Shown: positions 1 through 64,000 of the stretch, one piece after another
How positions within the stretch are numbered: the stretch's first letter is position 1
How the letters are laid out: each line of letters opens with the position of its first letter
Source of the DNA: an uncultured delta proteobacterium
GTDB lineage: Bacteria; Desulfobacterota; Syntrophorhabdia; Syntrophorhabdales; WCHB1-27
DNA length: 64,000 bases
Direction: 5' to 3'
NCBI GenBank assembly: GCA_963810935.1
Contig: CAWEPK010000007.1
Coordinates: 128,001 to 192,000 of the forward strand
Position numbers and translations under genes: made by a program
Notes under the pieces: generated by a model
Databases searched by the model: none
The model's input: the letters and a program-made list of their open reading frames with translations, nothing else
What the model was told of the DNA's origin: nothing

Positions 1-158
1 TGCCAGTCGCCGGCGGCATAGACGGAGACCTGTGAATGCTGCGAGCTGTTCAACGGGACCTGCGTATACGGGCGGTTGGCGGGAAGGGCCATCGGGCATC
101 CCGCCAATAGCAGGGCCAGCAACGGTAGCGCCAGTGCGCGTCTCATCCATTCTTTCAT
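1..158 (-). CDS. Lipoprotein, N-terminal part only (runs off the left edge)
   Basis: Hand translation of the minus strand from ATG at 158 gives MKEWMRRALALPLLALLLAGCPMALPANRPYTQ..., a signal peptide with an LAGC lipobox. Open to the window edge; absent from the ORF track. Confidence 0.65.
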   Translation of the reverse strand, partial: MKEWMRRALALPLLALLLAGCPMALPANRPYTQVPLNSSQHSQVSVYAAGDW

Positions 159-365
159 GGAGCGGCTCCTTTGCCCGCCGGACAGTCGCATGTCCCCCAG
201 GCAGCGTGTCTTTGTCTCTGCACAATCTTACCGCCGCAGGGATAGCGAAAGCAATGAAGAAGTGCATCATTTCAGGACCAACCCGGCCAAGATAAGCCTC
301 CGCCTCCCTTTACAAGACAAGGTATCGGTCGCATGATCGTTGTATAGCTGCACAAAGGAGGCTAC

Positions 366-989
366 ATGGGACTTGCGAAACGCGATACATTCGACCATTC
401 ACTCGAGCCGGCCTTCGCCGCCGCCGGCTACTCGGAAGACGTCGTCCGGAAGGAGCTGGAGCCGAGGGCCGCCCTTCTTGCATTCAGGATCGTCGAGGCC
501 GCGGGCACGTGCCCTACCATGGCCATCGAGTTGCTCATGGGGTCGTCCATCCTCCAGGAGCCCGACCTCGACAACCGGGACAGGGCCATGATAATCATGA
601 TGGCCGGGCCGGTGCTTGCCGCCAACATCGTGAAACAGGCGATGGAGGACCCCGACGGTCTGCAGAAGGCATGCGTCAGCAGCCACGGGTTCGAGCATAA
701 CTCCGGCAAAGATCAGAACGAGGTGCTGAACCTGAGCCGCGCTAAATGGGATGACCTCGTCCGCTACAGCGACAGCAGGGTCTTCAAGGGGCGGGGGGAG
801 ATGAAGATATCGGAGATAGTCGAGAACATGGAAAAATTCCTCGACGATGAAGATCTGACGAAGCTTGAGAAGGCGATAGTCGAGGGGCTCGTCGTCAAGA
901 GGTCCGCGATGCTGGCGGCGGCCTCCATCGCCCATTCTTCGGGCATGATCGGCCCGCTGGCCGGAATAGGCGCTCCGGTTCCGGCCTGA
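366..989 (+). CDS. Hypothetical protein (207 aa)
   Basis: ATG preceded by AAGGAGG RBS; typical codon usage; no family recognised. Confidence 0.7.
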   Translation: MGLAKRDTFDHSLEPAFAAAGYSEDVVRKELEPRAALLAFRIVEAAGTCPTMAIELLMGSSILQEPDLDNRDRAMIIMMAGPVLAANIVKQAMEDPDGLQKACVSSHGFEHNSGKDQNEVLNLSRAKWDDLVRYSDSRVFKGRGEMKISEIVENMEKFLDDEDLTKLEKAIVEGLVVKRSAMLAAASIAHSSGMIGPLAGIGAPVPA

Positions 990-1025
990 CTCGCCTTGCG
1001 CTCTTTACGGTGCGGCGCGCGCTGC

Positions 1026-1373
1026 TTAGTCTGCCCCGCGCCGATGGCGCAGGATCCTGCCGATCATCAGCGGGGTGATGACGGCGATGCCGAGCGCGAT
1101 GGGGAGCAGGGGATACCTGGCCGCGACCCCTCGCGCCTTACGGGCGAGCGCGCACGTAGCGTTTAAGGCGGTGCCTGCCGCCTGCTTCGGTTTTTCGAGC
1201 GCGGTCTCCCGCACCTGCTCAAACGCCCTGTGCTTGAGCGCCTCAAAAGAGACGCGCTTCCTGATCTCCCGGACGGTCTGGAGCAGCTTCCCTTCCGCGT
1301 CCCTTATTTCGTTCTTCAGCATGTCGATCTCCTCTTCGCCGGCCGCAGCCTCCTCAGCGGTTCGTCCCGCCAT
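1026..1373 (-). CDS. Small membrane-anchored protein, DUF3618-like
   Basis: AAGGAGG RBS; N-terminal coiled segment EIDMLKNEIRDAEGKLLQTVREIRKRVS; C-terminal TM helix (YPLLPIALGIAVITPLMIG) with basic tail. Confidence 0.6.
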   Translation of the reverse strand: MAGRTAEEAAAGEEEIDMLKNEIRDAEGKLLQTVREIRKRVSFEALKHRAFEQVRETALEKPKQAAGTALNATCALARKARGVAARYPLLPIALGIAVITPLMIGRILRHRRGAD

Positions 1374-1403
1374 GGTCCCTCCTTTGGGTATTCAACTTGT
1401 GGA

Positions 1404-1427
1404 TTCCCTGCAGCTTGCTGCAGGGAA
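1404..1427. repeat. Isolated REP-like palindrome related to the 112-bp repeat core
   Basis: TTCCCTGCAGC-TT-GCTGCAGGGAA, a perfect 11-bp inverted repeat and a variant of the AATACCCTGCTGC-TT-GCAGCAGGGTATT hairpin at 1532 and 3981. Confidence 0.75.
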
Positions 1428-1451
1428 ACCTTTTTCCGCTTCGCTCCGTGA

Positions 1452-1563
1452 CAATTATTGGGGTTCAGCACCCCCCTCGCCGGGCAAAGCCCGGCGAGAC
1501 TCCCCGCTCGGCGCGGCGCTACGCTTGCTTTAATACCCTGCTGCTTGCAGCAGGGTATTTATT
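1452..1563. repeat. 112-bp palindromic intergenic repeat, copy 1
   Basis: Aligns end to end with 3901-4012. Contains hairpins CTCGCCGGGC-AAA-GCCCGGCGAG and AATACCCTGCTGC-TT-GCAGCAGGGTATT. Confidence 0.9.
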
Positions 1564-1886
1564 CTGCCTGTTTACACGCCTTGCCGCCGGTACGTGTGGA
1601 CACGACGCAGCGGCCGGGTCCATATGGCGTAATCTGACCACTATGTCGCGAAGAGTCAAGAGCGGGTCAGATTGAGCATACGCGGCGGGTCTGTCACATA
1701 ATCTTCTGTAATAACGCTAGTTTAGCTTGAGTTACCCCCTGTGCCCGTCTTAAAATTCGCTGGGCTGCAATATCAGCGCGCGAAGCAGGTGAGGTTAATC
1801 GGGCAGCCTGAAAAACGCCTCCCGAAGATCGATTTGTCAATGGCCCCCGGAGGGAAAGAAGGACGGAAACGGAAGGAGGTTTCTCG

Positions 1887-2630
1887 ATGTCGACGAGCGA
1901 AGAGGAGAAGAAGAAGAGGAAGCTGGCGGTCGTGCTGTTGTGTTGCCTGCTTGTCGTGCTGGTTGCGCTCGTGGCGTTGCCTGCATTGGCTACCACGTTT
2001 TACGCCACTCCTAACGACATACAGAGCTATCTCTCGGTCGATAACATCAGCAAGACGCTGGCCGGCTACGTCCATATAGGCGATGTACAGCCCAACAGCG
2101 GCCCCAGCCTGACGATAGGGACCGACACGCTTAACCCCGCAACCCCGACGGCCTACCTCAACCTGACGTTTACCGACAACCTGACTAACCAGACGTACAC
2201 GCCCGCCGGCACCGGCAGGGGCGGCAGCACCCTGCCCGCCCAGTATACCTATTCCCTCGCTTCGGGCGGCTCGATCATGCTCAACGGGTATATCAACGGC
2301 CAGTACATACAGCTCAGCGGGACCTTCAGTCCCACCGGGGGTGATCTGGTAACGGTGAAAGACCCGGGCGGCCCGAATGAATCAGAGACGATGATTGCCC
2401 ATTACAACGGCTCTCTCAATCAGTCCCTCGCGATGGCTCTCGGCCTGCCGGCCAGCACCTTCACCGGAGGCCTTATCCAGATGGAGAACGACCTAGCCGC
2501 TTTCGCTTCAGGCTCGATGACCCTCGGCACGGCCGAGACCCAGGCCTCCCCGGCGGCCGTCCCTCCGGGTTTCTACCTCTTCACCACGGCGCTCTTCGTA
2601 ATGGCGGCCATAAGAAAAAGACTGAGGTGA
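1887..2630 (+). CDS. Exported protein with a PEP-CTERM/VPLPA-like C-terminal sorting signal
   Basis: AAGGAGG RBS; N-terminal basic cluster plus hydrophobic signal; Thr/Gly/Asn-rich body; C-terminus SPAAVPPGFYLFTTALFVMAAIRKRLR (Pro motif, TM helix, basic cluster). Confidence 0.7.
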   Translation: MSTSEEEKKKRKLAVVLLCCLLVVLVALVALPALATTFYATPNDIQSYLSVDNISKTLAGYVHIGDVQPNSGPSLTIGTDTLNPATPTAYLNLTFTDNLTNQTYTPAGTGRGGSTLPAQYTYSLASGGSIMLNGYINGQYIQLSGTFSPTGGDLVTVKDPGGPNESETMIAHYNGSLNQSLAMALGLPASTFTGGLIQMENDLAAFASGSMTLGTAETQASPAAVPPGFYLFTTALFVMAAIRKRLR

Positions 2631-2651
2631 CGGGCCGTGCCTTCAGCAAAT

Positions 2652-2687
2652 CCCGGGCGCGGACATACGGTCGGTCCCGCGCCCGGG
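2652..2687 (+). terminator. GC-rich hairpin after the CDS (possible terminator)
   Basis: CCCGGGCGCGG...CCGCGCCCGGG inverted repeat ~20 nt after the stop; lacks a clear U-tract. Confidence 0.4.
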
Positions 2688-2887
2688 TCCATTCACCCTC
2701 CCATGCGTCCTTGCCCGAATGTTGACAAAACCATTTCACATGAAGTATAGATGAAAGTGTTTTCGTTCCTTGTTTTTCAATGCTGTTTGGGGCAAAACAC
2801 GCAATATTGTTCAGATCTTCCCGGCCGGGCCTGAGGCCGACACTTGTTCCGCAGGGCAGCCGGAGAGACAATCCATGAGGTGGATGC

Positions 2888-3898
2888 ATGAGAAAACTTT
2901 ACATTATCGCAGTAATGGCAACGGCGTTCCTCTTTGCTTCATCGTTCTGTCTGGCGGAGGAGCATCCGGCCAAGCCCGCTCCGAAGCCGGCGCCCGCAGC
3001 TAAACCGCCGGCGCCCGCACAGCAACCCAAGCCGCAGCAGCCGGGGATTAAGCCCGTGCAGCAGCCTGTCGGGCCGCAGCAGCATCAGCCGGGGGTAAAA
3101 CCCCAGCAGCCTGTCGGGCCGCAGGTTCCTGGAAAAGTCGAGCCGATGAAACCGCAGCAGCCGGGGATTAAGCCCGTGCAGCGTCCGGAAGGGCCGCAGG
3201 TTCAGGGGAAGCCTGAGCCGGTGAGGCCGCAGCCTCCTCAGATGAGGCCGCAGCCTCCACGCTCCCCGGCAGGCCCAGGCCCGCAGGTCAGGCCAGGCGA
3301 GCGCCCCCCGAGGGTCATCGGCAATACGCACCCGGTGGACAGGGCAGTGCTGCATGAGCAGATGAGGGCCCCCATCCGCAGGGAAGACGCCAGGCTGGCG
3401 GCCGAAAGGTACCGCCATGAGGAGCGCACGCGCTTCGTGAGGCACGTGGAGCCTCTAAGGTTCAGGCCCGAGAACAGGGCGATGCTTCACATGATCAGGA
3501 TCGTCCCGGGTACGTACTATTACCGGCGCAACATGTTCTACGATACCTACGCCTGGGGACCGCCGCCGTACGTCTATAACCTTGCGCCGAGGTACGGTCT
3601 CTTCGACGCGGTGTTCCTTGCGTTCATGGTGGACCACGTAGCGGAGCGGGAGTACGCGCTCATGTACTATAACCACCAGAATGATGAGGCGTTTGTCCAG
3701 TGGCGGCAGCAGATGGACCAGATGGCGGCAGACAACGCAGAGCTGAGAGCGAAGCTGGCGACGATGGACCAGCAAGTGGTGCAGCTCCAGAGCCAGGGGA
3801 CGCCCCAGGACCCGAACTATGTACCGGAGTCGGCGCAGGACGTGGCCCTGTCCTCGGACGTGATCGACCAGTTGACTCAGCCTCAGCCTCAGCAGTAG
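2888..3898 (+). CDS. Secreted Pro/Gln-rich hypothetical protein with helical C-terminal domain
   Basis: Sec signal (..ASSFCLA-EEH); PQQPGIKPVQ repeats (31-bp exact DNA repeat at 3032-3062 and 3152-3182); C-terminal coiled-coil region. Confidence 0.8.
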   Translation: MRKLYIIAVMATAFLFASSFCLAEEHPAKPAPKPAPAAKPPAPAQQPKPQQPGIKPVQQPVGPQQHQPGVKPQQPVGPQVPGKVEPMKPQQPGIKPVQRPEGPQVQGKPEPVRPQPPQMRPQPPRSPAGPGPQVRPGERPPRVIGNTHPVDRAVLHEQMRAPIRREDARLAAERYRHEERTRFVRHVEPLRFRPENRAMLHMIRIVPGTYYYRRNMFYDTYAWGPPPYVYNLAPRYGLFDAVFLAFMVDHVAEREYALMYYNHQNDEAFVQWRQQMDQMAADNAELRAKLATMDQQVVQLQSQGTPQDPNYVPESAQDVALSSDVIDQLTQPQPQQ

Positions 3899-3900
3899 GG

Positions 3901-4012
3901 CAATCATTGGGGCTCAGCGCCCCCTCCACCGGCAAAGCCGGCGGAGCCTCCCCCCTCTGCGCGGCGCATTCGCTTGCTTTAATACCCTGCTGCTTGCAGC
4001 AGGGTATTCATT
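3901..4012. repeat. 112-bp palindromic intergenic repeat, copy 2
   Basis: Direct-orientation homologue of 1452-1563; the CGCTTGCTTTAATACCCTGCTGCTTGCAGCAGGGTATT block is identical. Confidence 0.9.
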
Positions 4013-4028
4013 AAAGATTTTTGCATTT

Positions 4029-4071
4029 CCCGTAAGCCCGGCGGCTTTTTCGAGAGCGCCGGGCTTACGGG
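4029..4071. terminator. Strong hairpin between convergent genes
   Basis: Perfect 15-bp inverted repeat CCCGTAAGCCCGGCG / CGCCGGGCTTACGGG adjacent to the kinase stop codon. Confidence 0.65.
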
Positions 4072-4072
4072 C

Positions 4073-7000
4073 TTATCTATCCAGCACGTCTCTGACCGTA
4101 GAGAGCAGTTTCGACACGGCGACGGGCTTCTGCAGAAAATCGACGCTGTCCTTTCTTACGCCCTTGTCCAGCACGATGTCGCCCGTATATCCGCTGACGA
4201 AGATGACCTTCGCAGACGGGTCGATGCGCGTCATCTCGTCGAAGACCTCCTTGCCGTTCTTACCCGGTATAACGACGTCCAGGATGACGAGGTCGATTGC
4301 CTCCCTGTGCTTGTTGAAGACCCGCATGGCGTCGCCGCCGTCAACGGCCTCCAGCGTCCTGTAGCCGTTGCTTAGAAGCACCCGCGTCATCATGCTCCGC
4401 ACGCCGGCGTCGTCTTCGACGACGAGGATCGTCTCGGAGCCCCCCTTGACCTCGACGCCTTCCGACGCCGCCTGGCGGTCCTCCGAATCGACCAGCGGAA
4501 GGTATACGTCGAAAGTGGCGCCCCGGCCGGGCATGCTGTCGACCGCGACGTACCCGCCGTGCTGCTTCACTATGCCGTAAACGCTCGAAAGACCAAGCCC
4601 CGTCCCTTTGCCCACTTCTTTGGTCGTGAAGAACGGGTCGAAGATACGGGCCACGGTCTTTTCGTCCATGCCGACCCCGGTATCGGAGACGGATATGAGG
4701 GCGTACCTGCCCGGCCTCCCGAAGCCGTGCGCTTTTTTGAACTTCTGGTCGAGGGCGACCGTTTTTATGGTGATGGTGAAACGCCCGCCGTTCGGCATGG
4801 CGTCCCTGGCGTTGGTGGCGAGGTTCATCAGGACCTGGTCTATCTGGGAGATATCGAGCATGGTGAATATCTCGTGGTCGGCCGTGTTTACCTTCAGCTC
4901 GACGTCCTCAGGCAAAAGCCTTTTGAGCAGCTTTGCCGTGCTTCGGACGACTGCGTTGACGTCGTGCGACCTCAGGTCCACCTGCTGTTTCCGGCTGAAG
5001 GCCAGGAGACTTTGGGTAAGCTCGGCCGCCCGTTCGGACGAGACGACTATCTGGTCGACGTGCGGCCGTATGCGGTCGTCGGGGCCGACCGTCATCTGGA
5101 TGAGGTTGGAGAGGCCCATGATGACGGCGAGGATGTTGTTGAAGTCGTGGGCCACGCCGCCCGCCAGCGTCCCTATGGCCTCCATCTTCTGCGCCTGGCG
5201 GAGCTGCGCCTCGAGGTTCTTATTCTCGGTGACGTCCCGCAGGTAGGCGAGGTGGGCCGGTTTTCCGAGGTACGTCACGTTGGCGACGGAGACCTCCAGG
5301 TACATGGTCGCGCCGTTTTTCCCGATCCCCTTGCACTCGTAAAAGGGCGGAGCGTATTCGCCTCTTTCCCTCCGGGCGGTGTACCCGGCCACCATTTCAC
5401 GGTCCAGCGGGTCGATCCTCTGGAAGCGGTCGGTACACTGCGCCTCCTCAAGCTCCTCATAGTCGAACATGTCGAGGAAGCGCTTGTTGGCGTAAACGAT
5501 ATCCGGTCCCACGTAGAGCACGACGCCGTCGTTCGAGCTTTCTATCGCCACCCGGTAGCGCTCTTCGGATTCACGCAGCGTTTTTTCCGTGCGCCTCTGC
5601 TCCGTCACGTCCTTTATCGATTGGATGGCGCCGATGATGTTACCCCCTGCGTCGTAAAAGGGGGCGGCTACGGCCAGGAGGTTCCTCGATTTGCCCCCGA
5701 CCGTCAGCAGGGCATAGTGCTCCACGTAAATGGTGCGGCCCGCCTTCTGAAAGAAATCGTACGATTTCGCGTAGTCATCATCCTCGCTGAACACGAGGTC
5801 AACGGCGAGGCGCCGGGGCTCGCCGTAGAAAGGCCTGCCGTACGCGTGGTCGCCTTTTCCAAGCATCTGCTCCTTCTTAAAGCCGGTCATCTCTTCGATG
5901 GCCTGGTTCCAGGCGATTATCTTCTTGTCGCTGTCGATGACGAAAGTGGCGTCGGGGAGGAATTCAATGACGTCGGTGAGACGCTGGTTCAGGTTGCGCA
6001 GGTCCTCTTCCGCGCGCTTGCGGTCGGTGATGTCCTGCACGGTAAAGACTATGCCGTCCGAGATGTCTTTCGGGTTGATGGGGGCGGCGGAGAGCCGCAC
6101 TTCGAGGATCTCCCCGTCCTTGCGCATGAACCGGGTGTCAATGGTCCCTATGCGGCCGTGCCATACCTCATCGCGCAGCATGCCCCCCACGCTGTCGAAT
6201 TCCTCGTCCGTCGGGTATGCGAGGCGGGCCGACTTGCCCGTCATCTCGTCGATATCACAGCCCCACAACGAGGCCAGCCGGTCGTTCATCCAGAGGATGA
6301 TCCTTTCGGGGGTGCTCACGGCGATGCCGATGGGGGAAGCGGAAGCGATGGACCGGAGCAGGGCCATGCTCTTGTCGATTGTCTCCTGCGCCCTCTTTTG
6401 CTCGGTGATATCCTGGTTGGCGCCATAGTAGCGGGTCACATTGCCTTGCTCGCCCCGGTTTATGTACGTCCGGGTATATACGTACCGCACATCGCCGTCC
6501 CTCCTCACGATGCGGTGCACGCCGTCAACCTGGAACTCCTTCGCCATGTTGGTCTCGCGCCGTCGCCTGAAGTCGTCGAAGATACACGTGTCGTCCGGAT
6601 GCATGAACCTTTTGCCGTAATCGTCCCTGGACATCCGGTAGCCGCCCTCGGCTTCCGCGGTAGTGCCGTAGAAGGCGTAGAAGGTATCGTTGAAGACGAA
6701 CTCTTCGGTCGCAGGATCGACTTCCCAGTAAACGAGCTTGGCAAGGTCCATGGCTTCCGACAGCTTGAGCTGGCTGGTGCGCAGCGCCTCCTGGGCCCGC
6801 TTTTGCTCGGTGACGTCCTTGATCATGCCCTCGTAGTATACGATCCTTCCCGCCTCGTCCTTGACCGCGCGCGTGGACAGCGACAAGTGGCAGGTGCTTC
6901 TGTCTTTGCGGTACTGCTCCGCTTCGAAGACGACCGCGTTATCCTTCGTTAGAATGTTTACGTAACGCATCCTTTCTTCATGGCTGACCCAGAGCTTCTT

Positions 7001-7789
7001 CCCGATATCATCTACGTCGCGCATCATTTCTTCCGGGCTGTCATAACCGTGGATGCGGGCGAGGGCAGGGTTCACGCTAAGGAGCCTGCCGTCGCCGGTA
7101 CTCTGGAAGATGCCTTCCAGCGCGTTCTCGAAGATGCTCCGGTATTTCTGCTCGCTCTTCTGGAGCGCTTCTTCCGCCTGCTTGCGCTCCGAGATGTCGC
7201 GCAGGATGCCTGCTACGCCGGAAATGTAGCCGTCTTCGTCCATTATGAGACGGGAGCTGACGGAAAGGAAGAAAATGGTCCCGTCTTTCTTCCTGAGCGC
7301 GACTTCATAGTCGTTCACGCGTTTCTCTCGCATGAGACGTGCCATCATCGCGTCTCTGTCTGCCGGGTCCGCGTAAACGTCGATTACCGGTTTTCCCACA
7401 AGCTCTTCGGGCCGCCATCCGGCCACGTGATATGCCGAGGGCGAGAGCGCCGTCAGGGTGCCCTCTGCGTCGGTCTCGTAGTAAACGTCCTCCATGGACT
7501 CGAAAATGTGCCTGTATTTCGCTTCGCTTTGCTTTAGGGCTTCATTGGTTTTTTCAAGCTCGCGGCCCCGCTCGGCCATCATTTCCTCGATGGCCTTGAA
7601 ACGGTTGGCGCCCGCGCGGAGGTATTTAACCAGGAAGGCGGTCAGGACCGCCCCGGCCAAAAGGACCGTCCAGGCGCCGTAAGCGCCCCAGGTCCGCTTT
7701 TCGATGGCTGCGAAGAGGCATAAGGAAAGGAGCACGCAGCAGGTCGCGATGCCGGCAGGAAGGTAAATTCTGAGGGCTTTCGAAGACAT
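4073..7789 (-). CDS. Multi-PAS hybrid sensor histidine kinase with C-terminal receiver
   Basis: About six PAS/PAC repeats (..DISERK, DVTEQK, DITEQK, DITDRK); H-box AGGVAHDFNNIL; N-box QVLMNLATNARDAM; FDPFFTTK; GTGLGL; REC domain (ILVVEDD...LDVVIPGKNG...KP). Confidence 0.95.
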   Translation of the reverse strand: MSSKALRIYLPAGIATCCVLLSLCLFAAIEKRTWGAYGAWTVLLAGAVLTAFLVKYLRAGANRFKAIEEMMAERGRELEKTNEALKQSEAKYRHIFESMEDVYYETDAEGTLTALSPSAYHVAGWRPEELVGKPVIDVYADPADRDAMMARLMREKRVNDYEVALRKKDGTIFFLSVSSRLIMDEDGYISGVAGILRDISERKQAEEALQKSEQKYRSIFENALEGIFQSTGDGRLLSVNPALARIHGYDSPEEMMRDVDDIGKKLWVSHEERMRYVNILTKDNAVVFEAEQYRKDRSTCHLSLSTRAVKDEAGRIVYYEGMIKDVTEQKRAQEALRTSQLKLSEAMDLAKLVYWEVDPATEEFVFNDTFYAFYGTTAEAEGGYRMSRDDYGKRFMHPDDTCIFDDFRRRRETNMAKEFQVDGVHRIVRRDGDVRYVYTRTYINRGEQGNVTRYYGANQDITEQKRAQETIDKSMALLRSIASASPIGIAVSTPERIILWMNDRLASLWGCDIDEMTGKSARLAYPTDEEFDSVGGMLRDEVWHGRIGTIDTRFMRKDGEILEVRLSAAPINPKDISDGIVFTVQDITDRKRAEEDLRNLNQRLTDVIEFLPDATFVIDSDKKIIAWNQAIEEMTGFKKEQMLGKGDHAYGRPFYGEPRRLAVDLVFSEDDDYAKSYDFFQKAGRTIYVEHYALLTVGGKSRNLLAVAAPFYDAGGNIIGAIQSIKDVTEQRRTEKTLRESEERYRVAIESSNDGVVLYVGPDIVYANKRFLDMFDYEELEEAQCTDRFQRIDPLDREMVAGYTARRERGEYAPPFYECKGIGKNGATMYLEVSVANVTYLGKPAHLAYLRDVTENKNLEAQLRQAQKMEAIGTLAGGVAHDFNNILAVIMGLSNLIQMTVGPDDRIRPHVDQIVVSSERAAELTQSLLAFSRKQQVDLRSHDVNAVVRSTAKLLKRLLPEDVELKVNTADHEIFTMLDISQIDQVLMNLATNARDAMPNGGRFTITIKTVALDQKFKKAHGFGRPGRYALISVSDTGVGMDEKTVARIFDPFFTTKEVGKGTGLGLSSVYGIVKQHGGYVAVDSMPGRGATFDVYLPLVDSEDRQAASEGVEVKGGSETILVVEDDAGVRSMMTRVLLSNGYRTLEAVDGGDAMRVFNKHREAIDLVILDVVIPGKNGKEVFDEMTRIDPSAKVIFVSGYTGDIVLDKGVRKDSVDFLQKPVAVSKLLSTVRDVLDR

Positions 7790-8189
7790 TCTTTCCTCCT
7801 TTTCTGTTCTCGTGCTCCGCGCGAGGGTGCAGGGTGAGGGGACGCCCCAGGGAAAGGAGTACCTCGCCGGTCTTCGACCGCATGTCTAATGATTAACATC
7901 TGCAGTGTTCCCGGCACAAGAGAAATCTGTCCTGCGGGCCTTGCGACGTCCCTGTCCGCCGGACTTTCCAGCCTGAACGGGCGAGGGGCCTCGCGGCCCT
8001 CGCGAACGCCCAGCCGCCGTCGGCAGGGTACGTCCCTGATACCTCTGCCGCCCCTGGGGGCGATAGTTTAAAGGCGGGAAGACGGACGGGGCTCCGAGAC
8101 GCATCTTCGGGCGAAGAAGCCGTCTTGGATGGCTTCAAAGCCGGAAGAACGGAGAACGCGGCCCGACCGGAACAACTGAGCGAAACGTT

Positions 8190-8972
8190 TCATTTGACCT
8201 CGATCTTAATAAGTATGTCTTCGGTCGAGGGGGTGGGCCTGCCATTTCTTATCGCCGGCATGAACCGCCACTTTTTGAGACTTTCCAGCAAGATGCGATT
8301 GAGGCGCGGATTTGGGGTCGGTCTGGCGAGTTCCACCGTTGCACTGCCGTCGACGGCTACGTGGAACCGCGCCAGGGCGACCGAATTGAACGCCTCCTCC
8401 CTTAGGTCATCGGGGATCTGGGGCATATGCCGGATGATCGCCCGGGCGCCGCTGCTCGCAAACATATTGCCGCCGCCCGTTCCACCGCCCGGCCCTCCCT
8501 GGCCGCCGCCGGTGGCGCTCCCGGATGCGCGCCCGCCGCCCGGACCTGACCATGCCATACCGGACGGGTCCTTTCCGGTACCGGCCTGTCCTTCACTGGG
8601 TGCGGAAGGCACCTCGACGTTATTCCTTGGTGCGATGTCCGGCCTGAGGGATGGCGCATTCTGCTCGGCGGGCCGGCTCGCCGGCAGGGGCGCCTCGGGG
8701 GCGGACGGTCTCGCCTGTTGTTTGGGCTTGGGCTGGTGCGGGGCGGCAGGCTTACCCGGCGGACCGCTCCGGGTTGCGGCCGGGGCGGGCTGCTCGATGA
8801 GCTGGGCCTCCAGCCCTAGCGGCTCTTCTTGCCTGCCGGCGGGCTTCTCCATAAAACAGGCAAAAACCCACATAGCCGCCGCGCAGATCAGAAGGGCAAG
8901 GGGCAACGTCCAGCGAAGACGGCTCCAGGGGCTATCGGCATTCAAAGCAGCAAACAAGCAGGCACCCCTCAA
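8190..8972 (-). CDS. tonB: Energy transducer TonB
   Basis: N-terminal TM, Pro/Gly-rich linker, C-terminal TonB domain (ARFHVAVDG...LKKWRFMPA); last gene of the exbB-exbD operon. Start codon uncertain. Confidence 0.85.
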   Translation of the reverse strand: MRGACLFAALNADSPWSRLRWTLPLALLICAAAMWVFACFMEKPAGRQEEPLGLEAQLIEQPAPAATRSGPPGKPAAPHQPKPKQQARPSAPEAPLPASRPAEQNAPSLRPDIAPRNNVEVPSAPSEGQAGTGKDPSGMAWSGPGGGRASGSATGGGQGGPGGGTGGGNMFASSGARAIIRHMPQIPDDLREEAFNSVALARFHVAVDGSATVELARPTPNPRLNRILLESLKKWRFMPAIRNGRPTPSTEDILIKIEVK

Positions 8973-9373
8973 TCAGCATGTTTGACGGCTATCAGGAAGC
9001 GCTGCACCCCCGCCAGGCGGGCTTGCAGCATCGCCTCGACAATCACGCCGTGCGTCGCGTTCCTATCGGCCGCTACAATGACGTTCGAATCCGTGCCCTT
9101 GAGCATGGTCTTCAGGGTCGGGGCAAGCGTTTCCAGAGTCACGGGCGTCTTGTCGAGCAGTATGCGGCTGTCCCTCGTCACGGTCAGCGTCACCGGGTCC
9201 TTCGGTTGCATTAGCGCGGCGTGCCCCTGCGGCAGGTTGACGGCCATCGAATGCAGATTCTGCATGGAGAGGGATGCGAGCATGAACGTGACGAGGAGAA
9301 AGAACATCACGTCGATCATCGGGATGATCTCGATGCGTCCGCGCTTGTACTGGCGGGATTTACGGAATTTCAT
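8969..9373 (-). CDS. exbD: Biopolymer transport protein ExbD
   Basis: IEIIPMIDVMFFLLVTFM motif and ADR..HG.IV; ATG at 9373 with GGAAGG RBS. Confidence 0.92.
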   Translation of the reverse strand: MKFRKSRQYKRGRIEIIPMIDVMFFLLVTFMLASLSMQNLHSMAVNLPQGHAALMQPKDPVTLTVTRDSRILLDKTPVTLETLAPTLKTMLKGTDSNVIVAADRNATHGVIVEAMLQARLAGVQRFLIAVKHAD

Positions 9374-10013
9374 GACGGCCCCCTTCCGGGCCTTCACCCA
9401 TGCGGATGTTACCCACGAGACGCGTTCCCAGCCGCTCCATTTCGTCGAGCATCTGCGCCTGTCGCCGCGAGAAGAAATTATGGGCGAACAAGGCGATTAC
9501 GGCGATCAGGAGCCCAAGGGCAGTCGCGATGAGGGCCTGGGCCACGCCGCCCGTCACACCGGTCGGGTCCACGAGGCCACTTGTCCCGATCAGGTTAAAG
9601 GCGTGCATCATGCCCGTGATCGTCCCCAAAAGACCCAGCAGGGGGGCGGCTGTTATGATGGTTTCGAGCACCCACAGGCCCCGGCTAAGCGCCTTTTCTA
9701 TCAACTGCGCCTCGTTGTCCGCAACCATCTCTATCCACCAGACCGGCTTGGCGCGGTTCGCAATAACGACTTCGATGAACCGCAGGAAATAGTTCCTCCT
9801 GTCGAGTCCCGCCGATTGCCGGTCCAGATCCGACAGGGAAACATCGAGGGTCTCGAAGCGCTCTAGTAGTGACCCTGGAAAGCGCATGTAGCGCCAGTAG
9901 ACGAACGCCTTGTCCAGCACGATCACGACCGCCAGGACCGCGAGCAGCACCAGCGGGTAGACCATCAGACCGCCGAACTTCAGTGCCTCCAGTGCAATGT
10001 GTACCTCTTTCAT
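9360..10013 (-). CDS. exbB: MotA/TolQ/ExbB proton channel protein
   Basis: APLLGLLGTITGM and GVAQALIATALGL motifs. Confidence 0.93.
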   Translation of the reverse strand: MKEVHIALEALKFGGLMVYPLVLLAVLAVVIVLDKAFVYWRYMRFPGSLLERFETLDVSLSDLDRQSAGLDRRNYFLRFIEVVIANRAKPVWWIEMVADNEAQLIEKALSRGLWVLETIITAAPLLGLLGTITGMMHAFNLIGTSGLVDPTGVTGGVAQALIATALGLLIAVIALFAHNFFSRRQAQMLDEMERLGTRLVGNIRMGEGPEGGRHEIP

Positions 10014-10061
10014 GGTAGTCCCTTCTTATGTTGTGATTTTGTTATCGCCGGTGACTCTCCA

Positions 10062-12417
10062 TCAAAACAACTTGGCAAGCCCTGCGAAAAAGCCGATACG
10101 GGGTCCGAATTGGGGTGCGAACACGCCGATCCCCGTCCCGGCCCGGATAGGGTTGATCTTGTCGAGAACGTTGATTATCGAGACGCGCGCCTCGATAGGG
10201 CCGAACCACCCAGCCACGAATTTACGCACTGCCCCTAAATTGACCGAGGTGCTGCTGGCCACGTGGTCCGTGTTCGCGAACCCCGACCGCAAGCCGCTTC
10301 CGAATGTGGCATCGGTGGTGAATTTCGTTCCCCGCCAGATGTAGGAGACACCACCCGAAGCCGTGTAGAGGCTGGTCGTGGTCCGTATGGACCCAGTGGT
10401 TAGAAATGTAAGCGAGCTCGTCCGGCTCGAAGTTGAACTGCCCGGAGATTACCTCTTTGGCCAGGCTCACGGTGCGGGCGAGGTTGCCGTAGGCGGCAAA
10501 ATTGCCTGACTTATAGCTGCTCGTCAGCTCCACTCCGTAGATTTTTCCCTGGGAATAATTGAAAGGGGTGAAGATCGGGGCCTCGGTGAACTGGCCCTCG
10601 TCGATCAAATCCCTGACAATCTTGTAGAAACCGTCGAGGCCGAAGCGCAACTCAGGTGTAACCTTTTGGATAATGCCGGCGTCGAAATAATGTGACCGCT
10701 CGGGCTTGACCGGCGAATCGGCCGTAACCGAGGGCGCATTTGAGGTGCCCTGGAACAGGGCTATGTCCGTTGGCGACACCAGCTCTGTCGGCGGAGGGGT
10801 GAAGTATCGGGCGTATGCGGCGTGCAGCGTGGTCTCGGGCGTCGCCTTGTAAACCAGGCCGAGGCGGGGGCTCAACTGGCCCGCATTCACGTAGGCATTC
10901 ATCTGGTCGGCCCTCAGGCCGTAGTTAACCGTCAGTTTGTCAATCACTTTCCACTCGTCCTGAGCGTAGAGCGCCCCGACGTTAGTGCCGTTCTTGTGGG
11001 TGTTGTCCGTTACATTGTAAGGACCGCCGGTCGTGTTCCCGTTGGCGTCTACCGGGAAGACCGAGGATGTGTTCTGGCTTTCCACGTTTTCGACAAACCC
11101 GAAAAAGCCCGTCCGGATAGTGTGGCTATCACTCAAGTGGTAGCTGCTGTCGCCCTGCATTCCGTTGCTTATGGCGCTGCGGGAGAGCTTCGACGCAACC
11201 CCGTCGAAGGCGAGGTCTCCGATGATATCAGGTCTGAAGCTGACCGTCGTGTCGCGGGTGAAGTAGGCAATTTGATAATCGATGTCAGTCCCGATGGAGC
11301 TTTGCAGCGCGACGATGGCATAACGGTTGGTCTCATTTTGCCGCTCGTTCAAAGTGCCTGAGTCGACGGAGTTAACGCCCAGGGCGGTAAGGTAGTCCGG
11401 ATTGGGGGCCGCCCTCGGACGGTTGGGGATTTGAAAGTAGCCGTCGTAGCTTCCGAACAGAACGCTGACCTTCGTGCTTGGATTGAGTAGGTACGACGCA
11501 TAGCCGAAACCCTTGAACTGATCGGTGTTATCATGGATGGCATTAGGACCCGGGACGGGGTTCTCGATCCCGATACTGTTATGCAGGTAGGAACCGGTTA
11601 AATAATAGCTTGCCTTCCCTTGGGAGCCGCCGAACTGAAAGCTCGGCTGCACCGTATCGCGGCTTCCGCCGTACATATCGACGCGACCTCCGTTCTCGAT
11701 GGCTGTCTTGGTCTCTATCTCTATTACCCCCGCCTCCCGGTAGCCGTATTGGGCAGGCAGGGCGCCGGTCAGGAGGTCCACCCTTTTAGCGAACCGGGTA
11801 TCGAGGACCTGGCCGAAACCCGTGATCCCCTCCGGGAGTGTGACACCGTCAATGCGGTACTGGATGTTCGCATGGTCGCCCCTCACGTGGAGGTGGCCGA
11901 AGGAGTCGTTCGCCACGCCTGGCATTTGGAGCAGCACCTGGTTAAAGGATGTATTCTCCCCCTCGGGTAGGGTCGTAATATCTTCGTGACTGATCGTATA
12001 CTGGCTCCCCCCCGTCTTGGGCGACAGGTTGGTTCTTGCCTGTGCCAATCGCTCCGCCACGACGGACATCTCCAGCGCCTCCTGGGCGGCCATGGTCAAC
12101 GTCGCAGACGCAACCGATCCGGCTTCCACTGTTACGATGGCCGTGCTTTCCTGAAAGCCTTTTTTTGCACCCAAGATTGCGTAGGCGCCCGGCGCAATGC
12201 CCCCAAAAGTGAAGTTGCCGTCTTTATCGCTCTGGGTTTTTTCCAGGGTCTTTTGATCGGGTGTCCTCAATGTCAGGTCGACTCCGGGCAGCGGTCTTCC
12301 CAGGGCGTCCTTGACCGTCCCCTGGATTGTGTCAGTTCTTTCGGGGGCGGCGTGGGCTAGGGCAGCCGCGCCCGCAATGATCAGAGATATGGAGACAAGC
12401 ACTATCATGGTCCTCAT
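10062..12417 (-). CDS. TonB-dependent receptor with N-terminal carboxypeptidase-regulatory-like domain; +1 frameshift near 10370
   Basis: Signal peptide; plug (LQMPGV...HVRGDH..YRIDG); barrel motifs (YAQDEW..NYGLRAD, SPRLG, KPERS). Removing one base near 10370 joins ORF 10222-12438 to the frame ending ...FFAGLAKLF (terminal Phe), giving 784 aa. Confidence 0.9.
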
Positions 12418-12486
12418 GATTGGCCTCCGATTCGGCACCTTAAAACAGCTTTGTTTTGACGGCTTAAATCCGGTTAGAGAATGTTC

Positions 12487-12753
12487 TTAGGCGGGAGGCG
12501 CCCGGTTACGGTGGATAAGGCAGGGAACTTCCGAAAGGCTGACCGTTCCTTCGATGGGGATAGTCAGTATGATAGGATCCGGCGGTGCGACTTGCGGCGA
12601 ATCCGGGAGGACCAGGTTGGAATGGAGGGACGCACAAAGACAAAACGGACAGTCGTTGTCGTGGGAAACGCAGTCCTCGTGATGGTGGAAAGCGAGACCC
12701 AGGATCGAAACCGACAGGCAGGCTAGAAGAAACAGAACGTATTTAGTTTTCAC
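12487..12753 (-). CDS. DUF2946/CruR-like leader peptide (CxxC and C-terminal RAPP)
   Basis: From GTG 12753: MKTKYVLFLLACLSVSILGLAFHHHEDCVSHDNDCPFCLC...IHRNRAPPA*. Ends 70 nt upstream of the TBDR start, same strand. Confidence 0.8.
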   Translation of the reverse strand: MKTKYVLFLLACLSVSILGLAFHHHEDCVSHDNDCPFCLCASLHSNLVLPDSPQVAPPDPIILTIPIEGTVSLSEVPCLIHRNRAPPA

Positions 12754-12894
12754 GTAGCTATATGTTAATCGCCGTGGGTGCAAAAGTAAATGATTATTCC
12801 GAATAGGGCATACTGTTGCGCTCCGCCGGGTCGGTTGTGATATGATAAGCGGGGGCCGACAAAGGCGCTTTATCGCCGACAACAGGGGGAACCA

Positions 12895-14439
12895 ATGAAC
12901 ACAATCGATCTTTTAACGAGAAACGCGCGCATGTGGCCGGACGATACTGCTTTCGTCGAGGTGAGGCCGCAGTCTAAGGAGAGGCTCGGCATCACGTGGA
13001 GGCAGTTCGACGAGCGGACGAGCAGACTGGCAAATGCGCTCCTCCGGGCCGGCGTCAAAAAAGGGGACAGGGTCTTCCTGATGGGGAGGAACTCGATAAA
13101 CTGGCTCGAGGCGTATTTTTCGATCGTAAAGACAGGCGCGTGGGTGAACCCCCTCAACTTCCGTTTTACCCGTGAGAACATCGCTTACTGTGCTGCCGCT
13201 GCGCAGCCCGTCTGCTTCTTCTTCGACGAGGAGTATGCGCCGCTGGTGCTCGCCATGCGGGGCGAGCTGCCCTCCGTGGCCGCCTTCGTCAACATGGGGA
13301 AGGCAGGCTTGCCGGACGTGCTCGGCAAGGAAGGGATGATAGAGGCCGGGAGCCCGGCCGCACCGGCCGTTGAATTGAGCGACGAGGACGAATGCGGCCT
13401 CTACTTCACGTCGGGCACGACGGGCGCGCCCAAGCCGATACTCCTTCTCCACAAGAACCTCTTCTGCACTGCGGTCAACGAGGCGACCAACCTGTTCCTG
13501 ACCAAAGACGACTCCCTTCTCATGATACCGCCCCTCTACCACGTGGCGATGGGGCACCTGCTCGGCTCGATGCTCACAGGGGCCAAAACGGTCCTTCTGA
13601 CGGAAGTGGTGACGCCGCAGACGATCTTCGGAACGATGGACGCAGAAAAGCTGCGCTATGCCTTCATGCTCGTGCCCTGGGTGCTCGACATCCTGGAGGC
13701 CATCGACAGCGGGCGGATCAAGAAGGAAGACTACTCGCTCGCGCAATGGCACATCCTCCAGATGGGCGCGCAGCCGATACCGACGAGCCTGGTGAGGCGG
13801 TGGAAGGTCCATTTCCCCGCGATGGAATGCCATAACACGTACGGGCTGAGCGAGAGCATGGGACCGGGCGCCATACACAACAAGCTGGAAGACGAGAGCA
13901 AGATAGGCGCCATCGGAAAGCCCGGCCTCCTGTGGGACGCCCGCATCGTCGACGGCGCGGGCGGGGACGTGCCGGTCGGCGGGGTCGGCGAGATCGTCCT
14001 CAAGGGCATGGGCGTCATGAAGGAATACTACAAGAACCCGGAGTTGACCGGCCGGACGATAAGGAACGGATGGCTCCATACGGGCGACCTCGGGAAGATG
14101 GACGAGGACGGCTTTATATACCTCGTGGACAGGCTGAAAGACCTGGTCATCAGCGGCGGAGAGAACGTCTATCCGGTGGAAGTGGAAGAGGTGATCCAGA
14201 GGCACGCAAAGGTGCGCGACGTTGCGGTCATCGGGACAGCCGACGACAGGCTTGGCGAGGTGGTGACTGCCGTGATAGAGACGGCAGCGGGCGAGACGTG
14301 TACGGAAGCGGAGATGGCTGCCTACTGCAAGGAGAACCTGCCGCGCTACAAGCAGCCGAAGAAGATCATCTTCGCGACCGTGCCGAGGAACCCGACGGGC
14401 AAACTGGAAAAGACCAAGCTGCGCGAGCTGTATAAGTAA
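12895..14439 (+). CDS. AMP-dependent acyl-CoA synthetase/ligase
   Basis: YFTSGTTGAPK, TYGLSE, GWLHTGDLG, DRLKDLVISGGENVYP and PRNPTGK motifs. Confidence 0.95.
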   Translation: MNTIDLLTRNARMWPDDTAFVEVRPQSKERLGITWRQFDERTSRLANALLRAGVKKGDRVFLMGRNSINWLEAYFSIVKTGAWVNPLNFRFTRENIAYCAAAAQPVCFFFDEEYAPLVLAMRGELPSVAAFVNMGKAGLPDVLGKEGMIEAGSPAAPAVELSDEDECGLYFTSGTTGAPKPILLLHKNLFCTAVNEATNLFLTKDDSLLMIPPLYHVAMGHLLGSMLTGAKTVLLTEVVTPQTIFGTMDAEKLRYAFMLVPWVLDILEAIDSGRIKKEDYSLAQWHILQMGAQPIPTSLVRRWKVHFPAMECHNTYGLSESMGPGAIHNKLEDESKIGAIGKPGLLWDARIVDGAGGDVPVGGVGEIVLKGMGVMKEYYKNPELTGRTIRNGWLHTGDLGKMDEDGFIYLVDRLKDLVISGGENVYPVEVEEVIQRHAKVRDVAVIGTADDRLGEVVTAVIETAAGETCTEAEMAAYCKENLPRYKQPKKIIFATVPRNPTGKLEKTKLRELYK

Positions 14440-14452
14440 TAATGTTTTCTTC

Positions 14453-14510
14453 TTGACAAGCTGCACGAGCGGCTACTATATTTGATGCTGATATAGTTGG
14501 CATCCAAATA
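14453..14510 (+). promoter_or_regulatory. Putative sigma-70 promoter and MarR-type operator
   Basis: TTGACA at 14453, AT-rich -10 near 14474-14482, imperfect palindrome TAGTTGGCATCCAAATA (14494-14510) just before the MarR gene. Confidence 0.5.
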
Positions 14511-14534
14511 TTATGTGTACAATGGATATTGCCG

Positions 14535-15011
14535 ATGCGTAAAACCGGGCGGGATTTTGAGGTTTCCGATACAGTTCAATCCCTGCGCCGTATCTTCAAG
14601 GCGATACAGGATTACTCGCAGGAGGTATCGCGCAGCTTCGGCGTAACGGGGCCGCAGCTCTGGGCGCTCACGACCATTGCCGGGCACGAGGCGCTGCCGC
14701 TGGGCGAGCTGAGCAAAAAGATGTACCTCCACCCCAGCACGGTCACGGGGGTAGTGGACCGGCTGGAAGCCAAAGGGTACGTATCCAGGGACAGGAGCGC
14801 GAGAGACAGGAGGGTCGTCACGGTTTGCCTTACGCCCAAAGGGAAGGAGCTGGTCGGGAGGGCGCCCAACCCCGTCCAGGGGAAGATGATACACGGGCTC
14901 AGGAAACTGGACGGCGAAGAGCTGCGCACAATCTACGTGTCCGTGAAGAAACTGGCCGAGATCGTGGAAGCCGACAACGTAAAGGTTACATTCTTTTTCG
15001 ACAAGGAATGA
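14535..15011 (+). CDS. MarR family transcriptional regulator
   Basis: GVTGPQLWAL...LHPSTVTGVVDRLEAKGYV.R...DRR...LTPKG. Confidence 0.92.
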   Translation: MRKTGRDFEVSDTVQSLRRIFKAIQDYSQEVSRSFGVTGPQLWALTTIAGHEALPLGELSKKMYLHPSTVTGVVDRLEAKGYVSRDRSARDRRVVTVCLTPKGKELVGRAPNPVQGKMIHGLRKLDGEELRTIYVSVKKLAEIVEADNVKVTFFFDKE

Positions 15012-15166
15012 TGCATACAGGTTCTGCCTGACCGGTGCAGGGGCAAGCCCGGGGAAGGTTGCAAGGGGGCTGCCTTTCCCGGGCGCCGGTCTTAGACCGA
15101 TAATGGCCGGCACGCCTGTCCGGCCGGCTGAGCGTATGGACGGCCGGTGCTGAAAAGGTTTACTCT

Positions 15167-16978
15167 ATGGCGATGACCGGCAGCGGCAACGCATTTCATC
15201 CTCGAAGGATCAAGCGCATCTGGCGCGGGACCCTTATAGGCATCCTGATAGGGGTCGTTTCCGGCTTCGGGGCCATCGTTTTCAATTTCCTCCTCCAGAC
15301 CTCGACGCGTTTTTTCATGGAAGACCTGATCCGGTTCATACTTCCCGCGAGCCGGGCGGACGTCTTCTTCCTAGGCGTGCCGCTTGTGCGGTGGGTGGCT
15401 ATTGCGTTCCCTGCCATCGGCGGCCTCATCGCCGGGCTGATCGTCTTCAACTTCGCGCCGGAGGCCGAGGGGCACGGCACCGACGCCATGGTCGACAGCT
15501 TCCACCGGAAGAAGGGCGTCATCCGCAGGAGGGTCCCGATAATCAAGACCATAGCGTCGGCTATCACCATAGGCTCGGGCGGATCGGCGGGAAAAGAGGG
15601 CCCCATTGCGCAGATCGGCGCGGGCTTCGGGTCGTTCCTGGCGTCTGTCCTGAAGGTGGACGACAGGGAGCGCCGCACGATGCTCCTTGCCGGGGCAGCG
15701 GGAGGGATCGGCGCCATCTTCAAGGCCCCGCTCGGGGCCGCACTTTTCGCGACGGAAGTGCTCTACCGCAAGGAGGCCTTCGAGTTCGAGGCCATCATCC
15801 CGTGCATACTTTCTTCCATCGTGGCCTTCACGGTCTATACTTTTTTTAACGGCAGCGAGACGGTCTTCCACGTCCCTGCTCTAGCCATCGCCACGCCTGC
15901 CCAGCTTCCGTTCTACGCGGTGCTGGGCGTGCTCTGCGCGCTTATAGGCCTTCCTTACGTCAGGTTCTTTTATGGACTGCGCGACAGGTTCTTCAGGCGG
16001 CTCGACATGCCCCGCTCGCTCAAGCCCGCTGTCGGCGGCCTCGTGGTCGGGCTTATCGCCGTCTATCTCCCCCAGGTGCTGGGCGGCGGCTATTCATGGA
16101 TGCAGGCGGCCATCGACGGCCGGATGGCCGTCAATGTCATGGCCGCCCTCGTCTTCGCCAAGATCGTCGCCACGTCGTTCACCATAAGCTCCGGAGGCAG
16201 CGGCGGCGTCTTCGCCCCCTCCCTGTTCATAGGCTCCATGCTCGGGGGCGCCTTCGGCATCACCTGCCATACGTTTTTTCCGCATATAGTGACCGAGCCT
16301 TCGGCGTTCGTAATCGTAGGCATGGGCGGTTTCTTCGCGGGGGTGGCCAAGGTGCCGATAGCGGCCCTCATCATGGTTGCGGAGATGACCGGAGGCTACA
16401 GTCTCATCGTCCCCATGATGATTGTCTCGTCGCTTGCGTATCTCCTGCTGGGGAATGTTTCCCTGTACGAAAAACAGGTGGCCGCAAGGGTCGATTCCCC
16501 CGCCCACATGGGCGACTTTGCCGTCGATATCATGGACCACCTGCGGGTGAGGGACGCAGTCGCGGGCGGCCGGAAGTTCGACACGCTCCCGGAGGATATG
16601 CCCTTCGAGCAAATCCTTACGCTCATGCTCGGCTCCAGCCAGCAGGATTTCCCTGTAGTGGACAAAAACGACAAGCTTACGGGCATCATCTCGATGACCG
16701 ACCTGCGGGAGGCGATGGCCGATAGAGTTGCCCACAGCCGCCTTTCCGCCCGCGACATCTCCATGACGACCGGGGTCATGGCTGTGAAGATGGACGATAC
16801 CCTCAATGAGGCCCTGCGCGCACTCGCCGTCCTCGACGTCAGGGAGCTTCCGGTTGTGGACGAAGACGACCCCGGAAAGGTCATCGCCCTCGTAGGCCGC
16901 AAAGAAATCACCGGCGCGTACCACAGCCGCATGGAAGCCCTCAAGAACCCGTCCCACCACCAACAGCCCGCCCCGTAA
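15167..16978 (+). CDS. ClC family chloride channel/antiporter with CBS pair
   Basis: AEGHGTD, GGSAGKEGP and GGSGGVFAPSL motifs; C-terminal CBS domains (FPVVD, LPVVD). Confidence 0.95.
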   Translation: MAMTGSGNAFHPRRIKRIWRGTLIGILIGVVSGFGAIVFNFLLQTSTRFFMEDLIRFILPASRADVFFLGVPLVRWVAIAFPAIGGLIAGLIVFNFAPEAEGHGTDAMVDSFHRKKGVIRRRVPIIKTIASAITIGSGGSAGKEGPIAQIGAGFGSFLASVLKVDDRERRTMLLAGAAGGIGAIFKAPLGAALFATEVLYRKEAFEFEAIIPCILSSIVAFTVYTFFNGSETVFHVPALAIATPAQLPFYAVLGVLCALIGLPYVRFFYGLRDRFFRRLDMPRSLKPAVGGLVVGLIAVYLPQVLGGGYSWMQAAIDGRMAVNVMAALVFAKIVATSFTISSGGSGGVFAPSLFIGSMLGGAFGITCHTFFPHIVTEPSAFVIVGMGGFFAGVAKVPIAALIMVAEMTGGYSLIVPMMIVSSLAYLLLGNVSLYEKQVAARVDSPAHMGDFAVDIMDHLRVRDAVAGGRKFDTLPEDMPFEQILTLMLGSSQQDFPVVDKNDKLTGIISMTDLREAMADRVAHSRLSARDISMTTGVMAVKMDDTLNEALRALAVLDVRELPVVDEDDPGKVIALVGRKEITGAYHSRMEALKNPSHHQQPAP

Positions 16979-17265
16979 ACGGCAGGCCAAGCGCACTTGG
17001 AAACTTTGCCCCTACCCGGAAGCGTACGACACCCGTTCCTACGCGCATAAAGGCTCCACTCCCCACCATCGTAAGGCTCCGCCTCGCTTGATGTGCGTGG
17101 CGTAGCACGAGCAAGGAAGATCGAGCACGCACACCATCCTTCCAGGACCGCTATGCTACGCCAACGATGGTTAGCGGTCGTTCCACCACATGCGCTTAAG
17201 GAAGGGTGTCGTACGCTTCCGAACCGGGGTGGGTTGGCCAAATGGGCTTGGCATGCCGTTAACGG
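16973..17265. ncRNA. Candidate structured RNA or MITE-like element (unassigned)
   Basis: Nested long-range inverted repeats: 16973-16992/17246-17265 (18/20), 17017-17034/17204-17221 (18/18), plus several perfect 8-10-bp helices. See findings. Confidence 0.55.
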
Positions 17266-17274
17266 CGATAGCCA

Positions 17275-17325
17275 TTGACATCCACCGCCCGCGCCCTTAA
17301 ACTAAATAGAAACCATTTCTATCTA
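17275..17325 (+). promoter_or_regulatory. Sigma-70 promoter with overlapping Zur box
   Basis: TTGACA(17275)-N17-TAAACT(17298); 23-bp palindrome TAAATAGAAA-CCA-TTTCTATCTA (17303-17325) directly upstream of the Fur-family gene and znu operon. Confidence 0.8.
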
Positions 17326-17336
17326 AGCAGGGACAC

Positions 17337-17777
17337 ATGCCGGATGACAACGACTTCGACGCGCTGTTGAGAGGCCTCGGCCTCAAGGTCACCCCCCGGC
17401 GCCTCGCCGTCCTCTCGGTCATGTCCGGCGCATCCGTTTTTCTCTCGCCCGAAGAAATCTGGAAAAAGGTCCGCAGGCGCGCAGGCAGCGTCGGCCTGCC
17501 CACCGTCTACCGCATCCTCGAAGAGCTTGCGTCCGGCGGGGTCGTCACGCGCGTGCTCCACGACAACCGCCAGCTTTACTATTACCTTTGCACGAACCCG
17601 CGCCATCACCACCATTTCGTCTGCCTCTCCTGCCACAAGGTCGAGGACGTCGACCTGTGCGCCCTCGACGCGCTGGAGCGCGAGGTGGAACAGCGCATTC
17701 AGGGCGCCCTTGTCTCGCACGTCCTCCAGTTGCAGGGCCTCTGCCGCGATTGCTGCGAAAGGAGGGAAAAGGCTTGA
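17337..17777 (+). CDS. zur: Fur family regulator, probably zinc uptake regulator
   Basis: GLKVTPRR, GLPTVYRIL, HHHHFVCLSC and GLCRDC; heads the Zn ABC operon. Confidence 0.85.
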   Translation: MPDDNDFDALLRGLGLKVTPRRLAVLSVMSGASVFLSPEEIWKKVRRRAGSVGLPTVYRILEELASGGVVTRVLHDNRQLYYYLCTNPRHHHHFVCLSCHKVEDVDLCALDALEREVEQRIQGALVSHVLQLQGLCRDCCERREKA

Positions 17778-18775
17778 GCAGACCGGCCGCAACCCTCATA
17801 CACCCCATCGCATATATTGCCGCCATAGCCGTGCTTGCCGTCATGCTTTCGTTTGCCGCATGCGGCAGACAGGAGGCGAGCCGGGGCGGGCACGGAGGCA
17901 AGCGCCTCACAGTCGTAACTACGCTCTTCCCCCTCTACGATTTCAGCCGGACCGTAGGCGGCGACAAGGCCGATGTCTCGCTGCTTCTGCCTCCGGGCGT
18001 CGAGCCGCACAGCTTCGAGCCCAGGCCGGCCGACCTCCTGCGGATACACAAGGCGGACATATTCGTCTACACCGGGGACTTCATGGAGCCGTGGGCCGCC
18101 ACGCTGGTTAAAGGCGTAGGTAAGGACGGGCCCCTCGTCGTCGATTCGAGCAAGGGCTTGGCGCTCTCACAGAAGCAGACAGGAGGCGCTGCCGACGAAA
18201 GGCACGGGCACGCTGACGACGGAGCGGCAGGCAATGGTCCAGGTTTGCGCGACCCGCACATCTGGCTCGACCTCGCCAACGCGAAGGTCATGGTCGATAA
18301 CATCCTTGCGGCGTTCGTTGCGAGGGACCCGGCAAACAGGCAGTTTTACGAGAAGAACGCGGGGGAGTACAAGGCGAATCTTTCGGCCCTCGATGAGAAG
18401 TTCAGGGCGACCCTGGCCTCGTGCAAAACGCGCCTCTTCGTCCACGGCGGCCATTATGCTTTCAACTACCTCGCCAGGAGGTACGGGCTGAGGTACGTCT
18501 CCGTTTACGGCTTGACGCCCGACGCGGAGCCGAGCCCCAGGCGCCTCGCCTCCATCGTCGATCAGATCAGGCGCAACCATCTCAAGTATATCTTTTATGA
18601 GGAGCTTCTTCAGCCGAGGATGGCCGAGACGCTCGCGTCGGAGACCGGCGCGCGCCTGCTGCCTCTGAACGGCGGTCATAACGTGACGCGCGACGACCTG
18701 GCGAAGGGCGTCACGTTCATATCGATACTGGAAGGCGACCTCGCCAACCTGAGCGTGGGGCTGCAATGCAAATAG
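17774..18775 (+). CDS. znuA: Zn ABC transporter substrate-binding lipoprotein
   Basis: TTG start overlapping the zur stop, GGAGG RBS; FAAC lipobox; GVEPHSFEP, His-containing loop, DPHIWLD. Confidence 0.88.
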   Translation: MSRPAATLIHPIAYIAAIAVLAVMLSFAACGRQEASRGGHGGKRLTVVTTLFPLYDFSRTVGGDKADVSLLLPPGVEPHSFEPRPADLLRIHKADIFVYTGDFMEPWAATLVKGVGKDGPLVVDSSKGLALSQKQTGGAADERHGHADDGAAGNGPGLRDPHIWLDLANAKVMVDNILAAFVARDPANRQFYEKNAGEYKANLSALDEKFRATLASCKTRLFVHGGHYAFNYLARRYGLRYVSVYGLTPDAEPSPRRLASIVDQIRRNHLKYIFYEELLQPRMAETLASETGARLLPLNGGHNVTRDDLAKGVTFISILEGDLANLSVGLQCK

Positions 18776-19527
18776 ACGTGGTATCAGCGGCCGGCCTTTC
18801 GTTCAGCTACGAGACGAAGCCCGTCCTGCGGGACGTCGCCTTCTCGGTCTCGGCGGGCGACTACGTGGGGCTTGTGGGGCCGAACGGCTCGGGCAAGAGC
18901 ACGCTCGTCCGACTGCTCCTCGGCCTGGAGGCGCCGGGCGCGGGGAGCATCTCGCTTTTCGGCGTACCCTCGCAGTCCTTCCAGGAGTGGCACAGGGTCG
19001 GCTACCTGCCGCAGAAAAACGCGGCCCTGAGCAGGTTCTTTCCGGCGACCGTGCAGGAGATCGTTGCCCTGGGCCTTGTGCAGAAAGGGTCGCACCACAA
19101 AGGCGGCCGCAGCGGCTCGCACGCGCGTAAGGCAGTGAGCAGGGCGATGGAGCTGGTCGATATCGCAGACATCGGGGGCAGGCTCATAGGGTCGCTATCA
19201 GGCGGCCAGCAGCAGCGGGTGCTGCTCGCGCGGGCCCTCGTCAGGGAGCCGGAACTGCTCATCCTCGACGAGCCGACTATCGCGATAGACCCGGAGATCA
19301 GGGAGCGCTTCTTAAAAGTCCTGTCCGGCCTCAACAGCGAGACGGGCGTGACGGTGCTGCTGGTTACGCACGACACGGGCAGCATCGGGAAGTACGCAAA
19401 AAAGCTGCTCTACCTGGAAAACGAGGTCGTCTTCTACGGGGGGTTCGACGAGTTCTGCCTCTCCGAGGAGATGACGAAGCTGTTCGGTGCTTTTGCGCAG
19501 CACCTGATATGCCACAGGCATGAATAA
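18766..19527 (+). CDS. znuC: Metal ABC transporter ATP-binding protein
   Basis: GPNGSGKST, VGYLPQ, LSGGQQQR, ILDEPT, VTHD. Confidence 0.9.
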   Translation: MQIDVVSAAGLSFSYETKPVLRDVAFSVSAGDYVGLVGPNGSGKSTLVRLLLGLEAPGAGSISLFGVPSQSFQEWHRVGYLPQKNAALSRFFPATVQEIVALGLVQKGSHHKGGRSGSHARKAVSRAMELVDIADIGGRLIGSLSGGQQQRVLLARALVREPELLILDEPTIAIDPEIRERFLKVLSGLNSETGVTVLLVTHDTGSIGKYAKKLLYLENEVVFYGGFDEFCLSEEMTKLFGAFAQHLICHRHE

Positions 19528-19609
19528 TTGCTGCAACTGCGGGTGGTCGGTATTGGTAATGGAATAAAAAGACAAGGATTAGGCGGGTGGTTATAATTCA
19601 GGGCTCACG

Positions 19610-20437
19610 ATGGATTTTCTAGACTTCCTGCGGTATTCATTCATCCTGCGCGCGCTGGTGGCGGGCTCGTTTGTCGCCCTGCTTTGCGCGGGCCTGGGCG
19701 TCATTCTCGTTTTGAAGCGCCTGTCGCTGATCGGTGACGGCCTTGCCCACGTCACCTTCGGAAGCGTTGCCCTCGCACTTGCGCTCCGGGTGGAGCCCAT
19801 CTACGTATCCATGCCGGTCGTCGCATTAAGCGCGCTTGCCATCCTGAAGCTAGCGGAAAAGGCGCGCGTGTACAGCGACGCGGCCATCGGCATCATATCG
19901 GCCTTCGGCATATCGGGGGGTGTAGTGCTCGCCGCCCTCGCGGGCGGCTTCAACGTCGATTTGCTCAGCTACCTTTTCGGCAATATCCTTGCGATTACTA
20001 CAGCGGAGGTGACGATCTCGGTCCTGCTCTCCCTCGTCGTCCTTTCCGTCATTGCCATGCGCTACAGGGAGCTTCTGTCGCTCGCCTTCGACGAGGAGTT
20101 CGCCCGGACCTCCGGCGTACACGCGAGCCGCATCAACGCCCTCATCGGCGTGCTCACGGCGGTTACCGTCGTCCTCGCCATGAAGCTCGTAGGCATCATG
20201 CTCACCTCAGCCCTTCTCATCATCCCCGCACTGTGCGCATTTCAGCGGGCGCGTAGCTTCAGGGGCACGCTTATCTTCGCCGCCTTTACTGCGGTGCTGT
20301 CTGTATGGGCGGGTATTTTTCTTTCGTTTGTCCTGAACGTGCCGACGGGCGCGACGATCGTCCTGCTGAACTTCGCCTTTTTCCTCGTGCTTTACGGCAT
20401 CAAGGCGGTGCCTGCCTTCCTTTCCCGTCGACGATAA
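19610..20437 (+). CDS. znuB: Metal ABC transporter permease
   Basis: SLIGDGLAH, YLFGNIL and FDEEFAR..G motifs. Confidence 0.92.
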   Translation: MDFLDFLRYSFILRALVAGSFVALLCAGLGVILVLKRLSLIGDGLAHVTFGSVALALALRVEPIYVSMPVVALSALAILKLAEKARVYSDAAIGIISAFGISGGVVLAALAGGFNVDLLSYLFGNILAITTAEVTISVLLSLVVLSVIAMRYRELLSLAFDEEFARTSGVHASRINALIGVLTAVTVVLAMKLVGIMLTSALLIIPALCAFQRARSFRGTLIFAAFTAVLSVWAGIFLSFVLNVPTGATIVLLNFAFFLVLYGIKAVPAFLSRRR

Positions 20438-21098
20438 CAGTGTACTCGCCGCGCGTCTCGGAAGAGGCGACTTCGAGGGTGATTTGGGACGCCGTCCCTC
20501 TCAGGACTTCCTCGTGCATCTTTGTCAGCTCCCTGCATACTACGACATTGCGCTCCGGCGCGACCTCCGCCACGACTTCGAGCAGCTCTTTCACCCTTCT
20601 GGGCGACTCGAAGAGTACGACGGGGAAGGGGCCGGCAAGGACGTCCAGCAGCACTTTGCGCTTTTTACCCTTCTTCTGCGGGAGGAAGCCGTAGAAAAGA
20701 AAGCGGTCGGGCGAGAGGCCGGAGACGGAAAGGGCCGCCAGCGCGGACGACGCGCCGGGGACGGCCCGGACCTCGATTCCTGCATCGAGGCAGGTCTTGA
20801 CGACGCGGTCGCCGGGGTCGGAGATGCAGGGCGTGCCTGCTGCGGTGATGAGGGCCGCGGTGCTGCCTGCGGAGAGCTGGGCAGCGATGGAGCGGGCGCG
20901 GCTTTGCTCGTTGTAGCTGTTGATGGTGACGATGGGCTTGCGCAAGCCGAGGTGGGAGAGAAGGCCGAGGGCACGATGCCGGTCCTCGGCGACGACCAGG
21001 TCCGCCTCGCGCAATACCTCTATGGCGCGTAGCGTGATGTCGCCCAGGTTGCCGATGGGCGTTGCGACGACGTATAGAATTCCGGGTCCTGTCATCAT
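20400..21098 (-). CDS. rsmI: 16S rRNA (cytidine1402-2'-O)-methyltransferase
   Basis: LYVVATPIGNLGDITLRA, AGTPCISDPG, FESPRR, RELTKMHEE, RGEYT; 3' end overlaps znuB by 38 nt. Confidence 0.95.
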   Translation of the reverse strand: MMTGPGILYVVATPIGNLGDITLRAIEVLREADLVVAEDRHRALGLLSHLGLRKPIVTINSYNEQSRARSIAAQLSAGSTAALITAAGTPCISDPGDRVVKTCLDAGIEVRAVPGASSALAALSVSGLSPDRFLFYGFLPQKKGKKRKVLLDVLAGPFPVVLFESPRRVKELLEVVAEVAPERNVVVCRELTKMHEEVLRGTASQITLEVASSETRGEYTVIVDGKGRQAPP

Positions 21099-21257
21099 CT
21101 ATCCGATAAAGATTTCCAATAATCTACTCCGTGGGGGCGGGTAAGGGCAAGAGGAGCGGGCGCGGCCGGTCGATATTTGTTGCGTTTGCGCGTGTCGGCT
21201 AAGGTGAAACACCATTGTTATCTTGACATTTCGGCATTATTTTAAGAAAATAACAAC

Positions 21258-21848
21258 ATGCTCAAAGCGTTAGTGTTTCTCGCCGTCATGATAGCTCTGC
21301 CCCTTTCGGCGATGGGGGCGATTTACGGCTATGTCGACGAGCACGGCATCTATCATTTCGCCAACACCCGGCCGCCTGCGGGTAAGGGTTATCACATTAT
21401 CATAACGGGCAGCGAGAGCGACGAGCCTGTGACGGACCCGACTACGCTCTTGCGCAACAGCACTTACGACCGCCTGATAAGGCGCCATTCCGAGATCAAC
21501 GGCCTCGATTACCGCCTGGTCAAGGCAGTGATGATGGCCGAGTCGCGGGGGAACCCGACCGCCGTTTCCCATAAGGGCGCGCGCGGGCTGATGCAGATCA
21601 TGCCGGATACCGGGCGCGACCTGGCCCTGCGCAACCCTTTCGACCCTGAAGAGAACATCCAGGCAGGCGCGAGGTACTTAAAGACCCTGTACGGGCTTTT
21701 CAAGGGCGACCTCGAGCTGGTGCTGGCTGCATATAACGCCGGTCCGCAGAAGGTCATGGAGCGCATGGCCGTCCCTCCCATCAACGAGACGATCAGCTAC
21801 GTCAAGAGGGTCAAGCTCTATTACGGCAAGCTAAAAGAAACACAATGA
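21258..21848 (+). CDS. Lytic transglycosylase (SLT domain, DUF4124-like N-terminus)
   Basis: AES, AVSHKGARGLMQIMP, LAAYNAG, ET..YV; signal peptide. Confidence 0.92.
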   Translation: MLKALVFLAVMIALPLSAMGAIYGYVDEHGIYHFANTRPPAGKGYHIIITGSESDEPVTDPTTLLRNSTYDRLIRRHSEINGLDYRLVKAVMMAESRGNPTAVSHKGARGLMQIMPDTGRDLALRNPFDPEENIQAGARYLKTLYGLFKGDLELVLAAYNAGPQKVMERMAVPPINETISYVKRVKLYYGKLKETQ

Positions 21849-22477
21849 AAAGAAGGGATGAGACGCTATCGGTCTGGACGCTTCCAAACAGGCTGAGCCT
21901 GGCAAGAATACTCCTCATACCGGTCATACTTTACCTCATATCGATGCAGAACGAGCAGCTCCGCTTCGTGTCGTGCGTCCTTTTCGTCATCGCGGGTATC
22001 ACGGACGGGCTGGACGGGCTGATAGCGCGGCGCATGGGCACGAAAACGCGCCTCGGCGTCTACCTGGACCCGATAGCCGACAAGCTCCTCGTATCGACCG
22101 TCCTGATCACGCTTTCCTATTACCGGCTCGTGCCGCTGTGGCTGACCATCGTGATGGTGGGCCGCGATTTCCTGATAAACGGCTTGCGGTCTTTCTACGC
22201 GATGGGCGGCTTTACCATACTCCCGTCTTTTGCGGGCAAGCTGAAGACAACGCTCCAGATCGTAGGCATTGCTTGCGTCCTGTTCGGCGGTCCGCTCCAG
22301 ATGATACCGCTGGCGTCGGGGCCGGACATGATCTATAACTTTTTCCCCTTCGGAGCGAGCAGGTCGTTCCATACGGCGGGGCTGGTGATCCTGTACGTGT
22401 CGCTCTGTTTCAGCCTCTATTCGGCGACGCGGTATATCTACGAAATATTCACGTCCGAGACGACCGAAACCACGTAG
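21845..22477 (+). CDS. pgsA: CDP-diacylglycerol--glycerol-3-phosphate 3-phosphatidyltransferase
   Basis: LPNRLSLAR, TDGLDGLIAR...G..LDPIADK, GKLKT..Q. Confidence 0.88.
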   Translation: MKRRDETLSVWTLPNRLSLARILLIPVILYLISMQNEQLRFVSCVLFVIAGITDGLDGLIARRMGTKTRLGVYLDPIADKLLVSTVLITLSYYRLVPLWLTIVMVGRDFLINGLRSFYAMGGFTILPSFAGKLKTTLQIVGIACVLFGGPLQMIPLASGPDMIYNFFPFGASRSFHTAGLVILYVSLCFSLYSATRYIYEIFTSETTETT

Positions 22478-22645
22478 CCTCGAAAAAGAAGCGATAAGAC
22501 AGAGAAAAAGCAAAACCAATGCTATTTGCGGCCGGACTCGCGACCGAGGAAACGGCGCGAAGGCCGCGAAAAGCTTCCGGCCCCACTCTTGAAAAGAATA
22601 TGATTGATTATTCCATTGGGTAATCTTATAATGGGCGGTCGATTC

Positions 22646-22930
22646 ATGTTCCGTGACCTCCGGAGGCTTCTTGTGTTTTTTCAACGATTAATGGCCGTTT
22701 TTTCATTCGTATGCGTCCTTTGGATCCCGGCCGCTTTCGCGCAGACGTCCCTTACCGTGAGGGACGCGCTCCTGGTGCTTTCGGACGTGCGCGCCGCCTT
22801 GTCGGAGACGGCCCGGCAGTCGCAGGCAGGCGAAGTGAAGCAGGCCCCTGAAAGCCGGACGACGGAGAAGGATAAGGGCAGCGGAAAGGGCGCAGTGCCC
22901 GTGCCGGAAGCGCCCCAGCCACGGCCGTAA
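22646..22930 (+). CDS. Small hypothetical exported protein
   Basis: Signal-like segment ending AAFA-Q; co-oriented with the HDOD cluster. Start uncertain. Confidence 0.4.
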   Translation: MFRDLRRLLVFFQRLMAVFSFVCVLWIPAAFAQTSLTVRDALLVLSDVRAALSETARQSQAGEVKQAPESRTTEKDKGSGKGAVPVPEAPQPRP

Positions 22931-22944
22931 ATGCAAAGGTACAT

Positions 22945-23253
22945 ATGGCGAGAGTCCTGACGAGCAGCCTCACACCTGGGATGAAGCTTCGCCGTCCCCT
23001 CCTGAACAAGGGGGGCGTGACGGTACTGCCGGAAGGCATCGAGCTTACCGAAGGGCTGATCGAGAAAATAATGACGATGGGTATCGAAGCTGCGGACGTG
23101 CAGGGCAAGGCGCCATCATTGCCCGGCAGGGCGGAGGCCCTCGCGCAGTTGGATGCCCGTTTCAGGAAAGTGGAGACGGCCCCCCACATGGACGTCCTGA
23201 AGAGATTGCTCAGGGAGCACCTGGAGGCTGTTTGCGGGAGCGATGGACCTTAA
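22945..23253 (+). CDS. Small protein resembling the N-terminal module of HD-GYP proteins
   Basis: L.PGMKL.RPL.NKGG..VLPEG.ELT..LIEKI..MGI pattern; overlaps the HDOD start. Confidence 0.7.
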   Translation: MARVLTSSLTPGMKLRRPLLNKGGVTVLPEGIELTEGLIEKIMTMGIEAADVQGKAPSLPGRAEALAQLDARFRKVETAPHMDVLKRLLREHLEAVCGSDGP

Positions 23254-24070
23254 GACGCTAAAGACCAGGATCGAGTCGATACAGAACCTGGCAACGACGC
23301 CGTCGGTAGCCAAGCGCCTCCTCGAGATCGTCGGCAAGCCGACCGTCTCGCTCGGGGAGATCAGCGATTTCGTCTCCCGCGACCCCGTGCTCGCTACGAA
23401 GGTCCTCAAGATGGTCAACTCTCCGGTTTACGGTTTTCCGGGCCGGATATCGTCGGTCAACCAGGCCGTCCTTTTGCTCGGGCTCAACGTGCTGCGCGGC
23501 CTTTTGGTGGGCGTTACCGTTTTCGATCTTATGCAGCAGGCTATGATCGGCCTGCGGGACCATTCCCTGGGGTGTGCGATCTTCTCGCGCATCATCGCCA
23601 AAAAGAAGGGTATGAAAGACCCGGAAGAGATCTTCATCTTCGGCCTGCTGCACGACATCGGCAAGATGGTCCTCGTGCTCAACTTCCCCAAGGAATATGC
23701 AAAGGTGATGGAGAAGGCCGAGAAGGAGGGCGTCACTGTCTACGACGTGGAGACGGACTTCTTCGGCACGACCCATGCGACAGTAGGCGCCTGGGTAACG
23801 GAGCAATGGAGCTTCCCGAAGCCCGTCGTCGATGTAATAGGGCTCCATCACAGGCCACAGCTTGCCAAGGTGGCCCCAAAAGCGACGGCTGTAGTCCATT
23901 TCGCGGACGTCATCCTGCGGGCAAGGGGGTTCGGCTTCGCCGGGGACACCAGCGTGCCGCCGATCCACCCTTCGGCGTGGGAGCTGCTCGACCTGTCGGA
24001 GGCCGATATCAAAGAGATGCTTACGGAGGCCGAAGACCTCCTGGAAGAAGCCGCGGAGCTTTCATTCTAG
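23243..24070 (+). CDS. HDOD domain protein
   Basis: DPVLATKVLKMVNSPVYG, AVLLLG, GLLHDIGK, HATVGA....W.FP, HH.P. Confidence 0.93.
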   Translation: MDLKTLKTRIESIQNLATTPSVAKRLLEIVGKPTVSLGEISDFVSRDPVLATKVLKMVNSPVYGFPGRISSVNQAVLLLGLNVLRGLLVGVTVFDLMQQAMIGLRDHSLGCAIFSRIIAKKKGMKDPEEIFIFGLLHDIGKMVLVLNFPKEYAKVMEKAEKEGVTVYDVETDFFGTTHATVGAWVTEQWSFPKPVVDVIGLHHRPQLAKVAPKATAVVHFADVILRARGFGFAGDTSVPPIHPSAWELLDLSEADIKEMLTEAEDLLEEAAELSF

Positions 24071-24131
24071 CCCTTTCGGTCGTAGTTGCGTTTGCGCGGT
24101 TTTCATATTACGGCAAGAGCGGACAACAGCA

Positions 24132-25061
24132 ATGAAAAGCGCCGTCCATATCTCCCGCGACACCGCCTTGATCGCCATAGTCGAAAGGCTGCTTACGGGC
24201 TACTGCCGGACGATACCCCTGGGCAACATACGCTCCGGCGTCGATTATATCTATTCCCTCATACCCGACCTGCTCATCATCGACCTGACGGCCAACGACC
24301 CGGCCACCGTGGAGGCCCTCAACACAATCAAGACGGACCCTATATTCACCCACCTGCCTACGCTCGCCCTGATCGACGACGCCCTGCCGCTGCCCCGCTG
24401 GGACGACGTCATGCTGGAAGACTACGTCTGGAAGTCGCAGATCGAGAGGGACTTACGGGCGCGGGCGGAGCTTTGCGTAGCCAGAGCGGAGCGCGTCGTC
24501 GAGGTCAACCCCCTCACGCGCCTTCCCGGCAATATCTCGATAAACAGGGCGATCCAGGCCTTTATCGACAGGGACGAGCCTTTCGGCGTCGGATACGCCG
24601 ACCTGGACAACTTCAAGCCTTTCAACGACCATTACGGCTTCGCCAGGGGCGACGAGGTGATCAAGATGACGGGAAGGCTCATCCTGAACATCGTCAAGAA
24701 CAGGCAGCCCCAGGGGAGCTTCATAGGCCATATCGGGGGAGACGATTTCATCTTCATCATGGACGCGGAAGCCATCGAGGACGCAGCCGCCGAGGTACTC
24801 TCCACCTTCGACCGCATCATCACCACGTTCTACGACGAATCGGAGAAAACGGAAGGCATCGTGGCCCTGGACAGGCAGGGCAACAGCAGGTCTTTCCCGG
24901 TGATGACCATGTCCATCGGCATCACGACCAACGCCTACCGCCGGTTCTCGCATTACGGAGAGATGACTGAGGCCGTCTCCGAGATGAAGGTCTTCGCGAA
25001 GCGGACGAAGGGGAGCTGCTTCAAGGTAGACAAGCGCCACATCCGCCACGAAGGCGAGTAG
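24132..25061 (+). CDS. Diguanylate cyclase (GGDDF) with degenerate receiver-like N-terminus
   Basis: NPLTRLPGN, DLDNFKPFND.YG...GD, GHIGGDDF. Confidence 0.9.
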   Translation: MKSAVHISRDTALIAIVERLLTGYCRTIPLGNIRSGVDYIYSLIPDLLIIDLTANDPATVEALNTIKTDPIFTHLPTLALIDDALPLPRWDDVMLEDYVWKSQIERDLRARAELCVARAERVVEVNPLTRLPGNISINRAIQAFIDRDEPFGVGYADLDNFKPFNDHYGFARGDEVIKMTGRLILNIVKNRQPQGSFIGHIGGDDFIFIMDAEAIEDAAAEVLSTFDRIITTFYDESEKTEGIVALDRQGNSRSFPVMTMSIGITTNAYRRFSHYGEMTEAVSEMKVFAKRTKGSCFKVDKRHIRHEGE

Positions 25062-25067
25062 AAACTT

Positions 25068-25580
25068 TCACACCAGCTTTTTAGCCGCTTCCAGGGCCTT
25101 GTCGTAATCCGGCTCGTCGGTCATTTCCGGTACTATCTGCACGTAGCGTATCACATCGCCTTTGTCTATTACGAAGATGGACCGGGCGAGCAGGCGCAAC
25201 TCCTTCATCAGGACGCCGTATGCGTTGCCGAAAGAGGCGTCCCTGTGGTCCGACAGGGTCCGCAGCTTGTCGATGCCCTCGGCCGAGCAGAACCGCGCGA
25301 TGGCAAAGGGAAGGTCCATGCTGATGTTCACGATGACGATGTTGTCCGAGAGCGACGCCGCCCTGTCGTTGAACGTCATCGCCTGGAGGTTGCACGTCGG
25401 CGTGTCGAGCGACGGCGTCACGCTTACGATCTTCACCTTGCCCGCAAAGTCGGACAGGGAGACGGGCGTCATGTCTTTGTCGAGTGCGGTGAAGACCGGC
25501 GCCTTGTCGCCCTCTTTTACTGCGTTTCCAACCAGTGTGAGCGGGTTTCCCCTGAATGTTACTATCCCGTTTCTTTCCAC
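25068..25580 (-). CDS. tpx: Thiol peroxidase
   Basis: VTFRGNP, PSLDTPTC, ISMDLPFA..RFC, LLARSIFVID, EPDYD. Confidence 0.95.
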   Translation of the reverse strand: MERNGIVTFRGNPLTLVGNAVKEGDKAPVFTALDKDMTPVSLSDFAGKVKIVSVTPSLDTPTCNLQAMTFNDRAASLSDNIVIVNISMDLPFAIARFCSAEGIDKLRTLSDHRDASFGNAYGVLMKELRLLARSIFVIDKGDVIRYVQIVPEMTDEPDYDKALEAAKKLV

Positions 25581-25693
25581 GCTTTACCTCCATTTTAGAT
25601 TGTATATAGGAAATATAAGCGCGCAGCAGGGGCGCGGCACGGATGGCACGCGCGGCGGCTTACGATCCCTCCGTCATTCCGGCCTCTTTTCCT

Positions 25694-25774
25694 CCGTCAT
25701 ACCGGCGAAAGCCGGTATCCAGGGTTTCCCTGGGCTTAGAGCCGCCTAGACCCCGGCGTCCGCCGGGGTGACGG
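25694..25774. repeat. REP/RPE-type palindromic element
   Basis: CCGTCATACCGGCGAAAGCCGGTATCCAG...CTAGACCCCGGCGTCCGCCGGGGTGACGG: two hairpins within a terminal CCGTCA/TGACGG pair; partial duplicate of the left end at ~25668-25683. Confidence 0.75.
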
Positions 25775-25846
25775 TGAATGTGAATCGTTACTCTATTTTG
25801 AGAATGCTATAATGCGTTTTTAGAAGGATTTGTGGGTTTGGGCGGG

Positions 25847-27652
25847 CTATCGCCCCTGCTTCTGGGATGCGCCGTCCCGGCTGCGGGCCTGCCCTATGGA
25901 GCGGTAGAGCTTCCTGCGGCTGATGCCCAGGAGGAGGGCTGCCTTGCTCTTGTTCCCTCCGACGGATTCGAGGACCTGCCACACGTAGTCCTGCTGCATC
26001 TTGGACAGCAGGGGCACTTTGCCGCTCCCGGGGGGCGTCCCAGGCGCTGCAATACTGCGGACCTTCATGGTGCCTTGCGGAAAGTCGCCCACCCTTATCC
26101 GGTCCCTGTCTCCCGAGATCAGGACGGCCCTTTCGAGGATGTTCGCAAGCTCCCTGACGTTGCCCGGCCACGGGTAGGCCGTGAGCAGTTCCATCACCTC
26201 CGGCGGCACGCTCTTCTTCCTGCCGCCCCGCGCCAGCTTGGTGAGGAAGTAGTCCGTCAAAAGAGGGATGTCCTCGCGCCGCTCCGTCAGGGGCGGGACG
26301 GTGATCGTGAAGCCGTTGAGGCGGTAGAAGAGGTCCTTGCGGAATGCGTGCTCGTCCACCTCCTTCTGGAGGTTCTTGTTCGTCGCGAATATGAAGCGCA
26401 CGTCAACGCTCGTCTCCTGGGTGTCCCCGAGCCGCCTGAAATTCCCCGTCTCCAGGACGCGCAGGAGCTTGGCCTGGATCGCCGTGGGCAAATCGCCCAC
26501 CTCGTCCATGAAAAAGGTCCCCTTGTCGGCTATCTTCAAAAGCCCTATCTTGTCTGCGGTGGCGCTCGTGAATGCGCCCTTTTTGTGGCCGAAAAGCTCG
26601 CTCTCCACCATGCTTTCCTGAAGGGCGCTCGAATTGATCACGACGAACGGGTTTTCTGCGCGCGCGCTCAGCTTGTGGATGGCCCGCGCCACCACTTCCT
26701 TGCCCGTGCCGGTCTCGCCGAGGATTAAAACGGGCGTGTTGGAGGAGGCGACCGTAGAGATCAGCTTCTTTACCTCTCGGATGGCCCTGCTCTCGCCGAT
26801 GAAGGAGTCCGGGGCGTCCACGCGGTGGAGGTGCTCTTCGAGGAGCATCGTCCGCTCTTTGAGGAGCCGCTTCTCGTTGACCCTGTCCGTCACTTCCTTC
26901 ACGATGCAGAGGAGCCCTTCCGTCCGGCCGTCCTTCCCCTTAAGGGGGACGCCGTTGAAGTCGATATAGTGGGGTCTGTCGCCCCTGTATGTATTGAACG
27001 GAAAATCCTGCAACTGGAATGCCTCGCCCCGCAGGCCCTTTTCGATGTGGGCGGCGAGGCCGGACTCCCTGGTATAGCGGTTCTTCAGCCAGTTGAAGCC
27101 GATGAGCTTCTCTTCGACCTCGCCCCCGAGCCCGGATAACGCGGCGAGGGCGGGGTTGACGCTCATAAACGTCCCTTCTTTATCGATGGTGAAGATGGCG
27201 ATAGGCGCGTTCTCTATGATGGCCGCGTTAAGGTCGTTGACGCGGGCCAGTTCCATGGTCGCCATCTTCTGGTCGGTTATGTTCTGCACCGTCTCGACGA
27301 CGTACTCGAATTCCGGGCCCGGCCCCTGCTTGAGCGGCGTAGCGGTCAGGTAGTAGTAACGGGTCGGGTGGCCGTCCTGGCCCTCCACGGCCATCTGGAG
27401 CCGCTGGCTCCTGCCTGTCTCGAAGGTTTTCAGTACGGGGCAGTTCTCGCAGGAGCAGTCCCTCCCCAGGACCTCCTTGTAGCACCTCTTCTCGCTTTCC
27501 GCAGGGGAGAAGCCGTCCTTGCGGCGCCACCGGGAAGCCTTCGTATTGAGCCACTGTATGTTGAGGTTCCGGTCGAGTATGTAGATGCCGAGGTCCACCG
27601 AATCGACGATCGATTGGAGGATGCCCAGGCCTGTATAGAGACTAAGATCCAT
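25847..27652 (-). CDS. Sigma-54-dependent transcriptional activator (PAS-PAS-AAA-HTH)
   Basis: GETGTGKE, ESELFGHKKGAFTSA, FMDEVG, FRKDLFYRL, WPGNVREL, GNKSKAALLLGISR; first PAS carries a Cys cluster CY....GRDCSCENCP. Confidence 0.95.
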   Translation of the reverse strand: MDLSLYTGLGILQSIVDSVDLGIYILDRNLNIQWLNTKASRWRRKDGFSPAESEKRCYKEVLGRDCSCENCPVLKTFETGRSQRLQMAVEGQDGHPTRYYYLTATPLKQGPGPEFEYVVETVQNITDQKMATMELARVNDLNAAIIENAPIAIFTIDKEGTFMSVNPALAALSGLGGEVEEKLIGFNWLKNRYTRESGLAAHIEKGLRGEAFQLQDFPFNTYRGDRPHYIDFNGVPLKGKDGRTEGLLCIVKEVTDRVNEKRLLKERTMLLEEHLHRVDAPDSFIGESRAIREVKKLISTVASSNTPVLILGETGTGKEVVARAIHKLSARAENPFVVINSSALQESMVESELFGHKKGAFTSATADKIGLLKIADKGTFFMDEVGDLPTAIQAKLLRVLETGNFRRLGDTQETSVDVRFIFATNKNLQKEVDEHAFRKDLFYRLNGFTITVPPLTERREDIPLLTDYFLTKLARGGRKKSVPPEVMELLTAYPWPGNVRELANILERAVLISGDRDRIRVGDFPQGTMKVRSIAAPGTPPGSGKVPLLSKMQQDYVWQVLESVGGNKSKAALLLGISRRKLYRSIGQARSRDGASQKQGR

Positions 27653-27961
27653 GGTCCTCTCTTTGGGTCCTCTTACGTGATCCCCGTCGCGGGAATATTG
27701 TCAGCGGGAGCGGGACGCGAGCGTGTGAGAATCTTGCGCGCGCCGGGAAAGGCGGACCCGTATATTACCCCTAAATTATATGCGATTCCAGCCCGAAATT
27801 CAAGGCAGGCAGGGGTATTTCCGGGTGAAGAAACAGTGATAAATTGAGGGCGTTTCCGCAGTTTGTTGCGGGTTGCCTTATTGCCGGTCCCGGCGGACAC
27901 GAAAGGTGCGCTTGGCCCGCGCACCGCCTGTCGGCGCAGGCTGGGCGTGGATGTGCACAGT

Positions 27962-28179
27962 GGTCCATAATGGACCGATTGCATGCACGGTTCGGGTGCA
28001 ATTGCATACATTGTAAAGCTGCGTAACTTCTCAGAAATGGCTATTCGTGAAGGCGGAGCCGTGCAGCCGGGTGGTACATGATGGACCATTCCTGCACCTT
28101 GCAGGTCTCCGTTTTCCATAATGGACGGCCGGTAATTACACTGCGTCCGTGCGGCCCGATGTGTTTTCCATAATGGACA
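27962..28179. promoter_or_regulatory. Four palindromic operator/UAS sites (G/T)TCCAT-N-ATGGAC
   Basis: GGTCCATAATGGACC 27962-27976; GGTACATGATGGACC 28073-28087; TTTCCATAATGGACG 28113-28127; TTTCCATAATGGACA 28165-28179. Confidence 0.8.
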
Positions 28180-28186
28180 AACGCTG

Positions 28187-28202
28187 TGGTATAATACTTG
28201 CA
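28187..28202 (+). promoter_or_regulatory. Sigma-54 (-24/-12) promoter
   Basis: TGGTATA-ATAC-TTGCA with correct GG-N10-GC spacing, ~90 nt upstream of the acyl-CoA dehydrogenase and divergent from a sigma-54 activator. Confidence 0.75.
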
Positions 28203-28294
28203 TCTGTATACAATAAATACCACGCGGGACGCGTGGAAAACGAGAAAGGGACGAGGGGGAATGGTTTACAAAACGATAGTTAAGGAGACGAGCG

Positions 28295-29824
28295 ATGGAT
28301 AAGTTCGAATGGTGGACGGAAGAACAAAAGAAGTTTGCCGATGAAGTGGAAGAATTCGCGGCAAGCATCCTGCCCAGAGACGCAGAGACGCGCTGGACGA
28401 GGGAGTTCCCCTGGGACGTTTTCAGGAAGATAGGCGAGAAGCACTACACGGGCGCGGCAATCCCGAAAGAGTACGGCGGCCTCGGCCTCGGGTGTACGGG
28501 GGCCTGCATCCTGACGGAAGCCCTCGGCGGGATGCCGGGTCTCATGAGGGTGGTGGGCGGCAACATGCTGGGCGGGCTCCATCAGGTTCTGAGCCACGGC
28601 ACGGAGGAGCAGAAAAAGAAGATACTGCCGCGCATCGTCAACGGCGAGATAGGGGCCATCGTCATCACGGAGCCCGTCGTCGGCACGGACGCGGCCAACA
28701 TATCGGCCGAGGCAAAGCTCAAGGGCGGCGCGTATATCCTTAACGGCAAGAAGAGGTTCATAGTGGCTGCGGGCCTCGCAACGCGCTACATGCTCTATGC
28801 GCGGACGAGCGACGACCCGGAAGACATAAAGAAGCACCGCCACCTTACGGCCTTCATCCTCGAGAAGGGCGCGAAGGGCTTCACGGTTGAGAAGATCAAC
28901 GAGCTTATCGGCTTCAGCAACATCCAGAACGGCGTCCTCAATTTCGAGGACGTGGAGATACCCGTCGGGAACAGGATAGGCAAGGAAGGCGAGGGATGGG
29001 CCGTCATGACCAGCGGCCTCAATTTCGAGCGGACGATCATCTCCGCCCAGGCGATGGGCTGGCTCGGCGATCTTTTGAAGAACGCCGTCCCCTATACGCA
29101 GAGGAGGGTCCAGTTCGGCCGTCCCACAATCGATATACCCACGAACCAGTTCAAGATCGCCGACCTGGTCCTGAAGAAAAAGGCGGCGCGGCTCTTCACC
29201 TATCACACTGCCTACCAGTGGGACCTCGGCAAAGACATCACGATAGATTCCAACCTCATTAAGGTGTTCAACCTCGAATGCGCGATGCAGGCGAGCATCG
29301 ATGCGATCCAGCTCGTCGGCGGGGACGGCACCACCATGTTCTACCCGTTCGAGGAGGTCATGAAGGTCGCGAAGGTCGACTCGATCTCCGGCGGTAGCAT
29401 GGAGGCGTGCAGGATGGTCATTTTCCGCACTGCCATGAAGCAGCTCGGCGACCAGATATCCTGGCGGCGCCGGGTGCCTCATCCCAAGCTGGGCGTGCCC
29501 GTGCCCGTGTACGGGGAGACGCCGAAAGAGAAGAACGTGGACGAGGACAAGCTCCTCAAGTTCCTCGCTGAAGACTACAGGGTCAACCCCGGCCTCTATA
29601 TGACGAGGGAAGATATGAAGGTCGGCTTCGAGATGGACGACGCGAAGCTAGACGCGCTGCTCGTTTCTCTGGAGGCGAAGGGCCTGGTCTGGCTCAACAG
29701 GACGAAGAAAGGGATCGAGCTGGCGAAGGCGTCGTACAAGGGCTTGCGCGAGGCATTTCCGAAGGAGCATTACCGCTGGTATCCGGAGTGGATCGATAGA
29801 GGAGAGCAGGAGAGGATTTTCTAA
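28295..29824 (+). CDS. Acyl-CoA dehydrogenase with ~120-aa C-terminal extension
   Basis: PKEYGGLG, ITEPVVGTD, LNGKKRFI, GLNFER, RVQFGRP, AIQLVGG.G; 509 aa against ~380-400 for the typical core. Confidence 0.92.
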   Translation: MDKFEWWTEEQKKFADEVEEFAASILPRDAETRWTREFPWDVFRKIGEKHYTGAAIPKEYGGLGLGCTGACILTEALGGMPGLMRVVGGNMLGGLHQVLSHGTEEQKKKILPRIVNGEIGAIVITEPVVGTDAANISAEAKLKGGAYILNGKKRFIVAAGLATRYMLYARTSDDPEDIKKHRHLTAFILEKGAKGFTVEKINELIGFSNIQNGVLNFEDVEIPVGNRIGKEGEGWAVMTSGLNFERTIISAQAMGWLGDLLKNAVPYTQRRVQFGRPTIDIPTNQFKIADLVLKKKAARLFTYHTAYQWDLGKDITIDSNLIKVFNLECAMQASIDAIQLVGGDGTTMFYPFEEVMKVAKVDSISGGSMEACRMVIFRTAMKQLGDQISWRRRVPHPKLGVPVPVYGETPKEKNVDEDKLLKFLAEDYRVNPGLYMTREDMKVGFEMDDAKLDALLVSLEAKGLVWLNRTKKGIELAKASYKGLREAFPKEHYRWYPEWIDRGEQERIF

Positions 29825-29865
29825 CGCCGGCAGGGGCAAGGCGGCGAGAACAGAAGGAGAAGGTT

Positions 29866-31491
29866 ATGGCTAAGATCATCACGGCAGAAGAAGCGGCACA
29901 GCTCATTAAGGATGGGGACGTCCTGGCTGCCGCCACATTCGGCCTGGCCGGCTGGGCGGAAGAAGTCGCCTATGCCGTCCGCGACCGGTATGTGAAAGAA
30001 GGCCATCCCAAGGGCATTACCTTCGTCCACGCAGCGGGCGTGGGTGACTGGAAGAGCCGGGGAGGCGGCATATGGGCCGAGGAGGGCACCGAGGGTCTCG
30101 TGAGAAAGGTAGTCTCCTCGCACGTAGGCTCGGAGCCGCAAATGTCGAAGGCGATCCAGGAAAACAAGATGGAGTGCTATTTCTGGCCCCTGGGCGTCAT
30201 GACCCAGTGGTATACGGAGGTGGCGAGGCACTCGCCGGGCCAGTTGAGCAAGACGGGCCTCGGTACGTTCATCGACCCCCGTCTGGAAGGCGGCAAGGTC
30301 AACAAGATAAGCAAGGAAGACCTGATAAAGCTGGTCGAGTTCGAGGGCGAGGAATGGCTCCTTTACAAGTCGTTCCCCATGACCGTCGCTCTGTTGCGCG
30401 GCACGACCGCGGACGAAAAAGGCAACGTAACCTTCGAGAAAGAGGCGATCGCGCTGGAGGCGCTGCCCATCGCGCAGGCCGTCAGGGCGTCCGGAGGCAT
30501 AGTCATCGTACAGGTGGAGAACCTGGCGAAGGCGGGCACGCTGCACCCGCAGCGCGTGAAGGTGCCGGGCGTAATGGTCGATTACGTCGTCGTGGCAAAG
30601 AAGCCGCAGATGCAGACCATGGGCACCCAGTTCAAGCCGGCGCTGGCCGGAGACATAAAGGTGCCCGAGACGACGATAGCGCCCCTGCCGTTCGACGAGC
30701 GCAAGTTCATCGCCCGCAGGGCGGCAGAGGAGCTTATGGAAGGCCCGGTCAACCTTGGCATAGGTATACCTCAGGGTATCGCCAACATCGTCGCCGAGGA
30801 GAAATGCGGCGACAAGCTGACGCTCATATCCGAGTCGGGCAACATAGGCGGCATACCGGGCGCGACGATAGAGTTCGGCGCGCATTACAACGGCGAGGCC
30901 ATGGTGCAGCAGGACCAGCATTTTACCTGGTTTGACGGAGGTGGTCTTACGATGGCCTTTACCGGCCTTGCCCAGACGGACGACCGGGGCAACATAAACG
31001 CCGGCAAATTCGGCGACAAGCCGATGGGCCCCGGCGGATTTATAAACACCACCCAGCACGCGAAGAAGGTCGTCTTCTGCGGCACCTTCACGGCCGGCGG
31101 GCTCGAAGTCAAGGCGCAGGACGGAAAGCTGGTTATCGTGAAGGAAGGGAAGACCAAGAAGTTCCTGAAACAGGTCGAGCAGATCGCCTTCAGCGGCGAC
31201 TATGCGTGGAAGGTGGGCCAGAAGGCCGTCTATGTGACGGAGCGCGCAGTCTTCGAGCTGACGAAGGAAGGCCTGATGCTGACCGAGGTAGCCCCCGGTG
31301 TCGACCTGGAGAGGGACGTGTTGGCGCACATGGAGTTCAAACCCGTCATCTCGCCCGACCTCAAGAAAATGAGAGAGGGCATCTTCAAGCCCGTATGGGG
31401 AGAGCTGAAGGGGATCCTTGATGGGAATAAGACCGATACGATCGATTCCAAAAATGTGAGGGTTTTGAGGAGGACGAAAGATGGCGACTAA
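29866..31491 (+). CDS. Family I acyl-CoA:carboxylate CoA-transferase (YdiF/Pct type, fused alpha-beta)
   Basis: GLGTFIDPR, GTTADEKGN, VNLGIGIP, catalytic ESG, GPGGFIN, VTERAVF, EVAPGVDLERD. Confidence 0.93.
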   Translation: MAKIITAEEAAQLIKDGDVLAAATFGLAGWAEEVAYAVRDRYVKEGHPKGITFVHAAGVGDWKSRGGGIWAEEGTEGLVRKVVSSHVGSEPQMSKAIQENKMECYFWPLGVMTQWYTEVARHSPGQLSKTGLGTFIDPRLEGGKVNKISKEDLIKLVEFEGEEWLLYKSFPMTVALLRGTTADEKGNVTFEKEAIALEALPIAQAVRASGGIVIVQVENLAKAGTLHPQRVKVPGVMVDYVVVAKKPQMQTMGTQFKPALAGDIKVPETTIAPLPFDERKFIARRAAEELMEGPVNLGIGIPQGIANIVAEEKCGDKLTLISESGNIGGIPGATIEFGAHYNGEAMVQQDQHFTWFDGGGLTMAFTGLAQTDDRGNINAGKFGDKPMGPGGFINTTQHAKKVVFCGTFTAGGLEVKAQDGKLVIVKEGKTKKFLKQVEQIAFSGDYAWKVGQKAVYVTERAVFELTKEGLMLTEVAPGVDLERDVLAHMEFKPVISPDLKKMREGIFKPVWGELKGILDGNKTDTIDSKNVRVLRRTKDGD

Positions 31492-32854
31492 ACAAGTAAA
31501 CGTAAGAAGTATTTTCGACACCGGCCAATTTACCGGCTACCAGTCCATGGTTTGTTTCCTGTGCTTCCTGGTCACATTCCTGGACGGCTTCGACCTGACG
31601 ATGATCGGCGTGACCCTGCCGAAGATGGCCGAGACTCTCGGCGTGAAGCCCGGCGCTCTGGGCCTTGCGCTTTCAGCGGGTATGTTCGGCCCGATACTGG
31701 GCGCAATCGTGCTCGGCATGCTCGCCGACCGTTTCGGGCGCAAGTGGATGCTGGTTATCTCCGCGATGTTTTTCGGGATTTTCACGTTCATGATCGCTTA
31801 TATCCACAGCCCCCAGGAGATGGCCCTGTACCGCTTCCTGGCAGGTATCGGCCTCGGCGGGGCAGTGCCTAACGCCCTGGCATTCGGTTCCGAGTTTGCG
31901 CCGAGCAACAAGCGCGCGAGCATCATAACCACGATGTACGCGGGTATGCCCGGAGGGTCCGTAGCGGCCGCCATTGCAGCGATATGGCTGATCCCCAACT
32001 ACGGGTGGCAGTCACTCTACATGATAGGCGGCGCAGTGCCGGTCCTGATCGCTATCCTGACGGCAATTGCCCTGCCCGAGTCGGTTGAGTTCATGGTGAA
32101 ACAGGGAAGGCCGAAAGACAAGACGCGGATCCTTGACATCGTCCGCAAGATAACCCCGGCCCTGGCGGCAGACAAGGAGGTCGAGTTCATCTCTACGGAG
32201 AGGAAGACGCCCGGCGTGCCCGTCAAGTACCTCTTCAAGAACGGGCGGGCAATGGTTACCATTTTTCTGTGGATCGCCATGATCGGCAGCCTCTATTCAA
32301 TGTGGGTCCTTACCACCTGGGCGCCTGCTCTTATGAAAAAAAGCGGCGCATCCGTACAGCAGTACAGCATGGCCATCGCGGGCCTGCACTTCGGCGCTTT
32401 CCTCGCCACGATCTTCATAGGCCGCGTGATGGACAAGCTCAATCCATTCTATGCGCTGGCGGTCGGCTTCACGCTGTCCTGCTTTAGCCTCGCGGCCTTC
32501 GGCCAGGTGGCGGGCGCCTCGTTCGGCATCGTCTTCATGATGGCCTTCCTGTCCGGCGTCTTGAATAACGGCAGCAACAACGGGTTCGTCGCTGTGCCGG
32601 GCATATTCTATCCCGTCTCGATCAGGGGTACCGGCATCGGCTGGGCCTACGCCGTCGGCAAGGTGGGCGCCATGCTCGCCCCGTTGGTCGGCGGTCTCCT
32701 CCTGGGCATGAACTGGAGCATCGCGAAGATATGCGGTGTCCAGGCCCTGGTGCCGCTGCTGGTTGCAATGCTGATGCTGGTCCTGCACGGGTTCGTCAAG
32801 ACTGCGCACAGTGTGGAGGAAGCCGAGAATAAGGCAGAGGTAACTGCAGCATAA
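31481..32854 (+). CDS. MFS transporter, aromatic acid:H+ symporter (BenK/PcaK-like)
   Basis: LDGFD in TM1, LADRFGRK, RFLAGIGLGG..PN, LPES, YP..IRGTGIGWA..VG. Confidence 0.9.
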   Translation: MATKQVNVRSIFDTGQFTGYQSMVCFLCFLVTFLDGFDLTMIGVTLPKMAETLGVKPGALGLALSAGMFGPILGAIVLGMLADRFGRKWMLVISAMFFGIFTFMIAYIHSPQEMALYRFLAGIGLGGAVPNALAFGSEFAPSNKRASIITTMYAGMPGGSVAAAIAAIWLIPNYGWQSLYMIGGAVPVLIAILTAIALPESVEFMVKQGRPKDKTRILDIVRKITPALAADKEVEFISTERKTPGVPVKYLFKNGRAMVTIFLWIAMIGSLYSMWVLTTWAPALMKKSGASVQQYSMAIAGLHFGAFLATIFIGRVMDKLNPFYALAVGFTLSCFSLAAFGQVAGASFGIVFMMAFLSGVLNNGSNNGFVAVPGIFYPVSIRGTGIGWAYAVGKVGAMLAPLVGGLLLGMNWSIAKICGVQALVPLLVAMLMLVLHGFVKTAHSVEEAENKAEVTAA

Positions 32855-32872
32855 AACAGCTAACGTCTTCAC

Positions 32873-32910
32873 GAAAAGGCCCGGACCCAAAAGGTCCGGG
32901 CCTTTTCTTT
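32873..32910 (+). terminator. Rho-independent terminator
   Basis: GAAAAGGCCCGGACC-CAAAA-GGTCCGGGCCTTTTC followed by TTT, right after the MFS stop. Confidence 0.9.
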
Positions 32911-33200
32911 ATATAGCCGCGCGTAATCTTCAATGGCCATCCTCGCTTTGCGCCCGTGATTTACTTCCTGCAGTCCGCAACTCAGCACTTCTCGTTGGGC
33001 TGCTTCATTTCAACCGGCAATTGTTAGTGGGAGGCCGAATCCCTGTTTCTGAATAAAGTCATAATGCGAACGTTTGCTTTGTAGAATTCGCTTGACACCT
33101 GCCGGTTTTTACGCAAAAATCATGAAAAATAAAATCTTCCCCGGTATCTTAAGTCTCCTTGGGGTAAGCAGCGCAGCCGTGCCGGGGATGGGGGAATTAA

Positions 33201-33743
33201 ATGAGCAAACGGGATATATGGTACAGGCCGATCAGTATGCTGCTTGTCGCTGTTGCCGTTTTACCCGGCCTCATAACCTTTGTCGAATGGGGCACCCAAT
33301 CCACGGCTTATGCCGAGCGGGTCGTGACGGCGCCCGAGCTTTCGGCTGATAAAGGCGGCGCCCTGCAGAAAGAGGCGGTGAGCCTCTCAAGCTCTCAGAT
33401 TGAGGCGTGGCGCGCCCTGGCGGTAAAGCCCGCCCTTCCCGAAGAAGTCCAGCGATATTGGGTGGCGGCCGAGGATGCTCTCGAGAATAAGGCTTTTCAG
33501 AAGGCGGCCGGCTATTACGGAAAAGGCCTGGAGATCGAGCCTCTCTGGCCCCAGGGACAGTACATGGCCGCCATAATCGAGGGTGAATTGCATCAGTACG
33601 TGAGGGCTGCCGTCCATATGAAGAATTACCTCGCGCTTGTCCCGGACGTCAAGAACGCCAAAGCTCTACGGGATAAGATGTACCTGTGGGAAGTAAAGGC
33701 GGGAGAGGCTCCGTCGCGGCCGGCGACATCATTAAGGAAGTAA
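33201..33743 (+). CDS. Exported TPR-like protein, paralogue 1
   Basis: N-terminal hydrophobic segment; TPR-like A..YY.KGLEIEPLWPQGQY.AA and A...MK.YL.L.PD patterns. Confidence 0.75.
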   Translation: MSKRDIWYRPISMLLVAVAVLPGLITFVEWGTQSTAYAERVVTAPELSADKGGALQKEAVSLSSSQIEAWRALAVKPALPEEVQRYWVAAEDALENKAFQKAAGYYGKGLEIEPLWPQGQYMAAIIEGELHQYVRAAVHMKNYLALVPDVKNAKALRDKMYLWEVKAGEAPSRPATSLRK

Positions 33744-34329
33744 GTCGCCAGCCTATCGGGAACCTTTTGCAGCGGGGCGCACCATACCACGGATAGGTGA
33801 GCGATGGGAGGGCCCAGATGAATAAACAATTACTTGTCCTGGCGGCAGCGTTTGTCCTTGTGTGTGCCGTCGCTCCGGCCGTGCGTTCGATGGCGGCGGC
33901 TCCTGGCCCGCCGACGGTAACGGTGACGGCGCCCGAGCTTTCGGCTGATAAAGGCGGTGCCCTGCAGAAAGAGGCGGTGAGCCTCTCAAGCTCTCAGATT
34001 GAGGCGTGGCGCGCCCTGGCGGTAAAGCCCGCCCTTCCCGAAGAAGTCCAGCGATATTGGGTGGCGGCCGAGGATGCTCTCGAGAATAAGGCTTTTCAGA
34101 AGGCGGCCGGCTATTACGGAAAAGGCCTGGAGATCGAGCCTCTCTGGCCCCAGGGACAGTACATGGCCGCCATAATCGAGGGTGAATTGCATCAGTACGT
34201 GAGGGCTGCCGTCCATATGAAGAATTACCTCGCGCTTGTCCCGGACGTCAAGAACGCCAAAGCTCTACGGGATAAGATGTACCTGTGGGAAGTAAAGGCG
34301 GGAGAGGCTCCGTCGCGGCCGGCGACATC
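33324..34329 (+). repeat. 407-bp direct repeat (33324-33730 and 33923-34329)
   Basis: Line-by-line comparison found one difference (C33359/T33958, synonymous Gly); period 599 bp. Confidence 0.95.
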
Positions 34330-34342
34330 TGGGGTCCCTTGA
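33818..34342 (+). CDS. Exported TPR-like protein, paralogue 2
   Basis: GGGAGG RBS; Sec signal MNKQLLVLAAAFVLVCAVAPAVRSMA; mature domain identical to paralogue 1. Confidence 0.78.
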   Translation: MNKQLLVLAAAFVLVCAVAPAVRSMAAAPGPPTVTVTAPELSADKGGALQKEAVSLSSSQIEAWRALAVKPALPEEVQRYWVAAEDALENKAFQKAAGYYGKGLEIEPLWPQGQYMAAIIEGELHQYVRAAVHMKNYLALVPDVKNAKALRDKMYLWEVKAGEAPSRPATSGVP

Positions 34343-34465
34343 ACTGAGACATTTATCTCGCGGCCGCGCTAAAATCCGGAAAAGGCAAAGGGTGTTGTCA
34401 AAGCCGCAAGTAAAACCGGCAGGGAAACCGACAAGGAAGAATAGACTATTGGAAGGAGCACGCCG

Positions 34466-35935
34466 ATGAGGAATCATCTTCTGATTCTGGCTGTTGCGTT
34501 CATTATATGCGGCCTCAATGTGTTTTTTGTTTCCCCGGTCCAGGCGCAGGGAGGGTGTGCAGCCGCACCATGCGACTGCACGAGTGTCGGGGGCAGCTTC
34601 CACTCTCCTGAAGCTAAGTGGTGTAATTACCAGCTCTGCTATAACCAATGCATGAGTGAGAGGCGTGGGGGCGGTACCGGGGCCGGCGCAGCCGGCGGGC
34701 TCTCCCAGCCCTTCTTCAACCTTGGAAACGCCATCGGACAGGCGATCGGCAGGGCGATAGTTGGCGACCCGGCAGAGGAGGCCGCCAGGCGGGCAGAGGC
34801 GGAGGCGAGGGCGAGGCAGGCCGAAGAAGCGCGCCAGAGGGCGGAGGAGGAGGCCCGCAGACGAGCGGAGGAGGAGGCCCGCAAGAGACAGGAGACGTTC
34901 GACCGCATACTCGCACAGGCCCAGCTTTCCGAGGGGTTTGCCTCAAGGGAGGACGCTCTCCCGGTAATGCTCAAGGACGACGGCCTTCGGCCGCAGGGTG
35001 CGTCCTTTTTCGGCCTCGGCGGAGGCGCGGGCGGCTCGACCGCCGGTGCGGCCGGTAATGACAACGCCAGAAGATCCCAGGGCTATTCTGCGACTGCGGC
35101 AGCCCCCGCGTCGGTCGGCGGCCTGCCCGTTATGCTCCGCGACTCCAACGTCGTCGACCTGAGCGACAAGAAACCTCCTTATGTGGTCGACCCCAATACC
35201 GTGAAGGGGGGTGCAGGGCCACCCCCGGTGCAGACCGCCTCGGCCAAGCCTGCCGCCCCGGCAGCACCCGCGCCCTCATCGGGAGACGAGTTTCTCTTCG
35301 GCGTCAAGGGTACCTTCCCGAAGCACCCCGGCCAGCCGCTCTTAAATCCCCTGATCGAGCTTCCTAAAGGGGAGAGCCTGCCGACAAAAGGCGAGACGGG
35401 TGATGCCTTTTTCGCCCGCCTCAACCAAACAAAGCTCGGCCGGCAGATAGCCGAGGAGGAGTATCAGGAAGTGCTTTTCCATCTCGATACCGATAAGCCC
35501 TACCCGAGAGGGCAGAGCCCCGTGGTCGACAGGATTATAGATCAAAGCATCAAAAAGATCGTGGACAGGGAAACGAAGGCCATCCGTGAGGCATGCAGAA
35601 AAGCGGCTGCCGACATGAACGCCCAATTCGCGGAGATGGAAAAGAAAGGGATCATCAAGCCCGGCGACAACCTGGCTGAAAAAGAGAAGACGGACGTAGT
35701 CTATGATAACGAGCTCATGACCGCCCGCCACAGGATTTACGGACAGCTTGAAAACGACATACGCTCGGCAAAGGTCAGGTCTGAGAACAATCTATGGGTA
35801 GTCAAACGGTTCGCCGATCACGTGCAGGACCCCCCGTTCATGGGCGGGCCTACTGCAACGGCATTGAAGGACCCGAAGCAGATGAAGGACCTGCTCGGTA
35901 AATATATGACGTATTATTCCGGTGATCTAAAATAG
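34466..35935 (+). CDS. Secreted hypothetical protein (Cys-rich N-terminus, coiled coil, helical C-terminus)
   Basis: AAGGAG RBS; signal peptide ending VQA-Q; six Cys in the first ~40 mature residues; EEARR repeats. Confidence 0.75.
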   Translation: MRNHLLILAVAFIICGLNVFFVSPVQAQGGCAAAPCDCTSVGGSFHSPEAKWCNYQLCYNQCMSERRGGGTGAGAAGGLSQPFFNLGNAIGQAIGRAIVGDPAEEAARRAEAEARARQAEEARQRAEEEARRRAEEEARKRQETFDRILAQAQLSEGFASREDALPVMLKDDGLRPQGASFFGLGGGAGGSTAGAAGNDNARRSQGYSATAAAPASVGGLPVMLRDSNVVDLSDKKPPYVVDPNTVKGGAGPPPVQTASAKPAAPAAPAPSSGDEFLFGVKGTFPKHPGQPLLNPLIELPKGESLPTKGETGDAFFARLNQTKLGRQIAEEEYQEVLFHLDTDKPYPRGQSPVVDRIIDQSIKKIVDRETKAIREACRKAAADMNAQFAEMEKKGIIKPGDNLAEKEKTDVVYDNELMTARHRIYGQLENDIRSAKVRSENNLWVVKRFADHVQDPPFMGGPTATALKDPKQMKDLLGKYMTYYSGDLK

Positions 35936-36301
35936 GCCGGGCAGCGTGAGCGGTTTGCACCCTTCGCCTATTGCACTGAGGCGTTTCTTTCTTCCGGTTA
36001 TCTTCATGATGGGGTTAGGGTGCCGTTTCTATCCCTCGTAGGTACCGGCTTTGGCTGACAGGCTTGAGCCGGAGTTCGACGTTTCGACCACTGCACCGCC
36101 TCGATCGGCACGTTGTTTTTCTCTCCAACCCCGGTTGTGTCTTATGGCGTATTTACAAAATGAAGCCGGCCGGGGCCATTCTTATACTACTCTTGATGAT
36201 TATGCCTCAATCGTATATTGCCCGCCCCTTGCACCGCAAAAGCGATTGGCTTAGGTTTTCGCTATAGCCCGGCCTGTTCTGTCGGGCCGCGCGCGAGGCC
36301 G

Positions 36302-36697
36302 ATGATGTCTACGTCGATCAGGGTCTATAAAATAAAAGAATTCATCCGGGTCGATAAGCAGGGCGTCCTCGACGCGGAGCGCTCAAAAGAATTGATTCGC
36401 CGGCTCTCCGCCACCGCCTCGTTCAGTCCGGCTGAAAACATCCTGGTCGACCTGAGGCAGACGGTGGTCGCGGGCACGGACATGGCCGGCCTGCTCGACG
36501 TTGCCGCGGAGGTCGCCCGGTACGAATCGAGCTTTCGCGGCAGGGTCGCCGTTATCATACCGCCCGATGAAGCCAGGGTCGCACTGGCGCAGACATTCAA
36601 GGCGCTGGTAGATATCGAGGTCGGGCCGTCGCGCTACGAGGTATTCACACGTTTTGAAGACGCCGTCGATTGGCTTTCCGAAATAGAGGATATTTGA
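36302..36697 (+). CDS. STAS/SpoIIAA-like small protein
   Basis: ILVDLR...RVAVI....F...EDAVDWL pattern typical of SpoIIAA-like folds. Confidence 0.6.
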   Translation: MMSTSIRVYKIKEFIRVDKQGVLDAERSKELIRRLSATASFSPAENILVDLRQTVVAGTDMAGLLDVAAEVARYESSFRGRVAVIIPPDEARVALAQTFKALVDIEVGPSRYEVFTRFEDAVDWLSEIEDI

Positions 36698-36757
36698 AGG
36701 CGCAGACAGGGTGAGCGGCCATGGCCCTCCGCGCGATACGGCCCTGACGCGGCCGGT

Positions 36758-37693
36758 TTAGCAGCCGCAGGACGCCAGGCGGTCCTTGAACTCGTCCTCG
36801 GTGAAGCTGTACTCCTGCGTGCCGTAGCATTCGACCGCGAAGGAGGCGCAGACGCTGCCCATCCGGGCGCACGCCTCGATATCCATCCCCGCGATGAGGC
36901 CCGCGATCAACCCGCCCCTGTATGAGTCTCCGGCGCCTGTCGGGTCGAGTACCTGCCTTGCCCGCACGACCGGTATGGACAGCTCGCCTCCGGGCGCCAG
37001 CACCTTCGAGCCGAGGTCGCCCATGGTGACGACCAGCGCGCCGGCGCGCCCGATGAGGTCGGCCTTCGACAGGCCCGTCTGCTTCATTATCAGGTCCAGC
37101 TCGTAGTCGTTCGATATGAGGACGCGGCAGCCGGTGATTGCGTTTACCAGGTCCGGCCCGGCGAGCATCGGCAGCGACTGGCCGGGGTCGAAGATATAGT
37201 CTATGCCCCTCTCCCTGCAAAGGCCCGGGTAACGGATCATGTCCACCAGGTTGCCGGGGGAGATGATGACTATCGTCCGCGCAGGCTCCAGTCTGTCGAA
37301 ATCGAGGTCGGACGTATACTTCATAGCGCCGGGGTGGAAGCCGGTTATCTGGTTGTCGGCCTTGTCCGTCGTGATGTAGGCAGCGGCGGTAAACTCTTCT
37401 TCAATCACCTTTATGTGCGCCGTCGATATGCCGTTTTTTTCGAGCCACTGGAAGTAGCGGTGATGGTCGAAGCCGCCGACGGCCGCGGAGACGAGCGGCG
37501 TCTCGCCCATGAGCTTCAGGGAATAGGCTATGTTGCCCCCCGTGCCGCCGAATTTCTCCTTGACCCCGTCTACCTGAAAGCAGACGTTCAGGACGTGGAT
37601 CTTTTCGGGAAGGATGTGGTCGGAAAAGTATCCGGGGAAGTCCATGATCCTGTCGTAGGCCAGGGAGCCGGACACGACGATATTTTTTCTCAC
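36758..37693 (-). CDS. PfkB family carbohydrate/nucleoside kinase (adenosine kinase-like)
   Basis: VSGSLAYDRIM, FGGTGGNIAY, FDPGQ, NDYE, DPTGAGDSYRGG; GTG start at 37693. Confidence 0.92.
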   Translation of the reverse strand: MRKNIVVSGSLAYDRIMDFPGYFSDHILPEKIHVLNVCFQVDGVKEKFGGTGGNIAYSLKLMGETPLVSAAVGGFDHHRYFQWLEKNGISTAHIKVIEEEFTAAAYITTDKADNQITGFHPGAMKYTSDLDFDRLEPARTIVIISPGNLVDMIRYPGLCRERGIDYIFDPGQSLPMLAGPDLVNAITGCRVLISNDYELDLIMKQTGLSKADLIGRAGALVVTMGDLGSKVLAPGGELSIPVVRARQVLDPTGAGDSYRGGLIAGLIAGMDIEACARMGSVCASFAVECYGTQEYSFTEDEFKDRLASCGC

Positions 37694-38046
37694 TATAGCT
37701 CCATCAGTGCGTCGAAATCGCCTGCGGCCAGGCAGCGGAGCCACTCCTCCGGCCCGGCCTCCGTCGAAGGGAAGGGGGAGAGGACGGAATCATGGAAGGC
37801 GCGCCGGGCCCTCAGGGTGCAGACAGGCCAGCCGGGTACGCCGGGCGCAATGTGGCCGTTCTCGTTGACGCGGTATACCTCGAACTCCGTGACGCTGCAC
37901 GAGACCCTGTAGCTGACGCCTGCGCGGCTGACCTTGAGCGAGCGGTTGAGCCAGCCCCTGGACTCGAAAAGGGTGACGAGGCCGGTGAAGGTAGCATAGG
38001 TAGTTTTGCGTGCGCGGCCGGAACGTTTTGGCTTGGTTGTTGCCAT
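37693..38046 (-). CDS. Hypothetical protein
   Basis: ATG at 38046; stop overlaps the kinase start (translational coupling). Confidence 0.55.
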   Translation of the reverse strand: MATTKPKRSGRARKTTYATFTGLVTLFESRGWLNRSLKVSRAGVSYRVSCSVTEFEVYRVNENGHIAPGVPGWPVCTLRARRAFHDSVLSPFPSTEAGPEEWLRCLAAGDFDALMEL

Positions 38047-38181
38047 TGTAAAACCTATACCCGTTACATCGGTAAAAATAGATGTAACGGGCGCAAAAGT
38101 CAAGCAATATTTAAAAGCAAAAAGGTTGACATGATAAGGCTATTTTGGTAACGTTTACATATAGACGCCCGGGTAAATTAC

Positions 38182-38255
38182 TGGGGGATCGTTCAATGGC
38201 AGGACAATGGACTCTGACTCCATGAATGGGGGTTCGACCCCCTCTCCCCCAGCCA
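38182..38255 (+). tRNA. tRNA-Gln (anticodon CTG)
   Basis: TGGGGGA/TCCCCCA acceptor stem, anticodon arm ATGGA-CTCTGAC-TCCAT, GGTTCGA T-loop, encoded CCA; 74 nt. Confidence 0.96.
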
Positions 38256-38266
38256 GATAAGACAGC

Positions 38267-38296
38267 AGGGGCCGCGAGCAAATCGCGGCCCCTTTT
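38267..38296 (+). terminator. Rho-independent terminator of the tRNA
   Basis: AGGGGCCGCGA-GCAAA-TCGCGGCCCCT-TTT. Confidence 0.88.
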
Positions 38297-38503
38297 CATT
38301 TCACTTTACCCCCCCATTGTGAAGTAAATGTGAAGCACGGGCCCTGCCCGAGGGCTTCGCTCAACACGTCCACGGATTTCGGTAAGCAAACGAAGTCGCG
38401 GAACGAGCTTTTTATCGGACGCTCAAGAGTTCGGGGCGATCGGGTTTGGCTGGGATACGCAATTCCATTTCACCTGAGTATCAGGAGAGTTACAAAAATT
38501 TAC

Positions 38504-38559
38504 TTGACAAAGGTATACGGGTTATAGATATGATTGAAAACAAATATGTGATCACATAT
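38504..38559 (+). promoter_or_regulatory. Promoter and probable GntR operator
   Basis: TTGACA at 38504; perfect 16-bp palindrome ATATGTGATCACATAT (38544-38559) abutting the ATG at 38560. Confidence 0.7.
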
Positions 38560-39288
38560 ATGCACATTGATAAGATAACAACAAAAACGCTCCGCCAGCA
38601 AATTTACGATCAACTCCGCAAGAAGATCATTGCAGCCGAAATCCTTCCAGGACAGGTTGTGACGATCCAGGGGCTCGCCAAACAATTCGAGGTGAGCGTC
38701 ATGCCGGTGAGAGAGGCCCTATGGCAGCTTGAATCGGAAGGGGTGGTCGTCATCGAAAGCAATAAATCGATCCACGTAAATGCCCTGAGACGAAACGAGA
38801 TGGAGGAAATCCTCGACCTCCGGCTGATCCTCGAAGCGATTGCGGCCGAAAGGGCTTGCAGCCGCATAACGGAGCAGGGACTGCGGAAAATGGCAAGTCT
38901 CCTCAACGAGATGAAGAAGGCTTCAGGGAAACCCGACAAATTCCTGCTTCTTAACAGCGGGTTTCATTTTACCCTGTATTCATACGCAGGCTCGCCCTCA
39001 CTGCTCAGGATAATCGATTCGCTGTGGGCGCGGGTCGGCCCATACATGACGATGGGATTGGAAAAGGTGGACCACAAGGAGATCGCCGTCAGGACACATG
39101 AAGCCATGTGCAGGGCGCTTTTGGAGAAGGACCCGGAAGGACTCAAGGCGTGGCTGCTGGAAGACCTCAAGCAGGCAGCGAGGATCATCACCCCCCTTCT
39201 GGAAGATCCGGAGGACACAGGAAAAGGGAAGGCCGTCAGGAAGGGCCACGCCCAGGGGACTGTCGCCAGGGCACGGACGTTCCGATGA
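38560..39288 (+). CDS. GntR family regulator (FCD domain)
   Basis: IYDQLRKKI....ILPG, LAKQFEVSVMPVREAL..LESEG, NSGFHFTLY. Start chosen at ATG 38560. Confidence 0.9.
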   Translation: MHIDKITTKTLRQQIYDQLRKKIIAAEILPGQVVTIQGLAKQFEVSVMPVREALWQLESEGVVVIESNKSIHVNALRRNEMEEILDLRLILEAIAAERACSRITEQGLRKMASLLNEMKKASGKPDKFLLLNSGFHFTLYSYAGSPSLLRIIDSLWARVGPYMTMGLEKVDHKEIAVRTHEAMCRALLEKDPEGLKAWLLEDLKQAARIITPLLEDPEDTGKGKAVRKGHAQGTVARARTFR

Positions 39289-39330
39289 CGCGGCTCGGCC
39301 TCCGGCGATAAACACTGGCAGGAATTTTCG

Positions 39331-40200
39331 ATGGAATGGGTCACTACCGCTATAATCTACACCCTGCACGGCCTTGTCTACGGCATGGTCCTCTTCCTGC
39401 TCGCCTCGGGTCTCACGTTGATTTTCGGCATGATGGGGGTCCTGAATTTCGCCCACGGGGCGCTCTACATGCTGGGCGCCTACGTATCGTTCTCGGTGCT
39501 GGTCTGGACGGGACAATTCTGGCTCAGCCTCATTATTGCCCCGGTAGTCGTGGGTCTCGTCGGCGTCTTCATGGAGCGTTTCTTCCTCAGAAGGGTGCAT
39601 GCCTTCGGACACGTTTCGGAGCTATTACTGACATTCGGCATCGCTTATGTCCTTGAGGATGTCGTCAAGCTGATATGGGGCACCGAACCCCTGAAAGTGG
39701 ACATACCGGCGATACTGTCGGGCTCGGTACCCATCATGGGCACGCCTTTCCCCGTATATCGCCTCTTCATCCTGCTCGTCGCTTTTCTGGTCTTCGTCTT
39801 TCTCTTCCTGATCCTCTACCGGACCAGGGCGGGCATCATAGTGCGGGCTGCAGTGGCGAACAAGGACATGGTGGATGCCCTCGGTTTCAATGTGCCCATG
39901 GTATTCCTGCTTCTTTTCGGGGTGGGCGCCTGGCTCGCGGGGTTGGCGGGCGTAGTGGGCGGCCCCTATCTGATTACCCATCCGGCGATGGGCAGCGCCA
40001 TACTCCTGGACCTGTTCGTGGTTGTCGTCGTCGGCGGCATGGGGTCGATCCAGGGCGCACTCCTCGCGGCCTTCCTGATCGGCCAGCTCCAGTCTTTCGG
40101 CATTCTTTTCCTGCCCCAGGCAGCCCTTATCTTTGAGTTCCTGTTGATGGCGGTTGTCCTGATCCTCAAGCCTGAGGGCCTCCTGGGAGAGAAGTTATGA
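39331..40200 (+). CDS. Branched-chain amino acid-type ABC permease (LivH-like)
   Basis: GLTLIFGMMGVLNFAHG, VVVVVGGMGS, KPEGLLG. Confidence 0.93.
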   Translation: MEWVTTAIIYTLHGLVYGMVLFLLASGLTLIFGMMGVLNFAHGALYMLGAYVSFSVLVWTGQFWLSLIIAPVVVGLVGVFMERFFLRRVHAFGHVSELLLTFGIAYVLEDVVKLIWGTEPLKVDIPAILSGSVPIMGTPFPVYRLFILLVAFLVFVFLFLILYRTRAGIIVRAAVANKDMVDALGFNVPMVFLLLFGVGAWLAGLAGVVGGPYLITHPAMGSAILLDLFVVVVVGGMGSIQGALLAAFLIGQLQSFGILFLPQAALIFEFLLMAVVLILKPEGLLGEKL

Positions 40201-41198
40201 GCAGAAGCAGGATTCTGACGATATGCGCGCTGGCCTGTCTCGCCGTGGTGCTGATCCTTTTGCCGAAGCTGCTCTCGGAGTACCTCCTCAGCCTCGTCAT
40301 TACTATGATTATCTACTCGCTGTTTGCCGTCAGCTTCAACATCCTCTTCGGCTACGCGGGCCTTCTCACGTTCGGCCATGCCGCTTATTTTGGGATGGGG
40401 GCTTACGTTGCGATCATCGCCTACAAGTTCTTCGAGGCGCCGCTGCTTGCCGGTATCCTCGGCGGGGCCGTCTTCGGCTGTCTCCTGGGCGCCTGTTTCG
40501 GCATATTCCTTTCCCGGTTCCGGGGCATGACCTTCGCGCTGCTTACGGTTGCTTTCAACCAATTCATTTTTACGGCCGCCGACAAATGGCGCGCGGTCAC
40601 GAACGGGGATGACGGCATGTCAGGCACCCGTCCCGACCTTCATATACCCGGCCTAGGTACCATCGATATGCTCTCCCAAACCAACTGGTACTACTTCGTC
40701 CTGGTAATTGCCGCCCTCTGTATGGGCTACTGCTATTTCTTCACGAAGACGCCGCTGGGCAAGCTCAATGTCTGCATCAGGGAGAACGAAGAAAGGGCCG
40801 GATTCATCGGATACAATACGTTCGCGACGAAGTTCTGGATATACGTGATATCGACTTTCTTCGCCGGCCTTGCGGGGGCGCTCGCTTCCTCGTATCAGGA
40901 GTTCGTGGCGACCACCTACATCCATCCCGATAAGGGCTCCGACCCGCTCATGATGACATTCGTCGGGGGCAGCAGCGCCTTCTGGGGGCCTATAGTCGGG
41001 GCGTGCTTTCTCACGTACCTGAACGATGCCTTGAGCACTATGACGAAGCACTGGCGCATAGTCCAGGGTATCCTCTTCATCGTGCTCGTCCTGTACGCGC
41101 CCCAGGGGATAATCGGCCTGCTCGGCCGGGCGAAAGGATGGCTCAAGGAACGCTTCCGCGCCAAGGAACAGGCGCATCTGGACGTCGAAAGAGGTTGA
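40197..41198 (+). CDS. Branched-chain amino acid-type ABC permease (LivM-like)
   Basis: NILFGYAGLLTFGHAAYFG, TNGDDG, IRENEERA..IGY, PQGI.G. Confidence 0.93.
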   Translation: MSRSRILTICALACLAVVLILLPKLLSEYLLSLVITMIIYSLFAVSFNILFGYAGLLTFGHAAYFGMGAYVAIIAYKFFEAPLLAGILGGAVFGCLLGACFGIFLSRFRGMTFALLTVAFNQFIFTAADKWRAVTNGDDGMSGTRPDLHIPGLGTIDMLSQTNWYYFVLVIAALCMGYCYFFTKTPLGKLNVCIRENEERAGFIGYNTFATKFWIYVISTFFAGLAGALASSYQEFVATTYIHPDKGSDPLMMTFVGGSSAFWGPIVGACFLTYLNDALSTMTKHWRIVQGILFIVLVLYAPQGIIGLLGRAKGWLKERFRAKEQAHLDVERG

Positions 41199-41202
41199 GC
41201 CG

Positions 41203-41964
41203 ATGAGCAACACAATCCTGGAAGCAATCGACGTTCGCAAAAGCTTTGGGAAGACAACGATCATCGACGGCTTCTCGCTGGCCATCGAACGGGGCAGCAG
41301 GCACGCCATCATCGGGCCCAACGGAGCGGGCAAGACTACGCTTTTCAACCTGTTCAGCGGCCGTTACGAGCCGACTTCAGGCCGCATCGTGCTCAACGAC
41401 CACGACATCACCGGCCTCGCCCCGTACAAAATCAACCGCCTGGGCATGGCGCGGTCCTTCCAGATCACCAATATCTTTCCTAAGCTGACTGTCTACGAGA
41501 ACGTCCGTTCCGTCGTAATGGCCAAACACCGGGTTTACTTCAATTTTGTCAGGCATATCGCCTGCTGGAAAAAGGTTGCAATCGAGACGGACGCACTCCT
41601 GGAAAAGACGGGACTCACCGGCAAGAAGGAGACGCTCGCCGGCAATCTGGCCTATGGCGAGCAAAGGGCGCTGGAAATCGCTCTCACCGTGGCTTCCGAC
41701 CCGGAGCTGATCCTTCTCGATGAGCCGACTGCCGGCATGTCTGTTGATGAGACCCGCGAGGCCATAAAACTGATCGGCGACGTGGCGGAGGGCAAGACGC
41801 TTCTGATTATAGAGCACGACATGGAGGTCATATTCAATATTGCAGACACGATCACCGTCCTTCAGTACGGGAAGGTTCTGGCCACGGGCTCACCCGATGA
41901 TATTCGCAATGACCCGAAGGTAAAGGAAGCCTATCTGGGAGACCAGGACGTATGTTACAGCTAA
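41203..41964 (+). CDS. ABC ATPase (LivG-like)
   Basis: GPNGAGKTT, ARSFQI, LAYGEQR, LLDEPTAG, IEHDM, V.EAYLG. Confidence 0.94.
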   Translation: MSNTILEAIDVRKSFGKTTIIDGFSLAIERGSRHAIIGPNGAGKTTLFNLFSGRYEPTSGRIVLNDHDITGLAPYKINRLGMARSFQITNIFPKLTVYENVRSVVMAKHRVYFNFVRHIACWKKVAIETDALLEKTGLTGKKETLAGNLAYGEQRALEIALTVASDPELILLDEPTAGMSVDETREAIKLIGDVAEGKTLLIIEHDMEVIFNIADTITVLQYGKVLATGSPDDIRNDPKVKEAYLGDQDVCYS

Positions 41965-42662
41965 CCGACGTTAATACCTATTACGGGAAAAGCCACGTTC
42001 TTTTCGGTATCTCGATGGAGGTAAGAAAGGGTGAGATCGTAGGCCTTTTAGGGCGAAACGGCGTCGGCAAGACAACTACCCTGAGAACCATTATCGGCCT
42101 TACGCCTCCGGCAACAGGCTCGATACGCGTACAGGGACAGGAGATTACCGGGAAAAAACCGCACCAGATAGCCATGTCAGGCGTAGGATTCGTACCGGAG
42201 GAACGGTGTATTTTTCCCAACCTCACCGTCCACCAGAACCTCGTTATGGGCATAAAACCGGGCTGCTACGGAAAGAGAGTCGAAAAGGGCTGGGACATAG
42301 ACGGCTGTTACCGGCACTTCCCCATGCTGGAACGGAAAAGCCGCCAGCGGGGAGGCACGCTCTCCGGCGGTGAGATGCAGATACTGACAATAGCCCGGAG
42401 CCTGATGGGCAACCCGGACCTTATCATGATCGACGAACCGACCGAGGGCTTAAGCCCGCTGATGGTGGCAGAAGTAAGCAAGCTCGTAAAAGAGATCCAC
42501 GCGTCAGGCGCCACCGTTCTTCTCGTGGAGCAGAAGCTGCCCCTCGTGCTCGGCCTCGCGGACCGTGTCTACGTCATGAGCAAAGGCCTGATTCAATGGG
42601 AGGGCACGCCCGGCGAGTTGAAAGGACGGGACGATATATGCAAGCGATATCTGGAGGTTTGA
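41952..42662 (+). CDS. ABC ATPase (LivF-like)
   Basis: GRNGVGKTT, VPEER.IF, LSGGE.Q, DEPTEGL.P, LVEQ. Confidence 0.94.
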   Translation: MLQLTDVNTYYGKSHVLFGISMEVRKGEIVGLLGRNGVGKTTTLRTIIGLTPPATGSIRVQGQEITGKKPHQIAMSGVGFVPEERCIFPNLTVHQNLVMGIKPGCYGKRVEKGWDIDGCYRHFPMLERKSRQRGGTLSGGEMQILTIARSLMGNPDLIMIDEPTEGLSPLMVAEVSKLVKEIHASGATVLLVEQKLPLVLGLADRVYVMSKGLIQWEGTPGELKGRDDICKRYLEV

Positions 42663-42778
42663 GGCGCTGATTTAAAGTAGCGGGCGTTCCTTTCGGGATT
42701 ATATGGAAGTCGTGGCTCCCTGAACGTAACCCGGGTAAGTCCTGAGGACGTCCGGGACGAGAAAAAAAGGAGGTATCG

Positions 42779-43987
42779 ATGAAGAGGTTCTGCCTGGTTC
42801 TGGCCGTGCTGTTCAGTATTGCCCTGCCGGCGAGTGGCTCGCATGCCGCGCCGCCGGTTAAATTCGGCTACGACGACGTCCGCTCCGGTCCTTTCAAAAA
42901 CAACGGCGACATGGCCCTCATCGGCATGGAGACGGCGATAAAGGAAATCAATAGGAACGGGGGTCTCCTCGGGCGCCAGATCGAGCTGGCCATCGAGGAC
43001 AACCAGATGAACCCTGAAATGGCTGTCCAGAAACTCAAAAAGTTGATCCTCGAGGACAAGGTAGCGGTTGTTTTCCACCAATCCTCCTCATCTATCGCCC
43101 TGGCCATCGCCCAGACGATACCGCGATACAAGACGATCTACGTCTGTGAGGGGGCGGGGACCATGGGGCCCACCACGGAGAACTACAGCCCTTACGTCTT
43201 CCGCACGACGGGGAACGTCATACAGTACCTTAAGGGGCACGCTGCTTACTTCGCCAAAGAGAAGAAGTACAAGAAAGTTTTTCTGATCAATTTCGACAAC
43301 GCCCTGGGCCATGACGTGGCGAAGTACTACGAATCGTTCATCAAGCAGGTCTCGCCGTCCACCCAGGTCGTAGGCTCCGAATTCCACCCGGTTTTCACTA
43401 AAGACTTTGCTCCTTACCTGACCAAGATAAAGGCGTCGGGCGCCGATTACATCTTTACCTGCGACTGGGGCACCGATCTCATCCAGATCGTGAAGCAGGG
43501 AAGGAGCATGGGGTTGACTGCGCCTGTCGCGGGCATCTTTCTGGCGGATGCAAACGGTTTGCCTGTGATGGGGGATTCCGCCATCGGGTCGGTTGCCGCA
43601 ACTTTTATGCTGCTGGGCACGAACAGCCCCAAGGCGAAGCAGTTCGAGGAGACTTTTTACAAAGAGACGAAAACCTGGCCCGTAGAGCAGATCTACCAGG
43701 GATGGAGCGGGGTCATGATGTACGCGGCTGCGGTCAGGAAGGCCGGCTCTTTCGACACGCAGAAGGTGATAAAGGCGTGGGAAGGCCTCGAATGGGACGG
43801 CCCGTACGGAAAGGTGCTGATGCGGGCGCAGGACCACCAAGCCATATTGCCCTTGTACGTCGGGAAGGTCGAGGGGAAAACCAGATATTTTGATTATCCC
43901 TATTTCACGCCGGTAATGACTGTACCGCGAGAGCAGACCGAGTACAAACCGGAGGATTACGGGTGGAAACCCTATAAGGGAAGATAG
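42779..43987 (+). CDS. ABC substrate-binding protein (LivK/PBP1 family)
   Basis: Signal peptide; EINRNGGLLGRQIEL..ED, PYVFR, DFAPYL.KI, MRAQDHQ. Confidence 0.92.
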   Translation: MKRFCLVLAVLFSIALPASGSHAAPPVKFGYDDVRSGPFKNNGDMALIGMETAIKEINRNGGLLGRQIELAIEDNQMNPEMAVQKLKKLILEDKVAVVFHQSSSSIALAIAQTIPRYKTIYVCEGAGTMGPTTENYSPYVFRTTGNVIQYLKGHAAYFAKEKKYKKVFLINFDNALGHDVAKYYESFIKQVSPSTQVVGSEFHPVFTKDFAPYLTKIKASGADYIFTCDWGTDLIQIVKQGRSMGLTAPVAGIFLADANGLPVMGDSAIGSVAATFMLLGTNSPKAKQFEETFYKETKTWPVEQIYQGWSGVMMYAAAVRKAGSFDTQKVIKAWEGLEWDGPYGKVLMRAQDHQAILPLYVGKVEGKTRYFDYPYFTPVMTVPREQTEYKPEDYGWKPYKGR

Positions 43988-44027
43988 GACCGCCCAAACG
44001 GAAGATGAACGGCAAACGGAGGTCGCG

Positions 44028-45732
44028 ATGTCGATTATGACGGGAGGAGAAGCGGTCGTAGAGGTCCTGAAGGCGGAAGGCGTAAAGTTCGTGTTCGGCC
44101 TTCCGGGCGGCCACACGCTGCCCATTTACGACGGACTTTATCACACGCCGGAGATCAGGCATATCCTGGTCAGGCACGAACAGTCGGCCGCCAGCATGGC
44201 TGCGGCATACGCAATACTGACAGGAGAGGCAGGGGTCTGCTGCGCCACGGCCGGACCGGGCGCCACAAACCTTATAACGGGGATAGTAGAGGCCTACGAA
44301 GGCTGCCTTCCTGTGATCATTCTTGCCGGCCGGGGCATCACCCGCAACGCACTGCGGGGCGCCTCTCAGGAGATACCGCAGGACAAGATATTTGCTCCTA
44401 TCACGAAATGGACGGTAAGAGTGGACCGTCCCGATACCATCGTTGAGATAATGGGGCGCGCCTTTGCCATTGCCACATCGGGAAAGCCGGGCCCTGTACT
44501 GGTCGATTTTCCTAAGGACATGCTGTCGGCCTCGATAGAGTTCGACAAATATGTACCTGTCGGGAAGCCGCCGAGGGCAAGGGGGGATGCCGAGCTTATC
44601 AAACGTGCGGTGAAGCGGCTTGTAAATTCCTCCCGGCCGATAGTCATTGCAGGGGGAGGCACGGTGGCATCAGGCGCTTTCGATGAGCTGAAGGAACTCG
44701 CCGAGACGTTCGCCCTCCCCGTTTTGACAAGCCTGTCAGGGAGGACGTCTCTGCCGGACGACCATCCGCTTGCGGCCGGCGGGATGGGTTTTCATCGTAC
44801 ATCGGTTTCCAGGAAGCTCCTGGCTGAAGCCGATTTCATCCTGGGCCTGGGTTGCCGCTTTGGTGAGATGGAGACAAACTGGGGCCCTGCCTATTCTCCG
44901 GCCCCTGGCGCTTGCTTCGTCCAGGTGGACGCCGATCCTAGCGAGATGAGGCACAGCTTTGTCCCGGACATCGCCATCATGGGCGATATCAAACTCGTGC
45001 TGAAGGATATGCTGCACGCGGCCGGGGAAGAGGGAATCGATTACAGAAACTCTTACCTGGAGCTGCCCCGCGTCAAGGAGTCTCGCCGACGCGAAGAAGG
45101 GCCTGGAAAAAGAGATAGCGTTGGCGGCGCGCTCCAACGAACGGCCGATGAACGCCATACAGGTTGTCGCCGAGGTGCGAAAGGCCTTCCCCAGGGAGAC
45201 GACAACTGCGATAGACGTCGGCTGTCTCGCCCAGGCCCTGGGCGGAGCCTACCCCTATTTTAACGTGTACGAGCCCCGGTCGTGCATACCGTGCACCAGC
45301 TTCTATGCCATGGGATTTGCTACGGCAGCACTTCCCGTGGCAAAGCTCGTCCATCCGGATAGGCCCGCAGTGGGGTTCTGCGGCGACGGATCGTTCCAGA
45401 TGGTGATGGACGTGATGCTGGTGGCTGTGGAGCACCGCCTGCCGGTCACCTGGTGTATCCTTAACAACCAAAGCCTGGGCTCCATAAGAGACAGCCAGGA
45501 CAGGGTGTACGAGGGCCGGTACATCGGGACCGTTTTTGAGGTCATGCCCGATTTCGTTAAGATGGCAGAGGCGTGCCATTGTTACGGGGAAAAGGTCGAG
45601 GACCCGGAACAGATAGGCGAGGCGCTGAAGCGGGCCATAGATGCAAATAAGAGGGGCATCCCGGCCGTTCTCGATTTTGTGGTAAGCAGAAAGGAGCCGC
45701 AAGGGGCCGTCGATTTCTTTTTGGGGAGGTAG
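44028..45732 (+). CDS. Thiamine-diphosphate enzyme (acetolactate synthase/benzaldehyde lyase-like); +1 frameshift near 45081
   Basis: VFGLPGG, VRHEQSA, TAGPGATN in the first frame; GDGSFQM...LNN TPP motif in the second. Removing T45081 gives one 567-aa ORF. Confidence 0.88.
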
Positions 45733-45790
45733 CGCAAAGAATCCGGCCGGGGAAAGATCGTGAAGCGGGTCCGCATGGGAGGAAGTCTTT

Positions 45791-46573
45791 ATGAGACTGA
45801 AAGATAAAGTCGCCATTGTGACGGGCGGTGCAAGCGGCATAGGCAGGGAGATTGCGCTCGCCTTTGGCGAGGAGGGCGCCGTAGTCGTTATAGCCGACAT
45901 CGACGTGGCCGGAATGGAGAAGACCGTCCGGGATATAGAGGCGGCGGGAGGCAGGGCAGACTTTTTGGAGACCGACCTGGCGCACGAAGGGCAAATAAAG
46001 GCAATGGCGGCCCGGACCATCGAAAAGTTCGGCACTATAAATGTGCTCGTGAACAACGCGGCCATACCGGGCGTCCGGGCCGATGTGGCTGACATAGACC
46101 TTGAGGGCTGGAACAAGGCTATCGGCGTCAACCTTACGGGGCCGCTCCTTTGTTCGCGGGAGGTACTGAAGCCGATGATGGCGTCCCGCAGCGGCGCGAT
46201 CGTCAATATCACCTCAGAAGGAGGCAGGTCGGGTTTCCCCGGACGGGCGGCTTACTCCATCACGAAGCGGGGCATCATAGCCCTGACAGAGACCTTGGCT
46301 ATAGAGGCCGGGGTATATGGTATAAGGGTAAACGCGATCAGCCCCGGCAGGGTCATCACGAACATGCTTAAAGAGTCGGTGCGGCTCATGGCCCGGTCCG
46401 GCAATGTGCCTGAGGAGGAAGTCCGGGAGGGCTTGATTGCCGATTGTTCGCTGAAGCGGTTTGTGGAGGCATCAGAGGTGGCGAAGGCAGCCGTATTCCT
46501 GGCGTGCGACGAATCGAGCGCGATAACCGGCCATACCCTCGTCGTCAGTTGCGGCAAGCACGTCATGCACTAG
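45791..46573 (+). CDS. SDR family oxidoreductase
   Basis: TGGASGIG, NNAA, YSITK, VNAISPG. Confidence 0.93.
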   Translation: MRLKDKVAIVTGGASGIGREIALAFGEEGAVVVIADIDVAGMEKTVRDIEAAGGRADFLETDLAHEGQIKAMAARTIEKFGTINVLVNNAAIPGVRADVADIDLEGWNKAIGVNLTGPLLCSREVLKPMMASRSGAIVNITSEGGRSGFPGRAAYSITKRGIIALTETLAIEAGVYGIRVNAISPGRVITNMLKESVRLMARSGNVPEEEVREGLIADCSLKRFVEASEVAKAAVFLACDESSAITGHTLVVSCGKHVMH

Positions 46574-46676
46574 GCGGGACCGACAAAGATCGGTGCCGGC
46601 ACGCCCTGCGAGCCTATATGGAGGTCCCGGTCTCCCGAGGTCAGGCGAAATTGCGGCTCAAAAGGAGAAGCAAACA

Positions 46677-47432
46677 ATGGATTACCTGAATCTTACCGGT
46701 CGTACCGCGATCGTCACGGGCGGGGCCCAAGGCATCGGGCTTGCGATTGCGAGGCGTCTCGCCGCCGCCGGTGCTTCCGTTTCCGTTGCGGATATAAACC
46801 TCCCTGAAGCAAAGAAGGCCGCGCTCGATATGTCGAAAGAAGGCTATGATGCGGCCGCTTTCGCCTGCGACGTCTCCGATTCCTCATCGGTGGCGCGCAT
46901 GGTCGACGACGTGCTCGCAAAATTCGGTAAAGTGGATATCCTCGTCAATAATGCGGGTATCGGCGGCCGCCAGGTTCCGATGCACGAACAGACAGACGAT
47001 GAATGGCAACGCGTGATCGGCGTCGACCTGACGGGTGTCTTTTACTGTTGTAGGGCCGTTATCCCGCACATGATGAGCCGTTCCTACGGCCGCATTGTGA
47101 CCGTGTCCAGCATAGCGGGCAAAGAGGGAAGCCCTAACCTGCTCCCTTACAGCGCGGCCAAAGCAGGGGCCATCGGCCTTACAAAAGCGTTGGCGAAAGA
47201 AGTGGCCGGATACAACATACTGGTCAACGCGGTAACGCCGGGTATGACGGAGACACCGCTCCTGGAGGAGATGCCTGTCGAGAGGCAAAATGCGCTGCTC
47301 GAGCGCACCCCAATCGCCCGGTTTGCGAAGCCCGGGGAGATAGCCGCCATGGTCCATTGGCTCGCGTCCGGCGAGGTCAGCTTTACAACCGGGTCTGTGT
47401 TCGACATATCCGGAGGAAGGGCTTCGTATTAG
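46677..47432 (+). CDS. SDR family oxidoreductase
   Basis: AAGGAG RBS; TGGAQGIG, NNAG, YSAAK, VNAVTPG, DISGGRASY. Confidence 0.93.
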   Translation: MDYLNLTGRTAIVTGGAQGIGLAIARRLAAAGASVSVADINLPEAKKAALDMSKEGYDAAAFACDVSDSSSVARMVDDVLAKFGKVDILVNNAGIGGRQVPMHEQTDDEWQRVIGVDLTGVFYCCRAVIPHMMSRSYGRIVTVSSIAGKEGSPNLLPYSAAKAGAIGLTKALAKEVAGYNILVNAVTPGMTETPLLEEMPVERQNALLERTPIARFAKPGEIAAMVHWLASGEVSFTTGSVFDISGGRASY

Positions 47433-47497
47433 GATATACAGCCCTTCCGGACTTCGATACGGCGGGCAAGGGTGATAAAGTTTAGCGGAGGTAACAG

Positions 47498-48001
47498 ATG
47501 ACCGACTTACACTCACTCAAAACGCAACTGGGCCTGCCGCCCATCAGCCAGATCGGCGTAGTCGTGCGGAACGTCGATGAGGCCGCGCGGCACTATTCAT
47601 CGCTTCTCGGCATCGGCCCGTTTACCATTTACGAGTTCAGGCCCGAATCCGATCTTTATAACGGAGAAAGGATGGAAGGGACCATACTCAAGATGGGAAA
47701 GGCCGCCTGGAACGGTATAGAGATGGAACTGATCGAGCCTGTGAAAGGGAGGTCGCCTCACATGGACTGGCTCCGTACGCGAGGCGAAGGCGTGCAACAC
47801 TTCGGCTTCAACGTGGCCGACTTCGACGGCGTATGCGCACGATTCCGCGAGAACGGCTTCAGCCCCATCCTGCAGGGCGCTTCATACGTAGAGGTTTACA
47901 AGGGAAACCTCAGGGCCTGCTACTTCGATACGGACAAGGCTATAGGCGTCATCCTGGAGGTTATCTGGAAGTCGTGGCTGCCGGAGTGCACAACCAAATG
48001 A
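47498..48001 (+). CDS. VOC family protein (methylmalonyl-CoA epimerase-like)
   Basis: QIGVVVRN, EMELIEP, GEGVQHFGF, YFDT...GVILE. Confidence 0.88.
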   Translation: MTDLHSLKTQLGLPPISQIGVVVRNVDEAARHYSSLLGIGPFTIYEFRPESDLYNGERMEGTILKMGKAAWNGIEMELIEPVKGRSPHMDWLRTRGEGVQHFGFNVADFDGVCARFRENGFSPILQGASYVEVYKGNLRACYFDTDKAIGVILEVIWKSWLPECTTK

Positions 48002-48045
48002 ACCTCATAGAGCTTGAAGAAATAGAAGGCTAAGGAGGAGCAGAA

Positions 48046-49503
48046 ATGGCCAGAGAATACAAGATGTACATTGACGGTGAGTGGGTTGACGCCCTGGACG
48101 GCGCCGGATATGAAGACCTGAACCCTTATACCGGTGAGGTCTTCGCGCGGGTCCCGGCGGGAAAGCGGGCCGACGCGAAGCGCGCAGTGGAAGCGGCGGC
48201 GGCGGCATTTCCTGTATGGTCGGCCACCCTCCCGGCCGAACGGCAATCCTTGTTCCTGAAGGCAGCAGATATACTCGAAAAGAAACAGATGGAGATAGTC
48301 GCGGTCCTGGCCGAGGAGACGGGCTGCACCTTCGGCTTCGCCATGTTCCAGACGATGTTTACCCCCGGGCTTCTGCGCGAGGCTGCGGGGCAAGTCCATC
48401 AGCCCACGGGTGAGATCATCCCCGGTGACCTTCCGGGTGCGTTCAACATGGCCATCCGTCAGCCACTCGGAGTGATCGCGGGCATCGCCCCGTGGAACGC
48501 GCCGCTCATACTGTCGTTGCGCGCCATCTGCATGCCCATTGCCTACGGCAACACAGCGGTGCTGAAGCCTTCGATGGAATCGTCGGCAGCGGGGGGCGTG
48601 GTGATTGCAGAGGTCTTCCATGAGGCGGGCTTCCCGAAAGGCGTTTTGAATGTCGTTACAAACGGACCGGGGGGAAGCGGCGCAATAGGTGATGAGTTCA
48701 TCGAAAACCCAAAGGTGAGGCGCATCAACCTGACCGGTTCCAGCGAGGTTGGACGCCAACTGGCGGAGAAGGCGGGGCGCTACCTGAAACGAGTTGCCCT
48801 GGAGCTGGGAGGGCAGAACCCGCTCATCATCCTGAGGGACGCCGACATCGACGCCGCCGTCAATGCGGCTGCCTTCGGCGGCTTCCTTCATCAGGGTCAG
48901 ATCTGCATGTCCACCCGCAGGATCATCGTGGAGGCGCCGGTGGCTCACGAGTTTGTCGAAAAACTGGTTAAGAAAGTCTCGTCTTTCAAGGTGGGCGACC
49001 CCAAGGAACCGGACACTATTATCGGCCCCCTGATCAATCGGCACCAGCTCGGCAAGATCAGAAACAGCGTCGAGGCCGCCGTCCGCGACGGGGCAAAGGT
49101 CCTCTGCGGCGGTAAAGCGGAGGGACCGTGCTATCACCCGACCGTACTCACCAACGTCAAGGCCGGCACCTCTTTCTCGTGCGAGGAGACATTCGGCCCT
49201 GTCCTCTCGGTAATCGAGGTTGACAGCGTTGAGGACGCCATCGCGGCCGCAAACGACACGACGTACGGACTTTCGGCAGCCGTCTTCACGCGCGACCTCG
49301 CAAAGGGCATGGCCGTTGCCGGTAGGATCGAATCGGGAATAGTCCACATCAATGACCAGACGGTCCACGACGAACCGCAGATACCCTTTGGCGGCATAAA
49401 GGACTCGGGCTGGGGACGCTTCGGAGGCAAAGCCGCTCTTGAGGAATTCACCGAGCTCAGGTGGATCAGCGCGCAGCTCACGCCTCGCCAGTACCCGTTC
49501 TAG
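48046..49503 (+). CDS. Aldehyde dehydrogenase, benzaldehyde/vanillin dehydrogenase-like
   Basis: APWNAPL, LTGS, LELGG, F.HQGQICMS, EETFGP, HINDQTVHDE, SGWGRFGG. Confidence 0.92.
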   Translation: MAREYKMYIDGEWVDALDGAGYEDLNPYTGEVFARVPAGKRADAKRAVEAAAAAFPVWSATLPAERQSLFLKAADILEKKQMEIVAVLAEETGCTFGFAMFQTMFTPGLLREAAGQVHQPTGEIIPGDLPGAFNMAIRQPLGVIAGIAPWNAPLILSLRAICMPIAYGNTAVLKPSMESSAAGGVVIAEVFHEAGFPKGVLNVVTNGPGGSGAIGDEFIENPKVRRINLTGSSEVGRQLAEKAGRYLKRVALELGGQNPLIILRDADIDAAVNAAAFGGFLHQGQICMSTRRIIVEAPVAHEFVEKLVKKVSSFKVGDPKEPDTIIGPLINRHQLGKIRNSVEAAVRDGAKVLCGGKAEGPCYHPTVLTNVKAGTSFSCEETFGPVLSVIEVDSVEDAIAAANDTTYGLSAAVFTRDLAKGMAVAGRIESGIVHINDQTVHDEPQIPFGGIKDSGWGRFGGKAALEEFTELRWISAQLTPRQYPF

Positions 49504-49731
49504 CCGCGATAGAAGGTCAGAAGACCGGAAGGAACGGACCGATTTACCTTACCCTAACGCACACTGCGAAGGCAGATGGGTCCGGCCCATCCGCCTTCGC
49601 CCCTGCAACCCGGCTTCATCCGGAGAGACGTTTAAAAGAACGGAATGCGCGGCGTGACCTCGGGCAGTCCCTTTCTGCTCGAGTGCTGAGAGTACGCGGG
49701 GCAGGGACCTGCGGGGAAGAGGTTTCGGTTT

Positions 49732-49941
49732 CTAGTCTGCCGCGATTATAACGTTGCTTGCCTTGATCACCGCGTAAACTTCCTTCCCTTTCGAAATCTT
49801 TAGCGCCTCGGCGGACGTCTTCGTTATGATGGAGACGATCTCGGCGCCACCCGGGACCTCCACCACTACCTCTGAATTGACTGCACCGTGAGTAATGCTC
49901 TTGACCTTTCCCTTGAGAACGTTCCTTGCGCTTAGCTGCAT
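49732..49941 (-). CDS. mop: Molybdate/tungstate-binding Mop (TOBE, molbindin) protein
   Basis: AAGGAGG RBS; MQLSARNVLKGKV....GAVNSEV....IVSIITKTS...L....G.EVYAVIKASNV. Confidence 0.92.
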   Translation of the reverse strand: MQLSARNVLKGKVKSITHGAVNSEVVVEVPGGAEIVSIITKTSAEALKISKGKEVYAVIKASNVIIAAD

Positions 49942-50248
49942 GGGATCCTCCTTCAAGAATATGTTCTTAATAAACCATAATGCAACTAGTAGCATATGCA
50001 AGGGAATGGGAGAATATTCATTTGTTCTGCAGATAGGTAGTGACTCCCGAGTTCAATGGCCGGAGGGTTAACCTCCTCACACACGACGGCGCTGTGCCCC
50101 TCTCCGGCAAGCGTTATTTGTGGGTAACGCACAGGAGCGTGTTCGGCTCCATGAACACACAACCGTTCCGTGTCCTCTAATATTGCGCACTTACCCGTCT
50201 ACCCCGCAGCGTCTCCTTAACTTCAGTATCCCATAGTGAAAAATAGAC

Positions 50249-50304
50249 TTGACAAGCGGCGAGGCGGTCTGTAAACTTAGCGTTATTTCCTATCGGATAT
50301 AACG
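50249..50304 (+). promoter_or_regulatory. Sigma-70 promoter with ModE-type box 1
   Basis: TTGACA(50249)-N17-TAAACT(50272), followed by CGTTATTT-CCTATCGG-ATATAACG (50281-50304). Confidence 0.8.
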
Positions 50305-50364
50305 CATCCCGCCGCGTGGTTGAAGAAGGCGGCAATGCCGAATGATGAAAAAGGAGCGAGCATC

Positions 50365-50745
50365 ATGGGCCGAATACTTGATTCATTAACGCGTCTCTTG
50401 TTGCAGGAAAAGCTTCTCCGGAGGTTGTGCGGGGAAGTGGGCGAGACCGAGGCATCTGTTTGCGAGGTCCACATGAAGCAGGGGCAGGAATATAGGATCA
50501 GATGGGTGAGCCTTAATGGCGCCGGCCCGGTGGAGTTGTCGCTGAGAGCGGCCGGCGGCCGGGCGGTCCCCATTGTCGCTGATAAGAACGGGTTCGCCTT
50601 TGTTGCCCTTGAAGGAGGTGTCTACGAGGTCTGGGCAGGCTTACGGGCAGGCGAAGGCGGGCGCAAGCGGATCCCCGTCCAGATAACGGTTTGCTCGGTG
50701 TTTGCCCCGCCCCATTACGTAGAAAAGAACGTCTCCATGTATTGA
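50365..50745 (+). CDS. Hypothetical protein (126 aa)
   Basis: AAGGAG RBS before ATG 50365; own promoter with a ModE-type box; no family recognised. Confidence 0.6.
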   Translation: MGRILDSLTRLLLQEKLLRRLCGEVGETEASVCEVHMKQGQEYRIRWVSLNGAGPVELSLRAAGGRAVPIVADKNGFAFVALEGGVYEVWAGLRAGEGGRKRIPVQITVCSVFAPPHYVEKNVSMY

Positions 50746-50804
50746 GGCGAAAGGGCCGCAGGTCAGGCGCCCGCCAGTCGGCTTGCTAAAGCCCGGAGCC
50801 TTGA

Positions 50805-51546
50805 TTACCTGAGGATGAAGCCGTGTTTGATAAGGACCTTCCCGGCTTCTGCCGACTGTACGTACTTAAAGAACGCGGCCGCCTCGGGCTTGCCGACACC
50901 CCCGGCCGTCAATCCGACGGGATATGTCACGCGGGGGTACAGGTCTTGTGGCACCGTAAAAAGGATTTTCACGTTCCTGGCCATTTCGAGCGCATCCGTC
51001 TTGTAGACGAAGGCGCCGTCCACTTCGCCGCTGTCCGCATACGTGAGGCAGGCGCGTACGTCCTTTGCCATTATCATCTTGCCTTCAAGTTGCGAGTACA
51101 TGCCCGCTTTTTTGAGTGCTTCGACGGCGTATTGACCCGCGGGCACGCTATTGGGGCTGCCAATCGCTATCTTACTCAGTTTTGTAAGGTCTTTGAGCCC
51201 GCTCACCTTCAATGCCGGCTTGCCGACGAACACCAGGTCATTGTACGCGAAGAGCGTGGTATTCTTCTCACCTATAATCTTCTTTTCCTTCAGGTAGTCC
51301 ATCCATTCCGTGTTCGCGGAGAAGAAAAGGTCGGCGGGAGCGCCATTCTCGACTTGTTTGGCAAGGAAGCCCGACGCCCCGAAATTGTTCCGGAACGTTA
51401 TCCCTGCGTTCTTCGCCGAGAAGTTATTCTCCACGCTCGGTGAGGCTGGCAGCCACCGACGCGTAAATGTCCACGGCCGCCGCCGGGAAAGCAAAGAAGA
51501 TAACAAAAAATATCACGGTAAGGGACTTTAGAATGACTTTTCTCAT
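50805..51546 (-). CDS. modA: Molybdate ABC substrate-binding protein, frameshifted near 51435 (possible pseudogene)
   Basis: AGGAGG RBS; signal peptide and VAASLT in one frame; FGASG.LAKQVENGAPADLFFSAN, IAIGSP.SVPAGQYA, DVRA, GAFVYKTDA in the next frame. Confidence 0.88.
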
Positions 51547-51593
51547 CGCTTCCTCCTGAATTCGGAAAAAAGGGCCGTTGCATGTACAAGGCC

Positions 51594-51617
51594 TGTTATA
51601 TTTGATCATGCCTAACG
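51594..51617. promoter_or_regulatory. ModE-type box 2 (upstream of modA)
   Basis: TGTTATAT-TTGATCAT-GCCTAACG, ~48 nt upstream of the modA start; minus-strand TTGACT at 51630-51625. Confidence 0.65.
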
Positions 51618-51766
51618 TGGGACAAGTCAAGCATGAGCGCGGACATGCCTTCGACGTATTGGAAGACTTAACGGGCGTTTACTATGAAGATGGGCCGTCT
51701 GGTGGCGCATCCGACCAGGCGGCCCATTTGCTCGCGCGAATGACCTTCAGAGAACCGCTGGCCAAA

Positions 51767-53158
51767 TCACGGCTGGTACGCCCAGAAGTCGTTGTATACG
51801 TTGCCGCTGACGTCCTCTCCGCCGAACAGCCGGAAGTTGCCGGCCGAGTCGATCCAGGAGACGGGAGAATTCCTGCCCCCCGGCGTGGCCGCCGCCCCCG
51901 CGTAGCTGACTGACTGATTTATGGTATTGCTGCCCGACACCCAGGTCCATGTAGTGGTAGACGGGTCGAATGTCCAGAGGTCGCTGAGGTCGCCATAATT
52001 GCCGGCCGAATCGTAGCCGTATCCGCCGAAGAGCCAGAATTTGCCGGCAGAGTCGGTCCAGGAGGCGGACCAACCCCTGCACCCCGGCGTGCCCGTCGTC
52101 CCCGTCGTCGCGCCATAGGTGCCCGGCTTACCTTGAGTTTTGCCGCCGGAAACCCAGGTCCACGTGCTGGTAGACGGGTTGAATTCCCAGAGGTCGTTGA
52201 GGTCGCCATAACTACCCGTCGAATCGTGGCCGTATCCGCCGAAGAGCCAGAGGTTGCCGGCCGAGTCGATCCAGGAGATGGAGGCGTACCTGCACCCCGG
52301 CATGCCCGTCGTCCCTGTCGTCGCGCCATAGGTACCTGACTTACCTTCGGCATTGCCGCCGGAGACCCAGGTCCATGTAGTGGTAGACGGGTCGAATTCC
52401 CAGAGGTCGTTGAGATCGCCGCTGTTCGCCCCCGCATCCTCGCCGTATCCGCCGAAGAGCCAGAATTTGCCGGCAGAGTCGGTCCAGAAGGCGGGCCAGG
52501 CCCTGGCCCCCGGCATGCCCGTCGTTCCCGTGGTGGCACCGTAGGTGCCTCCCGTACCTATGTTCTTGCTGCCCGAAATCCAGGTCCATGTGGCAGCAGC
52601 GGGGTTGAATTTCCATAGGTCGTTGTATGTGGAGCCAGTGCCGTTATTTCCGCCGAAGAGCCATAAGTTGCCCGCCGAATCGGCCCAGGAGGCGGAGGCG
52701 AGCCTGGCCCCCGGCATACCCGTCGTGCCCGTAGTCGCGCCGTAGGTGCCTGAATGATTTACGGTATTGCTGCCCGACACCCAGGTCCATGTAGTAGTAG
52801 CCGGGTTGAATTCCCAGAGATCGTTGAGGACGCCGTTGTCGCCGACCGAATCGTAGCCGTATCCGCCGAAAAGCCAGAAGTTGCCTGCCGGATCGGTCCA
52901 GGAGGCGGACGTCATCCTGGTCCCCGGCGTGCCCGTCGTGCCCGTGGTCGCGCCGTAGGCGCCTGAATGATTTACAGTATCACTGCCCGACGTCCAGGTC
53001 CACTCATGAGGCAGGATTGTCTGGGAGGGAGAGGCAGCAGAAGGAGAGGCGGGGGAGGGAGAGGCCGTCGAGCCACCACCGCTGCCGCCGCACGAACAGA
53101 GCAACATGAACACGGAAAGAATTGCACACGACAGCGTAACACTTCTGGATGCCTTCAT
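51767..53158 (-). CDS. Kelch-repeat (beta-propeller) lipoprotein
   Basis: Lipobox LCSC-GG; Ser/Pro linker; six ~70-aa repeats WTWVSG....G.YGATTGTTG.PG.R....SWTDSAG.FWLFGG.G......NDLW.F.P. Confidence 0.9.
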   Translation of the reverse strand: MKASRSVTLSCAILSVFMLLCSCGGSGGGSTASPSPASPSAASPSQTILPHEWTWTSGSDTVNHSGAYGATTGTTGTPGTRMTSASWTDPAGNFWLFGGYGYDSVGDNGVLNDLWEFNPATTTWTWVSGSNTVNHSGTYGATTGTTGMPGARLASASWADSAGNLWLFGGNNGTGSTYNDLWKFNPAAATWTWISGSKNIGTGGTYGATTGTTGMPGARAWPAFWTDSAGKFWLFGGYGEDAGANSGDLNDLWEFDPSTTTWTWVSGGNAEGKSGTYGATTGTTGMPGCRYASISWIDSAGNLWLFGGYGHDSTGSYGDLNDLWEFNPSTSTWTWVSGGKTQGKPGTYGATTGTTGTPGCRGWSASWTDSAGKFWLFGGYGYDSAGNYGDLSDLWTFDPSTTTWTWVSGSNTINQSVSYAGAAATPGGRNSPVSWIDSAGNFRLFGGEDVSGNVYNDFWAYQP

Positions 53159-53309
53159 CCCTCATCCTCCTCGATCAGTTCCGGTAGCTAAGCTGTTTGG
53201 ATGCAATATGCAGGCTGCCGCGTCTGTCAGCGCACCGGTTTTACGGCTATATAATTGAAAGTTCCGTTCTATGCTCAGAGCGTTATGCATGTCGAAGAAT
53301 ACCGTTACG

Positions 53310-53333
53310 CGTTATATCGCATAGGATAGAACG
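53310..53333. promoter_or_regulatory. ModE-type box 3 (Kelch lipoprotein promoter)
   Basis: CGTTATAT-CGCATAGG-ATAGAACG, 3 nt downstream of a minus-strand TTGACA (53342-53337). Confidence 0.75.
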
Positions 53334-53398
53334 GCTTGTCAAGCTTTTTCTAATCCTTCTGTGAAAACTGTATTGACCGAAGAAAAAGCTTGACATGA

Positions 53399-53422
53399 CG
53401 TTGCTACTCATGAGATATAACG
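53399..53422. promoter_or_regulatory. ModE-type box 4 (TPS operon promoter)
   Basis: CGTTGCTA-CTCATGAG-ATATAACG, 3 nt downstream of a plus-strand TTGACA (53390-53395). Confidence 0.7.
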
Positions 53423-53914
53423 CTTAAGCTTTATGTCGCCCTGAGGAATAACGCCTGCGGAATGGCACTGGAAGACCAAGTCTGTCAGCCGTTATCGTAA
53501 TGCATCAACTCTGCGGGGCCGGAAATTGTGTATGCAGTCCGGCCGGTGATCCCGGACGTTCGGGCCACCCCCTTATCGAGGGAGTTGCGCCGGGGGTCAT
53601 GCGGAATGTTCGGTTATTTTTCGACCGCCCTGAGCCGGCGGCGGAAATCGTGTGGGCAACGGAAAGTAATAGATAAGAGGCAAGGTGGGACTGTTTTGAA
53701 GTCGGCGGCGTTCATCTCCGGCACAGCACAAAGGAAATTACCCGCACCGGCAAGCCTCATCCCGGCGTTTAAAGCGTCCCGTGGACAACCGTTTAAAATT
53801 TACACCCGGCCGAGTCCCGCAAGGATTTGCACTTTTAAACACCCTCGGCATCCGGGGAATTCGGATCGTGACGATTCTTGTTTTCTCAACCTGTAAGGAG
53901 CAAAGGAGGATGTG

Positions 53915-56900
53915 ATGAAGTGGATCAACCGGAAGGTGTTTAAAGAGAAGAAGAAGGATATCTCACTCGCCCTTGGCCCTGCTTTGGCTCTACGGTCTCC
54001 TTGCAACCCCTGCCCTTGCCGCCCCAACAGGCGGCGTAGTCACAAGCGGCGCCGCCGCCATAGTCCAGTCGGGCAATACAACGAACATCAACCAGTCCAC
54101 GAACAAGGCCTCCATCAACTGGCAGACCTTCAGCATAGCCCCGGCAGAGACGGTCAACTTCAACCAGCCTAGCATCTACGCCATCACCTTGAACAGGGTA
54201 GTCGGCAATGAGAGCAGTATCATCCAGGGGGCCCTTAACGCCACAGGCAGGGTATACCTTATCAACTCCAACGGCATCCTCTTCACCAAGGGGTCTAGTG
54301 TAAATACCTCAGGCTTCTTAGCCAGTACCCTGAACATAACGGATGCGGACTTCAACGCAGGCAATTACGTATTCAACGCCAACGGCTCTTTAGGCTCCGT
54401 AGTAAACCAGGGGACTATAACAGCCAACAACGGAGGGTATGTAGCCCTTCTAGGCAATACGGTATCCAACCAGGGGGTAATAGCAGCTACCAAGGGGACG
54501 GTAGCCTTAGCCTCAGGCGACCAGATAACCTTAAACTTCAACGGCAACTCCCTCCTTAACGTAACGATAGACCAGGGAACCTTAAATGCCCTGGTAGAGA
54601 ACAAGCAGGCCATCTATGCAGACGGGGGTACGGTAATCCTTACCGCCAAAGCAGCAGACGACCTCCTATCCGCCCAGGTGAATAACTCAGGGCTGATCCA
54701 GGCGCGCACTATAGACGACCTGAAAGGCAATATAAAGCTCTATGCGGATGGGGGTACGGTCAACGTGTCGGGCACGCTCGATGCCTCGGCTCCTAATGGG
54801 GGAGACGGGGGGTTGATAGAGACGAGCGGGAACAAAGTGAGCATAGCGGATAGCGCCATTGTAACCACCAAATCGGCCTACGGTACTAACGGCACATGGC
54901 TCCTGGACCCGGATGGGTTTACGATAGGGCTTACATCGGCAGACGGCGACATGACCGCCACCGCCCTCAACACGGCCCTCACCTCCGGCAATGTCACCAT
55001 CGCGTCTACCAGCGGGTCAGGGACCGACGGCAACATCAATGTCAATGGTGCAGTGACCTGGTCTGCCAATACCTTAACCCTGAACGCCACGAACAATGTT
55101 TATGTCAACGCGGTAATGACCGCCACGGGGACGGCGAGCTTCGCCGCCAACTACGGCTATCTGCTCAGCAACGGTGTCCCTACGACTACACCGAGCGGGA
55201 CGGGAAATGCCGATGGGACGCCGTATGGGCTTTACTGTTACCAGGGCGCTGCACTCGGCTCGTTCGTCGGCAGCGTCAATTTCAGCGGGATCGGGACCGT
55301 GATGTTGAACGGCCAGAACTACACCCTCATCAACGCCGCGACAACCACCGCGACAAATGGCGTGATGGCCTATGGACTGGATTACATCGCAAACAACCTG
55401 GCGGGGAACTACGTGCTGGGCAGCAACATCACGGGTTCCTGGACCGGCCCTATCTCGGCATCCGATTTTACAGGCAATTTCAACGGCTTCGGCCATACGA
55501 TCTCTTCACCCATCCTGACGGCAACTGGAGTGTTCGGCACTATCGGCTCCGGCGGAACGGTCAGCAACATCGGCGTCGTCTCCGCCACTGTCACCGCCGC
55601 CGCAAGTGGCGCAAGCACGGTGCCAGCCGTCGGGACACTCGCGAACTATAACCAGGGCGACATCATCAACAGCTTCGCCAGCGGCACACTGAATAACTCG
55701 AACATCACTAGCGCCGGCGGTTTGGTGGGCGCCAACTCCGGCCTGATCGCGCAAAGCTACTATGCGGGCCAGGTCTTCGCCGTGAATATCGCGGGCGGCC
55801 TGGTCGGCACGAACGCAAGCGGCGGGACGGTCCTCGACAGCTCGGCGCCGGGTTCGGGAGCCGCCTATTACGTCTGGAATACCTCCGGGGCCACAGGCAT
55901 CACCTATGTGGGCGGCCTGGTCGGCGTAAACCAATATGGCGGAACGATCAGCCGGTCCTATGCAGGAAACCTGATAAAGATGAGCGACACGACTTCCACG
56001 GCCGGTGCTTTTGTCGGGGAGAACAGCGGCTCCATCGACCAGTGTTACGCATACAAGTACAGCACGCTCGGTTTCCCCATAGGCCCCAATCTCGCAGGGT
56101 TCGTCTGGAACAACACCTCAACCGGCACGATCACCAACTCATATACCACGGCCCTTTACAGCAGCTCAACAAGCGCGAACTGGACAGCCGGCTTCGCCTA
56201 CGAGAACGAGGGCACGATCACGAACGCCTACGCCACCTCGTATTCCGCCGGCACCTTAAACAGCGCGCGATACGGATTCGTATACAGCAACACGGGCACG
56301 ATCACGGACGCCTACTGGTACGCATACACGAGTTCCGGCTCGACGCCAGTTACCGACACATCAGGCGCGACGAACCTGACCGCCACCCAGGCAGCTACCT
56401 TCTCAAGCTACACAGGGTTTGGCACCAGCGACTGGGCGGCCTCTAAATCCGGCTACCCCATCCTTGACAACCTCTTCGTATATGTGAGCAACAGCAGCAC
56501 CCCCACCTATGGCAGTGCCACGTCGACCATATCCACGCTGGGTCTAACGGCGCGGGGTCTACAGGGAGGAGGCGGCGCCGGCGGCGGCGGCGGCACAACC
56601 AGTCTGCTGGACAGCATCACCTCGACCACGTACAATCCGTTCACCGTAACGACGGACAACGGTTATGTAGATGCCGGTGTCTGGAAGGCTACGGCTATCC
56701 TGTCATCATCAACGCCATACGAGAACATCAAGGGCGTTGTCATGGTAAACCGCAAGGCCCTGACCCTTGCCTCCGGCACGGTTCAGAACAAGACCTACGA
56801 CGGCACCACGTCGGCGGCGTTCAACGGCACGCCGACCCTCAGCGGCTTCGTGAACGGCCAGACCCTCAACGTTACCTATACGTCCGCCGCCTTTGCCAGC

Positions 56901-59900
56901 CCGAACGCAGGGACGGGCCAGACCGTCAATCTCACCTATACCGCGGCCAACGGCACGAACGGCGGCCAATTGAACAATTACACGATCCCGAGCACGACCA
57001 CGGCAACGATCACGCCTAAGAGCATCACCGCCACTATCTCGGCGAATAACAAGACCTACGACGGCACCACGACGGACACCGCGACCTACACGCTGCCCGG
57101 CGTGATCTCTGGAGACAACCTGTCTTTGGCGTACAGCGCAGCCTTCACCGACCCGAACGCTGCAGCGAACAAGACGGTGAACATTACGGGAATATCCCTC
57201 TCGGGAACATCCGCCGGCAATTATTCGTTGACTAACACTTCTACTCTTCAGACAACGGCGACCATCAGCCCCTTGGCGCTCATCCTTTACGGTGCCCTAT
57301 CCTCGAATCCCGGTAGCACAACCATCCCCGCCTCGACCCTCAGCGCCACCAACGTAGTCGTGGGCGATACGGTTGCTATAGGCGGTTCGGCGACCATCGC
57401 CGGCACCTCGTCGGGCGCCCAGCCGATCACAAACGTAAGCAGCCTGACCGTCAGTAACCCAAATTACACACTCACCGGGGCAACCGGCGCGGTTGTGATA
57501 GGTCACCAGAGCCTGGCGCTGGACCACGTGGCCAGCGGCACGGCCAATATCTCCACCTCAGGCACTACCACCACTATTACGACAAGTACTAATAGTACGG
57601 TAATCGACTGGTGGCGCTTCATGATCGCCGCCAACGAGACGGTGAACTTCGTCGAGCCTTCGGCCACATCCATCGTGCTCAACAGGGTAACGGGTAGCGA
57701 GCAGAGCGTGATCAACGGTATCCTGACGGCGAATGGCAGGGTCTTCCTTATCAATTCGAACGGTATCCTCTTCGGGTCAGGCTCCAGCGTCAACGTCGGC
57801 GCCTTCCTGGCTAGCAGTCTCAGCATAAGCGACACCAACTTCAATGGCGGTAACTACGTCTTCGCCCCGGCCAGCACAAGCGCCCCGGTCATCAACAACG
57901 GCGGCATTACTACAAGCGATGGAGGGTTCATCGCCCTGTCAAGCAACCAGGGCGTCACCAACTCCGGCACCCTTAACGCCCCTGACGGTAAGGCCCTTCT
58001 GGTGTCGGCCGACAGTCTGACCCTGAGCCCGAATACGGCCACGAACGGCCTTACGAGCTATGCCATCGCCTCACTCGATGGGACGACGATCTTGAACGGC
58101 GTGGTGAACGTAGCGGGATCTCTCAGTAACGGGGGGCTCATAGAAACAGCCGGTTCGGTCATCAGCCTGGGCAATGGCTACCAGATAGGCACCGGCAACA
58201 GCGGGCCCTGGTCCTACAGCCTGCCCACTATCACCATCGGCAGCAGCGGGAATGTGGCCGCCTTATTCATAGAAAATAGTCTGGCCCTTCGCAACCTCAC
58301 TTTCAATGCACTTAACGGCAATATCACCTTCAACGACGCCGTCACCTGGTCCGGGAACTACCTCCTCACGCTCAACGCGGCGAACAACATCAACATCAAC
58401 AACGCCATCGCTGGGACGGGCACAAGTTCCGGCCTGGCCATGAACTACGGCGGCAGCTACAACATCCTTACTCCTGCTTCCTTCAGCGGCGCGGTCCTCA
58501 ACTCCGCCGGGATACCGATTGCCCAGACGGATACGAGCGGAGGGGTTTATGGGAGCGTCTCCCTATCGGGCTCGGGTGCATGCCTAAAGATAAACGGTAA
58601 TGCCTACACACTGATCCACAGCATGAGCCAGTCCCGATTTGCTCGACGGCTTTAACTCCACAACCACGGTGGACACAGGCACCATCTCCGGGTACTATGC
58701 CCTGGCTCAGAACCTCAATGCCTCCGGCACAACTTACGAGGCACCGCTCATAGGCGGCTTCTCCGGCACCTTCGCCGGTCTCGGGCACACCATCAGCAGC
58801 CTTACCCTGAACACGCCCTTGAGCGCGGTAGGGCTCATAGGCACAACGGCATCCGCAGGGACTACCGTGATACGTGATATAGGGCTCACGAACGTCAGCA
58901 TCACCGGGGGCGGTCTTCTGGGAGCGTTGATAGGCAATGCCGGTGCCGGAACCACCATCAGCCAGGCATATGCCGATCAAGGCAGCGTAACCGGTACGGG
59001 GGGTAGCGTAGGCGGGCTGATAGGGACCATTACGAGATCAAGCGTTACGAACTGTTACACCAACGTGAACGTGACTGACCCCACAGGGCAGTATGTCGGC
59101 GGGCTGATCGGCGCAGCCACTACCACACCTATCACCAGTTCACATGCTTCGGGAACGGTGATCGAGGGAACGGCAGGGGCACTCACTTATATGGGTGAAG
59201 GCGGCCTTGCCGGATATACCACCGGTGGTACGACAGTAACCAATTCTTACGCAACCGGCAACGTGACCGCAGCCGTCTCATCGGAATACGTAGGCGGCCT
59301 CATCGGGTGGCTCAACTCACAAACGGGTGACTCGGTCACTAACTCCTTTGCGACCGGAAGTGTGGTGGGATACAACACCGTCGGCGGCCTCATAGGAACT
59401 GTAGGCATGGTCGGGTCCGGGGGTCTGCTGACCGTCAGTAACTGCTATGCAACGGGCAACGTGACGTCAACCTGGAACGACTCTAACTCTAACGACAGTA
59501 ATTATTATAACGGAGCAGGCCTGGGAGGCCTTATCGGCTATGCGTACTATGTAAACATCACCAACTCCTTTGCCACGGGCGCCGTGAGCCTGCCCACGAC
59601 GAGTACAAGCGTTCAATTTCAGTACATAGGCGGCCTTGTTGGCGAGATACAGAAGGGATCGGTTACCGACTCCTACGCCACGGGAAATGTCAATGCCGGG
59701 GCGGCCGGTTACTACGTGGGCGGCTTGGGGGGCTCGGCCGGTACCACCGTCACCAACTCCTATGCCACGGGTAACGTAACAGGCTACCAGGATGTCGGGG
59801 GCCTGCTGGGAGTGAACTCCGCCACGACAAGCAACTCCTATGCCACGGGCAACGTGTACGCCACTTTCGAGATTGCCGGCGGCCTGGTAGGTTGTGGCGG

Positions 59901-60648
59901 CGGCACCATCACCAATTCATATTCCACGGGCAACGTGTACGCCGGTCGGTGGGCCGGAGGGTTCGCCGGAGATATCGCTTATATGACCATTATCAACTCG
60001 TACGCCACGGGCAATGTCACGGCAAACGGCGCTGCGGGAGGCGGGTTCGGAAGATTGGATGCCAATAACACCGTCACGGACTTCTATACGACGGGCACCG
60101 TCACCAGCAGCACCGGTATTGCGGGTCCACTTGTCGGAGAATTACAGTACGGGGGTAACAACATCACCAATACGTTCTGGAACGGGAGCAGCCAGGGGAA
60201 TCCGGCCGGCCAGACGGATACCGCCGGCTCTCTCCCGGGCCACGCCAACTATAACAACTCCCAGGGCCTCACCACGACACAGATGAACGACGTGCAGTAC
60301 TACATGAACGGCACCATCAATCAAGTGCTTGCAGTGCGCGCGGCGGAGGCGGCCTACGCAGCCCAGCAGGAAGCCAATTTCGAGGCCGACGGACAGCAGA
60401 CCGGCGGCCAGGCATCATTCAGCGGCCAGGAGAGCAACGCTACCGGCCAGGGGCTCAATAACCAGATCAGCAGCTTTACGCCTTCCAACACCGGGACGGT
60501 TAACGGGACGATGGATAACCATATCGTCTACTCCGATTCGGGCAGCTACTCAGCCACCATAAAGTCGATCAATGCAGACGGCATGCAGTTCGACCTGGAG
60601 GGCGGCGCGCCGGACGGTGCAAATGTCCCAGGCGGGACAAATAAATGA
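53915..60648 (+). CDS. Giant filamentous-haemagglutinin-type TpsA exoprotein 1 (TPS domains, GLUG and YDG-like repeats); two +1 frameshifts (~53971, ~58635)
   Basis: AGGAGG RBS; signal peptide; TPS domain (INWQTFSI..ETVNFNQP...LNRV...LINSNGI); GGLVG/GGLIG..SYATGNV repeats; NKTYDGTT repeats. Removing two bases gives one 2243-aa ORF. Confidence 0.88.
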
Positions 60649-60682
60649 CCGGACTTCGACTAACTATGGAAAGGATAAAAAT

Positions 60683-61679
60683 ATGAACGTAATAAGATCG
60701 CTTATACTTGCTCTTATCATGGTTTCTCTCGGGTTTTCCCCGGTCTTCGCGCAGAAAACCGCGACGAAGCCCGCTGCAACAAACCCTAAGCCCGCCGCCG
60801 AGAAAAAGCCGGGGGTAGTGGCTGTAGTAAACGGCTCCGATATCAACCTTGACACTTTTACAGTGGAGCTGTACCGGGCGGAGCGCCAAATCCTTAACGC
60901 AGGCAGGCCGCTCTCCGCGCTGCAGGTGACGCGTCTGAAGTCAGAGGTGCTGGAAGCCCTGGTCAGGCAGGAGCTTCTTTACCAGGAAGCCAGGAAGACG
61001 GTCCGGGTTACAGACACCGAGATCGCGGGGGAGCTGGAGAAGCTGAAGGACCAGTTCCAGAACACGTCCGACTTCACAAGGCTCACTCCCGTGCTGCGGG
61101 TGCAGGTAGAACGAGGCCTCGCGATCCGCAAATACATAGACAGCGCTTACGTCTCCAAGGCGACCGTGACGGACGCGGAGATCAAGGTCCTATTACGACG
61201 GCCACAGGGACGGCTTCCGCCAGCCCGAGCAGGTGAAAGCAGCCTACATATTCGTCAAGGTCGATCCTCAGAATGAGGCCAAAAAAGCGGAGTCGAAAAA
61301 GAAGATAGAAGACATCAAAAAGAAACTTTCCGCAGGAGAAGACTTTGCCGCCCTCGCGCGCGCCAATTCCGACGACATCACCGGCGCACGCGGCGGGGAC
61401 CTGGGTTACGTGCGGCAGGGGCAATTGAACAAGCCCGTCGAGGAAGCCCTTTTTTCGCTGAAGCCTGGAGAAGTGAGCGACATAGTCGAAACGAAGGTGG
61501 GCTATAACCTCGTAAAGGCCGTAGAGCGCAAGCCCGAGACCACAATGCCTTTCGAGAACGTGAAGGACCAGTTGCGCACAGCCCTCCGGCAGGAAAAGGG
61601 GCAGCAGGAAGCTAACGCCTATATCGTAAAGGTGCGGGAGAAAGCCGCTGTCGAAACATTCCTGCCTGCGGAGGAATAG
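60683..61679 (+). CDS. SurA/PpiC-type peptidyl-prolyl isomerase (foldase); +1 frameshift near 61186
   Basis: Signal peptide; VAVVNG..I, LVRQELLYQEA; rotamase motifs GEDFAALA..NSDD...GGDLG, EALFSLKPGEVSDIVETKVGY; 331 aa after correction. Confidence 0.88.
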
Positions 61680-61735
61680 GTGGAGGGCTGGAGCCGTTTG
61701 TGTCACGGAGCCTAACAAATAACATGGGGGGCTTT

Positions 61736-64000
61736 ATGCGTATGAAATGGAGTCATAGTAAGAAACCGATGTCTCTTGCCTTGGCCCTGCTTTGGCTCTA
61801 CGGCCTCCTGGCAGGCCCTCTTCTGGCCGCCCCCACGGGCGGCGTAGTGACAAGCGGCACCGCCGCCATAGTCCAGTCGGGCAATACAACGAACATCAAC
61901 CAGTCCACGAACAAGGCCTCCATAAACTGGCAGACATTCAGCATAGCCCCGGCAGAGACGGTCAACTTCAACCAGCCTGGCATCTACGCCGTTACCCTGA
62001 ACAGGGTGGTAGGCAATGAAAGCAGCCTAATCCAGGGTGCATTAAACGCTACAGGCAGGGTATACCTTATCAACTCCAACGGCATCCTCTTCACCAAGGG
62101 GTCTAGTGTAAATACCTCAGGCTTCTTAGCCAGTACCCTGAACATAACGGATGCGGACTTCAACGCAGGCAACTACGTATTCAACGCCAACGGTTCTTTA
62201 GGCTCCATAGTAAACCAGGGGACTATAACAGCCAACAACGGAGGGTATGTAGCCCTTCTGGGCAATACGGTATCCAACCAGGGGGTAATAGCAGCCACCA
62301 AGGGTACGGTAGCTCTAGCCTCAGGCGACCAGATAACCTTAAACTTCAACGGCAACTCCCTCCTTAACGTAACGATAGACCAGGGCACCTTAAATGCCCT
62401 GGTAGAGAACAAGCAGGCCATCTATGCAGACGGGGGTACGGTAATCCTCACCGCCAAAGCAGCAGACGACCTCCTATCCGCCCAGGTGAATAACTCAGGG
62501 CTGATCCAGGCGCGCACCATAGACGACCTTAAAGGCAACATAAAGCTTCTCGCCCAGGGAGGTACGGTCAACGTGGCAGGTACGCTGGACGCCTCGGCCC
62601 CTAACGGCGGGGACGGGGGGTTGATAGAGACGTCGGGCAACAGCGTGAAGGTGGCCGACAGCGCAGTCATCACCACTGCGGCGGCTTACGGCAAGGCGGG
62701 GACGTGGGTTATAGACCCGGATGGGTTTACCATCAGCGTGCTGAACGGAGACATGAGCGGCACGGCGCTCTCCAATGCCCTTAATAGCGGGAATGTCACT
62801 ATCGCCTCTACGTCCGGCTCCGGCACAGACGGCAACATAAACGTAAACGACCCGGTGTCCTGGTCGGCCAATACGCTCACCCTTAACGCCACCAACAACA
62901 TTTACGTCAATAACGTGATGACGGCCACAGGGACGGCGAGCTTTGCGGCCAATTACGGTTACGTTCTTAACAACGGTGTCCCGACGACGACGCCGAGCGG
63001 CACGGGCAACGCGGACGGCACGCCTTATGGGCTGTACATGAGCCAGGGCATGTTTAACCCGAACTCCTGGACCAGGTCGTTCGCCGGCCAGATCTATTTC
63101 AGCGGGACCGGCACCGTGAAGCTGAACGGCACAACCTACACAGTCATTAGCGATTTGAACGGACTGGAAGCAGTCAACAACAATCTGGCCGGAAACTACG
63201 TACTCGGCGCCGACATCGGCAGCGTCATGTACTTTGGCCCGACTGCGTATTGGAATGAATTCACCGTCCCCAACTCCATCGGCAGCGCCGGCACCCCTTT
63301 CACCGGCAACTTCAACGGCTTAGGCCATGCGGTCCAGATCCCCGAGTTGGCCGCGACGGGACTTTTCGGCGCCATCGGCCACGGCGGTACGGTCAGCAAC
63401 CTGGCTATCTTCGATCCCCAGATCGACCCCCAGACGAACCCCTCTGTCGCGATCCCGGCCGTAGGGATGTTCGCGAACATAAACCAGGGCAGCATCATCA
63501 ACAGCTTTGTCTCCAGCCTCAATTGGGGTGTGGTCTTTAATAACTTGAACATCACCTATGCTGGCGGCCTGGTCGGCGACAATTCCGGGCTGATAGCGCA
63601 GACCTATGTTTTCGGCGCCCCTATGTATGCGACGAATGTCGCCGGCGGCCTGGTCGGCATCAACGAAGCGTCCGGCAAGATCATCGACAGCTCGGCGCGG
63701 TCCGACCCCAATACTTACCTCGGCTCTATCCAAAATACCAACGCCACTGGCATTACCTACGTGGGTGGTCTGGTAGGGATAAATAACGGCCAAATCGAAC
63801 GCTCCTATTCCAACGTCCAGTTACAGCTTTCAGACTCGACTTCAACGGCCGGTGGTTTTGTCGGACAGAATAACGGAACCATCGACCAGTGCTATGCATA
63901 TATGTCCGGAACCAACCAGGCTGCCACTCTCGCGGGATTCGTCTACGACAACACCGCAACCGGCAAGATCACGAACTCTTATACTACGGCCCTCTACACC
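61736..64000 (+). CDS. Filamentous-haemagglutinin-type TpsA exoprotein 2 (partial, runs off the right edge)
   Basis: Hand translation gives MRMKWSHSKKPMSLALALLWLYGLLAGPLLAAPTGG...; the same frame at the window end reads GKITNSYTTALYT, collinear with exoprotein 1. Confidence 0.9.
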   Translation, partial: MRMKWSHSKKPMSLALALLWLYGLLAGPLLAAPTGGVVTSGTAAIVQSGNTTNINQSTNKASINWQTFSIAPAETVNFNQPGIYAVTLNRVVGNESSLIQGALNATGRVYLINSNGILFTKGSSVNTSGFLASTLNITDADFNAGNYVFNANGSLGSIVNQGTITANNGGYVALLGNTVSNQGVIAATKGTVALASGDQITLNFNGNSLLNVTIDQGTLNALVENKQAIYADGGTVILTAKAADDLLSAQVNNSGLIQARTIDDLKGNIKLLAQGGTVNVAGTLDASAPNGGDGGLIETSGNSVKVADSAVITTAAAYGKAGTWVIDPDGFTISVLNGDMSGTALSNALNSGNVTIASTSGSGTDGNINVNDPVSWSANTLTLNATNNIYVNNVMTATGTASFAANYGYVLNNGVPTTTPSGTGNADGTPYGLYMSQGMFNPNSWTRSFAGQIYFSGTGTVKLNGTTYTVISDLNGLEAVNNNLAGNYVLGADIGSVMYFGPTAYWNEFTVPNSIGSAGTPFTGNFNGLGHAVQIPELAATGLFGAIGHGGTVSNLAIFDPQIDPQTNPSVAIPAVGMFANINQGSIINSFVSSLNWGVVFNNLNITYAGGLVGDNSGLIAQTYVFGAPMYATNVAGGLVGINEASGKIIDSSARSDPNTYLGSIQNTNATGITYVGGLVGINNGQIERSYSNVQLQLSDSTSTAGGFVGQNNGTIDQCYAYMSGTNQAATLAGFVYDNTATGKITNSYTTALYT

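What the first reader, a model, noticed from the sequence alone, without database searches (positions are those of the whole stretch)
16973..17265. ~290-nt intergenic element folding into a long rod with a multi-way interlocking (pseudoknot/kissing-loop or switch) core
Seen in sequence, outer helices: 16973-16992/17246-17265 (18/20), a G-U-rich helix 17002-17012/17226-17235, a perfect 18 bp 17017-17034/17204-17221, 17036-17040/17199-17203 and 17043-17048/17190-17195. The core has four perfect pairings that cannot all be nested: ACCATCGT 17065-72/17164-71; TGGCGTAGCA 17098-107/17154-63; TGTGCGTG 17092-99/17126-33; GACCGCTA 17146-53/17172-79. The 18-nt loop of the last hairpin consists exactly of the partners of the first two. 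AAGGCTCC is directly repeated (17050, 17073). The element fills the gap from the ClC stop codon to the -35 of the zur promoter. Inference: a structured ncRNA, ribozyme-like or switch RNA, or a non-autonomous mobile element. I cannot match it to tRNA, 6S, SRP, RNase P, tmRNA or a riboswitch that I recognise. Wobble pairs mildly favour the + strand.
Basis: partly seen in the sequence, partly recalled or inferred. Interest (0 to 1): 0.75.

Follow-up and report, generated by a model that had tools for sequence, protein, structure and literature searches.

The report
Folded rod hitchhiking in mini-transposons
This is a slightly decayed 273-base mini-transposon with ISAs1-type ends, carrying a T-shaped rod that keeps its base pairing on one strand across a whole bacterial order and likely folds as single-stranded DNA; it is not a switch for the neighbouring zinc genes.

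Summary
The helices are in the sequence, but the reading changes. The element is window 16983-17255, a non-autonomous element (MITE) with ISAs1-family ends inside a 10-bp target duplication. Full ISAs1 elements in relatives have the same ends.

The interior is a separate module of about 170 nt. It is multi-copy in 25 of 96 genomes of the order and in 0 of 150 others sampled from the phylum. Its nested rod, topped by a three-way junction, covaries strongly. The two extra 'pseudoknot/switch' helices do not. Tandem G·A loops and GNA triloops lie on the minus strand, which points to folded single-stranded DNA; RNA is not excluded.

The same module also sits inside TA-flanked ends, and without recognisable ends. 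It is not tied to zur, to gene orientation or to any neighbouring gene. No Rfam match and no mobilising enzyme for the core were found. This scan noted look-alike repeats before on other DNA (e1-3090604, e1-4883461, e1-3984973). Verdict: new variant of a known kind.

The parts
16973..16982 (.). Left copy of the 10-bp target-site duplication; it contains the clc stop codon (16976-16978)
   Evidence: CCGTAAACGG vs CCGTTAACGG, 9 of 10; 18 of 43 ISAs1-wrapped copies show 9-10 of 10, against 0 of 43 control pairs
16983..17000 (+). Left ISAs1-type terminal inverted repeat
   Evidence: 15 of 18 identical to the end of a full ISAs1 element; metagenome contigs with other flanks join the window sequence at 16982-16983
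17017..17034 (.). Outer stem, left arm (pairs with 17204-17221); sequence varies between subfamilies, pairing is kept
   Evidence: 18 of 18; helices 1-2
17034..17205 (-). Conserved passenger core: nested rod with purine-rich internal loops, a 3-4 nt bulge and a T-shaped three-way junction
   Evidence: CM R1 hit (this copy was in the training set); covariation
17182..17184 (-). GGA strand of the GGA/GGA 3x3 loop (partner 17055-17057)
   Evidence: GGA/GGA in 12 of 20 copies and 19 of 53; nearly all others GNA/GNA
17178..17179 (-). GA strand of a tandem G·A loop (partner 17060-17061)
   Evidence: GA/GA in 19 of 20 and 40 of 53
17164..17171 (-).
   Evidence: 5 of 8 pairs show changes on both sides; 91% of cells paired
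17152..17159 (-). Decayed loops in this copy: GTA for GGA/GAA at 17157-59 and TA for GA at 17152-53; these bases lie inside the two non-conserved alternative helices
   Evidence: column table, loop counts, per-copy pairing
17137..17147 (-). Short arm A of the junction, TCCT-GGA-AGGA (GNA triloop)
17089..17136 (-). Arm B of the junction, an 11-bp stem with a variable loop (includes 17092-99/17126-33)
   Evidence: helix 9; helix 11
17204..17221 (.). Outer stem, right arm
17238..17255 (-). Right ISAs1-type terminal inverted repeat
   Evidence: 14 of 18 identical to the IS end
17256..17265 (.). Right copy of the target-site duplication (a perfect palindrome)
15167..16978 (+). Upstream gene: ClC-type chloride channel with CBS domains
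   Evidence: best hits below the curated cut-offs
17275..17325 (+). Host promoter-like site (TTGACA-17-TAAACT) followed by an inverted repeat at 17303-17325 (likely Fur/Zur box); lies outside the element
   Evidence: similar sequences upstream of the same gene in relatives without the element
17337..17777 (+). Fur-family regulator, likely Zur, followed by metal ABC transporter genes
   Evidence: the Zur assignment is inferred from the neighbours

Best explanation
This is a non-autonomous element with ISAs1-type ends and a 10-bp target duplication, likely inserted by an ISAs1 transposase acting in trans, and it carries an older passenger rod whose pairing is conserved on one strand and which likely folds as single-stranded DNA. 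SHOWN: the ends, the duplication, the shared ends with full ISAs1 elements, the nested covarying fold, its strand, and its presence in several wrappers and in none. INFERRED: a DDE transposase needs only the ends, so the conserved fold must be selected in another step. The loop types suit DNA better than RNA. The most likely step is that the folded strand is itself copied or moved, REPIN-like, by a single-strand-DNA enzyme not found here (HUH/Y1 type is my best guess), and that it lands in or is captured by IS ends, which then spread it further. The window copy is probably inert now: its ends have drifted, two loops have decayed, and no ISAs1 gene was found in its assembly.
For: Ends and duplication. 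Of 9 full ISAs1 copies with both flanks, 7 have a 10-bp and 2 a 9-bp duplication; the transposase is NF033564 at 446 bits, cut-off 70. The interior has no similarity to the IS interior (best E 0.58). Fold: 84.9% of cells paired vs 74.7±0.6 shuffled, 37 of 66 pairs with changes on both sides, 0 of 500 shuffles as high, slid controls 33-44% (plain MAFFT alignment); 44 of 46 pairs in 53 copies (alignment fitted to the model). Strand: GA/GA loops in 40 of 53 at two places, G·T 109 vs A·C 47. Loops: of 106 hairpins scored, 35 GNA, 12 GNRA and 6 GNYA on the folded strand, against 1, 4 and 0 on the other. GNA/GNNA mini-hairpins are very stable in DNA and an RNA counterpart much less so (PMC13037366, passages). 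Wrappers among 112 loci: ISAs1 at both ends 43, at one end 22; TA-flanked type at both 15, at one 14; neither or truncated 18. A longer-armed relative is hit full-length by the model in 11 of 14 loci and has no direct repeat of 5 bp or more at the stem foot in 36 of 36 copies. The folded strand has no fixed sense to genes: the downstream ORF is on the same strand in 30, opposite in 27 and absent in 6 of 63 loci.
Against: No enzyme for the core was found. Of 74 Y1 and IS630 loci only 2 held a short-arm hit and 1 a partial long-arm hit, and of these only L211 lies close to the transposase gene. One of 80 neighbouring ORFs scanned is a transposase, an IS200 that sits in an adjacent different repeat. 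Tandem G·A and GGA/GAA loops are also common in RNA (recalled), 12 loops are GNRA, and 53 of the 106 loops were of other types. Copies are related, so counts are not independent events. Energy models do not separate the strands as DNA, and in this copy the minimum-energy fold uses one of the non-conserved helices. There is no lagging-strand bias: flank GC skew is positive in 25 and negative in 38 loci. The bare copies could be wrappers decayed past recognition, and my stem-foot calls were rough. No full IS with the TA-flanked ends was found.
Confidence: 0.55

Rival explanations
1. Same ISAs1 MITE, but the passenger works as RNA: a multi-copy structured RNA made by read-through or its own promoter, kept because it stabilises transcripts or because it is spread through an RNA step.
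For: The covariation and strand asymmetry fit RNA equally. As RNA the minus strand folds better (z -9.3 vs -7.7). There are 12 GNRA loops. The long-armed class has two variable loops of near-constant length between invariant flanks.
Against: GNA triloops (GAA, GCA, GGA) interchange and outnumber GNRA 35 to 12. Orientation to genes is mixed. A -10-like hexamer upstream was found in 2 of 36 bare copies against 4 of 36 in each control (crude stem ends). There is no Rfam hit on the element. In the window the folded strand is antisense to clc and zur.
Confidence: 0.27
2. The rod is a single-strand priming or protein-loading signal (ssi/sso- or Streptomyces-telomere-like). It has no mobility of its own, is moved only by IS ends, and is kept because it helps complementary-strand synthesis or repair.
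For: GNA/GNNA mini-hairpins occur at phage G4 priming sites and in ssiA (PMC13037366, passages). G:A-closed hairpins in a 'rabbit ear' fold bind Tap in Streptomyces telomeres (PMC4513846, passages). The same loop types occur here.
Against: No match in plasmids or phages, and 0 pattern hits in viral contigs. No strand bias with GC skew. Bare multi-copy relatives need some other means of spreading.
Confidence: 0.12
3. It is a cis-acting switch, pseudoknot or ribozyme that controls the zur-zinc transporter operon.
For: Four perfect, mutually exclusive helices exist in this copy, and it lies 10 bp upstream of a promoter-like site.
Against: The alternative helices do not covary. The element lies upstream of the -35 box, outside the zur transcript. 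It is absent from 18 other zur loci. Neighbours of other copies are unrelated.
Confidence: 0.03
4. It is a neutral, decayed inverted duplication with no selected structure.
For: Inverted repeats tend to be homogenised by template switching (recalled), and the window copy is decayed.
Against: The unpaired loops are among the most conserved positions and are purine-rich on one strand only. Repair of a palindrome would remove such mismatches. Cores only 45-65% identical keep the same loops.
Confidence: 0.03

Closest known systems
Type II MITEs of an IS family; here ISAs1 (NCBIfam NF033564)
   Same: Similarity to the parent IS is confined to the terminal repeats (definition in PMC10969869, passages; tested). 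It has a 9-10 bp target duplication, intergenic sites and multiple copies.
   Different: The interior is not free filler: it is a covarying, strand-specific module shared with other end types and with bare copies. That review does not mention ISAs1 (0 occurrences).
REPINs / REP-RAYT systems (PMC3116915, passages)
   Same: Short non-autonomous intergenic hairpins with compensatory changes, predicted to fold as ssDNA or mRNA, often inserted in or next to other repeats.
   Different: No conserved terminal 16-mer or REP doublet: here the middle is conserved and the outer stem varies. No RAYT gene has the core beside it. It is larger, with a three-way junction.
Streptomyces typical telomere 3' overhang and parvovirus 'rabbit ear' ends (PMC4513846, passages)
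   Same: Two short hairpins on a stem, with G:A-closed loops, in single-stranded DNA.
   Different: This element is internal and dispersed. No terminal protein or Tap-type gene was sought or seen beside it. The likeness is of fold only.
bcr1-3 repeats of the Bacillus cereus group (PMC6199540, passages)
   Same: Lineage-restricted dispersed repeats of similar kind, with secondary structure and an unresolved mode of spread.
   Different: bcr mobility is linked to a TTTAT duplication; no shared IS ends are described in those passages. No sequence comparison with bcr1 was run.

Membership tests
ISAs1-family MITE | Terminal inverted repeats shared with an autonomous ISAs1 element | tested here: met
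   15 of 18 and 14 of 18 in the window copy; identical in other copies
ISAs1-family MITE | Target duplication of the parent's length | tested here: met
   9 of 10 in the window; 18 of 43 copies at 9-10 of 10 vs 0 of 43 controls; parent 9-10 bp
ISAs1-family MITE | No transposase gene; multiple dispersed copies | tested here: met
   273 bp; 2 wrapped copies in this genome plus 1 bare core
ISAs1-family MITE | Cognate transposase available in trans | tested here: inconclusive
   Not found in this 93% complete assembly; present in G001 of the same genus
ISAs1-family MITE | Empty site or observed transposition | tested here: inconclusive
   clc is not next to zur in the relatives fetched; no joint across the element in 4 runs
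REPIN (RAYT-dependent) | Two inverted, highly conserved REPs at the ends | tested here: not met
   The outer stem varies between subfamilies; the core is what is conserved
REPIN (RAYT-dependent) | Copies clustered beside a RAYT gene | tested here: not met
   48 Y1 loci from 9 genomes scanned with both profiles: one full and two partial hits, none flanking a RAYT
REPIN (RAYT-dependent) | Cleavage of the folded ssDNA by the Y1 enzyme | not testable with these tools
   needs an in vitro assay
Known Rfam RNA (riboswitch, ribozyme, 6S, SRP and others) | Match to a covariance model | tested here: not met
   No hit on the window element at E up to 10; 1 weak hit (22 bits, gathering 100) in 20 loci; 0 hits in 14 long-arm loci
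Cis-regulatory switch | Conserved alternative pairings and a fixed position and sense upstream of related genes | tested here: not met
IS110 bridge-RNA-like guide (long-arm class) | Variable loops match the insertion site | tested here: not met
   The longest match to own flanks (means 5.1-5.9 nt) equals that to other copies' flanks (5.4-5.7), 39 copies
IS630-family MITE (TA-flanked wrapper) | Ends shared with an autonomous IS630 | tested here: inconclusive
   TA flanks seen; none of 26 IS630 loci had these ends; the IS630 label is recalled

The most novel reading that the evidence does not exclude
The core is the founding member of an undescribed class of mobile modules: T-shaped, G·A-zippered single-stranded-DNA rods with no fixed end sequence. 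They spread through an unknown ssDNA recombinase and repeatedly colonise the mini-transposons of unrelated IS families, giving a two-storey parasitism. The long-armed form, with two variable loops of fixed length, may carry specificity information.
Probability: 0.25. Interest if true: 0.75.

Novelty: new variant of a known kind. Interest (0 to 1): 0.45.

Why it matters
MITE interiors are usually treated as filler between two ends. Here the interior is the conserved part and the ends are exchangeable. If it folds as DNA, it is a natural large ssDNA structure with more than 100 distinct covarying examples, few of which are known, and it points to an unfound enzyme or DNA transaction. For this locus it means the feature says nothing about zinc regulation.

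Tried and rejected
Pseudoknot/switch: no covariation. Rfam: nothing. Plasmids and phages, distant BLAST: only chance fragments at E 2 or more. Viral contigs: 0 hits for the short-arm pattern; 3 for the long-arm pattern, all without the rest of the element by eye.

Recurrent neighbour gene: no protein family recurred in more than 3 of 53 loci. Of 174 flanking ORFs from 96 loci I scanned 80 in Pfam; they were unrelated and 1 was a transposase. Y1/RAYT association: not found. Parent of the TA-flanked ends: not among IS630 hits. The ISAzo13 search rang in no genome and in no control, so it shows nothing.

Inverted long-arm pairs in G010 flank housekeeping genes, not a transposase. Bridge-RNA-like matching of loops to flanks: no excess. 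Own promoter or terminator: no -10 excess, and no terminator-like site in the window region. Replichore bias: none clear. Empty site: none. No RNA holder was listed among sequencing runs; this is no evidence on expression.

The tree of 39 cores on 166 columns mixes wrappers within one subtype, but support is modest (0.85-0.96) and no clade test was run. No second, broader covariance model was obtained, so searches outside the order rest on R1, which scored only 18 candidates per genome, and on one exact pattern (0 of 401).

Literature: 8 searches listed no paper describing this element; none of the 10 listed names Syntrophorhabdus. PMC6429828 mentions motifs that appear to act as structured DNAs in a supplementary figure that I did not see.

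Full report
Observation. Rfam has no hit on it. It lies between a ClC-type channel gene and a Fur-family gene followed by metal ABC genes.

It is a dispersed repeat. The same genome holds a 91% identical copy (C12) and a 72% core-only copy (C15). BLAST found matches in 10 of 61 genomes. A covariance model built from 22 cores found multiple copies in 25 of 96 genomes of the order and none in 150 other genomes sampled from the phylum (strict filters, 18 candidates scored per genome). An exact pattern gave 24 stretches in the species-level genome collection, with titles naming Syntrophorhabdales, Syntrophorhabdaceae or unclassified deltaproteobacteria among others. It gave 68 stretches in metagenomes, 66 of which the model confirmed, and none in viral contigs.

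Outer layer. Intact copies begin and end with an 18-bp inverted repeat. That motif occurs in 16 of 22 genomes of the family, against 2 control matches in all. It also bounds elements of about 1.25 kb whose protein is an ISAs1 transposase. Of 9 such elements with both flanks, 7 have a 10-bp and 2 a 9-bp duplication. Among 43 cores with both ends, 18 have a 10-bp duplication at 9-10 of 10, against 0 of 43 controls; several others have a 9-bp repeat that this test does not count. In the window the ends match 15 of 18 and 14 of 18 and the duplication 9 of 10. So the element is 16983-17255, and the outermost 'helix' is a near-palindromic target plus the two ends. Metagenome contigs with other flanks join at 16982-16983. 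The interior has no similarity to the IS interior, which is the type II MITE pattern (PMC10969869, passages). No ISAs1 gene was found in this assembly.

Inner layer. On a plain alignment of 20 copies a fully nested structure pairs in 84.9% of cells, with changes on both sides in 37 of 66 pairs; 0 of 500 shuffles reach this and slid controls give 33-44%. The structure was drawn from these sequences and the copies are related, so this overstates significance. On 53 more diverse copies fitted to the model, 44 of 46 pairs change on both sides. The two helices that would make a pseudoknot or switch do no better than shuffles. They reach 10 of 10 and 8 of 8 only in the window copy, where two otherwise conserved G·A loop positions read T. 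The fold is a long stem with GNA/GNA and GA/GA internal loops and a 3-4 nt bulge, capped by a junction in which a short arm A stacks directly on arm B (no linker in 52 of 53).

Which molecule. The mismatches are purine-purine on the minus strand and G·T outnumbers A·C 109 to 47, so the minus strand is the folded one. A crude scan of the arm A region scored 106 hairpins: 35 GNA, 12 GNRA, 6 GNYA and 53 others, against 1, 4 and 0 of the first three types on the opposite strand. GNA/GNNA mini-hairpins are extraordinarily stable in DNA, an RNA counterpart was much less stable, and they occur at phage and plasmid priming sites (PMC13037366, passages). GGA-containing sheared G:A duplexes are known DNA structures (PMC6061790, passages). 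The folded strand has no fixed sense to flanking ORFs or to GC skew. I put about 2 to 1 on DNA over RNA; nothing here tests it directly.

The core is not bound to ISAs1. In the other large family of the order it sits inside TA-flanked ends of different sequence, whose parent was not found. One copy has a third end type (L121), and many, including C15 of this genome, show none. A longer-armed class is multi-copy in 6 of 6 genomes of one genus. It keeps the same stem and junction, and the short-arm model hits it full-length in 11 of 14 loci, though by sequence profile alone the link is weak (best E 0.002). It shows no direct repeat of 5 bp or more at the stem foot in 36 copies. A small tree mixes wrappers within one subtype, with modest support. 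Cores are often interrupted or part-replaced by other hairpin repeats.

No regulatory link. The promoter-like site and box upstream of the Fur-family gene are kept in relatives that lack the element, and 0 of 18 other such loci hold the core at E below 0.1. Neighbours of other copies are unrelated.

Mechanism. Arrival at this site by ISAs1 transposition is strongly supported by the ends and the duplication, although the event itself is inferred. The conserved one-strand fold needs a second selective step. I commit to spread of the folded strand as ssDNA by an unfound enzyme, REPIN-like in working though not a REPIN by membership; that last step is the weakest. No Y1 gene was found with the core as its flanking repeat. 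The rivals are a multi-copy structured RNA and a priming signal.

Prior notes of this scan describe look-alike repeats in other genomes. They are unchecked and are not counted as support; one gave the bcr1 lead. Eight literature searches listed no description of this element. Of the papers cited I read passages only. Verdict: a known kind of element with an undescribed, exchangeable structured passenger; interest 0.45.

Noticed in passing
L035:151-3251 (G009:C57): A 3.1-kb cassette with the same ISAs1 ends and a perfect 10-bp duplication carries aldehyde-dehydrogenase-like and short-chain-dehydrogenase-like ORFs (names read from the sequence, not scanned) and no transposase.
   Followed up: no
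L038:130-395, L039:137-412, L040:155-402: ISAs1-ended MITEs with other structured interiors; L039 scores weakly with the core model (E 0.0016).
   Followed up: partly
L335-L340, L351-L370 (G010, G016, G020): The long-armed class has two variable loops of near-constant length (about 23-26 nt) between invariant flanks, and often occurs as pairs of two subtypes. The loops do not match their own flanks.
   Followed up: partly
L211 (G000:C12 near 368500-369300) and L208 (G000:C8): Two of five near-identical IS200-type elements in this genome are inserted in the same GA-rich REP-like repeat; at C12 that repeat lies next to the sister MITE.
   Followed up: partly
L171-L178, L181-L186 (G088, G089, G042, G079): TA-flanked MITEs of 83-714 bp are mosaics of several hairpin repeats, some joined at shared short motifs; one holds an IS insertion (L180).
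   Followed up: no
L037, L041, L042, L052: Short derivatives of 71-104 bp with ISAs1 ends and the core missing; two keep remnants of the outer stem.
   Followed up: no
window 16973-16982: The clc stop codon lies inside the left target copy, at the single base that differs between the two copies.
   Followed up: no
G000:C12:105054 and G000:C17:73275-76810: Lone or degenerate ISAs1-type ends elsewhere in this genome.
   Followed up: partly

What the first reader, a model, noticed from the sequence alone, without database searches (positions are those of the whole stretch)
49732..64000. Candidate undescribed Mo/W-regulated surface system: ModE-type boxes precede giant TPS exoproteins, a Kelch lipoprotein and an unknown gene beside mop and modA
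Seen in sequence: four 24-bp sites with the same 8-N8-8 geometry, at 50281 CGTTATTT-N8-ATATAACG, 51594 TGTTATAT-N8-GCCTAACG, 53310 CGTTATAT-N8-ATAGAACG and 53399 CGTTGCTA-N8-ATATAACG. Each lies in or just after a TTGAC(A/T) promoter (a repressor position). The divergent pair at 53310/53399 shares identical TTGACA-N3-box architecture. Established: this matches the ModE operator consensus (CGyTATAT...ATATAACG), and mop and modA are canonical molybdate-homeostasis genes, so the modA site is an internal positive control. Inference: the Kelch lipoprotein, the 126-aa unknown and the TpsA-PpiC-TpsA operon are derepressed under molybdate/tungstate starvation. They could form an extracellular oxyanion or Mo/W-cofactor scavenging or adhesion apparatus, by analogy with the TPS haem-scavenger HxuA. 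I know of no described ModE-regulated two-partner secretion system. No modE, modBC or tpsB lies inside this window.
Basis: partly seen in the sequence, partly recalled or inferred. Interest (0 to 1): 0.9.

Follow-up and report, generated by a model that had tools for sequence, protein, structure and literature searches.

The report
Molybdate-repressed TPS–TonB surface cassette
This region holds a giant surface-protein secretion operon with its own TonB motor, and ModE-type operator sites precede it here and in many unrelated bacteria, so it is likely switched on by molybdenum starvation and is predicted to help cells capture scarce molybdate from outside.

Summary
The four boxes are at the stated coordinates and the motif is real: 12 genome-wide near-consensus sites at spacer 8, against 0–1 at each of six wrong spacers. 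The operon continues past the window: TpsA1–SurA/PpiC–TpsA2–TpsB–ExbB–ExbD–TonB, with no TonB-dependent receptor. All three TpsA loci, all three modA loci and all three copies of the 126-aa gene in this genome carry a box; tupABC does not. Across bacteria, a box of at least 18 bits lies upstream of the TpsB gene in 29 of 65 loci, against 0 of 59 downstream controls. In 37 loci a ModA-like gene without modB sits beside TpsA; it is low in charge and carries cysteine pairs, like a secreted protein. Every cassette TpsA read to its end carries one conserved C-terminal motif. The closest described system is the phosphate-starvation PdtAB–ExbB2D2–TonB4 locus of P. aeruginosa. The Kelch link is specific to this genome. 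ModE control is strongly supported; molybdate capture is inferred and untested.

The parts
49732..49941 (-). mop, single-TOBE molbindin (69 aa); its start lies 340 bp from the 50281 box, divergent
   Evidence: PF03459, TIGR00638 above cut-off
50250..50278 (+). sigma70-like promoter TTGACA-N17-TAAACT just before the 50281 box
   Evidence: sequence
50281..50304 (.). ModE-type operator, 25.5 bits, rank 7 in the genome
50365..50745 (+). 126-aa unknown protein; three paralogues in the genome, each boxed
   Evidence: no Pfam/NCBIfam hit; Atlas gives only unnamed clusters and a weak PPC-domain lead (12% of one cluster)
50805..51547 (-). modA of ordinary composition, no modB beside it; extra base at 51434 in this assembly
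   Evidence: TIGR01256 176 bits
51594..51617 (.). ModE-type operator of modA, 15.1 bits, rank 18
51767..53158 (-). Kelch-repeat protein with a lipobox-like LCSC; boxed only in this copy
53310..53333 (.). ModE-type operator facing the Kelch gene (TTGACA-N3-box on the minus strand), 27.6 bits, rank 6
53399..53422 (.). degenerate ModE-type operator facing tpsA1 (TTGACA-N3-box), 7.0 bits; supported by architecture and by a similar promoter in G019
53915..60648 (+). TpsA1 exoprotein in pieces in this assembly (53915-, 53973-58655, 58639-60648): two TPS domains, YDG and GLUG repeats
   Evidence: extra base at 58632 absent from short-read contigs; the break near 53972 is not among the rows listed
60505..60606 (+). 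conserved C-terminal motif of TpsA1 (…NHIVYSDSGSYSATIKSINADGMQFDLE…), candidate periplasmic anchor or TonB-contact strand
   Evidence: no Pfam hit
60572..61679 (+). SurA/PpiC-type chaperone, split by an extra base at 61184
61700..64000 (+). TpsA2, N-terminal part. Beyond the window, in extended window numbering: rest of TpsA2 to about 68.5 kb, TpsB 68763-70505, ExbB 70554-70994, ExbD 70969-71355, TonB 71381-72142

Best explanation
The window holds the front of a two-partner secretion operon (TpsA1–SurA–TpsA2–TpsB–ExbB–ExbD–TonB) behind ModE-type operators, which is likely repressed by ModE when molybdate is plentiful and is predicted to help capture scarce molybdate at the cell surface. Shown: the operators, their promoter-overlapping position, the gene order, the lack of a receptor gene in the operon, and conservation across Desulfobacterota, Alpha- and Betaproteobacteria. 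Shown in most relatives but not found in this genome: an adjacent orphan ModA-like gene that keeps the AANF and APYG motifs but has the low-charge, Ser/Thr/Asn-rich, two-cysteine make-up of a secreted protein. Inferred steps: (1) low molybdate releases ModE; the ModE proteins here are DNA-binding domains only, so sensing may need Mop in trans. (2) TpsB exports the TpsA filaments with SurA/PpiC help, and the single TpsB also serves the two orphan TpsA loci. (3) The conserved C-terminal motif anchors TpsA on the periplasmic side. (4) TpsA catches an extracellular molybdate carrier, the secreted-type ModA where present. (5) The cassette's own TonB energises release or entry, and ModABC takes molybdate into the cytoplasm.
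For: Motif excess over wrong spacers. Consensus as in PMC545781. Boxes at all 3 modA loci, at a modE gene (C11:85219) and at all 3 TpsA loci, whose upstream regions share only short matches of 36–56 bp. tupABC is unboxed. In relatives, 7 of 7 first-position TpsA loci at 75% identity or more have a site of at least 15 bits within 1.5 kb, against 1 of 16 loci at 52% or less. modE genes flank the cassette in G019 and G033. Wide scan, best 80 of 505 TpsB loci: of the 65 with at least 5 kb upstream, a box of 18 bits or more occurs in Desulfobacterota 5/5, Beta 13/15, other Alpha 7/12 and unassigned 4/4; downstream controls 0/59. In Variovorax IB41 all 4 genome-wide near-consensus sites lie at this one locus. 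ModA-like genes occur in 37 of 88 loci clustered; 16 of 19 tested hit TIGR01256; their nearest structures are 7t4z and 1atg ModA. Against 29 ordinary ModA of the same motif type: charged residues 0.104 vs 0.195, two or more Cys 42/43 vs 2/29, modB nearby 0/37 vs 25/29. tonB follows tpsB even without exbBD in several loci. Precedents: secreted ModA taken up via IcmP (PMC8602904, PMC9769707, passages) and the phosphate-starvation TPS–TonB locus (PMC7035377, passages).
Against: There are no expression, binding or uptake data. This genome has no secreted-type ModA (a profile finds only the three ordinary ModA; the genome is 93% complete). Boxes of 18 bits or more are missing in 0/15 methanotroph, 0/2 Azomonas and 5 of 12 other Alpha loci, although 9 of the 15 methanotroph loci keep the ModA-like gene. 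In Syntrophorhabdus aromaticivorans the same box has 25 sites and precedes a TonB-dependent receptor, BamA, glycosyltransferases and several binding proteins. In G019 it precedes PEP-CTERM-like proteins and a second, DUF3739-type TPS. So in this family the regulon is broad and a box does not prove an uptake role. Molybdate is generally thought to cross porins without energy (recalled). Related genomes are not independent samples.
Confidence: 0.6

Rival explanations
1. The cassette is ModE-controlled but is an adhesin or surface-remodelling module: Mo starvation is the cue to attach to minerals or partner cells, and TonB powers secretion, release or retraction of TpsA rather than uptake.
For: TpsA is built of TPS, YDG and GLUG repeats with no known ligand-binding domain. 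Four diverged paralogues occur in one genome. The same box precedes glycosyltransferases, PEP-CTERM-like proteins and a second TPS in this family. A TonB system acting in secretion is described for Oar/PopC (PMC6434023, abstract opening seen).
Against: It does not explain the orphan secreted-type ModA beside TpsA in 37 loci across phyla, often co-oriented directly after it.
Confidence: 0.22
2. TpsA only wedges molybdate off a carrier, as HxuA does for haem, and the cassette's TonB energises a separate TonB-dependent receptor encoded elsewhere.
For: S. aromaticivorans has a boxed TonB-dependent receptor divergent from modE. Receptor genes lie near 7 loci, mostly of methanotrophs. HxuA/HxuB work with the receptor HxuC (PMC4873976, abstract).
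Against: In this genome both receptor loci lack a box (best 2.5 and 4.1 bits) and have their own exbB nearby. In Variovorax IB41 all four near-consensus sites are at the cassette.
Confidence: 0.13
3. The box is bound by short ModE-family proteins that lack the molybdate-binding domain and respond to another signal, so the link to molybdenum is indirect.
For: The ModE-type genes here encode about 110-aa DNA-binding domains and score below the TIGR00637 cut-off. PMC545781 says Mo sensing by such single-domain ModE is unclear. The regulon is broad in this family.
Against: All three modA loci are boxed and tupA is not. One modE lies divergent from a mop gene. The cassette carries its own ModA-like gene in most lineages. 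Several cassette genomes have ModE matches above the cut-off in full-length frames.
Confidence: 0.05

Closest known systems
P. aeruginosa sigma-VreI locus: PdtA/PdtB TPS, ExbB2–ExbD2–TonB4, PpiC (PA0699), Hxc T2SS and secreted LapA (PMC7035377, passages)
   Same: A TPS pair followed by exbB–exbD–tonB and a PpiC-type chaperone, induced by starvation for an oxyanion nutrient. T2SS genes lie within 7 of the loci fetched here. The paper calls the TonB system uncharacterised.
   Different: Control is by a ModE box rather than PhoB/sigma-VreI. The companion protein is ModA-like. TpsA has GLUG/YDG repeats and a C-terminal motif, with no DUF3739 (that PdtA carries DUF3739 is recalled). The DUF3739-type TpsB in G019 is only 26% identical over 95 aa.
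P. aeruginosa H2-T6SS–ModA–IcmP molybdate capture (PMC8602904, PMC9769707, passages)
   Same: A ModA protein acts outside the cell and hands molybdate to an outer-membrane partner. P. aeruginosa-type ModA (7t4z) is the nearest solved structure of the cassette ModA (species recalled).
   Different: Here a dedicated, compositionally distinct ModA with a signal peptide is encoded beside a TPS pair and TonB; no T6SS or IcmP was seen in the recurrent neighbour families. Secretion is inferred only.
Haemophilus HxuA/HxuB/HxuC (PMC4873976, abstract and outline)
   Same: A surface TpsA serves nutrient acquisition together with TonB-dependent uptake.
   Different: HxuC, the receptor, has no counterpart in the operon; the nutrient and the regulator differ.
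ModE regulon (consensus ATCGNTATATA-N6-TATATANCGAT, PMC545781 passages)
   Same: Same operator geometry; modA, modD–modA, modABC and modE are boxed.
   Different: TPS, ExbBD–TonB and the 126-aa family were not found as ModE targets in my searches.

Membership tests
ModE regulon | Operator CGNTATAT-N8-ATATANCG above background | tested here: met
   the 53399 site is weak on its own
ModE regulon | ModE-family gene in the genome | tested here: met
   three TIGR00637 matches, all below the curated cut-off
ModE regulon | Regulator carries molybdate-binding TOBE domains | tested here: not met
   open frames of 111–137 aa, HTH_1 only; separate mop genes exist
ModE regulon | Canonical targets (modABC, modE) carry the same box | tested here: met
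ModE regulon | Molybdate-dependent binding and repression | not testable with these tools
   needs a gel shift and expression data
Two-partner secretion (type Vb) | TpsA with signal peptide and N-terminal TPS domain | tested here: met
   PF05860, TIGR01901
Two-partner secretion (type Vb) | Cognate TpsB with POTRA and ShlB-type barrel | tested here: met
   homologues carry PF08479 and PF03865; profile matches CdiB and FhaC structures
PdtAB-type phosphate TPS–TonB locus | TPS pair followed by exbB–exbD–tonB, with PpiC | tested here: met
PdtAB-type phosphate TPS–TonB locus | DUF3739-type TpsA (recalled for PdtA) | tested here: not met
   no PF12545 in TpsA1 pieces or the Variovorax TpsA
PdtAB-type phosphate TPS–TonB locus | PhoB/sigma-VreI control | not tested
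   pho boxes were not scanned; no vreIR-like family recurred among neighbours
HxuABC-type TPS–receptor uptake system | TonB-dependent receptor in the operon | tested here: not met
   PF00593 matches lie 40 kb or more away and are unboxed
ModABC ABC importer (for the cassette ModA-like gene) | modB beside the binding-protein gene | tested here: not met
   0 of 37 loci vs 25 of 29 controls
ModABC ABC importer (for the cassette ModA-like gene) | ModA oxyanion-binding motifs kept | tested here: met
   AxN[FLY] and APYG in 37 of 43; alignment to 7t4z and 1atg; binding itself untested

The most novel reading that the evidence does not exclude
TpsA plus TpsB form a two-piece TonB-dependent importer that needs no classical receptor. 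TpsB is the barrel, TpsA is an externalised binding arm and plug, and its conserved C-terminal motif is the TonB-box equivalent that the cassette's own TonB pulls. A secreted ModA acts as a protein molybdophore that TpsA captures. This would be a new route of energised outer-membrane uptake and would also explain the uncharacterised TonB of the PdtAB locus.
Probability: 0.2. Interest if true: 0.93.

Novelty: new variant of a known kind. Interest (0 to 1): 0.8.

Why it matters
How Gram-negative bacteria gather molybdate at very low or mineral-bound levels matters for nitrogen fixation, nitrification and anaerobic aromatic degradation. The cassette occurs in cultured strains (Variovorax, Ideonella, Trinickia, Bradyrhizobium, Azoarcus, Uliginosibacterium, S. 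aromaticivorans). It comes with a predicted inducing condition, a predicted ligand and a candidate TonB contact, so the open question of what a TonB system does beside a TPS pair becomes directly testable. It also defines two unannotated features: a secreted-type ModA subfamily and a C-terminal TpsA motif.

Tried and rejected
Structure prediction of TonB with the TpsA C-terminal motif was not available; there is no verdict on binding. The single-sequence fold of the TpsA1 C-terminal 282 aa was low in confidence (pLDDT 48; beta repeats, then helices, motif region unresolved) and was not used; its fold search could not be run. The fold of the ModA-like alignment had not finished when I submitted. 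No RNA holder was listed for the locus. Rejected: pseudogene decay of the locus; Kelch as a conserved component; tungsten-specific control; a ModE-boxed receptor in this genome. A homologue search with the 126-aa protein found only itself. The TpsB tree (quick method, 81 rows) groups Campylobacterota with the unboxed outgroup TpsB. Long branches meet in it and two fused rows (L104, L112) were wrongly trimmed, so no clade or transfer claim rests on it. A sample of 300 further genomes of the Variovorax class gave no match near the cassette ModA's score (best 175 vs 264 bits), so the cassette looks rare; 'not found in those searched'. The Studholme and Pau ModE paper is not held and was not read. 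Three look-ups of earlier scan findings returned nothing.
Full report
Observation. The four sites are in the sequence as reported. In the 4.06-Mb genome, sites within two mismatches of CGTTATAT-N8-ATATAACG number 12, against 0–1 at each of six wrong spacers. This geometry equals the E. coli-type ModE consensus quoted in PMC545781 (passages). A PWM trained on 8 outside sites ranks the window sites 6th (53310), 7th (50281), 18th (51594) and 180th (53399). The last is therefore weak by itself. It is supported by a TTGAC-N3-5-box architecture found 6 times genome-wide and 0 times at six wrong spacings (pattern written after seeing the sites), and by a similar tpsA promoter in G019.

Internal controls. 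The genome has three ModE-type genes, all short DNA-binding domains below the family cut-off, and a second mop gene divergent from one of them. Boxes precede modABC (C8:11236, 15.2 bits), modD–modA (C15:72030, 23.6), the window's modA, and a modE gene (C11:85219, 31.6). tupABC has none (best 1.7 bits), which points to molybdate rather than tungstate. The 126-aa gene has three copies, each with a top-ranked box.

The operon. Past base 64000 the genome continues with the rest of TpsA2, then TpsB, ExbB (TIGR02805 above cut-off), ExbD and TonB. No TonB-dependent receptor is in the operon. The two receptor loci of the genome lie 40 kb or more away, have their own exbB, and lack boxes. Two further TpsA genes (C12, C17) each have boxes of 18.7 and 22.2/16.1 bits, although the three upstream regions share only 36–56-bp matches. 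The genome has one match to this TpsB. The frameshifts at 51434, 58632 and 61184 are absent from short-read contigs of one study, which may be the source sample, and 6 of 26 unrelated genes are split likewise. I read them as assembly errors. The closest named TpsB proteins are from Syntrophorhabdaceae.

Conservation near by. Of 40 relatives, 15 have a TPS match. The 7 first-position TpsA loci at 75% identity or more, in 4 genomes, all have a site of at least 15 bits within 1.5 kb; in one of them the site lies 1.2 kb away, beyond a modE gene. Of 16 loci at 52% or less, 1 has such a site. Six of these distant loci, read over 12–20 kb, have no site of 12 bits. In G019 and G033 the cassette reads modE, TpsA, TpsB, ExbB, ExbD, TonB, modE, modE.

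Conservation far away. A TpsB alignment found 505 loci among species-representative genomes; the best 80 were kept. Among the 65 with at least 5 kb upstream, a box of 18 bits or more occurs in Desulfobacterota 5/5, Betaproteobacteria 13/15, non-methanotroph Alphaproteobacteria 7/12, unassigned 4/4, methanotrophs 0/15, Azomonas 0/2 and Campylobacterota 0/12. Downstream controls gave 0/59 (taxon labels were assigned by me from record titles). A few unboxed loci have strong sites at other spacers (L067, L069, L089). The Campylobacterota loci lack tonB, the ModA-like gene and the C-terminal motif as well, so they are a different system. In Variovorax IB41 all four near-consensus sites of a 6.9-Mb genome lie at this locus.

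A hidden component. Clustering neighbours revealed a ModA-like gene in 37 of 88 loci. Of 19 tested, 16 hit TIGR01256. The nearest structures are the ModA entries 7t4z and 1atg, and 37 of 43 proteins keep AxN[FLY] and APYG. Against 29 ordinary ModA from a class-wide sample, they have half the charged residues (0.104 vs 0.195), more Ser/Thr/Asn/Gly/Tyr (0.42 vs 0.26), two or more cysteines (42/43 vs 2/29) and no modB nearby (0/37 loci vs 25/29). That make-up matches TpsA and the Kelch protein, and type II secretion genes lie in 7 loci. I infer a secreted molybdate carrier; secretion is not shown. This genome lacks that subfamily; its neighbouring modA is an ordinary one without modB.

A conserved tail. 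Cassette TpsA proteins end, after a low-complexity linker, in a motif [YF]xAxI[KR]xIxVDGxx[FY]xLE. All four TpsA of this genome have it. A profile search of 1.84 billion representatives gave 138 hits, nearly all near the C-terminus; 54 of the 71 long hits have a TPS motif by a strict pattern, and most of the rest look like TPS proteins by eye. It has no Pfam match.

Limits. The Kelch gene is boxed only here: its paralogue and homologues in five relatives score at most 4.9 bits within 1.5 kb. In this family the regulon is broad. S. aromaticivorans has 25 sites (1 in the control), in front of modA, modE, TpsA, a TonB-dependent receptor, BamA, glycosyltransferases and binding proteins (18 regions read). 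G019 has boxes before PEP-CTERM-like proteins and a DUF3739-type TPS. A box therefore does not by itself mean uptake; the cross-phylum ModA link is the main reason to prefer it.

Mechanism. Most likely ModE represses the cassette when molybdate is sufficient. On starvation TpsB displays TpsA, TpsA captures an extracellular molybdate carrier, the dedicated TonB energises release or entry, and ModABC completes uptake (0.6). Rivals are an adhesion or surface module cued by Mo (0.22), a wedge serving a separate receptor (0.13), and a Mo-independent signal (0.05). ModE-type control itself I put near 0.9.

Comparison and novelty. The nearest described locus is the phosphate-starvation sigma-VreI cluster of P. 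aeruginosa: pdtA/pdtB, exbB2–exbD2–tonB4 (called uncharacterised), a PpiC gene, the Hxc secretion system and secreted LapA (PMC7035377, two passages read). Extracellular ModA is described with H2-T6SS and IcmP (PMC8602904 and PMC9769707, passages; the primary paper was not read). HxuABC needs a receptor (PMC4873976, abstract and outline). Seven searches of the open library for a ModE- or molybdate-linked TPS or TPS–TonB system listed no paper that describes one by title or abstract opening (listings only). Subscription journals, regulon databases and supplementary tables were not searched and may list such genes. Verdict: a real, apparently undescribed molybdate counterpart of a known but unexplained architecture; new variant of a known kind, interest 0.8.

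Noticed in passing
G000:C11:82455-85683: Densest box cluster in the genome (five sites) around a 583-aa exported protein with a C-terminal tetrapyrrole-methylase-like part (by eye), a paralogue of the 126-aa gene and modE.
   Followed up: partly
G000:C1:95085-95222: A perfect box plus two weak ones in a TTGAC promoter about 280 bp before a membrane glycosyltransferase-like gene. Boxed glycosyltransferase or TPR membrane genes also occur in S. aromaticivorans and G033; they might modify TpsA.
   Followed up: partly
L046 (G019:C26:244001-264000): Six boxes around PEP-CTERM-like proteins, a PBP_like_2 protein and a DUF3739-type TPS pair: a PdtAB-like locus apparently under ModE-type control.
   Followed up: partly
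L104:9953-14470 and L112:9941-14464: TpsB fused to two further outer-membrane beta-barrel domains (PF13505), followed by exbB–exbD–tonB.
   Followed up: partly
L092, L093, L095, L099, L104, L112: Two tandem ModA-like genes; in most of these loci the second has lost the AANF/APYG motifs and may bind something else.
   Followed up: no
L079, L081, L085 (Methylosinus sporium) and L080, L082, L084, L100, L115 (Methylocapsa aurea): Three to five paralogous TpsA–TpsB loci per methanotroph genome, mostly without exbBD–tonB and without a spacer-8 box.
   Followed up: partly
window 53973-58655; G000:C7:193387; G000:C12:346233: Three of the four TpsA genes carry a second, internal TPS domain about 1200 residues in, suggesting tandem duplication of whole passenger units.
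   Followed up: no
L058:9212-10001 (S. aromaticivorans): The boxed cassette has only a remnant of TpsA before TpsB, while a boxed full TpsA lies elsewhere (L177).
   Followed up: partly
G000 genome-wide: Eight AOR-family (PF01314) genes, indicating high Mo/W cofactor demand; about one frameshift per 5 kb in the assembly.
   Followed up: partly
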